This document shows positions 1 through 64,000 of a stretch of DNA of 64,000 bases, one piece after another; within the stretch, counting starts at the first letter, position 1, and the number at the start of each line of letters is the position of its first letter. A model generated the notes under the pieces. It was not told the origin of the DNA. It saw only the letters and a list, made by a program, of their open reading frames with translations, and ran no database searches. The stretch is from Adineta vaga (taxonomy: Eukaryota; Animalia; Rotifera), in assembly GCA_021613535.1 (NCBI GenBank), contig CP075494.1, positions 12,648,001 through 12,712,000 on the forward strand. The letters are read 5' to 3'. The position numbers and the translations under genes were made by a program.

Positions 1-1594
1 AAACTTTAAAAGAATTTTTCATCTACTGAAGTATCAGATTGTTCTAACTTTTCATTGAATTGACACAAGATTTCTTCCAATGGTTTCTTGATGACATTCG
101 AAAGAACATTGAGACGACCACTATATCGCGAGAAAAACAGTTCAACTAAAATAATAATACATGACAACAACAAACCGATGTGGCATGCCAAAAATAACTG
201 TATCAACACCAGCTTTGACTACAGTATCAATAATCATTTTCATTGCTGGTATCAACATTTCACATCCTTCAACACCAAAACGTTTTTCCGAACTCCATTT
301 TCTCTTTAAAAAGTCTTCAAATCTACAACATGAAAAAAAATTATTTTTAATGAATTAACAAATGTGAGATTTTTATTCATACTGAGTTGCGTGGATAAGT
401 CGTCGAGTTGCACGATGAATTTCTTCACTTGAGAATACTTTTCGTGATGAATCTTCGAAACGTTCTCGAATCCAATTACATTTTTCACGATTATTGATGT
501 ACATGTATTCAATACCAATTGTTCCGCAATAAACATGCTATCAACATCAAATACAAATCTTTAATCAAGCAATAGGGCAGGAAAAGCTAAAGAGTAGATA
601 TGATCAGGAGGAGAAGAAGTACTGTATATAAGATATGCACAATTCATTCATTCGAATGATATCATTAATCTAATGAAGTATCTCGGGCAAGATTTTCCAT
701 CAACGATGCGAAGAGAGCGAAATCACTAATTTTTATGCAGAAACATAAGCCACCCCTGCCGCGAAGGAAAGACTTACCTATGTTCAAACTTTTGAAATTC
801 ATAAAGTATTCATCAGATAATATATAATTCTACTAAAATATCTGACGTATCTTACTTCTAATCGGCGAATAATTTCTTTTAAAGTTAATTGCTCTTCTTG
901 ATCACTAATAAATGTAAATGATGGCAGATAAAATTTACGATTTAGATCAGCTTCGGCTAGAAATTAAAATATGAATTCATTGTACGGATTTGATAGTCTT
1001 ACAGAAGTTATAAAATTGAAATGAGAGGTCATTTGGTCTATCAGTATCAAGATCGATTGATGAGATCCCAAGTGGATCAAGCTGAGCTACTTTATGACCA
1101 CGCATCTATGAAAGACGATTATGAAGAAAGAATTTAGTCTATGGTCTTGCAAACCTGAAAGGATCGAACAAGTGATGCTATGGCCATATGATCCATAACA
1201 GCTTGAGTATCTACTAGAATGTTATTAGCGCCAGTAATGAGTGGTTTTTCGCTATACGATGTTTTTCCAACATTCTGTAAGTAAGCTGTCGAAGAAGGAA
1301 TGATGCTCGATGAAAAAGATTTCACTTGTTTTTGATTACGGAAATGAAGATCCCAAGACTATGTAGAAATGATTGAACGTTTTACAGTTTCTTTTTATGT
1401 AAGCATGAGAATTCTACTTTATGGACTGATTGAGGATCATTCAACCATTGTTTATACATCTCATTGACATAACTGGAAGAGGATTCATTAGAATCATGAG
1501 ATTTATATATACTACGAGTTGATAATATTAATCTTGGAATAGATCGAATAGCTAACAAATGTGGTCGAGCAATCGATGCAACTAGTCGTTCCAT
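1..1594 (-). CDS. OGDH: 2-oxoglutarate dehydrogenase E1, 5' part (multi-exon, continues off the left edge)
   Basis: Spliced exons read [18 protein letters not shown] (mitochondrial presequence-like), [19 protein letters not shown]|[68 protein letters not shown]. These are OGDH signature motifs, separated by GT-AG introns. Confidence 0.95.
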
Positions 1595-2642
1595 CGAAAA
1601 TCTAAAATCGGTATTAAATGGACTCCATAAAAAAACTTTTCCAAGTAATTTTCGTTTTTTGTAAAAAAACCCGCATATCGTTGCCAAGGAAACTGCTTAC
1701 AGCTGATCGACGTCATAATCCAAACACTTCATTGATTTTTCCCATTATCCTCCATCAAAAATACTTACTGACTAAACTTTTACCGTCGAAAATGTTTTTT
1801 TCCCGTAAATAAATCATTATTTTAGAATATTTTCGTCTCTTGTGTTTGGAGTAATCCTATTCGAAGCGCTAGGTGCAATTTGAATCGTCACATGTTTATT
1901 GCATGTTGATGTCGAAACATAAATCATTTAACGGAGGAAGAAAGAAGTAAAAAAAGGAAGAAAGTACATATACTATACTGAATCAAATAATTGCTTTACT
2001 AAATATTTTTATATGAATTATGCTTTTTCATATTTAGAATGGCGAAATTTATAGTACCGAGTAAACCTTTCTTTTGTATTTTGTTGGTTTTTTCCTTCGA
2101 TTATTTTTCTTCCTTTATGAAATTGATACTTTTGTTTTTCTGTTTCGTTTCTTGATGAATATCGAACTAATTCAATTCGTTGAACAATAGAAAAAATTGC
2201 GTTCTGTTCAATATTTTTTTTTCAACATTCAATCATCTGACATCGATTGCCCCATGATAACCTGATTTCTTTCTTTTTTTCTTTCGTTCTCTTGATTTTC
2301 CCCATCCTACCCCATTAAACATCGACGACGATGTCGTCGTCGTTGCCTTCTTCTCTCCCCTATTTATTCTTTTTTCTTCTTTACCAATTGAGGCGAACTT
2401 GCGTTCGGCAGCAAATGTTTCTCGCAACCTCTTTCTTTTCGTCGACATTGTTGTCTTCTTGTCCTCCATGAATAACAAAAGAAAAAACGCACATTGGTAA
2501 AAGATAAAGAAAGGAAAAACCTTTTTTTTTGCTTCTAGATTTTTTTCTCTCTCTCTCTCTCTTTTTCCTCTTACTTCCTAAACAACAATTGAAATAATCG
2601 TCTTATTACGTCAGAATCAATCTGTATATTGTGTCGCAGAGA

Positions 2643-3372
<730 letters not shown>

Positions 3373-3479
3373 AAATTTCGAGACATGATCAAGTGTGCAA
3401 CAAATAATCATCAAAAAAAGAGACATAAAATACGTCTATTACAACATATATCCTCTTTTTTTCGTGTTTGTTTGTTTGT

Positions 3480-3505
3480 TTCTTCTTCTTCTTCTTCTTC
3501 TTCTT
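3480..3505. repeat. (TTC)n microsatellite in the UBE2D copy 1 3' UTR
   Basis: Directly visible tandem TTC units. Confidence 0.8.
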
Positions 3506-4457
3506 TTCCTTTTTCAATAGCACACATTTACTTTCTCTTTTTAAACTTGTCTTTCTTCTCTTTTTTTTCTGTTCGTGTGTTTGAATGAACATGAAGTGAG
3601 TGAAAACGAGAGAGACATATATATTCAACAAATTCACATAACATCATCATTTACTATTGTGTGTGCGTGTATTTATATGTATGTACGATATGTTTGTGTT
3701 TATGTTATGAAAGAAAAAAAAACAATGAGGATTTAGAGAAAAATGTTCAATGATTGACACATTGATGATGATTATCTATGTCCTTCGTTGGTTTTATTTC
3801 TTTGTTCATTGTCTTTGTCTATCTCTTTTTGTTCTTTACTTTTTGACTAAAACAAATTTAACAAAAAACAAAATGTCATGTTTTTTACGAACGATTCGAA
3901 AGGAAAGAAAGCAATTACCAACCGATTGCTTCATTTCTCGATTGTTATGTTGGAAAAACAAAGAAGAACGAAAGTACTTCATTTGTTACATAATCTTTAC
4001 TTCGAGATAAACTCTTTCTTTCTTAAATAAAAATCTTCAATATTATATGATTTCTTGTTTTGTTTTAGATTACTAACGGTGGTGAAATTATTTTAACTCG
4101 AAAATCGTAAAAGTAGATGAATCATCTATGACGAAGTTTTGCACCTCTATTGTGACAAATCGAATATAATGAATACGCTGACAGGTCATGTTAGATTCGA
4201 TTTTTTTGTTAATAGGAATAGTACATTCGAAGATATTTAGTTTTTCCTTTATTTCTACAGATAAGTTTTCGAGATCTTTGATATTTGTAAATATTACGAT
4301 AACATATCTTATGTACATTTCTTGTCATTTTCGACTGATTACCATATTTAATTCCCTTATGTGAAAGAAACTTCTTTTTCCTCTTGTTTTCATGCTTTCA
4401 AATTAATGGATATATTCATTTAACCTAGATAAAGAAAATTCATTACATAGAATTCAA

Positions 4458-5196
<739 letters not shown>

Positions 5197-5821
5197 TAAT
5201 CATAAAAGTTCCTTTTTTTCTTTTGTCATGTACACTACAGTGAACTACAACGAATAAATATAAACACTTCTTTTTTTGTTGTTGACATCATTCAGCAAAG
5301 TTCGATGTATATAAATAAACAAGAGCGAAAGAGATCAAATTATAATATTCATAGAAGATGATGTATATCAAAACAAATGATCTATTTTATTCTTGATTGA
5401 AAAGGAAAGTCATATATAAATTCAATAAATTACAACAAATATGATCTAAATTTTTAGATGCATGTCATAGACAGATGCATTCCGATTTTACGATCCTATC
5501 CTTGTGATCTAGGATATATATATATTTCATTGTGTTTATCTCTTTTTCTTTTCTTCTTACGACGAAAAAAGACCTCTATCGTAGATGGATAGCCAAATGG
5601 ATTTTCTTTTCTCTTCTTATTTCACTCGAAATAAAAGCACGTAGAGTTAAATCATTAGGTGCAGACATGTTCGCACAGAAAGAGCAAAGTACATTGTTGA
5701 TGACTGATTCATGTTTAAACGTATGGTTCGATTCTGGTGTCCCTTTCATTCTATTGTTAGTATATAAATATCATTTTTATACTTCTTTTTATAGATATTT
5801 TGAGTAGAGACAAGATCAAAA

Positions 5822-6972
5822 ATGGTCACTTTAGTATCGCATATTTCTGACTATTTCGAACAATTTAATAGTTCATTAACAAATGATTTCAATTCGAATA
5901 CACATGGTTTACCAACAGATAACGATCTTCGAACATATTATGTATTTGATTTTGAGCGATATAGTGATAAAATAGGAACATTAAACGATCTTCGAACATT
6001 CATGATTCAACGTTGGCATAATAGTTTTTTCTATGCCATTGCATATTTATTACTTATCTACGGTGAGTTTAATAAAGATAAGAAGAAAAAATTCTTTATT
6101 GAAATTTATTCTATCGATAGCTGGTCAAATGTATATGAAAAACAAGCCTCGATTTGAATTACGATTGTGGTTAGCTGCATGGAGTGGATTACTTGCTATA
6201 TTTTCAATCTTTGGTGCACTTCGTGTTCTACCTGAATTGATTTTTGTGATATATCGACATGGAATTAAAGATTCAATCTGTAATAATTCCAATGCATTTG
6301 GTGTAGTTGGATTTTGGTAAGAGAGAAAGAGAGATTTTCTTTGTTTAAAAGAAAAGAAAACGATTGTCTGTTATCATATTTTAGGACATGGGCATTTTGT
6401 TTCTCGAAATTACCTGAATTAATTGATACTGTTTTTATTGTTCTTCGTAAACAACCATTAATTTTTCTTCATTGGTATCATCATGCATCCGTTTTAGTTT
6501 ATTGTTGGTTTAGTTATCAAGATTACAGTTCAACTGGAAGGTAAAATTAAATCAGCTAATGCAAGATAAGAATGTTTAATTTTAGATGGTTTTGTGGATT
6601 AAATTATGTTGTTCATGCTGTTATGTATTCGGTATGTACAATTGGAATAGTATTCCTCAAATTTTCATATTATTTCTCTTGTAGTATTATGCTTTTCGTG
6701 CTCTTCGTTTTCGTATTCCACGTTGGATATCAATGACAGTAACAATGCTTCAATTGACACAGATGGTTGTTGGATGTTGGATTAATTTAAAAGCTTGGCA
6801 ATATAAAAAGAATGGCGAAACTTGTCATGTAACCGATGAAAATCTCAAGGTGTCACTCGTGATGTATGGAACATATTTTATCTTATTTGCTCAATTTTTC
6901 TTTGGTTCATATATATTTAAAACATCACAAAGCAAAAAGTCAAATGAAGAAGTCAGAAAAAAGATTGAGTAA
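5822..6972 (+). CDS. ELOVL6: Very-long-chain fatty acid elongase (ELOVL6/GNS1-SUR4 family), 5 exons
   Basis: [26 protein letters not shown] (HxxHH box), [20 protein letters not shown], and a C-terminal KKIE* ER-retrieval motif. Confidence 0.92.
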
Positions 6973-7459
6973 ATCTTCTTGTGAGAATGTATAGCCACGT
7001 TGTTTTTATAAATATTCATGTGATATTTGAAAAAAAAACAATAAATTGGCAACAAGGTGACGCATGATATGATTTCTATTCTTCCAAAATAAAAAACATA
7101 TCGATAATATTCAACATGATAGACGAGTTTTGTCATGATGGATACATCTCTTTCAAAGTCATTTACGATATAAAAATCAAATGATTGAAAAGTATACTTT
7201 CAAATATTTGATCAATGTAACAAACAAAACTCGAAATTTGATAAATATTTTTGTTTGATGTTTAATTGATCGAATCTAATGTAAACCATCTGGTTAGAGA
7301 AGTTCGTCAGTTTTGTTATTTGATGTAATGTTCCATGTATATTCAGTGTAATATTTTTCTAATAAAAGAATACGAGATTTCTTCAGGCATAGAATTCTTT
7401 CGATCGAATTCTTCTCTACTATAGTTGTAAATAACAAATATTCCTCTAAAATAAGACTA

Positions 7460-9279
7460 ATGAATAGAATAGAAATCATCCGCTTGATTTTTTTTCTATG
7501 TTTAATGAAGAATATTCGATCATTTAAAAATGCTATAAATCTAACAATTATATCGAATGATACTTATGAAATTACTAGAATTCTTAACGAACTTTTGCAA
7601 GATTATCAAGCACATATTCGACCTAAATTCAGCAGTAACATAAATAATTCTTTTAATTCACTTATTTATTTTTCTCTCTTTTCATTTAATAGATGGTTCA
7701 GCAATGATCGATGCTGATATTTTAGTCAATTCATTTGGTCCGATTCAAGAGATGGATATGGTTTATTTTCAATTGAATCTTTGATATTCTCAATTCTTAT
7801 TTCATTTTTAGTCGTATACAATAAATTGTTATTTTCGACAACGATGGCGTGATGAACGTTTACAATTTGCCGAAGATGTTGGCGTTCTTTCATTATCTAC
7901 ACGTATGCTTGAACGTCTTTGGAAGCCAGATACAATCTTCTATAATTCAAAACATTCGTTTTTACATTCAATACCAACAAGCAATCGTTTATGGAGATTA
8001 TTTCCCGATGGTACCATATGGTACTCGTCACGGTAAAAAAACGCAATCGATTTCAATGAAATTTCATTGTTGTTGATCTTAGAATAACAGTCAAAGCGAA
8101 ATGTAATATGAATTTAAAAAATTTTCCTCTCGATACACAGATTTGTCAATTGTTGATTGGTAGTTGTAAGTAGATGAATAATACAGAGAATGATATATAG
8201 TTAAATGTTTATTTTCAGTTGCAAATTCAGCATTAGATATTCAATATGTTTGGCGATTAGGCAATAATAAAAGTGTTCATTTTGATACGAAAGTTCTGTT
8301 ATCACAATTTGATCTCGTTCAATATTCACAGTTTAATGAAATTATTCCTATGAATGGACGTATGTAGAAGAAGCGCTTGTTTTTATATGAACGGTCAAAG
8401 TATAAGGGATAGAACTAGTCATTTTCAGTTGACAGATCAGTTCTCAAAAGAAATTCACATGAAAGACGTTGACAACATGTTATACTTACTTTGATATCGA
8501 CAAGATAAATAAGTTTATTTTACTGATATTGTTTGTCTACTGTAGGAAACTTTTCTGTACTTCGTATTGATTTCGTTCTTAAACGTCATATGGGTTATTA
8601 CATTATTCAAGTATATATTCCTAGTTCTATGTTAGTCATGTTATCATGGGTTTCATTTTTTATTCATCGAGAAGCGACAGCAGATCGTGTCAATATTGCC
8701 GTGATGACTTTTCTGAGTTTAACAACATTAAGTTTTGATATGCGACATCATACTGCTGCTATATCATATCTTACTGCACTTGATTGGTTTGTTATTATGG
8801 CTTATGTATTTCTTTTTGCTTCATTAATTCAATTTGCTTTTGTTCATTATTTTACAAAGGTTTGAGTGGACAACATCAACTTTGTTTTTCTGATAGATTT
8901 GTTTTTTTCTTTCATGTAGTTTGGATATGGTGAACCATTGATACGTTATCAAGATTCATTTGATGACACTACATTAAGTAGTAACAATATGCGAGGAAAT
9001 AATCTTGATTTTCGCCCGTCAATAATCTATTCAGATGTTGCAAATATTCATGATAGATCTAGAAAATTATGTTTAAATAATACGCATCGTTATCTGAATC
9101 GATTCTGGTTTTGTTTATCAGGTGATACAGATTATAAACGTTTTATACGTAAACGAACATCACGCGTTGGTGTAAATAGTCGAAGTCAATTAGATGTATA
9201 CGCACGTATTGTATTTCCAACTAGTTTTATTCTATTTAATATTTTATATTGGTTTTATTTTCTTTGTTTTCAATATTAA
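7460..9279 (+). CDS. Cys-loop ligand-gated ion channel subunit, GABA-A/glycine receptor family (GRD/alpha-like), 7 exons
   Basis: Signal peptide; YFRQRWRDERL; LWKPDTIFYN; Cys loop CNMNLKNFPLDTQIC; M1 YYIIQVYIPSSMLVMLSWVSF; M2 ADRVNIAVMTFLSLTTL; M3 TALDWF; M4 LDVYARIVFP. Confidence 0.93.
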
Positions 9280-10254
9280 AGAACAACTCATGAATGATTT
9301 AGATAAAAGAAACTTTTAAGTGCAGTCTCTTTGGGGTTTCAATGTGGAATTTACATTGTCTATTTACGATAATAGCGTGTACATAATGATGTTTTGTCTG
9401 AAACCGAGATATCGCTAAGATAGAGTTTTGTCTATTATAGGTTTGTGGTTGTAATGAACAACTCACAATGAATCAATGAGTTATCTCGCAATTCACTCAA
9501 CAAAGAATAATAGATAATATGATATATGTACCAGTACATTTTCATTACGTGAATTATATATCTGTTCAATACTGAGGATTGCATTACTAAAAGAAATGGA
9601 TTCCGGTTGGATCCTTTATATAGATCAATATAATAGTCATTGAACGGTGCCTTATTTTCGTCTATCAATTAGATCTACATCGAATAATGATCGCTTAATT
9701 CAGTCTATCGATTATTGTCCTGCAACATCTTAATAGTCCGTTGTAGAAAAAACTTACAATGAACTTAAAATTGATTAGAATTATGATCAAATTCAAGTAT
9801 TTAAAAGTTGTCTTTCGTATAATCCGATAACCGATACTGATGCAAGACATGCTTTGTTGCAGTCACCTGTTGATACAAGAAGACGTTTCGGAAAAATTCA
9901 ATTTATTTCATTTGAAATGGAAAGAGCTGTATGTTTGGTATCACCTAGTAAACTTATACCAGTTAGTTATTATTTATATCAATATCAAGCACAAGAAGAA
10001 GTTTGATTGAATATCAACTTTGAATTTGATGCTAAACACTTGTCGTTTCTAATGTAGGATATTCTATCAAAGACACATTCGAGAAAGATTAATCGAATCA
10101 ATTTTTAGCCAAATGAATTTTTATTAAATAAAGAGCGAAAAAAAAAACGATCCTACAAATGACATCTATGTTTTCTGTTTTTTTTACAAAAAACAAACAA
10201 ACAAACAATAAAATTCTATTCTTTTTTAGTTTTTTTCTTTCTCAAAAATTAAAT

Positions 10255-13200
10255 CTAAATATATTCTGTTGTATAATATTTATTGGCATCCTTTTTCAAT
10301 ATCACGTGTAGTGGGTTAAAGGGGATTGTATTATGTGATGATGTATTGGCATATTCAGATATAACAACTGTTTCGGTATTAGTATTTTCGGGAATTGTTA
10401 ATGGTTGTTTAAAATGTGATGTTCGTCGTGATGACAATTCACTACCACAAGTTGTTCCTTCAATATCACTTGTAGTGGCATCGATTAGATTAGGATATGC
10501 ACTATGAATTGTATTATCGACAATATATTCTTTTTGATTAAATGTTGGCGGTGGTGATGTTGATGGCGGTGATGGTAATAGATTTAACTCAACATGATTT
10601 GGTATAACAATAGCAGATAGAGTTGTATTATCACTGAGTGGATTAACTACAACAGTTGTGACCGGTTTTGTTACTGGTTCAACGATAACTTCTGCAGATG
10701 GTTCTGGTTCAATCTTGGTAGAACCCGGTGCTGTTGATTCTTGTTCAGGATCGGCAGTAACTGATACAGTTGGTTCTACTACAGGCGGTGCAGGGGATGG
10801 TGATAATTCGATACCTGTAGATTTTGGAGGATCCGATGCTGATTGTGGTACTACCGGTTTCAATGGAGTCTTTGTATCTTCAGATAGATCAGCACCATAA
10901 ATACCACTATCAGCTGCAGTCAATGCAGGTTTTGGAGGACCAGTGTCAGGTTTTGAATCTGCCGGAACATTTGATTTGAATCGACTAGTACTTGCTTCAG
11001 CGATTTGTACAGTTCGCTCAGGAACAAGTTTAGGTTTGGCACCTGGTTTTGCCGTCTCAGTCTTCTGTTCAAGCAATGGTGCCTTATCAGAGGATTTTCC
11101 AACTGGTTTAGATACTGCACTAGTACTTGTTGAAGCTGCACTTTTATTTCCATTATTCGATGAACCTGATGATCGACGTCTATAATTAGAAAATTATTTA
11201 CTTTAATGAAAAAAAAATAATCCCATCTCATTTTTCTCATATAAATAGATGCATATATCATAGTTTAATAGGTTAGACAAGGATTCATGACTAGTAAGTC
11301 TGTCTTCCGGAATTATGATTAAAATATCTAATCCAAAAATATATTTAAAACAAAACACAAAGGAAATCACAGAATTTTCAACGAGATTACTGTTTCTTTT
11401 TTGTTTCATATAAAATTGCGTGTCAATGAATTTATCGAAGTTAATTGGATTGAAAGATTTAACTGATCATAAAATCTGTAGATATAAAATCGTTTCCGAG
11501 CGAATTCCGGTAAATGAATAGCACGAATGAAAAACAAAATATAGTTTTTTATCCACTCTTAGTCAATTTTGATATAAAGGAAAACAAGCACATAAAAGCT
11601 TCGAATCACTTAAAGCAGTTCCCTATTGAGTTCTAGCACTCTTATTTCTCTAAAGACATGTCAATTTGATTGCTCTTGAACGAAAGACAAAGATGCGATC
11701 TGAAATTCGACAATGAAGAAAGACAAATTCAATTTCTATTCAACGTCATTCTAACGAAGATAACTAACAAGAAAAAAGAGAAAGAAAACGAACTCGATGC
11801 TTTTCATTGAGGATGTCAGGATTATCTTTTCCTTCCTTCCTTCCTTCCTTCAAAAATAGGAATAACACTAATTTACATCAAATACAATCACAACTTTTTC
11901 TTTTCTCTTTGTTTTGATGAAAATCTAACAGACAATATGATAATGATTTGATTTACCTTTTAAGAAAAATAAAAACAACAATTCCAGCAGCAATTGCACA
12001 AAGAAGAACTATTATACCAGCGATAATTCCAATAATAATTTCTAGAAGCAAAAACAACAACAAACACCATGAAGATTATTCGTTGCAATTCAATCTTTAT
12101 TTTCTAACCTTTCCGAAAAAATCGTTTTGCTGCTGTTCCATTGATAAATTTCATATCAGTATCATTCAAAGATGGAATGATCGCCGTTGTCGGCATAATA
12201 GTTGTTGACGATTGAATAGTAACAGCTGAAGATATAGCAGATTCTTTGGCTGATGAATCAATAGCAAGTCCTTCAGAATTATATTGTGAACGTGCTATGG
12301 ATGGTACAACTAATGGAAATCAATAAGAAATGTCGTTATTTGACAATAAGAATTAAATTACTTTTATATCGTATTTTGAAATAGCGTGGTTTTTTTGAAA
12401 TACTTGTTTTTAATGAAATATATAAAGAATTCGATGCAATTAAATATCGTGAATTTGGTAATGGATTATTTAATGATCGATCAGCACCACACCATGTATA
12501 ATATGCTTTCCAATTAAGATTCTTATCTTGATTGGTTTCATCATACGATGAATCATAACCAAGAATTTCAATAAATTCTGTACGACATTTAATTGCTTCT
12601 TGCAAACGTATTTGTATTGGAGATAATTCAATATACATTGAAGCATCAGCTTCTACAAAAAATTCATTTTTGAAAAGAAATCTTTTCATAAAAACAAAGC
12701 AATTCATACCGATCGTTATAGAGCATGTTAAATTATCAGCCATTGGATGAGGATAGGCCGGAGAAATAATATATCCATACAATGTATTTCTTATAGGTGT
12801 TGTATCTGTACACATTGTATGCACTGATAAAATTTTAAGAGAAGAAAAGGAAAAGATTTGCTGTCAGAATTAATTGAAAAAAATATGAATATTTACTTTG
12901 TATACAAGTATATTTAACAAAGAAATATGTTGGTGGATATGTTTTATCACCACATTGAAGATAATCTCGACTTGAAATTTCTATTGAACACGTTTTATTT
13001 CCTTCACATGATGATCCATCAATAAATGCTTGACAATGAACAAGATATTCTGAATGATCATCAGGTGCACACATTTGTGTTCGTCGATAAACTTTTCGAA
13101 TAGTTATATCAGTTAATAAGGCTCGTTCATCTCCACAAGATATTTGATGATGACCTTCTTCTGTTGCACACCAAAATTTATCATAAGTTTTCGATTGAAC

Positions 13201-13872
13201 TAAACAAAATTATCTTTGATAGATTAGACGATGCTCAAATCGACAAGGTCATTTCTTTCACAACCACAAGTCGATCATAATCGAATTAAGATAACAGCAT
13301 CGTTAAGATTAATTAGGAAGTACATCGAGAATGCTACTGATCGAGACAAATATGTAAAAGAGGGTACTGCTATGCATACGTAAAAAAAAAGTCATTCCTA
13401 ATACAATTAAAAAAGCATCAAGCAGATTCGAAACATGAACATCGCAATAAACTTCTTCTTCTTCTTCTTCTTTCTTTTTTTATATAAATTTTCATCGCTC
13501 TAAGATATGTTTAAGTGTATTTTATTAGTTTTTCTTACTCCAGAAATATTAGTTTCCTTACACGTCATACTTTTCTTTCATTGGATACAAAAGACTAACA
13601 TATTTTTTTAAGTAAATCTCGCAACACACTAGTCTTCCTTTTAAATCTACCTAAAGCTATCTACATTCTACCATTATTTCTTAAATCAATTACTGAGAAA
13701 ACTCTTCGATGTGATGATGATAGTTCAAGGTTGAACATGTCAAATTCATATTCGGATCATTAAATTGAGAAATATTCATCAATGTTAATTAACAATACAT
13801 ACCTAATTGTGAATAATAATACAAACTGGTAACGAAGGCCAGGATGTACTCAGGCCGAAGCCATACGACCAT
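10255..13872 (-). CDS. Type I membrane protein: signal peptide, SUEL/galactose-lectin-like domain, CUB domain, TM helix, Pro/Ser/Thr-rich tail
   Basis: Exon at 13872 gives MVVWLRPEYILAFVTSLYYYSQL. Cys-rich CEGNKTCSI...YFFVKYTCI (SUEL-like); GYIISPAYP...TCSITI...WCG...SNSLYI (CUB); TM IIIGIIAGIIVLLCAIAAGIVVFIFL at about 11960-12040; last exon 11180-10255 ends YTTEYI*. Confidence 0.78.
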
Positions 13873-16800
13873 CCTACATCGGATGTATATATCTTTCAAT
13901 TATTTAATGACGTTCGAAATGACTTCTTATCATTAATGACAACGATAAAATCATTCGAAGATAAATTTGATCTAAAAAAATGAAATAAAATCAACTTCAT
14001 ATTAATTGTTATTAATGAAGCAAATTTTTTATATTAAAAAAATGTCATTATGAATATTCTCTGGGGAGCATCAATGAAAATTTTCATATTTACTATTACA
14101 ACATTCCATCTATGTAAAGAATTCAAATGAGAAAGATAAATACGTTTTTCTTTTTCTCCTAATAGATAACAAGTTGTTTTTACTAATAGATGAAAAGATG
14201 TTTTATTTATCGGCTTACATAATTAACGTTCGTGTTTTAGCAATATGATAACAAGATCTAGATGTTTATTCTATGTCCATGTCCATTTGATTACATCTTT
14301 TAGATAACAAATCATTTACAGATCTCTCGCTTATTGTGATAACAAACAAACAGATCGTTGTTGCTTTCCTATCGTCAATTCTCTATGTGCATACATGTTC
14401 GTACGTTTCCCTACGTCTTATTTCGGCATAACACATCTTGAAAGCAATTGACATAATGAGTCGAAGAGCATTGTTTTGATTATAGACTACGGGTTACTCT
14501 AGGCGGTATATTCATCAGATGATGAAAATGCGGAATCCTCTCAATGCATTCGATTTCTAGCCGCCGTCGTCGTCTTCGTCGTCGTCATTATCATTTTCTT
14601 TCTGTCCATTAGCACAAAAAAGAGATGAAGAAGAAGAAGAAGAAGACTGACGAAAGAATCATGTTAGAATATCTTTTTTTCTGCTTTCGATGCCTTTTCT
14701 ATTTGTCGAATAAACAAATAAAAATAAATCATAGATCAATCGATTTACTTACACACGCACAGAAAAAGATTGTTTTTAACATCGTAAACTAAGCGATATA
14801 ATTTGACATTGCACGCGTGAACAGCAGGGTATAATTGACTGATGATGATAGGAAGATCACTCTCAATCAGTTTCTGTCATTGCGAATTAGAAATTCAAAT
14901 GTGAAGAAGATCGATGTCATTTATGTTAGAGTTTTCTTCTTTCCCAATAAATGCAGATGTCAATGTTAGAAAAGCAGAATGTGTGTTTATATGCAAACTA
15001 CTTTCCTTCCCATACTTTATCATCATAATATGTATAAACAGAATGACAGTTGAGAATTAATCTCTTCCACGTGTATTGTATGCAAAATTCAATGGAATAT
15101 ATATAACTTACTTGTTGTATTCAAATAACTGGAGAATAATTCCAATCTATTGTTATATTCGGGGGGAAAAACACACACAAAAAACTATTGAATAGAGATA
15201 GTATTAGATGGAAAGATCTTGTCGAGCTGTGCATACGCAGTTATTTCTAAAATATAGTGAAAAAAGCTAGAGGACTACAAGAAGAGAAGAGAGAGAAAAA
15301 AACGAAGGATAGAGAGAATTCATTCTTTCTTCTGGTTTTCATTCCCGGAAGAACGACGAGCGCACTGTTAATAGAACGTAGAATAGAATGTAAAATGAAT
15401 GTGTCGATTCTATCGGAAAAAAAAGAAGAAACTGAAGAATATAAAGTAGAGAAACTATGTTCATCAGTATCGAAATATTTTTTTTATATTGTATAGATAT
15501 ATAGGTAGACTGATATGTATTTCCGTTAAAGACTAATCAGAAAATATTATAGATCTGTTTTTTGTTGTGATGATGATGATGATGATGATAATAATGTAAA
15601 GAAGACGGCAACGACAACGAAATAGAAGAAGAGAAGAAGAAAAAACTCAATCATGCAAATTTATGATTATTCTTGATGAGATGAATATACTAGAAAAGAT
15701 TTAGTTAGACGATGACGATGAGTTCAAAGAAAAAAAGAAAAGAAGTAAACACGTACACAAAGTCCAATTAGAACTAAAATTTCTTCTCATTGGAACACCT
15801 AAATAAATGAGAGGAGAGACTAGAAAGAAGAAGAAGGAGGAAAACGGAAGGATGGTACTCGATGAAAAATCGAACTCAACAAGTTACAAGCGAGAGAAAG
15901 AGAAAGAGGGAGAAAGATCCAACTCGAACTAACTGTTATAGTTCGAACAGTGAATGAATACAATGATTAATCTTCAGTCGAGGAAAAGTTTTCTCCGATT
16001 AGAAATTTCTTTTAAAAAAACGTAGAAAAAAAGATCGACATTGTCAAAGAAATACTTCCTTTTCTTTCTGATCGAAATCTCCTGAGAGAAGAATGTCCGT
16101 TCTTATATAGATACATGCTATAGAGAGACTTATTTCTTTTTTTTTCGATCTTTTAGCTCATTCGACGAGTTTTCTCCTTTTTCTGATATCAATAATAATT
16201 TGACGGAAACAAGAAATCTATAAAAGCTTGCATTTTATTTCTGCATACGCTGTCTTAAATGAGAACAAAGAACCTTGATTTGTCAAGCAATTCTTTTTTT
16301 CTTACGATGTAACTCATCGAAGAAAACACCAACATTACGAATAGTTCCCCGGCAACGACAAGAATCGATCAAAATTATTTTGTCGTCTAGTACGATTCTT
16401 CTGTGTTTCCCCTTACTGTCTGTCTGTTTTCTTTTGTGAGTGAACGCATACAACAAATAAGAAGAGAAATGACGAAGAAGAAAAACGGAAAAAGAAAGCA
16501 TTGAGCAAGTTGATGACAATGATTTCCCTCTGTGCATCTTTCGGCTTACATTGATGTTGCTGATGATGATAATGATCACGATATCGCAATAATCTACATA
16601 TATACATGAAACAACATGTAATGTGAAGAGAACATCTGACGAATTTGATGTCCATTGATGCCTTTAGCGAGATCTTCGCCTGACTATATTAAATTGCATA
16701 CACTTTATCAATCAGTCTTTTCTGCTTTATTCTCGTTAACACGCTAATTGAGGGGCGGTCGACATGTAGCAGACTGCAATTTGAGAGATTCATTTGGGCT

Positions 16801-17323
16801 TTTTTCTTTTACTAAAGACAAGCGAGAGAAAGTCAAGAAAAAGAGCGCACGAGTAAGATGAATGATGTTAGAAGAAGAAAAAACCGGAGAGTGCATGAAA
16901 TAATCGATTTCGGTTCGGCTTTTCCGCACTGTCGTTTTGCGTCCGCACATCCGTAGCACACATAACACAAAACAACAAAAAATAAGAGAAAAGGATGATA
17001 CAAAGAAAAAAGAAAACCGATCTCTTCTCGTGACAAGTTAGAAAATGTACTATTGTTCTATGCAAGCAGTAGTCATCGACTTGTTCATCTATACAACTGT
17101 TTTTACTCCAGAGTATATACGACTTTTCTTTTATCCAACTTGTATACATAAGTATGGTCAGCTTTTGATTTCCCTTGTGATATAAAAACAAAAAAAAGAT
17201 GATGATAGATAGTAACATGATAACCTTTTATTAAACAAAATCAATTAGCAAATCATTTTATTAATGTATAAACATGTCTGAGATAATGTATATACAATGA
17301 CAGTAGTTTACAATTTATTACAA

Positions 17324-18021
<698 letters not shown>

Positions 18022-18194
18022 TTTTGTTTCCTGTACGAATTGAATGGAATGGATATCATATCACTCAATTTCATTCTTAGCGGAATGAGTCTATTTAATC
18101 CAATCAAATTGAAAATACACCTAGCGCTTTTTCGAGAGAGGTCAACAAACCGACGGTCAGTAATGGAGAAGAAGAAAAAGAAATTTTCTACTCA
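18022..18194. promoter_or_regulatory. Probable bidirectional promoter between TMEM50 (-) and TSR2 (+)
   Basis: Head-to-head start codons with only 173 bp between them. Confidence 0.55.
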
Positions 18195-18740
18195 ATGAAC
18201 ATGTCTTTATCATCAACACTTGATCCAATTATTCGATCGGTTTTTTCCCGATGGACAGCTTTACAATTAGCAGTTACTCATTCAATGGGTGGTTCAGAAA
18301 GTGAAGTTAAATATGAAGCATTTATTAATGCATTTGCTGAATATTTAACACGAAATTTTCGATCATCATTTCCTACATCAGCTGCTGAAAGTGATATTCA
18401 AGCATATCTTGATGAAATTCTTGATGAAGAGTTCAATACAGAATTAGATGATGGTTCAAGTTATGAATTAGCTCAATTATTTGTGAAATATATTCAATTA
18501 ATTTTGCAAGGAAAATTAAATGAAGTTCAACATGAATTACAATTACAACAAGCAATGACACCTTCCGTTCAAATGTCGATTCGAAATCAAGATGATAGTT
18601 CAACATCGGATGAAAGTGAAGATGATGATAGAATTAGAGAAGAAGAAGAGGAAGGAGAGGGAAAATCGAAACCACAATCCATGGATGTTGATGAAGATGG
18701 TTGGACAACTATTCATCGAAAACATCCCGCAAGAAAATAG
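18195..18740 (+). CDS. TSR2: Pre-rRNA-processing protein TSR2 (single exon)
   Basis: FSRWTALQLAV...MGG, DEEFNTELDDGS, acidic tail with VDEDGWTTI. Confidence 0.92.
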   Translation: MNMSLSSTLDPIIRSVFSRWTALQLAVTHSMGGSESEVKYEAFINAFAEYLTRNFRSSFPTSAAESDIQAYLDEILDEEFNTELDDGSSYELAQLFVKYIQLILQGKLNEVQHELQLQQAMTPSVQMSIRNQDDSSTSDESEDDDRIREEEEEGEGKSKPQSMDVDEDGWTTIHRKHPARK

Positions 18741-18829
18741 AAGCTTTTCTTTTTTACCTATTTTTCCCGTTAAAAACTTTCATTATTTTCAAGTAAACTA
18801 GAAGATATTTTCTTGTTTTGATTTTCTAG

Positions 18830-19715
18830 ATGGGTATTTTTCGTTTTGGAAATGCTGAATATTCAACAAACTTTTTTGTTGCATCAATTTTTATGTTTCT
18901 AAGTACCTTATGTTGTTTATCGGCATTTGCTTCACCATATTGGACAAAACGTTATCTTGATACACCGAAAGATTTTCAAAATATTGGTTTATGGGAATTA
19001 TGTTTATATAAATATCGTCATTATAAAGATGATTTACAAATACCATATACCGGTTGTTTTTGGTTTTGGACAAATGAAATGTATCGTTTTCGTGATTGGA
19101 TTATTCCACGTAAGTTTTACAGGAGGAGAAAAAATGAATGCAAATTTTCTTACTTTTTTATTTAGCCTGGTTTAAATGGGTCCAAGCATTTGCTACTTTA
19201 GCATTTATTTTTACTGTCGCAACTATTTCTAGTTTAGCCGTTGGCGTCTTTTCAGCATTTCGTTGGCAATGGAGATATCAAGTTATTTGGTGTATTATGT
19301 CCTTTGTAATCGGTAATATAAGAAGTCGTTTTTTTCTGAAATAAATTAGTTTCGAATTATGATTTAGTTGCATGTGAATTGGTTGCTTTGTGTGTCTACG
19401 GTATTTATAGTCAGGATCGTCTTTGGATGCCACGACCGGAATTTAATTATCTTTCATATAGTTATTGGATTGAAGCGGGTGCACTTATATTTGCGTTAAC
19501 TTCTTGTAAGTTTTGAAAACGATCATAATTTCTATTGAATGTCAATTCATCGTTTAGGTTTACTATTTGCTGCTGAAGTTCAATTTCTTCGTGAACCTCT
19601 TGAAACTTATCTGGATGACAAACATTATCATGATCATTTTCCATATTCGCCATCCAATGGTTCTCATCTGCAATTAACTCAATCTCGTAGTCGATTTTCT
19701 CAGTATGAAGTCTAG
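18830..19715 (+). CDS. Invertebrate claudin-like (PMP22/claudin; kune-kune/pickel-type) tetraspan protein, 4 exons
   Basis: AFASPYW...NIGLWELC...YTGC (W-GLW-C-C signature), four hydrophobic segments, WMPRPEFNYLSYSYW, C-terminal YEV* PDZ-type ligand. Confidence 0.88.
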
Positions 19716-20232
19716 ATATGACGATATACATCTAAATCAAAATTGTGAATACATTCCTCATCTATCATTTGTTTTCCTATTTGTAAATTTTCATTCGTTT
19801 GCTTTTGTATTATTCCATTTGTATAAATAACAAATTAATGTTAGATTTAGTTTTACATGTGAAATAATTAATAAATAATACATTCTCGAAAATAAAACTC
19901 TCTACACCTACCAAAGACACACTTCGAAATGCACATTTACAATCACATAATTTTCTTTGACTAAAAAAGATCTTTCAAAGGGTTTGACTTTTGTGTTCAT
20001 TTCTTTAAAAGTAGAAAGAGAATTTTTCTACTCTGAAAAGAGCAAAAGACTTTTCTCGAGCACTCAGATAAATTATGTTGCTACGTATTGCGAATACAAA
20101 CATCTTTTTCTCGTGAAGTAATACTTTTAGCGTAACACTTTTATGGAAAACTTTTCTCTAAATACAAGAACATTATTTGTAACTGAGTGAGGTTTACCGA
20201 AGTAAAAAAGCCACAATTATCGTTCTCTTGTT

Positions 20233-21135
20233 ATGATCAAACCAAAACTTATATTTCTTTCATTTTTATTTATTCTCATCGTTTTCGGTATATTAAAATA
20301 TCGTCGATCGAAAAATTTATTAGCAATTGAAATGGCAAATTGTCCGACATTATCGTCTCTATCATCAACATGTTTGGATTCATTTGATGCTGAGAAACTT
20401 TATAAATCTGTTTTTCATTCTTCAATGGTACAATATATGGTTCCGAAAACATTAAGCCATTGGGTTGAGAATAAAACTGGATTTGAAATTGGTGCTCCGT
20501 CTGCTTCTACTTGGGGTAATCTAGGTCTGTATGATGCTGCAGCAATCGTAGATGCAACAAATTTTGCTGCTGATACTCTATGGGAATCGGGTATTAAAGA
20601 AGGTCAACCTTTCGTATGGAAAAGTAAGACAATAGGTAAACATTATATACGGGATGCAGTCGATTTACATGGTGTACCGAATGAAGTCTATGATTTCGTT
20701 TGTGGAACGGATGTTTTAGAACATATTGCTAATCCATTTAAAGCCTTGCTTGAATGGTTAAGAATTATGAAACCAGGTGGTTTATTGATTATTATTGTAC
20801 CTTTTAAAAATGTGACATTTGATCATAAACGTGATGTTGCTCAAATTGAACATTTAATTGATGATTATCATAAGAAAAGAACGGAGAAAGATCTTTCACA
20901 TCTAGACGATATACTTCGGTTACATGATCTTGGAAGAGACGCAGCTGCAGGTAATCTTGAATCATTCAAAGCACGATCAGAAAATAATTATCAAAATCGT
21001 GGATTACACCAACATGTCTATGATCAAAGATTACTTTACTATATATATCGTTGTTTAAATCTTGATATTAAAACTCAATATATATGGGATTATCATCAAT
21101 TGGTAATTGGTCAGAAACGATACTCGATGCATTAA
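20233..21135 (+). CDS. Intronless class I SAM-dependent methyltransferase (Methyltransf_11-like) with N-terminal membrane anchor, copy 1
   Basis: 300-aa ORF. Hydrophobic LIFLSFLFILIVFGIL; GFEIGAPS; YDFVCGTDVLEHIANPFKALLEWLRIMKPGGLLIIIVP. Confidence 0.88.
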   Translation: MIKPKLIFLSFLFILIVFGILKYRRSKNLLAIEMANCPTLSSLSSTCLDSFDAEKLYKSVFHSSMVQYMVPKTLSHWVENKTGFEIGAPSASTWGNLGLYDAAAIVDATNFAADTLWESGIKEGQPFVWKSKTIGKHYIRDAVDLHGVPNEVYDFVCGTDVLEHIANPFKALLEWLRIMKPGGLLIIIVPFKNVTFDHKRDVAQIEHLIDDYHKKRTEKDLSHLDDILRLHDLGRDAAAGNLESFKARSENNYQNRGLHQHVYDQRLLYYIYRCLNLDIKTQYIWDYHQLVIGQKRYSMH

Positions 21136-23853
21136 TCAATAAAACTATATTGCATTATCGTTCTTCGGCAACTTCTTGTATGCCTTATATTCTTTTCTTT
21201 TCTAGTAAATAATTAAATGCCTATCTACACCAGTCTAGTGAGGACACATTGAATTGCCATTGGATTTTTGTTTATTGATTTAATTGTATTTGTGTTAACA
21301 GCTATTTAAAAATATTTAAAACTACATATAAATAAAGTGATAAATTGTTTACTAAAGCAATAAAAATTTAAAAAAAAGAAAACGGTCATGAGATAAGTAC
21401 TGATTGATAATATTTGATTAATATAACATAAAAGTGTTGATACAATTCTCTCTATAAAGAAAAAAACACGAATAGTAATAGTCTTTATACTGATTTTCTT
21501 TTGCGAATTGATTAATCAGAATTGTTATAAACATCGCAATAGAAATTAATGACAAGTTTTCCGTAATTAGAGTCCATATTACCATTGTGATTATAAAAAC
21601 AACAATCAGTCTTGAAGGTGTGGGTGTTAGATAGATGTAATACTAACACACGCACACTAACACCCTCATCCTCACATTTGTAAACATGTTTTGTTGACAT
21701 GATTTTGTTCTTCTATGATATCTTTAAGAGTAGAATGCATATTATTAAATGTATTTATCATATTCAACCACAAGCACCTGTTTCTATCAGATATAATTGA
21801 CAACTACAAATTTACTTAGTCATTTGTTTCTGTATGCTCTCAACAAAGATTTATCGATTTTTCTATATTTCCGCTAGAATGAACAATCTGTCCTATACAA
21901 TCTAGCGATAATATTCTTCAGAACTAACAAAAATGTTGAAATTAAGTGGATTAAAAAAAACGTTTCCGCTGCTATTTGGACTAAGAAAAAGTCATATGTC
22001 GCTAGACAATCTATTCTTTTTCTTATCTAATTGGTATTTTTTTATGCGTAATCGTTGGAGTATTAAGCATAGAAAAAAAAATACTCATCTCATCTTACAT
22101 TCATTAACACTAACGCCTTCATGATATCGACTGCATCATCAGACTTCTTCATCGTCAAGAACGTAGATTCAATTCTAAATCGGAAATTGCCAGAAGTTAG
22201 TTAATTGATATAAGAAAAGAAAGCTTCTTAAAATCTGTAACCAATAGTATTATGATGAAGAAAACATAACTGTTCTACTATAAAATTAGACATTTTTATT
22301 GCAAGAACGAAATGATTTATTATTCTCGAAAGTAGATAATTGCAAAACTGAAAAAATAATCTTGATTTAGTTTTTTAATCTCACTAGATAAAACGGAAAC
22401 TATTGTCCTAGAATGTTCTCATTTGAAAAGATAATTGATATTTTTTATTGAATAATTAATACAATCCCATAATAATAACGTTAAAAGCTGTGAATTTACG
22501 ATAATAAAATTAGCTTTTATACAAAAACGATATCCTCGAACAAATTTGTCGTTGTGGTTATATTACGTCGAATGATTGATCCATCTGTTTGATAAAAGTC
22601 TTAGTGATAATATTGATTGGAAATGATATCAATTAGCGTGATTGATTTATTAAATTAGTAATCGGTATGTTTATATAAACAAACGTACGGAAACTTGTAT
22701 TAGTTTAGTATAACCACCCACATCCTGTTTGATTAACAAGTGCAAGTAATTTGGATTATTTTTCTCTGTCTCTCTTTCTATCAGAAAAACAGATAGAGTC
22801 TTGATTCTTCCTATGTCCGACCATAAAATCAAGGACGTTGAAAAGAGAATAATTACGAAAGAAGAGGTTCTATTTGTCAATCTTTTTGACTCCTATTCTT
22901 CGTTTATTAATGTTCTCGATAGAAAAATATATTGATGAGCGTAAACAGTTACATTCGACAGAAATAGAATCTTTTCACTAGTTATAAGATAAAAGATCAA
23001 GAGTACTAATAGATGAGACTTGACATTGAACAAGTTTTTAGCATTGATTGATCTTATAATGTATAATATGACCGACATTCAATCATAGACATGATTAGAT
23101 AACAAGAATAACGTTTTTCTTGGTTTTCTTCAGAGTTAAATTATTTGATGATGACTTTTAACATTATTTATTCTGTTGGTATTGAAGAAGAAGGAAAAAC
23201 ATAGACACTATGTCTTGTCAATCAAAACGTACTATTACTGACTATGCATCACTTTGATAAAAAACAATATGACAAGACGATGAGACAATACCGACTGAGT
23301 ACTTCTATTCTCCATTCGTATAAACAACAAAAGTAGATCAACGCAACACTAAGTCAATAAAATTGGAATTAGATTCCGAATAGTAACTTCGAGTATCTCT
23401 TTTACTCTCTCTCTCTCTTTGTATTGGCTAATGTATCAAATGAAGATGGATCGACTGCTGTGAGCATTCAACATTGACATACCGACAACTACTGATAACA
23501 TAGTTGAGATTACGTTGTACGCTACAAGTGTTATCTCATTAGATACAAATGCAGAGAATATTGAGCTAGAAATATACGTTTTTGATTACAAGCTTGATTC
23601 AGTACTAATACTCGTATCATGCACCTCCATTAGTTTTTCTCTCGTCGGTTTTATGAGAAAAAAAGAAACGATGGCATCAGGGTGAGAAAGCAAGATAAAC
23701 GAGAGAGAGAGAGTCATGATGTCAAGAAGAGAAAAATACGATGAAAGAAAAAACAAGACTAGAGAAAAAGTAGAAGAAGAATACGAAGAAAGATAACGGG
23801 ATTCATTCAGACATTTCTTTTGACTTTCTTGAACATTGAGATAGATATTAACT

Positions 23854-25203
23854 ATGACTGATTCATCAAATATTAATTCTGTTCAAAGTAGTATTAATAC
23901 TCATCTAGCTGATCGATTACTTTCGGTTTATTCTTTAATTCTTATTCTCATTGGTACACCATGTAATTTTCTGTGCTGTTTGATTTATTTTCAAAAAGGA
24001 AATCGGATGAATTCGATTAAAACAATATTCGGTTATTTAGCTATACTTGATACGATTGTTTTATATACATTCAATTTAAATTATGTTGTACGAGAATTTA
24101 ATATTGATTATCATTTAATACATGATCGTAAAATGAATAGCACAAATCAAAGTTCCGATTTTATTCGAAATGAAAATATCAATATTATTGTTACGAAAAA
24201 GAATTTAGAAGAATCTTCTTTATTTATGTGTCGATTTCTTTCTTATCTAGGTAAGAATAACTAATATGACAAATCTGTCAACTCTAATCAAAATGATTTT
24301 GAAAACATTCTATTTATCGTTTCCTTTTTTCTAGCATTTTCAATTTTACAAACTTCCTCATGGGTTTTGGCATTTGGTTCATTAAATCGTTATTTATTAA
24401 TATCAAAATTAACTTTATTTGAATTTGTTTGTAAACGATGTTATACAGTTATTATTTGTTTGTGCATTACGTGTACTTTTTTTCTTGCAAATATGCATAT
24501 ACTTTGGTTAAATGGTTATTATTCTTCAGATGGAGAAGTGATCTGTTATCAAAATCCCCATTATGTCACATATATGTTATGGTATCAACGCGTACATCTT
24601 TGTCTTTATTCAGCATTTCCCAGTGTTGTTCTATTTATTTTAAATACTTTATTAATGCGTATTATCTTTGCAAGTAAAAAACGATTGAATAATCATCAAC
24701 GAACAATCTTACTTGCTGATACTGAAATTGGAGATAATCGAAAAGGAAATTCATTCTCGAAGCATTTTTCTACTACATTAACGAATAAATTAAATAAACA
24801 AGGAGCAGGACGTTCACTTAATCGACATAGCAGAAAATTAACTTTATCACTAATCTTTATCACATTATCTTATTTTATACTAACATTTCCTTCGACAGTT
24901 ATTTTTTCTTTCTTTCGTTCGTATATTGAACCATTGAGATTACGTCGTACAATCTCACTTTTATTTACAAATCTATCAACAACAACACATGCCATACGAT
25001 TTTTCATTTATTTTGCTTGTTCAATCGATTTTCGCAATGATTTCTACAGTTTATTACCATTCAAACGATCATTTCGTATTCAATATATTAAAACTAGACC
25101 AAAAGAACAACAACAACAACAGCAGCAGCAGCAAGACGAGCAGCATGACGATGGACCCAGTGATTCTGTTGTTATACATGATAGAACTGAAATAGGTTCA
25201 TAA
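23854..25203 (+). CDS. Class A (rhodopsin-like) orphan peptide-receptor-type GPCR, 2 exons, poly-Q tail
   Basis: TM1 GTPCN, TM2 YLAILD, MCRF, NRY in place of DRY, TM5 P, TM6 YFILTFP, TM7 RFFIY, helix 8 FRNDF. Intron at about 24251-24334. Confidence 0.88.
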
Positions 25204-25882
25204 CAAAGAAAAACACGATGACTATGTACAAAAGCATCAATTCTCGGATTTTCTTTTTATATTGATCGATTTAGCAATCAAAGCTGTATTTATATATTGT
25301 ACTCCTTTGTATTTAATGACCTTGTAAGAGTACTTTTTCTATGTGCATGTCTATGCAATGTTCACTGTTGATTAAAATACGACATTATTCAGCTGATGAA
25401 TGTGTTTATTCGTCAACAATAACCATCAACTCACTGGAGTGCAGATCCGTACTAGAATAATTATTCTCAACAATAAAACAAACACAACAGCAATAGAAAA
25501 TTTCCGTCATTACTAATTCCTTGAAGTATACATGTTTATTGTCATTAATTTCTTAATTGTCTTTTTCATTGATGAGAATTTTCGAGAAAAAGAAGAAACA
25601 CAAATTAATCGATGTGATGTTTTCAATCAAATCTCTTTCGAGAATAGTTTGCATGAAAGATGTTGTGCCTCAGGATATCATAATCAACATGACTATTGTT
25701 TTTTCAGAGAGATTCCCATTGATATAGAACATCATCATGGGCACGAACAAAGAATGCTGTCAAGTAGATTCGAACTATGTTCTCTATTTATTTCTATACA
25801 TTTTACGAATTCATCCAAAACATTGCATGTATATACAAAGAAAATTTTTTCATCTATCTAACAAAATGTCAACATTAACGTT

Positions 25883-26985
25883 TTAAATTTCATTTTTGCA
25901 CATTGTTTGTTGAATACGTTTACGTAATTCATTAACCTTGGCTTCTTGAGCACGGATGTGTTCATCTGTAATATTCACATACTAAAAATAAAGAGAAGAA
26001 AAGAGAAAAAAAAGAAGATGAACTTTTGTTTTTCTTTTTTTCAACGAACGTCTATTAATGGTTGATCACGTTGAATGTAAATCGTTGGATTCTTTTGAAA
26101 TTGTTTATTTTGACCAAATAATGCACGAGAATTACAATAGAGATGAAGTGATGTTGCTAAACTTATAACAACCGTTTCCGGTGACATATTTAAACCAACA
26201 CCTGCAAAAAGAAATCAAATAAATATTTCAATTTTCATCATGAAACTTTTGTTTTTTTGTTTGAATAGGTTTCTTTGAGATTAATAGAATTTGACGGAGT
26301 TCTTGAAGATGATTAATTAAGGATAACTTTTTTGGAAAATCATGCTTTCATCTGTATAGAATTAAATGTCAGGCACGAAAGTCTTTAGTCTTCTGATTAG
26401 AAAAAGCCTTAGTTGTGTGCTGATGCACCGGAGAGTTTGTTTAACGTCAAAAATGAACTTTCTTCTCTCTTTACTTTTTATAGGTTCTGGTAATTTCACA
26501 TGCTCGAAAGGTTTTTCATCAATATCGATTGGTCGGATATTTTGAAATCGTTTTTCCCAAAAAAGTTGTCGTGGTTTTGTTTTTTCACTCGGTTTTCCAC
26601 CATTAGCCGATGCTGTTGGATTATTTGGATTAATAACTTGTGCTTTCACTTCGTCACGTTCAAGTGGATAATGAGTGACAGGTTGTTTAAAGATTGGTAA
26701 TGTTTGCCGTAAAGGACATCTTAATGATTGATCACCTTTCGAATCTAAAAAATAAAGTTTACTTTTTTTTCAAGATAGAGAAAATTACTTACTTCGAACA
26801 ACTGAATTGCCGTCAACTGTTGGTTTAATACCATTTGTATGACCAATTTTTAGTTTTTTTGTCGCATTATCTTGTTGTAATGTTCGAGTTAATTTTGGTG
26901 GATGAATATTTAATGAACGATTTGCATTTGAAGATAATAACAATGATGATGATGAATTGCTTGTTCGACCTGTTGATTCATGCAT
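25883..26985 (-). CDS. MBD2/3: MBD2/3 homologue (NuRD subunit) lacking the methyl-CpG-binding domain, 4 exons
   Basis: PLRQTLPIFKQPVT, KPRQLFWEKR, VGLNMSPETVVISLATSLH, KNPTIYIQRDQPL, ITDEHIRAQEAKVNELRKRIQ match the MBDa and MBD_C coiled-coil regions of MBD2/3. Confidence 0.9.
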
Positions 26986-27139
26986 ATTTTTAATCTAAAA
27001 TTTTCATTGATTTATATACAAATTATTGTCAATATTACGAATAATAAAATCTACATCAATTGATTATTTTTTTACATATTTCAATAAAACTAAATAAAAA
27101 CAAAACGAAAAAAGAGATTCGGGAGTTTTCTTTTTTTGA

Positions 27140-30100
27140 CTAGGCCAGTGGAGATGATATTGCTTGAATTAATTCATCCAGTAATAATGAAATAATTGTA
27201 TCTGATGTTGTTTCAATGAGATTATCATTCGATGAAATAGAATGAGTACAACGTTTTTTAGTAACGATTGGTGATGAAATATGATTCTTATTACGTAAAC
27301 GTTTACTACCACGATTTGTATTTGTTTCATTGATTGTTGGTTGTTGAAAGAATTGATCAGGTGAAACTTTTGTTTCATGTGGAATTAAATTTGGATGATG
27401 ATAATGACAATATATTTTCTCGATAATACCATCGATATGAGACGATTTTTCTTCCAATTGTTTACCTGTAAGTTTTGATGAATGAATTGTTGAACGTCGA
27501 CGAGTAGTTTGTTGATAATATTCTTTTTGATGTGGCTAAAATATTTGAAATCATATTTTTAGATAAATAAATTCTAGATTTATACCTGATAATCTCTTTT
27601 AATCGATAGTTTTTCAATATAATTATCAAAACAATATGATTTTGTATTAATTCCAATATGTTTTGATTTAGGTAAACGTGTAAATGTTCGTGCTAATTTA
27701 TCCACACGATATTCACATATAAATAGATCTGTTGATAAAATTCGACTACCATATTCACATATGGGTTTCCCTTTACAAAATGTTCCGGGATCTAATACAT
27801 AACATGGACGAATAATTGATGTTAATTCAATTGAATCCGACGTTGATGGAAAACGAAACACTTCATTGGGAAAAAATTTACGATTTACTTCATGAAATGT
27901 TTCATATGGACGTAAATAATAGAAACCAGATGCTCGTACAATGTTATTCTCATCGATCCAAAGACGTTCAATACAAAAAATATCATATGATGTTGAGAAT
28001 GGCGATATCGATTGTTTATCTACTTCTTCTTGTTTCAAAATAAAATAAGATTCATTAACACGAACACTCAAACCATCCGAACGTGTTATTGTTAAGTATG
28101 AAGATTGATTGACATCAGGAATACATACATTCGTTTTAAGACAATCGGACGGATTTTGTTCACAAAGAGGATGACATTCAAAACAAAAATAAGGACGAGA
28201 TGTATCTGTGACTGTTACACATGCAGCATGTTGCCATAACTAAAGAAATGAAAACACAATGTGTGTTCGTCGATAGTTAAATAATAAATTTTACTTGACA
28301 AGCATAACATTGTATGAGTAATGTTTCATCATAAACAGATGTACATCGACAGTGAATAATAGAATCATTTGTACACGTATTTTTTGTTGTTCGATGTGTA
28401 CTCGTTGTAGTAGGAGTAACTGTTTTATAAACAATCGGTTGGGTATTATCCAAATCATAGATAATGTCATACATCGTTTCTCTAACTTGACCATCGATCA
28501 CTTCTTTTTCATGGAAACATGTGAGAAAATCTTTAAAAATATCGAGATTTCTTTCGTTTTGATTTTGATCATTTATATTATTGAATAAATTAATCGTCAA
28601 TTCATAATGAACTTTTAAAATATCAGTAAAATATCGTTGTAATTCGTTTACAGCTCGTCCAACATCTGAATCTTCACCACAATACGTCTAAAAGAAAAAA
28701 CGAACTTTCTATCATTTTCAATACCAAGTACAACTCAACATACGATAGCATTTGTAAATAATAACAAAAAATCATGTTCGAATGATTCATATGAAAAATA
28801 TTCTCCATTATCTAATTTATTACGTATAATTGATAAATCAATTGGTTTCGAAATAATTTCATAATACATCGGAAAAAGACGTTTTAATGGACATTTTTTC
28901 AATGCATTCGATGGATGTATATCACTATTATAGCATTTAAAATTTAATAATAATTCGAACATATCATTGAGTATGAGCGTTAACTGTGCTAATTGAGCAT
29001 AATAACATGTTTTATCAATTAACTCGAGATAATATTGACCAGTTTTACCAAAATGTGATCGACGAATATGATTATAGAATACATTCAATAGATCTAAATA
29101 GAATTTCTTATAAATATTTCCATAGAAATGTGTGTTACCTTTATGAGAGAGAATTTCTGTATGATGTCTTTGTTCCGAAGAATTTCGATGAAAGTAATTT
29201 TGTGCAAAGAAAAGTGGTGATAATGGGTGATCGTTGTGTTGTTTTTGTTGATTATTATTCTTATCTTTAAATTCGTTTTGTTCTTTGATTCTTCGAAGAT
29301 TACGTTTGAGAAAAATAAATGATTGGGAGACAATTTGTTTTTCATCTTCAGTTAATTCTTCCATTTTTATGATATTTTTATTCAGATGATGTTTTTTAGT
29401 TGGAGAGAGAAGATGATGTTGTATTGATGGATCAATTGAAATATTCCGAATAATTCGTTTATTAGGTAATGGTTGTTTTTGTTTGGATTCACTAGATTTT
29501 TTCTTTTTTGGTGGACTAACAAGTTCTGTAGGCGAAGAAATAGTATTGCCTGATTTTTGATTCAACCAATAAATATCATACGGAAGTTTATAATCAATAT
29601 AGGAGGATCTATTTTCTTCAGATTGAAATATTGCAGTATAAAACGGTGGTAATGAACCTGAAGTTGATTGTTGTCGACGTGAAAGACGACTTTTACTACT
29701 AAAAAATAGAACGAAAAACTTTTGTTTTATTTCTATGAAGAATAGTTGGATTGATGACGTACTTAGTCAATTTTGAATCAATTTCATTGTTTGTTTTATA
29801 ATAATTTGAACGAAGACCATTTTTGATAAAATTTTGCTTGGGTAATTCATCTGGTAATATATCGTCGTCACTAGAAGATTGATAAACATGATTGATGAAA
29901 ATGATTATCATTATTCATATCTTACCTATCTGAATATGAAAGATCTTGAGATTCATTGGTGATAATTTCTGGTGATAATGGCAGTATTATCTTTTTCTTC
30001 TTTGTTTCCGACACTTGTGAATGGATTGTAATCGATGGTTTTCGTTTTCGATTGATAATCGTATTGTTATTCACTTCTTTTTCTGTAGGTGGTGATGTTA

Positions 30101-31362
30101 AAATAACAACTGCTGGAATTTCTTCACTAACACGACGTTCAATCGATGTTATGGCTCGTGGTTTTTCTCTGTTATGTTTATGTTTTAGTCGTCGTCCACG
30201 TTTTCTCGAGTCATGTTCAAAAGTAGATATTGGTGAATTCAGTTTAATCGTCATGGTATCATCGATATCTGTCGGTGATCGAGGATTAATGATAATTGGT
30301 AAATTATTTTGTTTCATGAAAAGTTTTGATTTCGAACCAAAATAATGACCTCGTTGAACAGCAATATGAAAATGTGGATAGTATGTACGTACTAAAAGTT
30401 TTTGCATATGTTCATAATGAAGATTTATTTGTTCTTCACCCGATAATTTTTCTTCAAAGTTAGTTTTTGTTGGTAGAAATATTTGTTTCTTTGGATTTAA
30501 TTGTAGAATATGAAAGATATTCTTTGGTTCATATCGATGTGTTGATGAACTTCGACGATTAACGGACCAATCTATTTTAAATGAAGTCGATGATGTTGAT
30601 GAAATATCTGTTTTGATTGATTCGTCTTTTTTTGTATCAGACAATTTTTGTGATTTTTTGAAATAATCAATTTTAAAGATTTTATTTAAAATATTATGAC
30701 GAGTTTTAAAGAATTGTTGTTTGATTGATGAAGAAAATTTCTTATCAATATGCAAACATGAATGTAAATGGATGGATAATGTATTAACATCTGCATAATC
30801 CAGATAACGATGATCACGTAATTCATCTTCATTATGGCCAGGTAACGATTGAAGATCTGTTGCAATTGGAATTATAGAAATGCTATTTAATGATGAATCA
30901 AAGGATTGACGTTTTCGTAGAGATATATTTTCCTCGTCAATTGTAGTACTGTTAATTGAAGAGAAATCTTTTGATCGTGAAGATTTACGAATAGTGATTT
31001 TCTTATGACGACTTGATGAACGTTTTGAACTTGTAGATTTTGGTGTTGGTGGGGTAGTATATGTAGGTATATCTTCAAATGCTTCTGTAGATGGTGATTC
31101 CGGTGGAAAAATTTCGTCGAAATGAATTGGTTCTGGGGAATGTGATTGATGACCATTTATATTTATAGAAATTGGTGTACTACTGTTCGATGGTGGTTCG
31201 GTTTTACGAATTGTTTCAATCAATTTGAACCAACCACGCATTTGACCAGTTGAATCGACACTTGTCGGTGATAGTTTCGATTTATCCTAGAATTTTTCAA
31301 TTAATATAATAAATAAAGTTAAATAAAAATATGATTACCATATGTTGATTTTCACTCGTCAT
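27140..31362 (-). CDS. ASH1L: ASH1L-like chromatin reader (bromodomain, PHD, BAH) with no SET domain, 7 exons
   Basis: FIKNGLRSNYYK and IDYKLPYDIYW (ASH1 pre-AWS motifs); bromodomain YYEIISKPIDL...FTNAI|TYCGEDSDVGR; PHD IHCRC...IQCYACQ|LWQHAAC...YFCFEC; BAH DIFCIERLW...YYLRPYETFHEVNRKFFPNEVF...FICEYRVDKLARTF. Confidence 0.88.
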
Positions 31363-31953
31363 CGTTTAGGATATTTTATTAAAAGCATTGATCAATTGTG
31401 AAAAGAAAATACGATCGTTACAAAGAAATGTGTTCACTAATAGATATGTACATCGTAGAAAAAAATGACAGATATAATAACGATATTGAAATAAAAAAGG
31501 TAAATTGAACACTTTGGTTTGGTTATGTTTTTCTCTCTTTCGTTCGTTCGTTCGTTTGTTCGTTCTTTCTTCTCTTCTTCTCTCTTCCCTTCTGCTGATA
31601 ATTGTTGTTTATTGTATTTAACCTCTTGTTTATTCTTTATTGTTCTTCGCTATTCCATTGGATAAATGACTCATTTGTCAATCTTTATTTTTCTTGTGTC
31701 CGAGTTTAAATATAAAAAAGTAACCAATAATCAGCAAAACATGTGAAAGATGTCACTAGATAACAATACGATGTAAAAGCTATAAAACAAGAGTGTGTAT
31801 TGATTGATTTTTAGATATCGTTTAATGATCAGAGACATGAAAGATAAATATATATTGATTATTTTATGTATTTCAGCAATTTTAATAGCTAATTACAATG
31901 AGTTTAGTACATTAAGACATTGATCTAAATTGTCGAAAGTTCTATCAATGAAA

Positions 31954-33825
31954 TTAGAGTTTTAGTAATTTCTTTTTCGTACGTAGGAGATTCTTTTTAC
32001 ATCGTTGTATGTCAGGATCAGTTATCGGTAATGAATGATAAGCAATAGTGATAGCACGTTCATAGTAAAAATGTGCATTAGCATAGTCATCAATGCGTTC
32101 ATATATCATACCAATGAAATCATAGTGAAGTACCAAATCAGGATGATTATGAACGATTAATCGTTGTTTGATTGTGAGCGATTTTTCAAGATATAACAGT
32201 GCTTTTGAATAATTCTTTATTATATAATAGACGGTACCGAGGTTGTTGTATAATTTATCTAAATCGGGATACATGGAAAGAAGTGATTGTTGTTGAGTTG
32301 TCAGAAAATTTTCATAATTAGATAAAACTTCTGTAAAGACGATCAGTTTCCGATGTATTTCATCAATGTTTTCGTACAAAGCAGGTAAATTGGTGTGTAC
32401 ACACGAAAATACAGATTGTTCGAAGATTTCAAGTTCTCTGTCATATAATTTCTTCGCTTCTTCATAACTTCCTGGACTATCTTCTGTTTGAATAGGATGG
32501 TGGTTCTGAACAACTTCTTGTACATTTTTGACTTCGTCCATTTTACGTAGGAATAAATCCAGAGAATCTTGTGCCGTTGGTCCTTTTATTTCTTCTCGTA
32601 TTCTTTCAGCAAAATCACGAAGATTTTCATCAGTATCATTAGTTAGTATTAAATTCACCTCATACAAACAAGCATTATTCTCTGTTTGTTTAATGTCTTG
32701 AATACGAAAAACACTGTTCATCGAAAAGAGTACTTCATCATCATCGTCAAAAGTTCCAACATGACGTATGGAAGCAAACGGGACTGTTGCTCGAGATGGA
32801 TCAATTGTCAAAACATAAAAAACTCCTATCATATTAGGATCACCTTGACAACTTTCAGCATAAAGTAGAGCCACATTGCGATCCTTGGTAGCAGATAAAA
32901 AGTTATTAAATGCAAGTAATCCACCTTTGCTATTTTTCATTTGAATTAAATCAGTGTGTGACATAGATTGACCACGATAAACAGTAAAGATATCATTAGA
33001 TTGATGTTTACCGAATTGTTCGGAATGAAGTTGTGCGATTTGAAGATGGAGATCACGAATGTAAAAGCCCATGATAACAGTGAGAGGAATATTCAAAGTT
33101 TGTAATGCTCGATTGATTATTGGAGACAAATAACAATCACGCGTGTAGCAACTAAGAGGTGTTTGATGAGAGTATTCTTGTTCGAATTTTTTAAGAATTT
33201 CTAGCTTAAGATTGTCTCCAGTAAGTAATTGACGAAAGTGAGCAATAAATTTTTGAAAATGTTCTTTTGTGTAGTCGATTTTAAGCAAGATTTCTATAAG
33301 AATCTGCATCTGCATGAATGAAATATCAAGTTTATTCAAGTTATTCTTTACTGCACTGTGATCAATAGGTTGGTTGAATGCTTCACAAACAGAAGTCATA
33401 TCAGAGGAACAACCTTTTACTTTTGACCATTCATCATTCCATTCTTGATTTTTTGCTTCGTTTTTATCAAAGATAAAGATAGTATGAAGTTGATGAATAT
33501 CATGGATCAAAGGTATGAGCCAATGACTTGATGTATTAGGAATGATTAGAGTTACTGTATCATTCCAGCAATTTGTAAGAAAGTCAATACATTGATCAGT
33601 ATCAGTAAAAATGTTGACAGTGTGAACGATGTTTTGTAGTTGTTTGACATTATTTGGATAATTGTCGTTGCTTATATCAGTATCTTGATGTAGCCAAATG
33701 AGAGAATGATTTTTTTCATGATCAGTTGTAGTTTCTTCTTGTCTAGCATTCAAGGAGTCAGGTACTTGTCGGAATACATCAAATACAGTATCTTCTGAAT
33801 TTGTCATAGTGACAGTCGTTGTCAT
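31954..33825 (-). CDS. Intronless ADP-ribosyltransferase-domain plus TPR-repeat protein
   Basis: 623-aa ORF. ART R-S-E motifs VYRGQ, FNNFLSAT, DDEVLF; C-terminal TPRs (LYNNLGTVY...YSKALLYLEKSLTI...HPDL). Confidence 0.88.
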   Translation of the reverse strand: MTTTVTMTNSEDTVFDVFRQVPDSLNARQEETTTDHEKNHSLIWLHQDTDISNDNYPNNVKQLQNIVHTVNIFTDTDQCIDFLTNCWNDTVTLIIPNTSSHWLIPLIHDIHQLHTIFIFDKNEAKNQEWNDEWSKVKGCSSDMTSVCEAFNQPIDHSAVKNNLNKLDISFMQMQILIEILLKIDYTKEHFQKFIAHFRQLLTGDNLKLEILKKFEQEYSHQTPLSCYTRDCYLSPIINRALQTLNIPLTVIMGFYIRDLHLQIAQLHSEQFGKHQSNDIFTVYRGQSMSHTDLIQMKNSKGGLLAFNNFLSATKDRNVALLYAESCQGDPNMIGVFYVLTIDPSRATVPFASIRHVGTFDDDDEVLFSMNSVFRIQDIKQTENNACLYEVNLILTNDTDENLRDFAERIREEIKGPTAQDSLDLFLRKMDEVKNVQEVVQNHHPIQTEDSPGSYEEAKKLYDRELEIFEQSVFSCVHTNLPALYENIDEIHRKLIVFTEVLSNYENFLTTQQQSLLSMYPDLDKLYNNLGTVYYIIKNYSKALLYLEKSLTIKQRLIVHNHPDLVLHYDFIGMIYERIDDYANAHFYYERAITIAYHSLPITDPDIQRCKKNLLRTKKKLLKL

Positions 33826-34422
33826 TTTTGTATTGTTGAGAAAATTCTCCTAAGACAAATTCATATAACATCTACTTCCTTTCTGTTCTGCATTTTTTCC
33901 AACACATTTGTCTTTATTTATTTTCTGTCTCTGTGCACGTTTTTTTGAAGAACAGAAAAAAACCCCATCAAACACATGTTGATAATAAATGAAATAACAA
34001 TGACTCGTTTTTTCGTACCTCTATGACTTTGTTTCATATTATCAATAAACCTTAAGATACAAACTTCCAACTGCATTGCTAACAAATATTTCATGTATTC
34101 ATATTCCGATAAACTGAACAGTGTTTTTCTGACGTCAACATCTCAGTATGTTCGACAAAAGTATAAGACGACATGCTGGTTTGGATTTACGTCTCTCATC
34201 ATTACACAAAGCTATTCATTGAAAATATAAAGAGACAAATGTTTCGAGGTCTGAAACATAATCTGCTCATTTGCACGCAGTAGGAATCAAAACAAAAGAA
34301 TACTTTCAAATTTCAATGGTTCATTAGGGTTTTCTAAGACATTTGTACGTCCACACATATATATATATATACTAGAGTAAAATGATGTAGATCACAATTC
34401 ACTTAGTCTCACTTTTTCACTC

Positions 34423-35538
34423 ATGAGTGCCAGTTCGGTAATCGCTTTTTCAGTTCAATTCAATCGATATGCATCAATTCCAGTATTTATCTGTGGTATT
34501 ATAGGAAACATTTTCAATATTTTGATCTTCACACGTCCACGACTTATCAAAAATCCATGTTCAACATATTTCTTTTGGGCATCAGTTGCCAATATAAATG
34601 TGTTACTATTTGGCTTAGTTTCACGCTTTCTATCCGATGGTTTTGGTATCGATCCAGTTTCGAACAATTTAGGATTTTGTCGATTTCGATATTTTATTCT
34701 TCATTCCTCAATGACTCTTTCATCATGGTTTACTATTCTCGCTGGTATTGATCGTTACTTTGTTAGTTCAAGAAGTGCTCGTCGACGACAACTGAGTAAT
34801 TTGACAAACTCACGCTATCTTGTTGCGTTAACAACATTTACTGGTTTAGCTGCATATTCTCACGCACTAGGTCTATTCACAATCGAAATGCTGAAAACTG
34901 GACCATCTTGTTATGCACAAAGTGGTACTTATCGAATCTTCTATGATTTCTTCTACTTTGCGACCTATAGTTTTACACCACCAATCATAATGATCGGTGT
35001 TGGTTTGGCAACATTTCATAATATTCATCAATTACGCTCGCGAGTAGTGTCTACAGCAACGAGTGAGAGAAATCATAGTCACTTGAAAAGACGCGATCGA
35101 CAATTGATTAAGATGGCTCTTTTACAATTTATATGTACAGCTATTTTAACATTACCAATTGCAATTCAAAAAATATATGCTACTTTTACTCAAAATATCA
35201 GCAAAAATGCTTATCAATTAGCAATTGAAAGTTTTATTACTCAATTGATGAGATTGTTTGTATTTATCAACTCGAGTATTAGTTTCTATGTGTAAGTAAA
35301 ACAAAACCTTTCTATAACTACTAATAAGTGTATTGTTGTTAGATTTATTTCATCAGGAAGTGGATTTCGATATGAATTGGGAGGGATTATTGTTGGATCT
35401 GTTCGATATATATTTGGAGAAGATAGTCGATTGTACGGTCAAATGCAAAACTACTTTGAAACTTCGATTGTCATTAATGTCGATCATTTGAATAGAACGG
35501 CAACTGTCGTTCGCAATAATGTCAAACTTGACAGTTGA
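34423..35538 (+). CDS. Class A orphan GPCR, copy A (2 exons)
   Basis: GIIGNIFNILIF, NPCSTYF, FCRFR, IDRY, TM6 LTLP. Intron after TAT GT|gtaagt; exon 2 from 35343 gives FISSGSGFRYEL...KLDS*. Confidence 0.9.
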
Positions 35539-35811
35539 TTTCAACTATATCTTGGGTCACAGCACCTTGAATGTGCCCAAGCTAGGCATAGCCCCACATC
35601 CACACTCTCCCTCAACTTTTTACTGTAATAAATATGAGAAGCATACGAATAATTTCTCTTCTATTGGAGAGACATTTTTTTATCTATGATAATAAGCACA
35701 GGTATACTTTCGTTTTATTTCTTATCTAAGCTGCAATAAATACAAGTAGGAAACGTGTCGTAACTAAAAAGAAAAGGAAAACGCAAACATTGTTAAGATT
35801 TCTTCTTAAAA

Positions 35812-37715
35812 ATGTCGTTTCTAAATTGCTTCATGGCTGACGAAATACTAACTGAACGCTTTCTTGATGCTGCTGATGAGCCTGAACAAATCTTAACGCC
35901 AGTCGATGAATATCAATATTCTCCTCTTGTTTCAGTAAAAGAAGCGATGGAACCAATTAAATCGCTAATTCATAATTGTGATACAGTGATTGACACAAGA
36001 TGAATCAAGTGCCACTCAACTTTATACAATGCAATGGTCCAAATCACATCGAAATTCATGCACTTTACTGAATGAAAGTCTTCGTTTTGAAGATCGAAAT
36101 TCTCTTAAACCATGGTTTCTTTTTCTGAAATTATTTTTAACTGCCTTGTACAAACTTCCATCATACAAAGGAACAATTTGGCGTGGTGTTCAAGGAAATT
36201 TATCTAATCAATATAATGACGAACATTTTTGATGGGGAATAAGTTCATGCACGAAAACAATGCCGACGATTCAAAAAATTTTGCGAAATGATGATTTTCG
36301 GACTGTTTTAGAATTGAACGTATCTATGGAAAATCAATTCAATCTCATTCGTATTTTAAGAGAGAAAATGAAGTTGTTCTTCGTCCTGAAAGTTATTTTC
36401 AAGTTGTCAGGAAATGGAAAGCAGCAAATGATTTACAGACAATTCATCTACGCGAACAAGCTCCACCATTTGAAACACTTGTATCTCCTTTACCGTCTTC
36501 AGAATTAGCAATACTATTAGCAGAGCAGAGAAGAAACTTGTATCAACAAACAATACAACATCGAACACATAATATCGTAAGTTCTTTTCATTCATTGTTG
36601 TAGTAATAGTTTTGAGGAGAATGATAAAAGTTATTACATTAGACAATTATTAGTTATAATAATATAAAAGAGAATAAGAAGTCAAGAGAAAGATTTATTC
36701 ACTCAAAATATTACTTTGGGAGTACACAAAATATATGGTGCAGAAAGAAAGATAGAACGATTTTGCGAGAATTTTTGTTTTATCCTATGTATCGACAAAT
36801 TAGTACTTTTTAGTATTAAAACTTAAGAAGTGGAAAGGATATGCTGTTACTGTAGCTGGTGGACACAATCGTGGAGAAAGGTTAGATCAATTATGGTGCC
36901 CTCATCGAATCTTTGTTGATGCAAACAAATCAATTTATATTGTGGATTCTTGGAATCATCGTATTGTTCAATGGAAGTATTATGCACGAAGAGGAAAGAC
37001 TATTGCAGGAGGAAATGGACGAGGAAATGGACTAAACCAACTGAATAAACCAGTAGATGTGATTGTTGATCAACGAAATCATTCAATAATCATTGCTGAC
37101 AAAGGCAACAGACGTGTGATTCAATGGTTAGATCAAAATCAACAAATTCTTATTGAGAATGTTCATTGTGGTGGTTTAGCAATCGATAGGTATGGATATC
37201 TTTATGTTTCTGATTGGGAGAAAGACGAAGTGAGACGATGGAGAATAGGAGAAGACAAAAAAGGGACATTAGTAGCTGGTGGTAATGGAAAAGGAGATCA
37301 ATTCAATCAGTTCGATCGACCTATTAATATTTTTGTTGATGATGAACAATCTATTTTTGTCTCAGATACGTCGAATCATCGTGTGATGAAGTGGAAACTA
37401 GGCGCAACAGAAGGTGTAATAGTGGCCGGAGGAAATGGTCAGGGAGACCATCTTAACCAATTATCTTATCCTAGAGGATTAATCGTGGACTTCTGTAACC
37501 AGGTCTATATAGCAGATTCAAGAAATAATCGAATCATACGTTGGTGTGAAGGACGAAGTAATGGTGAAATTATTGTTGATGGATCCGAAAAAGAATATTA
37601 TTCTTGGCGACTGTCTTATCCTACTGGTTTATCATTTGACTTAGAAGGAAATCTGTATGTTTCAGACTGTAATAATCATCGAGTTCAAAAATTCCAATTG
37701 TTAACTCGTAAATGA
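35812..37715 (+). pseudogene. ADP-ribosyltransferase plus NHL-repeat gene; ART half disrupted, NHL exon (36814-37715) open
   Basis: RFLDAADEP...LTQDES..QLYTMQW...LKPWFLFLKLFLTALYKLP...IWRGV...F*WGISSCT...ENEVVL. Frameshift near 35990, premature TGA at 36230-36232, further frameshift near 36310. Six NHL-type repeats downstream. Confidence 0.85.
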
Positions 37716-38046
37716 AAATATTTTGTAAAGAGGAAAAGAAGAGTTTCGATGAAACTTATTGAATTTTGTATTGAAATAAAATCAAGGATTACAGTTAATT
37801 AAAATCTTTCTTATAATATAATACTTGTATGAGTAACGTTTATTTAATATTTCTATAATTCGATCTATTCTATCGCACACATATATTTATACAATCGTTC
37901 TTCAATGTACACGAAACAAAATTATTCATCCATTACATTGGTTTTTTCCTAACGAATTTCTTTCCTACTACTGACTAATTCAGTGTCTATCACAGTAAGA
38001 ATATAAGTAAATATCCAACACATTCTACACGCTTATCTTCATTTAA

Positions 38047-39565
38047 ATGACGACGCCAAAGAATAAAATTCAATGTTTTACATGTAATAAAGACAGAATT
38101 ACTTATTTTTGTAAAGGATGTTCAAAAGAATTTTGTTTATTCCATTTAACACAACATCAACAAATATTAAGTGAAGAATTAAATTTAATGATTGATGATT
38201 TTAATCAATTTAAACAAACAATTAATGAACAAAAACAAACTCATTTAATGATAAAACAAATTGATCAATGGAACAAAATTTCAGTTGAAATTATCCCACA
38301 AATAACTGAAGAGTACGGAAAAAATGTTATTCGAGAAGTAGAAATATTTCTTAGTAATATTGAAAAGAAATTAAATTATACAATTGAACAAATTGAAGAA
38401 ATTCGAGGAGAAAATGATTTTAATGAAATCAATTTAAGTTATTTAAAAGATCAGTTAAGTGAAATGTCAGAAGAATTCGATAATTTAATCAATCTTTCAC
38501 TTGAACAAAACTTACAATCATGTCTTAAAGAAATCTCAAGTAAAAAGGCGATCAGTAAGTTAGAAAATAATTCCATTTCTTTCATCTTTACGGTAGAAGA
38601 GTTATCTGTGTCGATAATATCTTTTGTATTCTTCAGAAACAAAATTTATCAAATGGGAAGAGTATGGTGAGACTGTCGCTGGCGGAAATAGATATGGGTC
38701 CAAATCAGATCAACTCAATGTTCCTTGTAGTATCTTCATTGATAAAAACAAGACTATGTATATTGCCGATTCGTGGAATCATCGTATTGTAGAATGGAAA
38801 TTGGATGCAAAAGAAGGAAGAACTGTTGCAGGTGGGAAAGGAAAAGGAAATCAGATGGATCACTTGTCCAATCCAACAGATGTAATTGTTGATCAAAGAA
38901 ATAATTCATTAATCATTGCTGATTGTGAAAATAGACGTGTTATTCGATGTTTAAATCAACAGCAAGAAACTCTGATTACGAATATTGATTGTCATCATTT
39001 AGCAATAGATAAAGAAGGATTTCTTTATGTTTCTAAGCGAGAAAAGAATGAAGTAAGACGATGGAAAATTGGAGGAGAAGAAGAAGAACAAGGAATATTA
39101 GTGGCTGGTGGAAATAAGAAAGGTAATGGAATGAATCAACTCAATCGTCCTTGTTTTATCTTTGTTGATGATGAACAGTCAATTTATGTATCAGATCAAG
39201 GAAATCATCGTGTGATGAAGTGGAAAAAAGATGCAAAAGAAGGTACGATTGTCGTTGGAAAATATGGTCAAGGAAAGAATTTGAATCAAGTATCGTATCC
39301 TGCGGGATTAAGTGTTGATTCGTTGGGTCAGATCTATATAGCCGATTTTGGAAACAATCGAATAATGCGTTGGTCTGAAGGAAACAGTCATGGTGAAATT
39401 ATTGTTGGTGAAAATGTCAAAGAAGGAGAATCAAATCAATTATGTCGTCCTATTGCTATATCGTTTGATTCTGAAGACAATCTATATGTTGTAAATTGGG
39501 GAAATAATCAGATTCGAAAATTTTCGTCCGTATTGAATGAAAATCTTTTTTGCACCGATGAATAA
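38047..39565 (+). CDS. B-box-like zinc finger, coiled coil and NHL repeats (TRIM-NHL-like); intron 38555-38636
   Basis: CFTC...CKGCSKEFCLFHLTQH, heptad-rich region, then repeats such as TVAGGN..G...QL..P and YIADSWNHRI. Confidence 0.9.
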
Positions 39566-40740
39566 AAGTGGAAAAACAATCTCACGAAAGAACAAGTAAA
39601 CTACAACATCAATTTCATGGGATCAAATGAACAGGAGCGTAACATCATTTACGAAATATTTCAATTTAGAATTTGTTTTAAAAAAGACAATGAAAATATC
39701 TGACGTAAAAGTTTTTTAAATAAGATATGTTTGTATATGATTATAATTGTTGTAAATCTCTTTTTATAAATATAAATTGAATTCTATCCGATAGAAAATG
39801 TTTCTTTAATAATATTTGGAGAAAAAAAAGTTTTCTTTTCAAATTAATGATCAATGCTAGAAAGAATTATTTCGGGACGTTTCATACTTGTTTGTTTTCG
39901 AACCAGGTTAATTACTACTATCTCTCGAATTATATATGTACGCAATTATAACTACTTGAAAATCACACGCTTATACTTTCAAAAGAAATATGAATATTTT
40001 TGAGTGTGAATATCGATAGCCGCTATAAACCCACACCCTCAAGATGCAGGCTGGTGAATAGATCTCCTTCTTCACTCACTCTTATTCAGTTTATTGAGAA
40101 ATCGTTTCTATTGACATTTAGCTCAAGACTTTATTAGAATCATTTCATAATCACTGATGGTTAGTCGTCAATCTCACTATATCGAAATGATGAAAAGCGG
40201 TAATAGTTGTTAAAGGAAATGTATGTAACAGGAAATCAAATCAATCTACAATTCAAATACTTGAAGTCATTGTATTATGCAATGACTATGAAATTTAAAA
40301 GAAAGAGAAGCTAGTGCAGGTACAAACAGAAGTAAATAAGAATTAACTCTTGAGAATTTTTATGCAAAAAAACTTATTTCATCGAAATAAATGCTATTAC
40401 TTTTAGAGGTAAAATTTTCCTATAAAAATTTACAGGTATTATCGACTGTGTAGTTGATCTCTGCCAAAGAAAAAGGAAAGGTTGTGAACTTATAAGACTG
40501 ACATTCCTGCTCTTTCAAGAATATGATTGTATGAAAAGGAGCTTTCCATTTACTTTTATCAGTAAAAACCATACTTATCAGTAAATTCCACTGTCTTGTC
40601 AAAGAGATAACTATGAGTCAAAGTGTCTTGCTGGAGAAAACCTGCATTATTGCTATCATTTATTGAAATCCTTCCTCACTATTATAAAAACCTTAATCCA
40701 AGAAAATAAATCACACAGTACGGATACACAAGAATTTCTA

Positions 40741-42523
40741 ATGACTACCTCTACAGATCAAACTCTGACAAACGAATCGACACGTCAGCTTGCACTAATT
40801 ATTGGTAATAGTGATTATCATATGGGCGATCACTTACCGAATGCTCTTCATGATGCCAAAGAAATGTTTTCGGTATTAAAAAATATTGGATTTCTCATCT
40901 TTGACAACAAAGAACACATCGATTTAAAACAACACCAATTCCAAAAAACAATCCTCGACTTTCAGTCTTCAATAAACGAGAATGATATACTTGTTTTGTA
41001 CTACTCTGGGCATGGCAGACAATGGAAAGTAAGAGAAAATAAAACGAAAGAAATCGATCTAAATTTATTTTTAGAACAAAAACTATTTAATTCCAATCGA
41101 TAATTCACTTGAGGATAGAAAAGATGATGCAACTACAAGAATAGAACTTCATGGATCTGATTTAGAATTCTATGCAATTGATTTAGAAGCATTGTTAAAA
41201 AATATTAACGAGAATAAACCATTTGCGACATTTGTATTCTTAGAATGTTCAAGATATTATTATTTTCGTGATGAAAAATGGGAACTCAAACCTCTCCCTC
41301 AAGGAATGACCTCAATGCATATACCAATAAATTCATTAATTACATTTTCTTGCTTACCAGATCACATTACCAATATTGAACACAAAGACTCTATCTTTAC
41401 AAAATCTCCTGTAAAACACCTACAAATTCCGAATAGAGACATTCGAACAATTTTGTCTGATGTTACCAAGGAAGTATTGAACGAAACCAATTCAGAACAA
41501 AATCCGTACGTTAGCTCTACTTTGACACACACAAATATATGTTTGTTTCAACAAAAACGTAAAAATAAAATAGTGAAAAGAAATTATATTGAACACATCG
41601 TTTGTATTTTTTCCATTCATTTAGAAATCAAATTCCAACAATGGAAACAACATGCAACTACAGTTGCTGGCGGAAATAGAAGTGGAAGTCAGGCGAATCA
41701 ACTTCGATATCCTCATGGAATCTTTATTGACAAAAACAATTGGATTTATATTGCTGATCTAGGAAATCATCGTATAATAAAATGCAGATGTTACGCAAAA
41801 GAAGGACAAATCATTGCAGGTCGAAATGGACTAAGCAATGAAATCGATGAATTAAGATATCCAACAGATGTGGTTTTTGATGAAAAAACACAATCATTGA
41901 TCATTGCTGACATAGGAAATAAACGAGTCCTGGTCTGTTCCAATTATAAAAACGAACAAATCAGTATTGATGATATCTTGGGTTGGAGTTTAACGGTGGA
42001 CAAAAAAGGATCAATCTATATTTCTGATGTAAAGAAACATGAAGTCATTCGATGGAAGAAAGGTGAAATGCACGCAACAGTTGTAGCTGGTGGTAATGGA
42101 ATAGGTGATCAATTAAATCAACTCAATTATCCAACCTTTATCTTCGTAGATGAACATGAATCTGTTTATATATCAGACTGGAAAAATCATCGTGTAACAA
42201 AATGCGTCAGACAAGCATCAGAAAGCATCGCCGTAGCGGGTGGGAACGGTGAGGGAAGTAACCTGAATCAATTGCGTTATCCTCAAGGATTATTTGTGGA
42301 TCAATATGGTCGAATCTACATTGCTGACTTTGGAAATGATCGAATAATGCGTTGGTGCGAAGGTAAAAATGAAGGTGAAATCGTTGTTGGGGGAAATGGA
42401 AATGGAAATCAATCAAATCAACTCAAGTTTCCTACTGGATTATCATTTGATTCGGAAGGAAATCTTTATGTTGCTGATTCAAGAAATCATCGCATTCAGA
42501 AATTTGAAATTATTCAGGATTAA
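40741..42523 (+). CDS. Caspase-like (peptidase C14, para/metacaspase-type) domain plus NHL repeats; introns 41029-41074 and 41559-41624
   Basis: LALIIGNSDY...LPNALHDAKEM..VLKNIGF, YYSGHG, NYLIPID, FVFLECSR, SIFTK, V..ETNSEQNPY, then six NHL repeats. Confidence 0.9.
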
Positions 42524-42531
42524 GAGTAGCG

Positions 42532-42569
42532 TTTTTTTTTTTTGGGGGGGGGGGGGGAGGGGTTGGTGG
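42532..42569. repeat. T12-G14-AGGGG homopolymer tract in the 3' UTR of the caspase-NHL gene
   Basis: Directly visible. It lies between the stop (42523) and AATAAA (42592). Confidence 0.8.
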
Positions 42570-43398
42570 AAATTCTCTTAAAAGGAACACGAATAAAGCC
42601 AATGAATTGATTTTTGCTAGTCTTTGATTATAACAAAAACAAATGTATTTTTCTTAATTTGACATTCTTACGACGACCTAGAGAACTTCTGAAAGGCAAA
42701 TTCTTTCTTGTCTATGATTTTAATGAAAGCAACATAATTAACTACATAATACTACAACATATTGTATAGATGCGGAAATGAATTACTGTGATTGTGTGAA
42801 TTGTAATTGAACTTTCTAACAGTAGATAACAACGATAATTCAAGAAATGTCAATTCCAGGACTGATAGTGATTTTTGTATGTATTGAGCTATTATCTGCA
42901 TGAAATACATTATATCTGCTCATTTCCGACTTCTCAATATTCAAAATGGATTCTTACGTTTCATATTTTTCAATGGAATAATATAGCCACAAAAGTAAAT
43001 GATCTTTGTCGACGTTGCTATTTACTTATAACTTAATGGAATCAGTAATTTTATACATGTATATTTCACATTTTTTTCTTCTCCTAGAGAAAACAATATT
43101 TATAAAAAGAATTAATTTAATATTGAAAAAATTCAATGGAGTAATTAACTAACACGTTTTCTCTCAGAGAACTCCGTAGAATTCGTATAAGTATATCAAG
43201 ATCTAGAATATCTATCTTATATCTTCAAAGATGAGCTCTCATTTTTCACAATAGTCATTTGATGACATATTAATATGTTTTTTCATTAGTCAGTAAGAAA
43301 TATAGTGTATTCTTAGGATTTAGAGAACATAAAGATGTCTCTATTAAAGTAGCTTTACTACCCTTTCATTCCAGATTATATAGTGTATAGCTCCAGAA

Positions 43399-44535
43399 AT
43401 GTCGAATATAAGTTTTATCAAAGATATCATTGTTGATATATATCGGTATGTTGGAATTTCACTATTAGTTTTTGGCTTAATAGGAAATATTTTCAATCTT
43501 TTAATATTTACACGATCTCAATTGATAAAGAATCCATGTTCAACTTATTTCTTCTGTTCATCCATTGCTAATTTAAATGTTCTCATATTTGGTTTATTCT
43601 CACGGATTCTATCTGATGGTTATGGAATCGATCCTAGTTCATATAATTTAGAATACTGTCGATTTCGTTATTTCATTCTTCATTCATCTATGGTATTAAC
43701 ATCTTGGTTTACTATTCTTGCTGGTATTGATCGTTATTGTGTAAGTTCAAAACATGTTCACCGTCGACAGCTAAGCAATTTGAAATATTCACGCTATCTT
43801 GTCTGTCTCACAGTATTCATTGGTTTAATTGGATATTCTCAAGTGTTAGGAATGTTTATCATTGAACAAATCAAAACTGGTCCATCTTGTTATGCACGAG
43901 CTGGTACTTATCGAATCTTCTATGATTTCTTTTATTTTGCGACATTCAGTTTTACACCACCAATAATGATGATCATAGTTGGATTAGGAACATTTCACAA
44001 TGTTCAACTATCCCGTACACGTATCAATCCTACAGAAACAAATACTCAAAATATGAATCAATTGAAAAAACGTGATCGTCAATTGATTAAAATGTTACTT
44101 GTTCAAGTTATTTTTACAGTTTCTTTAACATTACCATTGGCTATTCAAAAGCTTTATTCAACATTTACTCAAAACTTTGTCAAAGATTCGTACCAAGTGG
44201 CGATAGAAGGTTTAATTACTCATATAGTCCGACTACTTGCATTTACGAATAGTTGTATCAGTTTTTACATGTAAGTAAAGATCATATGGTTATCTATGGT
44301 ATATATTAACATGTTTTTTTCTTTTGAATATAGATTTACTCTGTCCGGAAGTATATATCGAAAAGAATTTATTGGACTTTTAAATAAGGTGACTGGTTAT
44401 ATATTTGGTAAAAAGAATTTAATAGATCAACAATCGCAAGAATGTACTGAATCAATGAAAAATATACAATTAAAAACGATAAATGAGACAATAATACCAA
44501 AGAAAATGGCACACAATGTAAATCGTACAGCATAA
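43399..44535 (+). CDS. Class A orphan GPCR, copy B (paralogue of 34423-35538)
   Basis: Same motifs (KNPCSTYF, CRFRYFILHSSM, AGIDRY, GTYRIFYDFFYFAT, RDRQLIKM) and the same phase-2 intron in TM7. Confidence 0.9.
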
Positions 44536-44707
44536 ATTTATACGATCTAACAACAATAGAATAGTAAAAAGTGTTCTTTTCAGCACTTTATTAAAGATTC
44601 TAATTATAATTTGTGGATATAAAAATTGCTCGCAGATAGAATAGAAACATTAATATCTAAAGCTTGTTTAACTTTATCAATAAAAAAAGAAGGGTTTTAA
44701 ATAGATC

Positions 44708-45580
44708 TCATTGTTTTTGTCCAATGATTAAATTATTATTATCCCACGTTCTTTGCAGTTTTACGTTCAAATTTAAGCACATAAATATATAATAGAGAAG
44801 CTCTGCATCATAGACATGTTGATGTAAACCACGATTTTCAAAATTTTTCATCGATCGTGCTTTGAATGATTCAATATTTCCAGCAGCTTGATCAGATCCT
44901 AAATCATGTGAACGAAGTATTTCTTCCAAATGTGATAAATCTGCTTCGGTTGTTTTTTTACGATAATCATCAAATAAATGTTCTAGTCGAACAACTTCAC
45001 GTTTATGATCAAATGTAACTGTTTTCAATGGTAATATAATTATTAATAAACCATTTGGTTTCAAAATTCTTATCCATTCAAGTAAGGCTTTGAACGGATT
45101 AGCAATATGTTCTAGGACGTGAGAAGCTAAAACAAAATCATAGAATTGATTAGGAATGCCTTTTAAATCCACAGCATCTCGTACATATTGTTTGCCTTTC
45201 GTTTGATTTTTCCAGATAAAAGGTGAATTATCTTTTAGATTTGATTCCCAAAGAGTATTCGCAGCAAAATTTGTCACATCTATTCTTGATGCAGCTTCAT
45301 ATACTCCCAAACGACCCCATGTATAATGTGAAGGACCACCTAATTCGAAACCAGTTTTATTCTGAACCCAATAATCAATCACAACAGGACCAGCTGTATG
45401 AATCATTGACGGATGAAAAAGAGTTTCACGCAAAGCTCGATTATTATAGGATTCTAAACAAGTCTTCGATGATGAAGAGGGACAATAGGCTGGTGTGATA
45501 TATGGTCTTCGATATATATGAATGCCAAGAATTATGATAACGAATATTAATAGAACAATCAACGACTTTGCAGATAACAT
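44708..45580 (-). CDS. Intronless SAM-dependent methyltransferase with N-terminal membrane anchor, copy 2
   Basis: ATG at 45580, MLSAKSLIVLLIFVIIILGIHIYRR; GFELGGPS; YDFVLASHVLEHIANPFKALLEWIRILKPNG; NRGLHQHVYD. Clear paralogue of 20233-21135. Confidence 0.9.
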   Translation of the reverse strand: MLSAKSLIVLLIFVIIILGIHIYRRPYITPAYCPSSSSKTCLESYNNRALRETLFHPSMIHTAGPVVIDYWVQNKTGFELGGPSHYTWGRLGVYEAASRIDVTNFAANTLWESNLKDNSPFIWKNQTKGKQYVRDAVDLKGIPNQFYDFVLASHVLEHIANPFKALLEWIRILKPNGLLIIILPLKTVTFDHKREVVRLEHLFDDYRKKTTEADLSHLEEILRSHDLGSDQAAGNIESFKARSMKNFENRGLHQHVYDAELLYYIFMCLNLNVKLQRTWDNNNLIIGQKQ

Positions 45581-46484
45581 TCTAAGCAGAAAAACTTTTA
45601 AGAAGAATATATTAAAGCAAGAAAACAAACATGCAGTAATACAAATAAATTCTCGTTCTATTCTTTGAAGTTAAATGCAACTTCATCATCTTTACTCTGT
45701 TTCATTGATGAGTGTGTATATCGTCATTTCTTTTTCAATCTCCTTTATTGCTACGTTAGAATTTCATGAACCAGATATGAAAGAATGAAAAGAAAAAAGA
45801 AGAAAATTTTTCTTTGTACATTAGTTTCATTGGTTTAGAAATCAAGTATAAAAAGCCTTGTAAAGGAAAAACTTATAGACTAGACACCTACATCACTGTC
45901 AAAGTATTAGATAAAGCGAGGCGATTTTGTGTCATTAATACTAATACTTCTATATATCGTGATTTTTTACCGTTGTTTTACACAGAGTAAAATTCACACC
46001 TTTCTCTGTGAAAAATTGAGGGTCTTTATAGTGAGAAATAATACTGATGGCACTCGTCTGACTTTTTCATAGAATAAGTCTTACTTATACTGAAAAAAAA
46101 ACACATTAGAAAAACAGTACTTCATCACACTATTAAAAAATTCTTTTGTTTTCTTTCAACATTATAGAAGGAAGTTTATATAAATCATGAGATGAGGAGA
46201 AAAAGTGTTTCTTCGTTACCACAATTTTCTCGAATATTTCCAACGCATCTGGTTTATTATTTTGTTCACATTCAATACGTGGGGCTGCAAAACTGAATAT
46301 TATTAACACCATGTGAGAACAATTTTTAAAGACCATTGCCTCTTTGTTGAGTTTTCCTACAGAGGATTTTCCAAAAATGAGAAAAAATGAGTACAGCTCT
46401 TCATCCATTATACGTGAAACTATTCAACAAAAACTGCTCTTGCTGAGTTTTTTTGTACAGCAACAGCTATACTTTCCACTCCTT

Positions 46485-47150
46485 ATTTCACGTTGTTATG
46501 CTTCAAAGTATCTGCCATATATTGTCCTCCTTTATTACCGCAATAGTGACTTGCAAAATCAAATATTGTCAGCATCTGATACAATGGTAAACACGTTTTA
46601 TAATGGAGTTGATGGACAAACAAATCGTCTTACGGTGTTCTTTTGGAGCGAATCTGCAATATGTCGTACATCCTCGATTTGAATATTGTTCGTGTCAAGA
46701 AAGAATCTTGTCTCGAAGAACATTCCATGACAGAACTAGAGTTGTTAATGCTCACATCAAATTAAAGAGATTTATTTATTAGAAACTTTGAATAACAAAG
46801 TAGCCGTACTGTGTATTCTGTTTAAATGCATTAGCTAAGTATTCGACACTTTCAGCTTCAATATCATTGTATTTGAGAATTAATTTAGTCAAAGACTGAT
46901 ATGAACGATAAAAATATAGATGATACAAATAATTTTCATGCATCGCCGAGAAATTATGCTCCTGTATCACCGAACTTATTATATCCAATATTGAACATTG
47001 TAAGTGTCTAAATTCGGTAAGAGAATCTCAGATAGATCAACTATTAAAAACATTAATCCGACTGTATTGTTCAATCGTGCATCTGTCAGAGGTCGTATAT
47101 CTTCTTCTGTAATTCTGTTATCTGCGAGATTTAATATAGTTATACTCTTT
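46485..47150 (-). pseudogene. Degenerate ribonuclease-inhibitor-type (NLRC3-like) LRR gene remnant, about one 28-aa repeat per exon
   Basis: Fragments SITILNLADNRITEEDIRPLTDARLNNT, TLTMFNIGYNKFGDTGA*FLGDA*, SLTKLILKYNDIEAESVEYLANAFKQNT, LDTNNIQIEDVRHIADSLQKNT|gtaag, CGNKGGQYMADTLKHNN|gt. In-frame stops present. Confidence 0.75.
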
Positions 47151-47699
47151 AGGATGGTTCTTTTTTTGAAATTTGATTATCACGTATATAAATCTACAAA
47201 GTCTTATTTTCTCTTAGAACTGTACATTCAGAATTTATCGTCTATTGTGTTCTTAGATATATTGTTCATGATGGTGCAATAACTTATGTTTGACATTTAT
47301 AAATAAAATCATAGAAAATCCATAGCGATAACTACAGTTTTTCTACATATCAATCAGACTTTGAATAATTCGATTCTTTCAAGTATTCATTAGCAATTCT
47401 TCGGTAATATATGCATGCATGCATACATGTTCATAGTTCATTTATTTCAAATAACAATAATAACAAGAGTAATACTTTTCACAAGAAAAATAAACAGTAG
47501 CAAAAAAAAGAATAGTAGTGAAATTCTCATAGGATGAATGTTCATTAGGTACTGTGGACAAAACAGAGAACAAAAAAAGTAGAAATATGTCATTTTTTAG
47601 ATTTCTTTATGTGAATGTTTTCGAGTTGAATTCTCTTTTGAAGATCTTGAAAAAAAATAAATTTTCAATTAGTATTCGATTGATGGAAACAATGCAAGC

Positions 47700-48921
47700 T
47701 TACTTTTTCGAATTAGATCGGTCTTGTTCACTTTCGGAAGATGAAGCAATTGTCTTTGAACCTGAGCGTGATCTAAAATAATAAGGAAAAGGAATTTAAT
47801 GAACCTATTTAAATATTTTTTATGGTTAATAACGTATGAATAATACCTTTTTCTCGATCGATATGTGGATGATTTGAAAACTGGAGGAGGTGTTCGTGGT
47901 CCACGTTGTATATGAGGTGATGGTGATGATGATTGTCGTTTACGTTTGTGCTCACGACTAGAAGCAACTTCATGCGGCGAAGGAGTTCTAAAAAACAAAA
48001 TATATCTTAATTGTCAGAATCTTTTATGGAAGATTTGATTGAAAATATATTATGAGTGAAGACAAACCTTCATATCATTCCTTGTTAAACTGTGCGTTTT
48101 GAAAAAGAAAAGATATTCAAATTATGATACGAGCAGTTGCAAAAGGGTCGAAACGATAAATGTGCATGACGAGAAGGGAGGAAAAGATGCATAACAAACG
48201 AACAAATCGATGCAGATTTGATCTTTTTCGTACCTGCGTCGATTTCGACTTCGACTTCGTCGATAATGTTGGACTTCAGAGGGATTACCTCGCTGTCGAT
48301 AAACACAAGACGATTGAAAAGCAGATGGTGGAAGTCGTTGTACTACATATGGATCACCGTACATACTTGACTGATGTTGATGATGTAAATTTCGAGAACG
48401 TGATAGTAGAGAAGACTTGTATTTCAATGATGGTGGTGTTATCGATCGACCACGTGGTGTTATTGGAGGATTTTCCATTAGATTTGGTATATTATGTTGA
48501 GGATAGCTTTGATGAAATACTTGCATTCGTGGCAATCGATTTGCTGTTACCTATAGAAGAATATTCCGAAAATGAATGATGAAGAAAAAAAGAACAATTT
48601 TGAAGTTAATAAAACCTGTAAATGATTATATAAAACTGTTCTTGGTGAAAGTTCACGAGATAATACACGTTGATCATGTCGAGATGATTTCGCGTATTCT
48701 ACACGAAGTTTTGAACCATTGACTATTCTATTATTCGTTTGTTTTAAAGCACGTTGTGCATCATTCAATGATGTAAATTCAACAAAAGCAAAATGTTTTC
48801 TTTCATCAAGATATATTTGAGAAATTTCACCATATTTACTAAAGAGACGAGACAAATCTGAACGACGATTGTCACCTAAATCACCAACATATAATTTTAA
48901 TGATTCATCAGAGGAATACAT
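47700..48921 (-). CDS. RRM-containing SR-like splicing factor (SRSF3/7-like), 4 exons
   Basis: RNP2 LYVGDL, RNP1 KHFAFVEF, DAQRAL...NGSKLRVE, followed by RS/SP-rich exons (RRSRSRNRR, RSRKRSRSGS). Confidence 0.82.
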
Positions 48922-49201
48922 TTATTTTTTGGAATTAGCAATTATTTGATATATATATATATATGTACATGTAAATGTACAGTAGAAAAAAAATAACAAA
49001 CAAATGATTGACGATAGTAGCGCTGAATGAATAGAAGAGAAGAAATACGAAGGAGGTCGAGAGCTATTCGAGATTTTTGACCAATGAAAATCAAGACATA
49101 AGAATACCAATGAAGTTGGATTTTGTTTATCATTTAATGTTTTTTTATTTGATGGAGAAGATCTTTTCAATTTCATTTTTCTAGATTTTCATATTACCAT
49201 C
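48922..49201. promoter_or_regulatory. Probable bidirectional promoter between the SR-protein gene (-) and RPL30 (+)
   Basis: Divergent start codons with 280 bp between them. Confidence 0.5.
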
Positions 49202-49676
49202 ATGCCACAACCAAAAAAAGTCGCTGGAGTATGTCGAAAAACTTGATTAAATCTCGATAAAATATGTTTTTATTATCCATGTAGAAAAAACAAGCGGAGA
49301 CAATTAATCAACGTCTTCAACTTGTTATGAAATCCGGAAAATATGTTCTTGGCTATCGTCAAACATTAAAGGCACTCCGTAATGGACAAGCAAAATTAAT
49401 TCTTGTCTCAGCTAATACACCGCAAATCCGGTTTGTACTCCATTCGATTCTATTCTCGTCATTTCTTATTTCTTTTTTCATAGAAAAAGTGAAATCGAAT
49501 ATTATGCTATGTTAGCTAAAACTGGTGTACATCATTATGGAGGAAATAATATTGAATTAGGTACAGCCTGTGGCAAATATTTCCGCGTTGGTATTCTTGC
49601 TATAACTGACCCAGGTGATTCAGATATTATTCGAACAGTACCAGGCGAACAATCGACTACTATTGCAACATCATAA
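49202..49676 (+). CDS. RPL30: 60S ribosomal protein L30 (eL30), 3 exons
   Basis: [26 protein letters not shown]...[50 protein letters not shown]. Confidence 0.97.
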
Positions 49677-51227
49677 GCATGACTGTGGTGTGGTTGTTTT
49701 TTTTTGTCGATCGGTTGTTTTTGTTAACAAGAATTACGTAAAAAGATCAATAAGAAAACATCATCAATAAAGAAAATAAAAACTTTAAAAAAAGATATTC
49801 ATCAATTTTGTGAGAAGTTATTCATGCTAGGTCACAATTACTTTCTCACTCCCACTCTATTCTCATAGTACACATCATCATCAATATAGTATCAAATTTC
49901 ACAATTAACTGGTGAAAAGAAATGTCTACTCCATAAAATTAAGTATATAGTAATGATACAATTTAATCAAAAAATATTTTAGAAAAAAAATAAGAAATAT
50001 AAATTGTGTGTCAACAAAACAGAAAGTTTATGATCATTTTTAGAAAATTTCCCTAAAGTATATTTTCATACTCGAGAGATTTTTATGATTATGCTTATAT
50101 TATTTCGAGTATTTAGTACTATTGGTTATATCTAAGATCATTCTAGCAAAAGTATCATACGATTTCGACAGAATCTTCTCTGATCTTACAACAACTTTGA
50201 TAAGACATACGACGACACGTGATTCTCAACAAAAACAATTATAAGTAATAGAAGAGAAAACAAATAGATTTCGGCCTTTGGCATTTGTAACTGTGACATT
50301 GGTTCTATTATCCTTTATTTTTCTTATTCTTCTGTCTATTTAATCCCCAATGTTTGTTATATACAAACATTGTACATGTTTTTTATCTTGTATAATGTAC
50401 TTTTTGGCACGTACATCATTTATTTATGCATATATAAGCTTACTCTTCAGAAGTATGATCTACGTAGTTTCATTCCTATTTTCACCAAGGCTACGTTACC
50501 GATTCTAGCTCAACGTTATAAATTTACAATTGAATTGAACAATAAATTTTAATGAATCAATCTCCTTGAGTGTACTACAATATGGTAAGTAATGAAACCT
50601 TGTATTTCAGTTGACATTAACTTAATAAATCATTACGTTGAGTTACAAAATTTCTTTTCTCTATACAAACATAAACTGCTTGTCTATGTGGAATACATGT
50701 GATTCTCGCAGACAAAGAAAGAGAATTCAATTGGTTTGTATGCATACCTTTCTTTAGCGACTCCATCATATGTATTCATGATTGAGGACGAATTAAGCTT
50801 ACATGTCACATGCTATTGTTATATATTGTCTTTTTTCTTTCACAAACGAAATGTATATCAGTAAGATTCAATGTTCTTTTCTTTAATGAAAAGAAAATGA
50901 AGAACAACATTTGTTCTTCATGCTTTGAAATTCAAATATTTAAAGTGCAATACATTCGTCCAAATAGATCATTTCAAATTCATATATCTTCTTAGATAAG
51001 AATATTTTTTTCTTCTTCGATACAATACCTGTAATTTACTTGTCAACATATCTGTACACATTCGTTTTGTTCGTCGTTCTTACTACTAGAAATAGTGTGA
51101 CTACGACGAGAAAAAAAAATGATGATATACGTTGATGTTTACAGGCTATTTCTCATCATTCCAGCATATTTTCTCTCGTTCTTTTCGCATCATGACTTCG
51201 TGAAGGAGAACATCATCGTCTTTAAAT

Positions 51228-51903
51228 ATGATTTTATTCAAATCAAAAAAACAATATCAATATAAACCATTTGAACGTCAATCCTTACTTGTCCGTTTTA
51301 AATCGTAAGAATTCTTTTTATTTCTTCTCCCAATATCATATGTTTACTCTTCTTTATAGAAAATATCGTTTGAAATCTGGTTATTTTCCTGGAGAAAAAA
51401 GTGAATATAAACGTCATCGTCGATCTCTTTTTTCTAATCTTCATCGAACATATCGTTCATTATGTTTAAGCGTAACATTAATTGTTCGTTTGTTTATTAC
51501 TATCGATCGTATACTACGACGAATTATAAAATTAATTGAAACAATAATTCGAATTATTGAAACTGTACATGGATGGATTCAAATGATTAGATCAATATTT
51601 TCTGCTCTTCATCTGATAATTACCTGTTTAATGATTTTAATATCGAAAATTTATCAAATCTTCTATTTACTATCGATTTTACTCGAACCATTTACTAATC
51701 GAACATTTGAAAGAATTTTTCGTTCTTTTTCATATTTTTTCTATAAATATTATTCATCAAATGGAGCTTGTTATACATTAAAAGCTCGTACCTATCATCT
51801 TATTAATCGAATAAGAATGAAATGGAAAAAAAGTTCACGGATTATTACTGATAATGTTGATGATGATATTTATTATGATGCACTTAATGAAGATTATCAC
51901 TAA
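51228..51903 (+). CDS. Uncharacterised basic, hydrophobic protein with C-terminal FFAT-like motif; intron 51305-51359
   Basis: ATG at 51228, MILFKSKKQYQYKPFERQSLLVRFKS, splices (gtaaga...tatag) in frame into the long ORF, which ends DNVDDDIYYDALNEDYH*. Confidence 0.65.
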
Positions 51904-52886
51904 TTTTATTTTATATTTATATATAGAAAACAACAGAAGAAGAATGTTTTTATATTAATCATCTTTATATATGTTTGTAAAATGATTTTCTTTTTGTGTT
52001 ATATTTTTATTGTTATTTTTAAAAAAGAAATTTTTATGATCATAAGATAAAGTCTTAATGTCAGACAGTTTTTAAAGTATATAAGATGAAATCGACAATT
52101 GAAATATTTGTTCATTGATTCGATGACGAAGTTGTATATACAGCATTCGGTTATGTAATGAAAGAGTATACCAATTGTGATCGAAACAAATATTAGCTGA
52201 AGGAATAATCAATTAAAAGATTATGACAATAGCGAGTGATGTTTTCATAAGGATAGGTACTCTTACATTTCGTTCCTGTTTATTCGAATATAAGTTTAAA
52301 CACATTTATCGTTTTAAGAACACTACTATACAATTCTAGTCAGTTCGAAAAGTTCTATGGCAAGCAAATCATTGCTTCAGACAGAGTCAGATTGATAAAT
52401 TACCGTGAAGTATTTGTATAGTCAACAAAAAAAAGAATAACGTTTGGTTAAAAACTAGTTTCAATCTTATATTTTTTTGAAAAACTTTACCAGTAGACAT
52501 AGACTATGGTTTTGATACTCTTGGATCATTGATCTTGATCAGAAAAGTAACGATGCGTAACAAGTACATTCATAAATTAGTATTCTTCGTGATTGTTTTC
52601 GATTGTTAGTCAACGAAACTTTTGATGTTGGTATCTTTTACTTGATCAGTTCAAAGTCGACATACAACGAATCTCATTCAGATACATACGTTTTCAAAGT
52701 GTTATGGTCTCGATTCTTCATAATAGTTGTATTATCATCTCAATGATATTTCGCTTGCGACATCTTTTGTTAAGCTTCGTCTTAAAGCAAACTTTGTTTT
52801 GTTTATCAGCTCACGAGGAGACCTTCTATTTTTTCTTTCAATGAAAGATTTCGTTCGAAAAAGCAAAAACATATTCTATATGTAAA

Positions 52887-54209
52887 ATGTCTCAAATATG
52901 CAACATAACGAAATGTAATCGATCATCACGTGGTCTATGCGATTGTTGTAAACAAAATCTTTGTCTTCAGCATTTGAATGAGCATAATGCTACACTTCTC
53001 GCAAAGTTAAATCCGCTAGTCGATGCAACTAATACACTTGGCGAACGTCTCCAAAGATTCGATGTAAAAGAAGCAACCGGGGATTGTTATCGACAACTTG
53101 AACAATGGCGTACGGGATGTTACAAGAAAATTGATCAGATCTTTGAGTTAAAATGTCAGCAACTTCATGAAACTCTGAATAAAAAAATTCGAATACAAAA
53201 AGAAGAAATTGATCGTGTACAGGCGAAAGTTAATAAATTCATTCATGAAAAAGAAACAACTCAGCAAGATCTTGATTTACTGACATCAGCGATCCATGAC
53301 CTAAGTGTACAGATAAAGAGTATGGAACAGACACGTTTTCAGATCAATGTTCGCTCTTTTGAATTAGATGAACGTTATGTCATTGTTGATGAGAGAAATG
53401 AGCAAGAGATTGATTTATCAACTGTTTCTGATGCTTTCCAAACATTTCAATCTCCTCGTGACAGTCGTATGATCTTGGCTTGCAATGACCAAAACTTGGT
53501 GATACATCAGAAACCAAATCTGTGTTTAATTGATCAAGAAATGAATATTATTAAGAAAACTCTTTGGTCATATGATAAAATTATCGACATGACCTGGTCA
53601 TCTACATTAGATAAGTTTATAATAATTAATGATCACAACGCTTTTCTACTTGATAGAAATACATTGTTGATTGAATTTATACAAAAAATCGAACAGTATA
53701 CGTGGCTTTCGTGTACATGTTCCGAAAGATCTCTTTTCTTGTCCACCAATAACTATAGTTCGTCTATCATGCAATATAGTCTACAACCGTCGATACAATT
53801 GGATAGAGCTTGGAATTCTCCGTATAGCTGTGCATGGAATGAACTTATTCATCATATTACATACCAAAACAAAATGTTAGCAATAATCATTCAAAATCAA
53901 CATGAAAAATCCTTACGATTAGAATTACGATCGATTGACACGTTCGATTGCATCTGGTTTCTAGAACTTGGTATTCAATGGAATACTACTATAGGTTTTC
54001 GTTTTTGCACGATCAATGATAATGAATGGTTGATAGTTGATCATGAAAACGATTGTCTTTTTCATATTGATAGCAATGGAAAATTAAAAAATCGAATAGA
54101 TTATCGCCCAAAACCATATCGTGCCATTCTATTTAAGCCAAACCGATTAGTTATTTCAACGTCTGAAGGAATCAAATTTCATAAACAAATGATCATTTCA
54201 AACATATGA
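52887..54209 (+). CDS. Intronless B-box-like zinc finger, coiled coil and predicted beta-propeller protein
   Basis: 440-aa ORF. CNITKC...LCDCCKQNLCLQHLNEH; QLEQWR...KIDQIFELKCQQL coiled coil; beta-strand-rich C-terminal half (IIDMTWSSTLDKFIII). Confidence 0.8.
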   Translation: MSQICNITKCNRSSRGLCDCCKQNLCLQHLNEHNATLLAKLNPLVDATNTLGERLQRFDVKEATGDCYRQLEQWRTGCYKKIDQIFELKCQQLHETLNKKIRIQKEEIDRVQAKVNKFIHEKETTQQDLDLLTSAIHDLSVQIKSMEQTRFQINVRSFELDERYVIVDERNEQEIDLSTVSDAFQTFQSPRDSRMILACNDQNLVIHQKPNLCLIDQEMNIIKKTLWSYDKIIDMTWSSTLDKFIIINDHNAFLLDRNTLLIEFIQKIEQYTWLSCTCSERSLFLSTNNYSSSIMQYSLQPSIQLDRAWNSPYSCAWNELIHHITYQNKMLAIIIQNQHEKSLRLELRSIDTFDCIWFLELGIQWNTTIGFRFCTINDNEWLIVDHENDCLFHIDSNGKLKNRIDYRPKPYRAILFKPNRLVISTSEGIKFHKQMIISNI

Positions 54210-55255
54210 TTTACTTCAATTATTAGGTTACATAATAAATCTCTTGTTTTTGTTTTTGACCAGCTTGATTAATTGAATTAAAATAAAAGACTTTCACTAA
54301 ATGCTGTAGATCAATTTCACATATTATTGTTAATCTTTCGTTAATAATAACATAAGAAATGTACGATTAACTGATGAATAGTACCTATTGATGAAGAAAA
54401 TAATTTTGATTCATACTCAAAATCAGGATTAATCATAGTATTCATATTCATACATTCCAAATGTAGAAATATGAATAATCCAATCGAAATTTAATTAAAA
54501 ATGAATCAACCATTTCAAAGAACTTATATTTTCGTTATTCTCTCTATTTATTTAGTAATAATCAGAATATTTTTGTCACTTTTATTCTTGACAATTATAT
54601 CAATAAGGAAAGAAAAACAACATATGTTGTTAGAACTGTTTCGAATTTCTATTCAAAAACAAAACGAAAATGATTCAACCGTCGATGAGTTACGAAAACA
54701 AAAAAACATACGCCAACGGATTTTTTCTCTCGTTTTTTCGCTTTAAAAGAATGTACGAATTGAATGACTATTATTTCGAGGGTAAGAAAAAAGAAAACTG
54801 TTTCTTATCAGTAATATCACCTAATGCATTTTTGTCTCGCGTGTATGTGCATGCGTATATATACGTAAGAAAGAGAAAAAAAGCCCTCCATCGAATAAAT
54901 ACAATCAACAGAACAAGTAAAACCTGACTGTCATATATACTTTTAAGCTCATTTCTTTTTCCATGTTTTTATTTAACTATATTTTCCATACTAATATTTA
55001 TCCATGTTAACCAATAGAATAGTGAAAGCACTTGTTTCAGTCGTTTAAGCCACGTGATAGTGTTTCTTTTCCTCTTATCAATCGAGACAATACAGATAAA
55101 AAAAGAAATGAAATTTATCTTTTTTTATATTCCAAAACTTTTTCTTCAAATTTGTTTATATATATTATATTTCTATATTGGGGTTTTCGTCAAACATATG
55201 TATGATCAATGAATTTTAGTTTCTTTTTAATTATCTTCTTTTATTTAGATCAACC

Positions 55256-58200
55256 ATGAGACGTGTATACACTCCACCGATTTTAACACCTCGACCATCA
55301 CCTACACCTGCTGTCACTCTTCAGAATACATCTTCATCATCATCAACGAATCTTAACATGAGTCTAGCACTACCAAGAACGTCTTTATATCGTCCGGATT
55401 CTTTTCGTGAATATCTTAGTCGTCAAGTAATCAATAAACCAATTCGAGGACGGGAATTATTTCTACGTTCAGTTCGTCGAATTATTGAACAAATTCGAAC
55501 TAAGAAACAACGTTTAATTGATGATCAACAATTATTTGTAACATATGAAGAAGCAATCGATATTTTTAGTGATATGACATTTATGAAATGTGTTTTATTG
55601 AAAAAGAAATTATTGGATTCAAATAATCGAACATGGACAATAGAATTCGCACGAGAAGGTGGTTTACATGCATTACTTTCATATTTAGAACATATTACAA
55701 CGCAAGGTTTATCACTCGTCGAAGCTATTCTAGTCAATGAAACATTACAATGTCTTCGAGCAATGATGAATATAAGTGAATTATTTGAACATATCGCATC
55801 ACATCCACAATATATTGATTCAATTGCTAAAGGTTAGACTTTGTTTTTTTCTTGTAAATATTCACAAGAGAAAACATCTTTACATTATTGTAGTTTTAAC
55901 TGTACCATCAACGGATATTCGAATGCGTGTATTTGAATTATTAACTGCTCTATGTGTTTATTCACAAGATGGTTATGAATTAGTTCTTAAAGCATTAGAA
56001 GATTTTCAGGTAAATATACATTTATTGTTTTTGTAACAATCACTGATTTAAAAGAGTTATCCAACAAAAATATTTCAGAAAAGACAAAACTATACCGAGG
56101 TATAAATTAGTAAATAGATCTAACATTCTAAATGTGATGGATAGAGACTAACAAAAACAAATCATATCTTTCTTTTTTTTCTCTTTAGACAAATAATAGA
56201 TTATCAAATGTATTCGTTGTAATTCTTGAACAATTGAAATATTCTGTCGTTCCCAAACATAAATGGTCGGCTATTGCCTTATTGAACAGTATTTTATCTT
56301 CAACCGATTCCATTGAAAAACGACTTTCGTACCGAAATATTCTCTATTGTAAGTATTCAATTGACAAAGAGTTTTGATTCGTTATTGGAGAAATTTTCTT
56401 CTAGCAAATGGATTTGTAGCAACGTTGGAGCAAGCTCGAGCGGATGAAAATGATGATCTTGAACATCAAGTCGATACGTTTCTTGAAGGACAAAAACATG
56501 ATGAAGAAGAATTTTTAGGAAATTTTGATCAGAATGATAATCAAGCTGTTTGTCAAGCTATTCAATTACAAGTTTGTCATGCGAAAAACTTTATTTAGAA
56601 AGTATTTAATTGTAATTCTTTGCTTTCATTAGTTAGCAGCAGATTCCAATGATTCGGCCCTTTTTCTCACAGCAATGCAAGTTCTATATTCTGTTTTAAC
56701 AGATTCAGAGCCAAAGGAACGGTAGGAAGAGAGAATATTATAAACTTTTGTATTACGATTGCCTTTTTTTTTCTAGAGAAAAAGTACTTGAAAATCTTCT
56801 CCATTTTGTTTCACATGTAACAGAAAAGAAAACCGAGAAAAAAGTAATTGATAAAGCAATACAAACAGATACCGTTCCTGAATCAAATAATCAATCTTCT
56901 CCTACCCAACAAGAAGTTCCTGCTGTTCCAAAATTGACTCCACTACTAACGAATACCCAAACAACGTCCGTGTTAATCAATACTACAAAACATGACGATA
57001 CGCAATATCCTCTGATTCAATCAACTGTTCCAGAAGTCATACCACCACAAATATCTTCGAATCTACAAAATACTTCGACTGTACCACCACCACCACCACC
57101 ACCTCCTCCTTTCCCTATAGACTTACAACCAACACCTCCAGTTGTTGTTTCGTCATCACCCTCACCGCTTCCGCCTCCTCCTCCACCACCACTTCCACCA
57201 AATCTTCAACCAACTCCTTCGGGCATACTACCACCTCCATCTTTCCATATAAACTTACAACCAACGCCTCCCGTTGGCTCATCACCACCACCACCACCAC
57301 CCCCACCGCCTCCAGGTGGTTTTGGAGGATCACCACCTCCACCTCCACCCCCATCAGGTTTCCCTGGCGCACCGGCACCACCAGCACCAGGTCAATTTGC
57401 TATGAAATCAACTGTGGTTGGTCTTTCTGCTCTAGTCGATAGTATTCCCAAACCAAAAAATCAACTACGACGATTACAATGGAAAAAATTACCACAAACT
57501 ATTCTTAGTATGTCTAATTTCTCTCTGTCTCCTTCTAACATTGATTCTCATTGGTATCTCTTTTTTTTTCTAGCTACTAGTCAATTTTGGATGGATGTAA
57601 ATAAGAAAGTTGATAATCAGATTAATTTCTCGCAACTTGAAGATTGTTTCAAAATCAATAAAGAAACTAATAATAGCACATTAACAAAAACAAAATCAGC
57701 GACAGTAAAATTCATCCTAACATTTATTTATATATAACAAATCTTTCAATTCTAGGTTCAAATTTTACCACATAATCGATCAATTGCAATTAATGTTTTT
57801 TTAAAAAAATTCAATTTTAATGATGCTCAATCATTTACTAAATCTTTACTAGATTTCAAATCGGATCTAAATGGTGAATGTCTTCGTATGTTATTAAAGA
57901 TTTTACCAACGGGAGACGAAGTGAGTTTCTTTTGACTGATTTGCTTGATCTTATTTTATTCTAAAAATAGATTAATCTTGTACATGATCATCGGCGTGAA
58001 GAATGGGCATTACCTGAAGAATTCATTCATGAAATTCATTCTGTATCGTATTATGAATTTCGTATTCGAACACGTATTTTAATCAGTGAATTTGATGAAA
58101 CTTTCAATGATTTTAAACGAAAATTTCAAATAATTATTAAAGTAATCAGTTTTCTACAAAATGATTCATCGATCAAACAATTAGCACGTTCACTTCTATC

Positions 58201-59143
58201 CGTTGGAGATTTTCTTAATTATGTAAGTCTTCTTTATGAAATTTTATTTCAATCAAAAAGAAAATCATCCTCTTCTCTCTTCTTTCTCAAATGTTAGGGA
58301 TCCTACGCTGGTAATGCATTTGGCTTTCGATTAGATATTCTCGATCAACTTCATGATATACGTTCAAGTGAAAATCGAAATTTACTCGGTGTTCTTCTTG
58401 GAACTTCTCCACAAAATTTCCAATTCATCAATGATCTAAAACCATTACTTGTCGACGATATTCAGTACGATGAAATTGTTTGAAAGCATTTCTTTTCTTA
58501 AATTTCGTTTTCTTTAGATTTAAATTAGTTAAAATAGAATATATCGAATGGAAGAAAAAGATTGATGATGGTCTTAAACAAATAAATTCTCTTGACGATG
58601 AACAAATATTAAAACAATACAAACCATTCTATGAAGTAAAAACAACAATTGCTATATTTTCTTAACATATTGTTTTCTTTTCTCGAATAGCAATCAAGTT
58701 TCAAACTGAATCAGATACTTGATCCATTAATAAATCAATGTGAACAACAAGAAAAAGAATTAATGAAACAATTTGGTGAAACCGATTTGAATGAATTTAA
58801 TTATGATACATGTTGTACAATCTTTCGTCATTTAATTGAACAAGTTGATAAAGAAAATAAAGTTAGTTTTTCTTTTTTCGTTGTTCTTTCGACAAAATTT
58901 TCACATGTTTGTTTTTAGGAAAAAGAAAAATGTCTCGCCATGAATAAAGCATTATTAAATTCAACAAAAACTCTTCCAATTCAAAGAAATTCGTTAATCA
59001 ATGGCAATACAAATAAATTAACGGAGAATAATTTTATGGATTCACTTATGACAGAACTTAAACAAAAAAAATTCGCAACGGCACCTCGAGTACGTCGACC
59101 ACGTCGAGGCCTCTTTGATAATGATGATCGGGAAGCAAAATAA
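55256..59143 (+). CDS. Formin (INF2-like): GBD/FH3, poly-Pro FH1, FH2, DAD; about 12 exons
   Basis: WTIEFAREGGLHALL, LQCLRAMMN, VFELLTALCVYSQDGY; poly-proline at about 57085-57390; LRRLQWKKLP, LSVGDFLNY|GSYAGNAFGFRL; C-terminal FMDSLMTELK..F...RVRRPRR. All introns are GT-AG. Confidence 0.92.
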
Positions 59144-62100
59144 CTGTTTCGATTTTTACCGTTACTTTTTTTTCTTCTTCTTCTTCTTCTTCCTTTCCTT
59201 CATAAAGCATTATTTCTTATCAAATGTGATCAATTCATTTACAAAATGGATATTTGATCCATCTATATACTTTTCTTTTGAAGACAACGTCAATTTTTCA
59301 GGAAAACACCAAATGGTTTCTTTACTTACTTTTGTTCTGTCTAGCTTTTCGTTTGCCAATTAAGGTACATACATATACGCCTTTCACCTTTTATCCACTT
59401 GGAGTGATGTTTGCATTTCTGTTCTTCTTCATCTCGTTTCATTCTCTTTCTCCCTAATGTATACGTACGATATGATTATTGTTTTTACAATATTCGCTAA
59501 GCAGAAAGCGAAAAAGTGTACCTATTATTTCGACATTGAGACTATTCGAAAATGAGATGAACAATTGATCATCTATTTTCCTTTGCTGACATGCAAACAT
59601 AGGAGAAAGGAAAAAAAGAAAGATCACTATCAAATCGACAAGTTGATGAATGAAATCTATCCACGAATAATGATAATTATAATTGAACAGGAATGCAACC
59701 GTGATCAACCACGTTGTGAAAATGTATTTTGTCTTTTCAAGGAAATTCTACGTGACATCTAATGAATAGTTGACACTTTGAATTCTAATTTTCGAGTATC
59801 ACTATCATATGAAGTGCATATTTACATATTTTTACCAAATGACTAAGCATGCTTTTGGCAATTTAAAGGGTTTGTTTTATTTATTCAACAGAGAGACAGA
59901 GGAATATACAATGTGACAGAACAATATTAGTTTAAAAAATTCAATCAAGTGGAATAACGATGATCGATCTGATTTTCTGACAACTATTCATATAAGCATA
60001 CATGAGAAAACAGGGATGTATCGTTCATTTTGTTCAATACATCGAAGATCATACTACAGAAATGATTATATAGTAAAATGAGATTTATTTTTGTTTTTCT
60101 AATGATAACATCATTAGTGAATGATCTGATATATTGACAATCACGCAATATATATTACTTGAAAAAATTGATTATCACACGAATATGTCAATCTTTTTCG
60201 TCCTTCCTTCTTTTATGTTTTCCGGAGGGCTAATTTGATGATCATCATCATTGACTGAGGACAAGACATATATGTATATAAAACGAAATTGCTAACATTT
60301 ACTCAAATAAAATCATGAAGACGAAAGAGAGAGAACGACAGAGTATACAACACGAACGAACGTCTCGCATTCGTAATGATGATGAATCGACGTCGTCTAT
60401 AAGCGAAAAAGTGAGGGAGAGATGAAGAGGAAAAGGCGAATGAGAGCACGAACGAAATATAAAGCAAATAGTCTTTCTACTTAGCTTTTGTGTATGTGTA
60501 TGTGGAAGGAGGAGCAAGGAAAAAGAAAACACCTTGATAGTATTCGCTCTGGGTAAATAGGCACGTCCGTCAGCAACTATTTCGTCGTCAATTTCACGTT
60601 CTCTCTTATTTCGGTTTTTTTCTCGCCAACGCACAGCCATTTGTTGGTAGAGTGATGATGGCTAAAAGTGTTTCACCGTAACATTTCTCTCTTTACTCTT
60701 CGTATTTATATGTGTGTTCTTACTCTTCTTTTCGCTCGCCAAGCAAGTAAAGAAAAAGAACGAGAAAACGAATGTGTAGTGTAGTGTTCCGTCTTTGAGA
60801 TTCCTTTTCTTCTCTTCGCTTCTCAGCACACTCATACACACACACACATACACAAGCATTTTTCACTCACACAATACGGAGAGAGATGAAGTGTATATAT
60901 ATATATATATAGAATAGAGTAGAGGACATCAACGAATGGTAGATTGGCTTAGACTTCGGACATAGACATTTCTTTTCATTTACCTGTCTTCTATTCGTAA
61001 GTATAGACTAGTTCGTATTCCAAATAGATGTCTACTCTTTCTTTGTATTCATCTAAAAGTGTCTTTATATAATTAGTTCATTCATTAATAGTAGACAATT
61101 AGATTCAGTTGAGTTAGATTTTCTCAATTTCGACTAGACTATAAGAACAGAAACATATGCCTGTTCACATCAATTCATTGCCATAGATGTTATCTTAGTT
61201 TTTGGATATAACTTAAATGATATGGTTCATTACGCGTGAGAATACACACCAGCTACGTGATTACATTGAATGTATAGTATGTTCGTTAGAATGAAAGATA
61301 TAGATTGATCGTCGTCGAATTTAGGAAAGAAATCAACTTGTTTTTTGTTGACATCTTTTAAGTATAAACCCAAATGTAGTTACTTTTCGTGTGAACGAAA
61401 AATTTTCCTTATCAGACTGTAATCGTTATCTTATCGATATCAATCGTTCTTGTGAAAACAGATTATCCAATTTAATTGACATGAAATGATCAAATGAAAT
61501 TCGTCTGTAGATGAAGTTTCCAAAAAAAAAAGAAAATCTTTTCGTCTTGTCATTGTTATTCTATTCTTTTGATTTATTATTGGAAATCTTCAGATATTTA
61601 TACGATTTCATAATTGAGAATTTAATCGAAATTCTAATGAGAAAGAAAACGTTTGCTTATATATATATATATATATATGCATATTTCTTTTCAACCGTTA
61701 ACTCTCAACTTCTTAGTTTTGTCCTGTCACATCAACGTCCGTTAAAGTTTCATTCTCGGATTCTTTCGTTTTTTTTCTTCTCTTATTTTACCCTAACAAA
61801 CCAAACAATATATTCGTTGTCGTTCTTTTTCTTCTACTGTATTTTCTTTGAGCAAGCAAAAGTATTATATTCGCATGTATTCAAATGCGAAGAGCACGTC
61901 TAGAGAGAAAAGAAAGAATGATGAATCTAGATATAGTAAGAGCACATTGAAGCCTATCGTCCATTCGACCACTACTACCACCATCAATATATAAAAATTC
62001 GTCTTGTGTTCTTTCGCTCATTTTAATGTTCGCTCGATGGTGAATGAAATGGAGACGAGAGAAAGGTGTACATATATTTAAAAGAGGAGAAAGGCAAAGA

Positions 62101-62626
62101 AGAAGAAAAAGAGGTAAGAACACACATCTATACATCAGGGAACAAACGGGTATGAAGCGGGAAAAACGAACCTTACTACTACTACTACAACGAATGTCTC
62201 TTGTCCGTTCAATGAAGGTATACAAAGTAAATAGAAGAGAAAAAAGAAAAGAACGCGATGCAATGAAAATTTCAATAGAAGTACGCTCGCCTTTATGTAG
62301 ACACATACATTTATATATATATATATATATATATGTAGACGAGAAAAAAAGGGAACAGAACGAATGCTCGAGAGTTAAAGTCACCCTCAACTACGCTATC
62401 TCTCTTTTTTCTTTTTTCGGTCTACACATACACCGAAATGTGAAAGAGCATTTCGACGATAGCAAGTTGATGAAAAAAGGGTAACAATCTTATTCTGTGC
62501 TTTATCTTTTCGAACGGATCTCTTAATGGAAAATCTTTTCAATTAAAAATTATGCGCATTAGAGTGTTTTTTTTTCGCCAAATTGGAAAACAACTGTTAC
62601 ATATTTTAGATAGAAAAGGACTAATT

Positions 62627-64000
62627 ATGAATCCATTGGATATTCAACAGCAGTTAGCCGATCAACGCCGTGGTCGATATGTACGTGTGAGTGATGTTGA
62701 CCGACGACTATTAATTGATACGTATAAGAAAGGCGAAGATTTTATAGCTCTGGCAAAAAAACTCAATATCAAACGATCAACAGGTAGGAATGACAAACGC
62801 AATGATTCTTTTAGTACTTATACTTTGTGATTCACATATAACATATGTTTTTTCCGATGACAAATGAGTCATAGATGATGTCAAAATAACATATGATTTT
62901 ATTTTTAGCACGAAGTATACTTCGAACATATATTGATGAGGGTCGTGTATCGGCTAAACAACGTGCTGGTACACGTCTACGTTTTATAACTGAAGAAGAA
63001 GCTGAAATGATACGAGAAATGAAACGTCGCCATCCATTAATCACAATTGGTCAAATACAAATGCGTTTACAACGTACATCAAATCGTGTATTAAGTAAAG
63101 CATCTATATCACGTATATTAACAAATAGTATTCGTTTGGGTAAACGTGCAAAACGTTCAGTTGATGGTGAAGATGATGCTGATGGAATGAATGAATCAAT
63201 GGTTAATGGTAATGATGAATTGATGCAATTATCATCCGATGAAAATACAGGTGGAGCAATCTTTATTGATGATACAAATGATGATGAAGATGATGATGAT
63301 GGAATGATGGAAAATAATTCATCAATGAATAATCTTGATGATTTTCAACGTTTTATGTTAAGAAAAACAAGTGTCAATGGTGAAGATTCCATAGTGAATG
63401 AGAATTTAGAACAATATGATGATAATGGTTATCCTACAGGTTATCCTCAATATGGTAGTGAAGAAGATGAAGATGAAGTAAATTATTTGAAATAGGAAAA
63501 AGAAAAAGAAGTTATTATTTCATTATTTATTTAGTTATCTGATGAAAATGAAACGACAACACCAGTTGATCTTCGATCTGAAATCACTTCAACACCATCT
63601 GTTGTAAATGCAAGTACTCCAATTTTAAATGAAAATGGTTGTTGGAATTTAAGTGCCAATTCTGTTAAATCTGAACCTGTTTGTGTATTTGTTAATCGAA
63701 ATTATGATGAAAATTCTTCTGATAGTGAACATCTTCAAGAACAACCATTAACTATTGACGAAGACTCAACTAAAACTTCGACAAATAATCTACCAACGTA
63801 ATTAATATTTTAATAACGAAAGAAAACGATTGTTTTTACAAATTATTATTTTTTTAGACTTCCGACTTCGCATTCAGCAGGTTATCGACGTGGAAAAATT
63901 TGTCCAATATGCAATGAAACAAACTTTTCACGTCTATCTCATCATCTTGCTATGACACATAATCTTTCTCGACCAGAAATTCTCACTTTACTCGCTTATA
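62627..64000 (+). CDS. Putative transcription factor: tandem HTH (Tc1/IS630/paired-like), acidic region, C2H2-type zinc finger; runs off the right edge
   Basis: VSDVDRRLLIDTY...IALAKKLNIKRST|ARSILRTY...ITEEEAEMIREM...HPLITIGQIQMRL...LSKASISRIL; D/E-rich region; CPICNETNFSRLSHHLAMTH at about 63901-63960. Three GT-AG introns keep the frame. Confidence 0.78.

Follow-up and report, generated by a model that had tools for sequence, protein, structure and literature searches.

An ASH1-type gene without the AWS-SET-postSET module in the rotifer Adineta vaga

Introduction

ASH1 is a classic trithorax-group regulator, and it is debated how much of its function needs H3K36 methylation and how much depends on its chromatin readers and on MRG15 docking. 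A gene on chromosome 5 of Adineta vaga, located in the 64-kb stretch of DNA that was analysed here (the window, to which all positions without a chromosome prefix refer), bears on this question, since it looks like an ASH1 gene without the enzyme. Is the methyltransferase module genuinely absent, and if so, what could the remaining protein do? The first-pass annotation, made from the letters of the window, described an ASH1L homologue in which the AWS-SET-postSET module is missing and no intron is left to hide it, and proposed a reader-only or dominant-negative protein that might retain MRG15 recruitment and H3K4me binding. It named a collapsed assembly, SET exons in cDNA, or a placement of the bromo-PHD-BAH unit outside ASH1 as outcomes that would overturn this view, and suggested a search for a SET-containing paralogue. 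In the literature, we found no published description of a SET-less ASH1 copy, and a search on methyltransferase-independent roles of ASH1L returned nothing useful.

Gene structure

The ASH1-type gene is encoded on the minus strand (27140–31241), and comprises 8 exons and 1258 amino acids from which the AWS-SET-postSET module is absent. Sequence searches were made exon by exon, and comparisons are given relative to a SET-bearing copy at C2:4779457-4785000 (the C2 copy). Exon 1 (31338–31400, extending past 31400) is 5' UTR; the RNA contigs of runs X8 and X10 splice out 31286–31337, which has GT..AG ends. Exon 2 (29926–31285), delimited by the list of open reading frames and RNA joints, holds the start codon (31241–31239) and the N-terminal 438 amino acids. 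The protein start, MRGWFKL..., corresponds to MHGWIKL... at the start of the C2 copy, and the exon is about 42–45% identical to its C2 counterpart. Exon 3 (29763–29870, beginning DDDILPDELPKQNFIKNGLRSNYYK), placed by RNA joints and translation, shares 66% identity with the C2 copy and is kept in relatives.

Exon 4 (29139–29698) is unbroken in the mRNA, and is spanned without interruption by a single contig from each of X8 and X10. It carries a YxLP variant of the FxLP motif that binds MRG15 in ASH1, IDYKLPYDIYWL (29563–29598), followed by PLPNKRIIRNISIDP (29472–29428 in the minus-strand translation of 28738–29766), the deletion junction of 22 residues (29365–29430) and a conserved linker, LTEDEKQIVSQSFIFLKRNLRRIK (29284–29355). 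In SET-bearing copies, this linker follows post-SET, and it aligns to LTQREKRMVFQSSIFLLRNLRKIQ in the C2 copy. Exon 5 (28744–29093) encodes the bulk of the bromodomain (Pfam PF00439, 4e-15); it aligns to the ASH1L bromodomain (PDB code 3MQM) across 84 residues, and is 68% identical to the C2 copy. The same family matches the 28738–29766 translation at 6e-14, after LTEDEKQIVSQSFIFLKRNLRRIK. The segment 28744–29698 had been annotated as one open exon; the frame is indeed open throughout, but exons 4 and 5 are separated by an in-frame intron of 45 nt (29094–29138) that is removed in the RNA contigs and is distant from the junction.

From its translation, exon 6 (28295–28687) completes the bromodomain (TYCGEDSDVGRAV) and, beyond a linker, starts the PHD finger with its first half (HCRC...CYAC), and exon 7 (27586–28239) supplies the second half (LWQHAAC...CFEC) together with the BAH domain (Pfam, 5e-12). 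An intron interrupts the PHD finger, which was therefore checked through its ligand pattern and through alignment to ASH1L structures, which is weak for exon 6. The C4HC3 zinc ligands are complete across the two exons. Exon 6 matches the ASH1L bromo-PHD chain 8ZXC only at E of about 0.6, where YYGRKSPIGRDV aligns with YCGEDSDVGRAV, and a 20-residue piece with IHCRCTSVYDETLLIQCYAC. For exon 7, the top match among solved structures is the human ASH1L PHD-BAH structure (PDB code 8VLH; 1e-25, residues 1–217), which bears out the proposed ASH1 homology, with bromodomain, PHD and BAH all intact. Exon 8 (27140–27535), placed by translation and RNA joints, provides the C-terminal 131 amino acids and the stop codon (27142–27140), with 3' UTR reaching at least to 27119. 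This exon is 66–74% identical to SET-less orthologues, compared with 36% for the C2 copy. No Pfam family was matched in exons 2, 4, 6 or 8. When the exons are joined in silico, which was done only for the frame check and for the classification of SNPs, the reading frame runs through 1258 codons with zero internal stops.

Continuity of DNA and transcript

The junction is covered by DNA contigs of two further studies, runs X1 and X16. A DNA contig of 8.4 kb from run X1 is identical to the assembly along the entire gene, but X1 possibly derives from the same strain, which leaves X16 as the only clearly distinct DNA. The X16 contigs differ by about 1% SNPs and cover the junction without any indel, by means of two contigs with a 30-nt overlap and with unrelated loose ends nearby. 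Loose contig ends occur close to the junction in both runs, near 29378 in X16 and near 29428 in X1. Those in X16 are spread along the entire gene, and the one in X1 stems from an unrelated contig that matches over 22 nt. The DNA contigs give no sign of a collapse at the junction. Runs X8 and X10, tentatively labelled as RNA, were taken as such from their precise removal of introns, which is absent in the DNA runs X1 and X16. A spliced X8 contig of 3942 nt lacks 7 GT..AG introns and runs through the junction, X10 has the same joints, and no SET exon is present in the spliced 3942-nt contig. The gene is real DNA that is transcribed and correctly spliced into the 1258-codon frame.

Absence of the catalytic module

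At the junction, 22 residues in the window gene take the place of about 225 residues (AWS, SET and post-SET) and an intron in the C2 homoeologue, and these 22 residues are unrelated to the C2 sequence at the same place. The boundaries were defined by BLASTP blocks, tblastx collinearity and an alignment of the copies (A1). In BLASTP, two blocks flank the AWS-SET-postSET segment of the C2 copy (3e-15 and 3e-11), and they stop at residue 112 of the window reading frame and resume at residue 135. In tblastx, the collinear matches proceed from 7114 to 7903 in C2 against 29448 to 29364 in the window. Between PLPNKRIIRNISIDP and LTEDEKQIVSQSFIFLKRNLRRIK there are 24 codons, i.e., 72 nt of open frame, which leaves no room for a hidden intron, as the annotation had argued from the open frame, and the RNA contigs are continuous through this segment.

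No Pfam SET match was found across the 64-kb window, the nearest being about 47 kb outside it, and profile searches with PF00856 and PF17907 gave no match in the window. A genome-wide AWS search produced two matches only, and missed the AWS of the C2 ASH1 gene, where an intron divides the domain; absence of AWS from that search alone is therefore uninformative. Because the catalytic domain is absent, loss of H3K36 di-methyltransferase activity is predicted, and we infer that the window protein is incapable of histone methylation.

The catalytic homoeologue on chromosome 2

The SET-containing paralogue is found at about 4.78 Mb on C2. It has the same exon layout as the window gene, including the short intron ahead of the bromodomain, and gives the best SET match in the genome (1.2e-25). 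The AWS cysteines, NHSC, ELTYDY and the post-SET CxCxxxxC are all present, with a Pfam SET score of 94 bits, and in the bromodomain and BAH exons the two copies are 62–68% identical. With a catalytic homoeologue on C2, the animal retains ASH1 activity.

Chromosomes 2 and 5 of A. vaga are homoeologous (PMC8494291). Downstream of the two genes, neighbouring genes are collinear (C2 4785977–4788971 and window 26754–23888); collinearity with C2 is absent in the 4 kb upstream. A second pair of SET genes (C5:12601214 and C2:4879324) belongs to the same block, 74–97 kb downstream on both chromosomes. We consider it close to certain that the window gene is the chromosome-5 homoeologue (ohnologue) of the ASH1 H3K36 methyltransferase gene, and that it is functional and genuinely SET-less.

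Candidate MRG15-docking motif and bromodomain pocket

In ASH1, a single FxLP motif binds the MRG domain of MRG15; it is located N-terminal of AWS, at a distance of about 40 residues, and ASH1 is activated by this binding (PMC5963871). Because a 115-residue piece around the window junction matched no solved structure, the link to the human motif was routed via the C2 copy. The latter aligns to human ASH1L chains in the ASH1L-MRG15 structures 6AGO and 6INE at RIDFQLPYDILW and LYKKIRSNVYVDV, and it is the C2 equivalent of IDYKLPYDIYWL that aligns to RIDFQLPYDILW. These alignments agree with the annotation, which had placed the human counterparts of the first two motifs just before AWS-SET; the solved chains do not extend to the human counterpart proposed for the third. 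In the window gene, the YxLP motif is about 30 residues ahead of the PLPNKRIIRN segment, which precedes AWS in the C2 copy. Residues Y, L, P, D, I and W of Y-x-L-P-x-D-I-x-W are unchanged in 8/8 aligned rotifer copies, and the first position is Tyr and not Phe in all rotifer copies, the catalytic copy included. Judged by sequence and position, IDYKLPYDIYWL is the counterpart of the FxLP motif of ASH1. The post-SET linker likewise has an unchanged F-L-x-R-N in alignment A1. Genes for MRG-domain proteins (PF05712 matches) are present at C5:11255677 and C2:14135765-14136329.

As for the bromodomain, a Cys occupies the position of the usual acetyl-lysine-binding Asn, where human ASH1L has a Tyr. 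Because of this replacement of the canonical Asn, acetyl-lysine reading by the window bromodomain appears doubtful.

Conservation and stepwise loss of SET

P0002, P0003, P0009–P0013 and P0016, among them Rotaria magnacalcarata, share the junction of the window gene, so that the SET-less architecture is common to Adineta, Rotaria and other rotifers. Trees were made of two separate gene regions, without a non-rotifer outgroup of known name. SET-bearing and SET-defective copies separate with support of 100/100 for bromodomain, PHD and BAH, and of 100/99 for the N-terminal exon, which indicates that the duplication is old. The window gene, including its bromo-PHD-BAH unit, is of the ASH1 lineage, in the sister clade of the SET-bearing rotifer ASH1 copies. 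In a tree of BAH only (48 sequences), the SET-defective copies are weakly grouped (87/35), and concatenation and a second region were therefore needed. Compositional attraction is unlikely to underlie the topology, as GC-rich SET-bearing and SET-defective sequences do not cluster. A single origin of all SET-less forms was rejected, with AU p = 0.0015 for a group that was defined after the tree had been inspected.

In a GC-rich rotifer lineage, the orthologues (P0017 on L045 and P0001 on L039) belong to the same SET-defective clade as the window gene and have the ...K[ML]EELTE.EK... linker in common with it, but unlike the window gene they still carry a shortened SET (Pfam, 59 bits). In this pseudo-SET, GxG, NHSC and ELTYDY are altered and post-SET is gone; it looks catalytically dead, and the stretch is constrained (dN/dS 0.20). 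The loss is stepwise, and complete deletion of SET occurred at least twice.

For the window gene, dN/dS is 0.19–0.31 relative to three orthologues, and 0.08–0.16 in the bromodomain and BAH exons (0.12–0.16 relative to the nearest orthologue). Values of about 0.2 imply purifying selection. Allelic SNPs comprise 15 synonymous and 14 non-synonymous differences, and 11 in 524 non-coding bases.

Discussion

In our reading, an ancient duplication was followed by loss of catalysis in the chromosome-5 copy. In this lineage, the AWS-SET-postSET block and its intron were removed in frame, while the N-terminal region, the putative MRG-docking Y-x-L-P motif, the post-SET linker and the bromodomain-PHD-BAH reader cassette were retained around the deletion. 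Most likely, the SET-less copy serves on chromatin as a reader or adaptor without enzyme activity, and we put the probability of this overall explanation, a homoeologue without catalysis in a reader or adaptor role, at roughly 0.65. In a more specific mechanism, the protein would dock on chromatin via bromo-PHD-BAH and bring MRG15, and MRG15-containing complexes, without writing H3K36me2 itself. The invariant motif and the MRG-domain genes in the genome add to the plausibility of MRG15 recruitment, although this particular mechanism could equally well prove right or wrong.

An unlikely alternative is that the protein acts as a dominant-negative antagonist, or MRG15 sink, that would compete with the catalytic homoeologue for MRG15, Caf1 and chromatin sites and thereby damp H3K36me2. 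The parts retained are exactly those relevant for competition, i.e., the candidate docking motif and the reader cassette, and activation of ASH1 depends on MRG15 binding (PMC5963871). However, with two MRG-domain homoeologues in the genome, the partners need not be limiting. Furthermore, the N- and C-terminal regions are only 36–45% identical to the catalytic copy, compared with 57–74% among SET-less orthologues, and such divergent yet conserved regions suggest that the protein has partners or targets of its own and is not a simple mimic.

Less probable again is an obligate, DNMT3L-like partnership in which the protein would sit in the same complex as catalytic ASH1 and target or stimulate the enzyme. 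Both homoeologues are co-retained in every sampled lineage where both could be seen, and constraint on the dead-looking SET of the GC-rich lineage is what a structural or partner-binding pseudoenzyme domain would display. In Adineta and Rotaria, however, the SET remnant is wholly gone, which means that SET-mediated pairing is not general, and we know of no dimerisation of ASH1 through SET.

That the gene is a non-functional relic, transcribed and slowly decaying since it lost the enzyme domain, is very improbable. Duplicates often start dying by losing the defining domain, and the allelic SNP ratio is only moderately skewed, but the relic reading is largely refuted by the intact frame with its 7 correctly spliced introns, by an architecture maintained in Adineta, Rotaria and other lineages, by the low dN/dS, above all in the bromodomain and BAH exons, and by the invariance of the short motifs. 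An artefact of collapsed or mis-joined assembly or of annotation, with SET exons truly present at the locus, has next to no chance of being correct, since the loose contig ends that might hint at it are scattered or spurious, DNA and RNA contigs continue through the junction, and the same junction recurs in independent species and metagenomes.

Returning to the reader or adaptor role, a broader proposal can be made, to which we give somewhat less than even credence: bdelloids may have had a dedicated non-catalytic ASH1 since their ancient genome duplication, devoted to MRG15 docking and chromatin reading with no H3K36 writing, as a separation-of-function form of a trithorax-group protein that arose in nature. 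It would have passed through a stage with a dead but constrained pseudo-SET, of which one lineage still bears witness, before the module was cleanly deleted at least twice independently. If this is true, an important part of ASH1 function does not depend on methylation and can be maintained by selection on its own. An expressed and long-conserved enzyme-less ASH1 in the same genome as an intact catalytic twin offers a ready comparison of catalytic and non-catalytic functions. The locus is also a clear case of divergence within a whole-genome-duplication pair with the intermediates preserved, from an intact SET through a constrained dead SET to no SET. Inventories of chromatin enzymes that are based on SET miss the SET-less ASH1 by construction; the published list for A. 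vaga has ASH1 only as '#ASH1_allelic_pair', GSADVT00056000001 (PMC8885841 supplement), which is the C2 catalytic copy.

Among known systems, the window gene can be compared with paralogues without activity, with a short isoform, and with ASH1 itself. DNMT3L and other dead paralogues are duplicates of chromatin writers that have lost catalysis and persist under selection. DNMT3L still has a degenerate catalytic fold, through which it binds the active enzyme, whereas in the Adineta and Rotaria copies the fold is deleted. NSD3-short, which acts as an adaptor or scaffold, resembles the window gene in belonging to an H3K36-methyltransferase family and in keeping reader modules without SET. Unlike the window gene, NSD3-short stems from alternative transcript processing and not from a separate duplicate, and its readers are PWWP domains; two reviews cover this form of NSD3, an H3K36 methyltransferase, in which the catalytic domain is missing (PMC10815784, PMC8398374). 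In the Ash1-MRG15-Caf1 (AMC) complex, the H3K36me2 methyltransferase is ASH1/ASH1L (KMT2H). It shares with the window gene an FxLP-type motif and a post-SET linker, followed in the same order by bromodomain, PHD and BAH, but the window gene is without AWS, SET and post-SET, and its motif is YxLP and not FxLP. ASH1L is homologous by descent, and is the best match for the BAH and PHD exons.

Gene structure and transcript

The minus-strand gene at 27140–31241 encodes an ASH1-derived protein that lacks the writer module, is expressed, and is conserved. When contigs of four runs were aligned to 27100–31400, a single 3942-nt contig from run X8, whose "RNA?" label is a guess, was found to have seven introns removed, all GT..AG on the minus strand (27536–27585, 28240–28294, 28688–28743, 29094–29138, 29699–29762, 29871–29925, and 31286–31337). 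Run X10, from another study, has identical joints. The same joints are absent from both DNA-like runs examined (X1 and X16), and the spliced contigs are therefore best read as cDNA. The coding sequence comprises 3777 nt, i.e., 1258 codons and a stop, with no internal stops. The first-pass annotation placed the site of the missing module in one open exon; this region is in fact two exons split by a 45-nt in-frame intron (29094–29138), which is, however, distant from the junction where the module is absent. That intron is removed in the RNA contigs of two runs, and the SET-bearing copy of the gene on contig C2 has an intron at the equivalent position. It is also stop-free, and its retention would add 15 residues, leaving the protein unbroken.

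All three motifs on which the original claim was built are present in the minus-strand translation of 28738–29766: IDYKLPYDIYWL at 29598–29563, PLPNKRIIRNISIDP at 29472–29428, and LTEDEKQIVSQSFIFLKRNLRRIK at 29355–29284, the last positioned 24 codons past PLPNKRIIRNISIDP and followed by the bromodomain. The 72-nt interval between PLPNKRIIRNISIDP and LTEDEKQIVSQSFIFLKRNLRRIK is an uninterrupted open frame. Database searches were run one exon at a time, exons being joined only for the frame check and SNP classification. Within the exons of the gene, Pfam recognised the bromodomain and BAH, and returned no match to SET or AWS. A six-frame search of the whole genome (six chromosome-scale contigs, 100.8 Mb in total) likewise gave no SET match within the 64-kb window, the closest being about 47 kb outside. 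The top solved-structure match of the BAH exon is the PHD-BAH unit of human ASH1L (PDB code 8VLH; 1e-25, 217 residues). The PHD finger is interrupted by an intron, keeps all C4HC3 ligands and aligns with that of ASH1L, so that bromodomain, PHD, and BAH are intact as first described. The bromodomain is atypical in having Cys at the position occupied by Tyr in human ASH1L and by Asn in most bromodomains.

The X8 and X10 contigs are continuous across the junction exon (29139–29698), and the transcript therefore gains no SET exon at the junction. At the DNA level, an X1 contig of 8.4 kb, possibly derived from the assembled strain, is identical in sequence to the window, and two X16 contigs (28975–29407 and 29378–29656) cover the junction with about 1% SNPs and no indel; no assembly collapse was seen in either run. 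Loose contig ends in X16 are spread over the entire gene, and the one in X1 near 29428 comes from an unrelated contig whose match spans 22 nt; neither is read as a structural variant. With continuous DNA and RNA contigs, and the same junction recurring in other rotifers, an assembly artefact is effectively excluded.

The catalytic homoeologue on C2

A genome search with the BAH exon retrieved a 65%-identical copy at C2:4784468–4784947, located 1.7 kb downstream of the best SET match in the genome (C2:4782444–4782761, 1.2e-25). This is the SET-containing paralogue that the first-pass annotation proposed to look for. Its layout is that of the window gene, and its catalytic module is intact: the AWS cysteines, NHSC, ELTYDY, and the CxCxxxxC of post-SET are all present, and SET scores 94 bits in Pfam. 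In BLASTP comparisons, residues 21–112 of the window ORF match the C2 segment directly before AWS (3e-15), residues 135–214 the segment directly after post-SET (3e-11), and residues 226–342 the C2 bromodomain exon (68% identity, 1e-57). The junction (29430–29365) thus holds 22 residues in the window as compared with about 225 residues and an intron in C2. The human counterparts proposed for the first two motifs are supported through the C2 copy. Its HIDYHLPYDIYW pairs with RIDFQLPYDILW, and its PYKKLFRNVYSD with LYKKIRSNVYVD, in alignments to the chains of ASH1L solved in complex with MRG15 (PDB codes 6AGO and 6INE); the segment proposed as counterpart of the third motif lies outside all solved chains.

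The entry "#ASH1_allelic_pair Av_s450_GSADVT00056000001", listed in the supplement to a published SET inventory (PMC8885841), agrees with the N-terminus of the C2 protein apart from a few allelic differences. Chromosome pairs 1, 2, and 3 of A. vaga are homoeologous to 4, 5, and 6, respectively (Simion et al. 2021, PMC8494291), and the location of the two ASH1 copies on C2 and C5 agrees with the 2–5 homoeology. Downstream, C2 4785977–4788971 is collinear with window positions 26754–23888. A second SET gene pair (C5:12601214–12601649 and C2:4879324–4879727) lies 74–97 kb downstream of both ASH1 copies, each member on the same strand as its neighbouring homoeologue, which indicates that the homoeologous block reaches well past the window. 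The downstream neighbour (25892–26754, minus strand) resembles MBD2/3-type proteins, with a weak Pfam MBDa p55-binding match (5e-4, under the curated cut-off), and is kept beside both homoeologues and on other rotifer contigs (L045:9375–9773, L048:4806–5111). The upstream neighbour (31954–33825, minus strand) is a single-exon ORF of 623 aa; TPR repeats (TPR_12, 2e-14) lie in its C-terminal part, and its N-terminal part is assigned to no confident family. On C2, ASH1 has no such gene upstream, and collinearity therefore ends at the 5′ end of the gene.

Distribution and stepwise loss in rotifers

Relatives were collected by word searches with the junction ORF and the BAH exon, which returned many exon-sized rotifer ORFs. 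The SET-less junction is also found in P0002, P0003, P0009, P0010, P0012, P0013, P0016, and P0011 (Rotaria magnacalcarata), and in a more diverged form in P0005; P0004, P0007, P0008, P0015, and P0021 are intact SET-bearing orthologues. Two loci from a GC-rich rotifer lineage (46–48% GC), L045:6181–7233 (P0017) and L039:8123–9194 (P0001), carry a shortened pseudo-SET that still scores 59 bits in Pfam. Both lack half of AWS, some of the SET insert region, and the cysteines of post-SET, and GxG is changed to TPS, NHSC to RHSA or RPSS, and ELTYDY to ELTYNH or ELTYNS. From general knowledge of SET catalysis, this combination should be inactive.

A tree of concatenated bromodomain, PHD, and BAH sequences from ten loci separates C2 and the SET-bearing L044 and L047 from all SET-less and pseudo-SET copies (100/100), and a separate tree of the N-terminal exon gives the identical split (100/99). 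The bromo-PHD-BAH unit is accordingly placed as sister to the SET-bearing rotifer ASH1 copies, which together with the BAH match supports the assignment of the gene as an ASH1 homologue. L044, L047, and the pseudo-SET locus L039 come from one sample. Because each side of the split includes AT-rich (Adineta, Rotaria) as well as GC-rich members, the duplication is older than the separation of these two lineages. Inside the defective clade, L040, which is SET-less, clusters with the pseudo-SET loci (100/100 and 96/95). A single origin of all fully SET-less forms, a group defined post hoc from the tree, was rejected (AU p = 0.0015). The simplest history suggested by these sequences would be that activity was lost first and that the module was later deleted completely on at least two independent occasions.

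Two loci show local irregularities: in L043 (2x coverage) the BAH exon has a frame break of one base (8410–8412), and in L039 (6x coverage) the stretch matching the N-terminal exon (within 6545–7903) contains one stop. Assembly errors at low coverage, or a small intron, are more probable here than real disruptions. In a BAH tree, two short BAH fragments from Logan contigs (P0069 and P0070) form a very long branch outside the other rotifer ASH1 BAH sequences, and may derive from a non-bdelloid animal or another paralogue.

Selective constraint

Nei-Gojobori dN/dS values between the window copy and three SET-less orthologues are 0.20, 0.31, and 0.19, and 0.12–0.16 for the bromodomain and BAH exons against the nearest orthologue. 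Between the assembly and X16, there are 15 synonymous and 14 non-synonymous differences in 3777 coding bases, and 11 differences in 524 non-coding bases, so that non-synonymous sites evolve several-fold slower than synonymous or non-coding sites. Such constraint, together with the intact 1258-codon frame and correct splicing, effectively excludes a pseudogene. In the GC-rich lineage (L045 against L039), dN/dS is 0.20 for the pseudo-SET and 0.08 for the bromodomain and BAH exons; judging from these ratios, the pseudo-SET stretch is under purifying selection, and not drifting neutrally. The motifs flanking the lost module (SxxLPxFY, YxLPxDIxW, FLxRN, and FxxQNYxH) are invariant in all eight aligned copies.

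Discussion

In fly and human ASH1, MRG15 is bound through its MRG domain by an FxLP motif that lies about 40 residues N-terminal to AWS; binding is lost when the motif is mutated, and the SET domain is stimulated when MRG15 is bound (Schmaehling et al. 2018, PMC5963871). As far as can be read from sequence, both the docking motif and the reader cassette are intact in the SET-less copy. We infer that the protein retains binding to an MRG15 homologue, would be held on chromatin through PHD-BAH, and would serve as an adaptor without catalysis. Genes with an MRG domain (MRG15-like) are likewise found as a pair on C5 and C2 (C5:11255677–11256177 and C2:14135765–14136329), and the two ASH1 homoeologues may each have a separate MRG partner.

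The N- and C-terminal regions of the SET-less protein are strongly diverged from the catalytic copy, yet conserved among SET-less orthologues, which favours a role of its own, and it is towards such a role that the evidence leans. Competition with the catalytic twin, the dominant-negative reading raised at first pass, would also be open to a protein with intact docking and reader segments, as would partnership with that twin; both variants are less likely than a role of its own. The first-pass observation is thus confirmed and its first reading, an ASH1 homologue without the catalytic module, is supported; action as an adaptor is predicted from sequence.

We found no published description of this gene in a literature search, and in the bdelloid literature searched ASH1 appears as a methyltransferase only in a SET-domain inventory (Rodriguez et al. 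2022, PMC8885841). There, A. vaga ASH1 is given as one allelic pair; a list built on SET domains was bound to miss the SET-less copy. The gene is real and, as far as checked, new. It may represent a natural separation-of-function ASH1, and the series of SET-bearing, pseudo-SET, and SET-less copies is a well-resolved case of stepwise domain loss following genome duplication.

By descent, the window gene is part of the ASH1 lineage, but the defining domain was searched for and is absent, and by definition the gene is therefore not an ASH1 methyltransferase. DNMT3L is a catalytically dead paralogue to which SET-less ASH1 would be functionally similar; unlike dead paralogues of this type, the window gene has had the whole catalytic fold excised. 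Another functional parallel would be NSD3-short, likewise a form of an H3K36 methyltransferase without the catalytic domain (PMC10815784, PMC8398374). NSD3-short is an isoform, whereas the window gene is a separate, anciently duplicated gene from which the entire fold has been removed.

Follow-up and report, generated by a model that had tools for sequence, protein, structure and literature searches.

Three neighboring genes of the bdelloid rotifer Adineta vaga, with a probability that we put at roughly 0.7, belong to a family in which unlike N-terminal heads are joined to NHL propellers that behave as exon cassettes and carry a hypervariable face, and which is best read as a recognition repertoire. 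Each protein would consist of two modules, a head encoded on its own exon or exons and a C-terminal six-bladed NHL propeller encoded on one 3'-terminal exon. Over evolutionary time the NHL exon has passed from gene to gene, by copying or conversion, without regard to the head, and the breakpoints fall within the shared intron or at its end. The propeller would act as the diversifying ligand-recognition module, and the heads would serve for output or for oligomerisation, in a repertoire encoded in the germline that most plausibly would be related to innate immunity or cell death. The three genes themselves appear to form an old array of an intact B-box-like/NHL gene, a paracaspase/NHL gene with serine in place of the catalytic cysteine, and an ADP-ribosyltransferase (ART)/NHL gene with a decayed head. 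NHL has been listed among the repeat families that are expanded in Adineta vaga (PMC3846280). In the literature searched, outside which many papers lie, we found none on the joining of heads to NHL, on the common splice position or on the variable face of the propeller.

The window, that is the whole 64-kb stretch of DNA that was analysed, contains exactly three NHL exons, all on the + strand, and their genes are separated by gaps of 0.3–1.2 kb. The initial annotation had described three same-strand neighbors ending in a homologous six-repeat NHL exon, with which both the propeller model of the family and the Pfam NHL matches agree (PF01436; E-values of 2.6e-26, 1.1e-26 and 7e-37 for genes 1, 2 and 3, all far over the 20-bit cut-off). 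The 3'-terminal propeller of each gene is a single exon, and the identically placed phase-1 acceptors reported at 36814, 38637 and 41625, each 2 nt and 5 codons upstream of a conserved Trp, were verified, as were the phase-1 donors of the B-box gene at 38555 and of the caspase gene at 41559. The heads in front of these exons are, in gene order, an ADP-ribosyltransferase of the R-S-E type, a zinc finger resembling a B-box with a coiled coil, and a MALT1-like paracaspase. The three head domains named at the outset fared less evenly: the caspase-like domain is a real match to Peptidase_C14, whereas the ART head is broken and the B-box finds no Pfam match. Two of the three heads (ART and paracaspase) are predicted to lack catalytic competence.

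Gene 1 begins with the ART remnant at 35812..36576 (+ strand), delimited by tblastn to an intact paralogue head, and continues through a former intron at 36577..36813, recognized from its donor and acceptor phases, into an open NHL exon of 299 codons plus a split codon at 36814..37715 (acceptor tag/TA, phase 1). The head aligns to that of the intact paralogue at 1.7e-57 in three pieces lying in two frames. Its frame shifts twice, near 35990–36015 and near 36307–36316, an in-frame TGA lies at 36230–36232, and the entry for this head in the genome search has two TGA inside. Scored in pieces, its last piece reaches 16.5 bits against PF01129, where the cut-off is 22.3 bits and the intact paralogue heads score 37–43 bits. 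The sole strong donor of the gene, GTAAGT at 36577, is in phase 0 against the phase-1 acceptor at 36814, and no other strong donor among the 43 examined is out of phase; no uninterrupted frame of the head joins the NHL exon in frame. Judged from its sequence, the head reads as a pseudogene, yet one clearly homologous to intact ART heads. In the NHL tree its propeller exon is sister to that of gene 2 (SH-aLRT 91), with which it shares 59% amino-acid identity.

Gene 2 is predicted to consist of two + strand exons, the first at 38047..38554 and the NHL exon at 38637..39565, separated by an 82-nt phase-1 intron (38555..38636; GTAAGT donor, cag acceptor), and this two-exon model is colinear with ~470-aa proteins predicted in other Adineta species. 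The first exon was assigned by its ligand pattern and structure model to a B-box-like zinc finger followed by three long helices forming a coiled coil. The ligands C10, C13, C22, C25, C30, H33 and H37 are kept in 9 paralogues, and the spacing C-x2-C-x8-C-x2-C-x4-C-x2-[HD]-x3-H is conserved. The model of this exon (pLDDT 82.5) has three short strands and then helices at residues 31–65, 67–122 and 127–167. The finger faintly resembles the B1-box of PML (sequence E 3.7; fold E 1.8, rmsd 1.5 over 34 columns), a paralogue has a sub-threshold match to an ANCHR-like B-box (16.5 bits against a cut-off of 27), and the Pfam B-box models PF00643 and PF22586 give no match in gene 2 at E <= 0.1. These likenesses weakly suggest a B-box. 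Pfam found no RING finger, and the gene starts only 9 residues before its single zinc finger.

Gene 3, also on the + strand, carries its paracaspase-like head on two exons. The N-terminal half with the His motif SGHG lies at 40741..41028 (Pfam Peptidase_C14 6.5e-16, 59.1 bits) and the C-terminal half at 41075..41558 (4.9e-6, 26.8 bits), so that both exceed the cut-off of 21.4 bits. Between them a 46-nt phase-0 intron is predicted at 41029..41074 (GTAAGA...TTTTTAG), and its removal restores the Peptidase_C14 frame in three-frame translation. The second predicted intron (41559..41624; phase 1, 66 nt, donor C/GTAAAA, acceptor tag) is in frame and stop-free, and the open frame of 482 aa continues through it into the NHL exon at 41625..42523. 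A paralogue of gene 3 aligns to MALT1 (3v4o) at 2.5e-13, with ILDCCR opposite LLDMCR of MALT1. Gene 3 itself has LECSR in these columns, that is Ser at the catalytic Cys column; an invariant Cys adjoins that column without occupying the catalytic position, the His of the dyad is present in SGHG, and another paralogue (L039) has Trp at the catalytic column. The caspase-like domain is real, and by this alignment its His-Cys dyad is incomplete. The best paralogue of its NHL exon, 60% identical, lies on another chromosome, while its neighbors in the window are 51–52% identical.

Searching the genome with the three NHL queries returned 913–998 first-look places (~900–1000 candidates), and all of the 128–132 places that were scored had E < 1e-68 and were mostly stop-free, which gives at least 132 confirmed NHL exons. 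Public data hold 5333 family proteins at E <= 1e-20 from Adineta, Rotaria and Didymodactylos, some of them named arginine ADP-ribosyltransferase and containing both PF01129 and PF01436. The commonest intact architecture among them (~470 aa) is zinc finger, coiled coil and NHL, and in ~140 relatives of gene 2 the NHL domain likewise follows a zinc finger of B-box-like type and a long coiled coil. A census of the 45 NHL exons most similar to those of the window, which is not a random draw, found the heads to be ART (17–18 exons), B-box-like (14), caspase (6), Cys-rich (5), DED-like (1), ART-like plus TPR (1) and of no assigned type (1). There are at least six head types, with R-S-E ART in two subtypes, and pseudogenes are frequent. 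Across the family, 37 of 43 donors and 40 of 45 acceptors are in phase 1, and the shared joint is not a product of chance, because the respective binomial probabilities are 1e-12 and 1e-14. Every head class ends in phase 1, and therefore any pairing of head and propeller stays in frame. Caspase and ART genes also have in common a candidate linker exon of 72 nt, phase 1-1. The AlphaFold model of the family NHL domain is a six-bladed propeller of 24 strands (pLDDT 94.9, pTM 0.92), which Foldseek matches to TRIM-NHL and PknD propellers at E-values from 1e-15 to 1e-20. Its best natural matches are Thin/TRIM32, TRIM2, TRIM3 and TRIM71 (TM 0.78–0.81, E about 1e-20).

Strict clustering of the NHL exons by head, which the initial annotation had named as an outcome that would refute its reading, does not occur: on the NHL tree the head labels need 20 changes, where the minimum is 7 and the mean of shuffled labels is 25.9, and five caspase-linked and five ART-b-linked exons each stand apart from their own class. 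Exons that are 90–96% identical in DNA occur behind four unrelated heads (caspase, B-box-like and two ART types) on five chromosomes. In 91 of 92 cross-head pairs homology starts 14–126 nt before the acceptor and ends about -33 to +194 nt around the stop, and in most pairs the limits are -14 to -60 nt and +3 to +31 nt past the stop. Two caspase genes have a dS of 0.39 in the head and 0.044 in the NHL exon, and three ART-b genes have identical heads with NHL exons differing by a dN of 0.056–0.079. Recombinational re-pairing of heads and NHL exons is supported genome-wide by these comparisons, and is old in this trio. The initial annotation had proposed that the shared intron lets effectors and sensors be swapped; at the family level the tree and the 90–96% clade bear this out, but the trio is old and does not offer working effectors. 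Gene conversion of the NHL exon would fit much of the pattern equally well as physical shuffling. It may even be that the fusions are ancient and fixed, one for each head type, and that later conversion among NHL exons made the tree incongruent with no change of partner. This we regard as unlikely, if well worth weighing. Homology limits that hug the exon edges in most cross-head pairs are as homology-limited conversion would give, and the PHI test indicates recombination among 15 young NHL exons (p 0.01). However, a caspase gene and an ART gene (L033 and L036) have 2476 nt in common at 96.4%, including a 1.38 kb intron as well as the NHL exon, and this intron is not pre-existing exon homology. 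A universal phase-1 joint over at least six unrelated head classes would also need repeated exon-level joining. Moreover, conversion of a whole propeller still gives the head a new recognition surface, and its functional outcome therefore equals that of shuffling.

A dN/dS comparison over the propeller surface, which the initial annotation had proposed, shows one face changing about seven-fold faster than synonymous sites. Twenty-nine hypervariable columns were defined on 26 older exons and evaluated in 7 disjoint young pairs, where their dN is 0.505 against a dS of 0.07 over all sites (7.2-fold, Fisher 8e-51), and omega at these 29 codons is 1.61 (p 0.024). On the family model, 25 of the 29 fall in D-A or B-C loops or among the opening residues of strand A, and the variable face takes in both kinds of loop in each of the six blades. 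Whole-exon omega is not significantly above 1 in any single pair. Omega at the non-variable codons is high (0.78), and some of the young clade may therefore be under relaxed constraint. At the hypervariable codons dS is raised as well (0.31), so that in place of selection on point mutations a part could be played by templated micro-conversion or by changes of several bases at once. Brat, LIN-41/TRIM71 and TRIM2/3 bind the animal's own RNAs or proteins, and the rotifer family could likewise be an endogenous regulatory one, made of RING-less TRIM-NHL-like binders of own RNAs or proteins that serve bdelloid physiology, for example recovery from desiccation. A fold closest to TRIM32, TRIM2, TRIM3 and TRIM71 speaks for it, as does the prevalence of the zinc finger, coiled coil and NHL architecture among intact public proteins. 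We nevertheless consider it quite unlikely, given hundreds of copies, frequent pseudogenes, heads that recall cell-death proteins or toxins (ART, paracaspase, DED-like) and a ligand face that outpaces silent sites seven times. All of these are traits of recognition families driven by conflict and not of conserved regulators.

Transcript coverage was looked at in contigs only, from sequencing runs presumed to be RNA. Perfect contigs lie on the NHL exon of gene 1 (37235–37578 and 37557–37798) and on gene 2 across its stop (39498–39687); they are sparse and of low depth, and gene 3 has none. For the window alone, this coverage, together with a gene 1 head broken in at least three places, a gene 3 lacking the catalytic Cys, and NHL exons that have no close relatives (71–74% DNA identity to the nearest), could be taken to mean that the trio is a relic in decay and no longer functions. 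Such a reading is improbable: all three NHL exons and the whole of genes 2 and 3 are still open after long divergence, and the absence of contigs proves nothing here. The initial annotation had also raised cross-splicing between neighbors, by which read-through would let the phase-1 donor of one head reach the NHL acceptor of the next gene and yield chimeric proteins, but this is very improbable, being favored by compatibility only (phase-1 donors and acceptors, 0.3–1.2 kb spacing, one strand), and no contig in any run examined joins two genes or spans a splice junction of the window. One long apparent joint from 37472 to 39357 is spurious, a paralogue misplacement with 55 foreign letters between its sides, one of which has 23 letters.

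The signs of an immune-type role in the head-NHL family are all indirect, namely copy number, head types and the hypervariable face. We infer a defence role and go no further, and the hypervariable face is the only sign that strengthens it. The larger proposal, which we offer tentatively and as somewhat less probable than its converse, is that in bdelloid rotifers several hundred germline NHL propellers with a positively selected ligand face, whose exons are continually re-dealt among heads, make up an immune-type receptor system of a kind undescribed in animals. Re-dealing would use the universal phase-1 joint and proceed by gene conversion or by recombination within introns, and the heads would be toxin-like, protease-like, death-fold or oligomerising. 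An asexual lineage would in this way combine receptors with effectors anew through ectopic recombination, where other animals rely on sex.

Several known systems resemble parts of this arrangement. The TRIM-NHL proteins (TRIM2, TRIM3, TRIM32/Thin, TRIM71/LIN-41, Brat) have the same six-bladed propeller and, as in the gene 2 type, a finger and coiled coil; unlike them the rotifer family has no RING, a B-box that Pfam does not recognize, a hypervariable face and hundreds of copies instead of a handful, and in place of the finger and coiled coil its genes may carry an ART, paracaspase, Cys-rich or DED-like head. TRIM5alpha and the fish finTRIMs are expanded and positively selected TRIMs with variable B30.2/SPRY loops. 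They too show lineage-specific tandem expansions and place a C-terminal recognition domain with diversifying surface loops on a B-box/coiled-coil scaffold, whereas in the rotifer this domain is NHL instead of B30.2, enzymes or adaptors can stand in for one another as heads, and an antiviral role would be putative. NLR/STAND and related proteins join caspase-like, ART or Death-fold domains to LRR, TPR or WD40 sensors, and similarly couple a cell-death or toxin head to a repeat sensor in expanded, clustered genes whose domains are re-dealt; the rotifer genes differ in having no NTPase switch, an NHL sensor and a single conserved phase-1 intron joint. MALT1 (family C14) is the best relative of solved structure for the paracaspase head, with the His motif kept and the Cys motif aligning as LDxCR, but the rotifer head has no Death or Ig domains, is fused to NHL, and shows Ser (gene 3) or Trp (L039) at the Cys column.

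Similarly, in classical exon shuffling as described by Patthy, modules bounded by phase-1 introns recombine in frame, and the phase-1 joint and the candidate 72-nt linker exon recall this. In the rotifer, however, what is shuffled is a 3'-terminal exon, inside a single family that looks intracellular, and the exchange is recent (4–6% divergence) and probably driven by conversion. Lamprey VLR and chicken Ig genes diversify receptors from cassettes by somatic gene conversion and resemble the present case in copying blocks that encode a binding surface, of a repeat protein, between loci, whereas the rotifer copying would be germline and evolutionary, with no dedicated deaminase or assembly machinery implicated.

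That ectopic gene conversion is frequent in bdelloids has long been known. Should the family reading hold, the NHL propeller would join LRR, Ig and B30.2 among the few folds of diversified animal recognition repertoires, and exon shuffling through a single phase-compatible intron would have been recent and repeated. Ectopic gene conversion would then be seen to bring receptors and effectors into new pairs in an animal that lacks meiotic sex.

Three neighbouring genes on the same strand (35812-42523) carry the only three NHL exons of the window, each a 3'-terminal exon encoding a six-bladed propeller and each on the + strand, behind unrelated N-terminal domains, here called heads: an ADP-ribosyltransferase (ART) in gene 1, a B-box-like domain in gene 2 and a caspase-like domain in gene 3. 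The window (G000:C5:12648001-12712000) belongs to an assembly of 100.8 Mb in six chromosome-size contigs, G+C is about 31% and introns are very short, and the bdelloid rotifers Adineta steineri, A. ricciae, Rotaria and Didymodactylos supply the nearest public proteins. For comparison, 42 paralogous loci were fetched from the same genome, which together with the window gave a census of 45 NHL exons. Exons were searched and folded singly, with no spliced (joined) protein used in searches or folds, and for a read-through ORF (41192-42520 of the window) only the NHL part was scored. The identically placed acceptors that the initial annotation had described in the three genes were confirmed exactly in position. 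In the census the acceptor lies at the homologous place and in phase 1 in 40 of 45 NHL exons, one subgroup differing merely by three residues missing after it, and the donor is in phase 1 in 37 of 43 heads, with 31 of these donors at most one mismatch from GTAAGT (binomial against a one-in-three expectation, 1e-14 for acceptors and 1e-12 for donors). The phase-1 joint is a trait of the family.

The arrangement seen at first is real, with one of its heads pseudogenised and its B-box label unproven. In gene 1 the NHL exon (36814-37715, +) is intact and the ART head is broken. Read as separate pieces only, the head aligns with intact heads as three pieces in two frames; a TGA stands in frame at 36230-36232, and the genome search lists stops within the head. 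Its donor, GTAAGT at 36577, is in phase 0 against a phase-1 NHL acceptor and is the sole strong out-of-phase donor in the 43 examined. Judged by these lesions, the head is a pseudogene, and since its R, S-x-S and E-x-E motifs remain legible, the decay is not ancient. One low-depth contig (run X9) omits 176 nt with GT..AG ends from the NHL exon of gene 1 (37188-37363), which would shift the frame; it may reflect a pseudogene transcript spliced cryptically, or contig assembly disturbed by the internal repeats.

Gene 2 alone of the three looks fully competent. Its first exon (38047-38554, +) encodes a zinc finger, with the conserved ligand pattern C-x2-C-x8-C-x2-C-x4-C-x2-[HD]-x3-H, followed by three long helices, and is joined across a predicted 82-nt phase-1 intron (+, between 38554 and 38637) to the NHL exon (38637-39565, +). 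This two-exon model is colinear with predicted proteins of 468-472 aa in other Adineta species. Pfam made no B-box call for this head, its likeness to the PML B1-box is weak in sequence and fold alike, and a fold search with the whole head model was dominated by helical-bundle matches, none at E <= 0.001. "B-box-like" is a fair label for this putative B-box. Distant relatives of this head (21-27% identity) occur in clusters of G000:C4 at about 3.99-4.07 Mb, 8.27 Mb and 8.74-8.77 Mb as open frames of 340-435 aa that do not adjoin NHL matches, and there the head may be joined intron-free to another C-terminal part.

Gene 3 has two head exons (40741-41028 and 41075-41558, +), both matching Peptidase_C14 above the cut-off, separated by a predicted 46-nt phase-0 intron (+, between 41028 and 41075); a predicted 66-nt phase-1 intron (+, between 41558 and 41625) leads to the NHL exon (41625-42523, +). 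A profile of the second head exon alone returned nothing useful from the PDB. The intron-less paralogous ORF of locus L025 matches the MALT1 paracaspase (2.5e-13), its ILDCCR aligning with the LLDMCR of MALT1. The head of gene 3 is caspase-like as proposed. It reads LECSR in these columns, so that it keeps the His and has Ser at the catalytic Cys column, where another paralogue has Trp.

Several features surround the three genes. Just upstream, on the opposite strand (31954-33825, -), lies a 622-aa ORF with TPR repeats (TPR_12, 1.8e-14) and an ART-like region that matches the L016 head at 25% identity (E 2e-16), a further head-plus-repeat gene with a TPR sensor replacing NHL. The three genes are bracketed by paralogous single-exon genes for rhodopsin-family 7TM receptors at 34423-35295 (+; 7tm_1, 2.4e-10) and 43399-44274 (+; 4.8e-14). 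Directly 3' of the gene 3 stop, at 42527-42565, about 11 T precede a G-rich stretch of about 13 G and then GAGGGGTTGGTGG.

At least six unrelated head classes were found among the 45 exons of the census: ART in two subtypes, ART-a and ART-b (PF01129, 37-43 bits), zinc finger/coiled coil, paracaspase, a Cys-rich domain that Pfam assigns to no family, a DED-like domain of sub-threshold score, and an ART-like domain with TPR. The last is represented by L045 (G000:C1:13082796-13087380), where head and propeller are continuous in one 687-aa frame, the usual intron is absent, and a Peptidase_C14-like piece lies farther upstream. Two ART-NHL genes that appeared to be intron-less, L049 and L068, were ruled out as such, as they contain short in-frame introns with phase-1 donors. 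Inside their long "intron", two caspase genes and one ART gene carry a candidate 72-nt exon rich in Ser, Thr and Lys; it is in phase 1 at both ends, its polypyrimidine tract is good and its donor resembles GTAAGT (oriented coordinates: L033 3005-3076, L036 3006-3077, L039 2241-2312).

Re-pairing of heads and propellers is supported for the family. NHL exons grouped strictly by head would speak against shuffling, and they are not so grouped: a maximum-likelihood tree of 44 NHL exons requires 20 changes of head label, where the minimum is 7 and shuffled labels average 25.9, none of five caspase-linked and none of five ART-b-linked exons group with their own class, and only the Cys-rich class is clustered. 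A young clade of 16 NHL exons on five chromosomes, with 85-96% DNA identity, stands behind caspase, zinc finger, ART-a and ART-b heads, and in 91 of its 92 cross-head pairs the alignable block begins 14-126 nt ahead of the acceptor, its other limit lying at -33 to +194 nt relative to the stop. Divergence of head and NHL exon is discordant both ways: two caspase genes have a head dS of 0.39 vs 0.044 in the NHL exon, and three ART-b genes have identical heads with an NHL exon dN of 0.056-0.079. The PHI test indicated recombination on 15 exons (p 0.01) and was not significant when confined to the chromosome-2 array of eight exons (p 0.39), in which 52% of site pairs were incompatible whatever their distance. 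From tree, edge-limited homology, discordant divergence and PHI test, the NHL exon is concluded to be a single unit of movement or conversion, independent of its head. Physical shuffling and exon-wide gene conversion are inseparable on the present evidence. The tight limits of homology at the exon edges favour conversion for most pairs, and the 2476 nt (96.4%) common to L033 (caspase) and L036 (ART), 11.7 kb apart on contig 2 and comprising 1.38 kb of intron, the NHL exon and 3' flank, shows at least one event with a breakpoint deep in the intron.

The exon shuffling first proposed for the three genes is supported as exchange in the family, and within the window this process is old. The NHL exons of the three genes have 50-59% protein identity to one another and 71-74% DNA identity to their nearest sampled relatives, and those of genes 1 and 2 are sisters despite unrelated heads (SH-aLRT 91). 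Elsewhere, the ART-b genes L042, L064 and L069 (contig 2, 629-715 kb) have a head dS of 0 with introns and NHL exons 3-5% different, and the head looks like the part homogenised most recently. The Cys-rich-head genes L051 (G000:C3:105726-110316) and L052 (G000:C5:119186-123776) have identical NHL exons. Each gene is about 0.1 Mb away from the start of its chromosome, one on C3 and one on C5, which points to recent duplication of subtelomeric DNA.

The family is modelled confidently as a six-bladed propeller, closest by fold to Thin/TRIM32, TRIM2, TRIM3 and TRIM71; on a possible bacterial origin of the propeller the comparisons diverge, the PknD sensor (138 bits) being slightly ahead of TRIM-NHL (117-119 bits) by profile. 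Whole-exon omega has a median of 1.18 and reaches 2.2 in the closest pairs, and since it significantly exceeds 1 in no single pair (p 0.09-0.3), site classes from independent sequences were used: 29 hypervariable columns were defined on 26 older exons only and measured in seven disjoint young-clade pairs. In these columns dN is 0.505 and omega 1.61 (p 0.024), vs 0.041 and 0.78 in the other codons; their dN stands at 7.2 times the all-site dS (Fisher 8e-51), and a tenth of the codons account for more than half of all amino-acid differences. Twenty-five of the 29 lie in D-A or B-C loops or among the first residues of strand A, over all six blades, and none in A-B loops. By standard propeller topology the D-A and B-C loops form one face, and the corresponding face binds ligand (RNA) in Brat and TRIM71. 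Since unconstrained sites reach the silent rate at most, the pattern indicates that a predicted binding surface undergoes diversifying selection or templated replacement.

Genome searches with the three NHL exons gave 913-998 first-look places and at least 128-132 scored matches, all below 1e-68; with repeats inside each propeller, one exon may have been counted more than once at first look, and the genome holds at least 132 NHL exons, probably several hundred. Head queries gave 204 first-look places and at least 142 matches listed for zinc finger/coiled coil, 233 and at least 152 for ART, and 42 and at least 18 for paracaspase. Perfect contigs from three small sets, whose RNA origin is a guess, cover the gene 1 NHL exon at 37235-37578 and, reaching beyond the stop, at 37557-37798, as well as the 3' end of gene 2 (39498-39687); none lies on gene 3 or over any predicted junction. 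Cross-splicing between neighbours, also raised initially, is unsupported, these sets containing no credible joint between neighbouring genes.

In a literature search of limited coverage, NHL figured only as an entry in a list of repeat families expanded in A. vaga (PMC3846280), and no paper on the head-NHL architecture was found. TRIM-like and effector-repeat recognition families and phase-1 exon shuffling are known kinds, of which the present family is a variation. It has a modular architecture, a universal phase-1 joint, exchange of cassettes and a hypervariable face. The propellers would provide a recognition repertoire, and the heads would deliver the output by ADP-ribosylation, proteolysis or scaffolding, death-fold signalling, or oligomerisation. 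As far as sequence can tell, this repertoire would most plausibly serve defence or cell death, and we infer that a role in defence is plausible.
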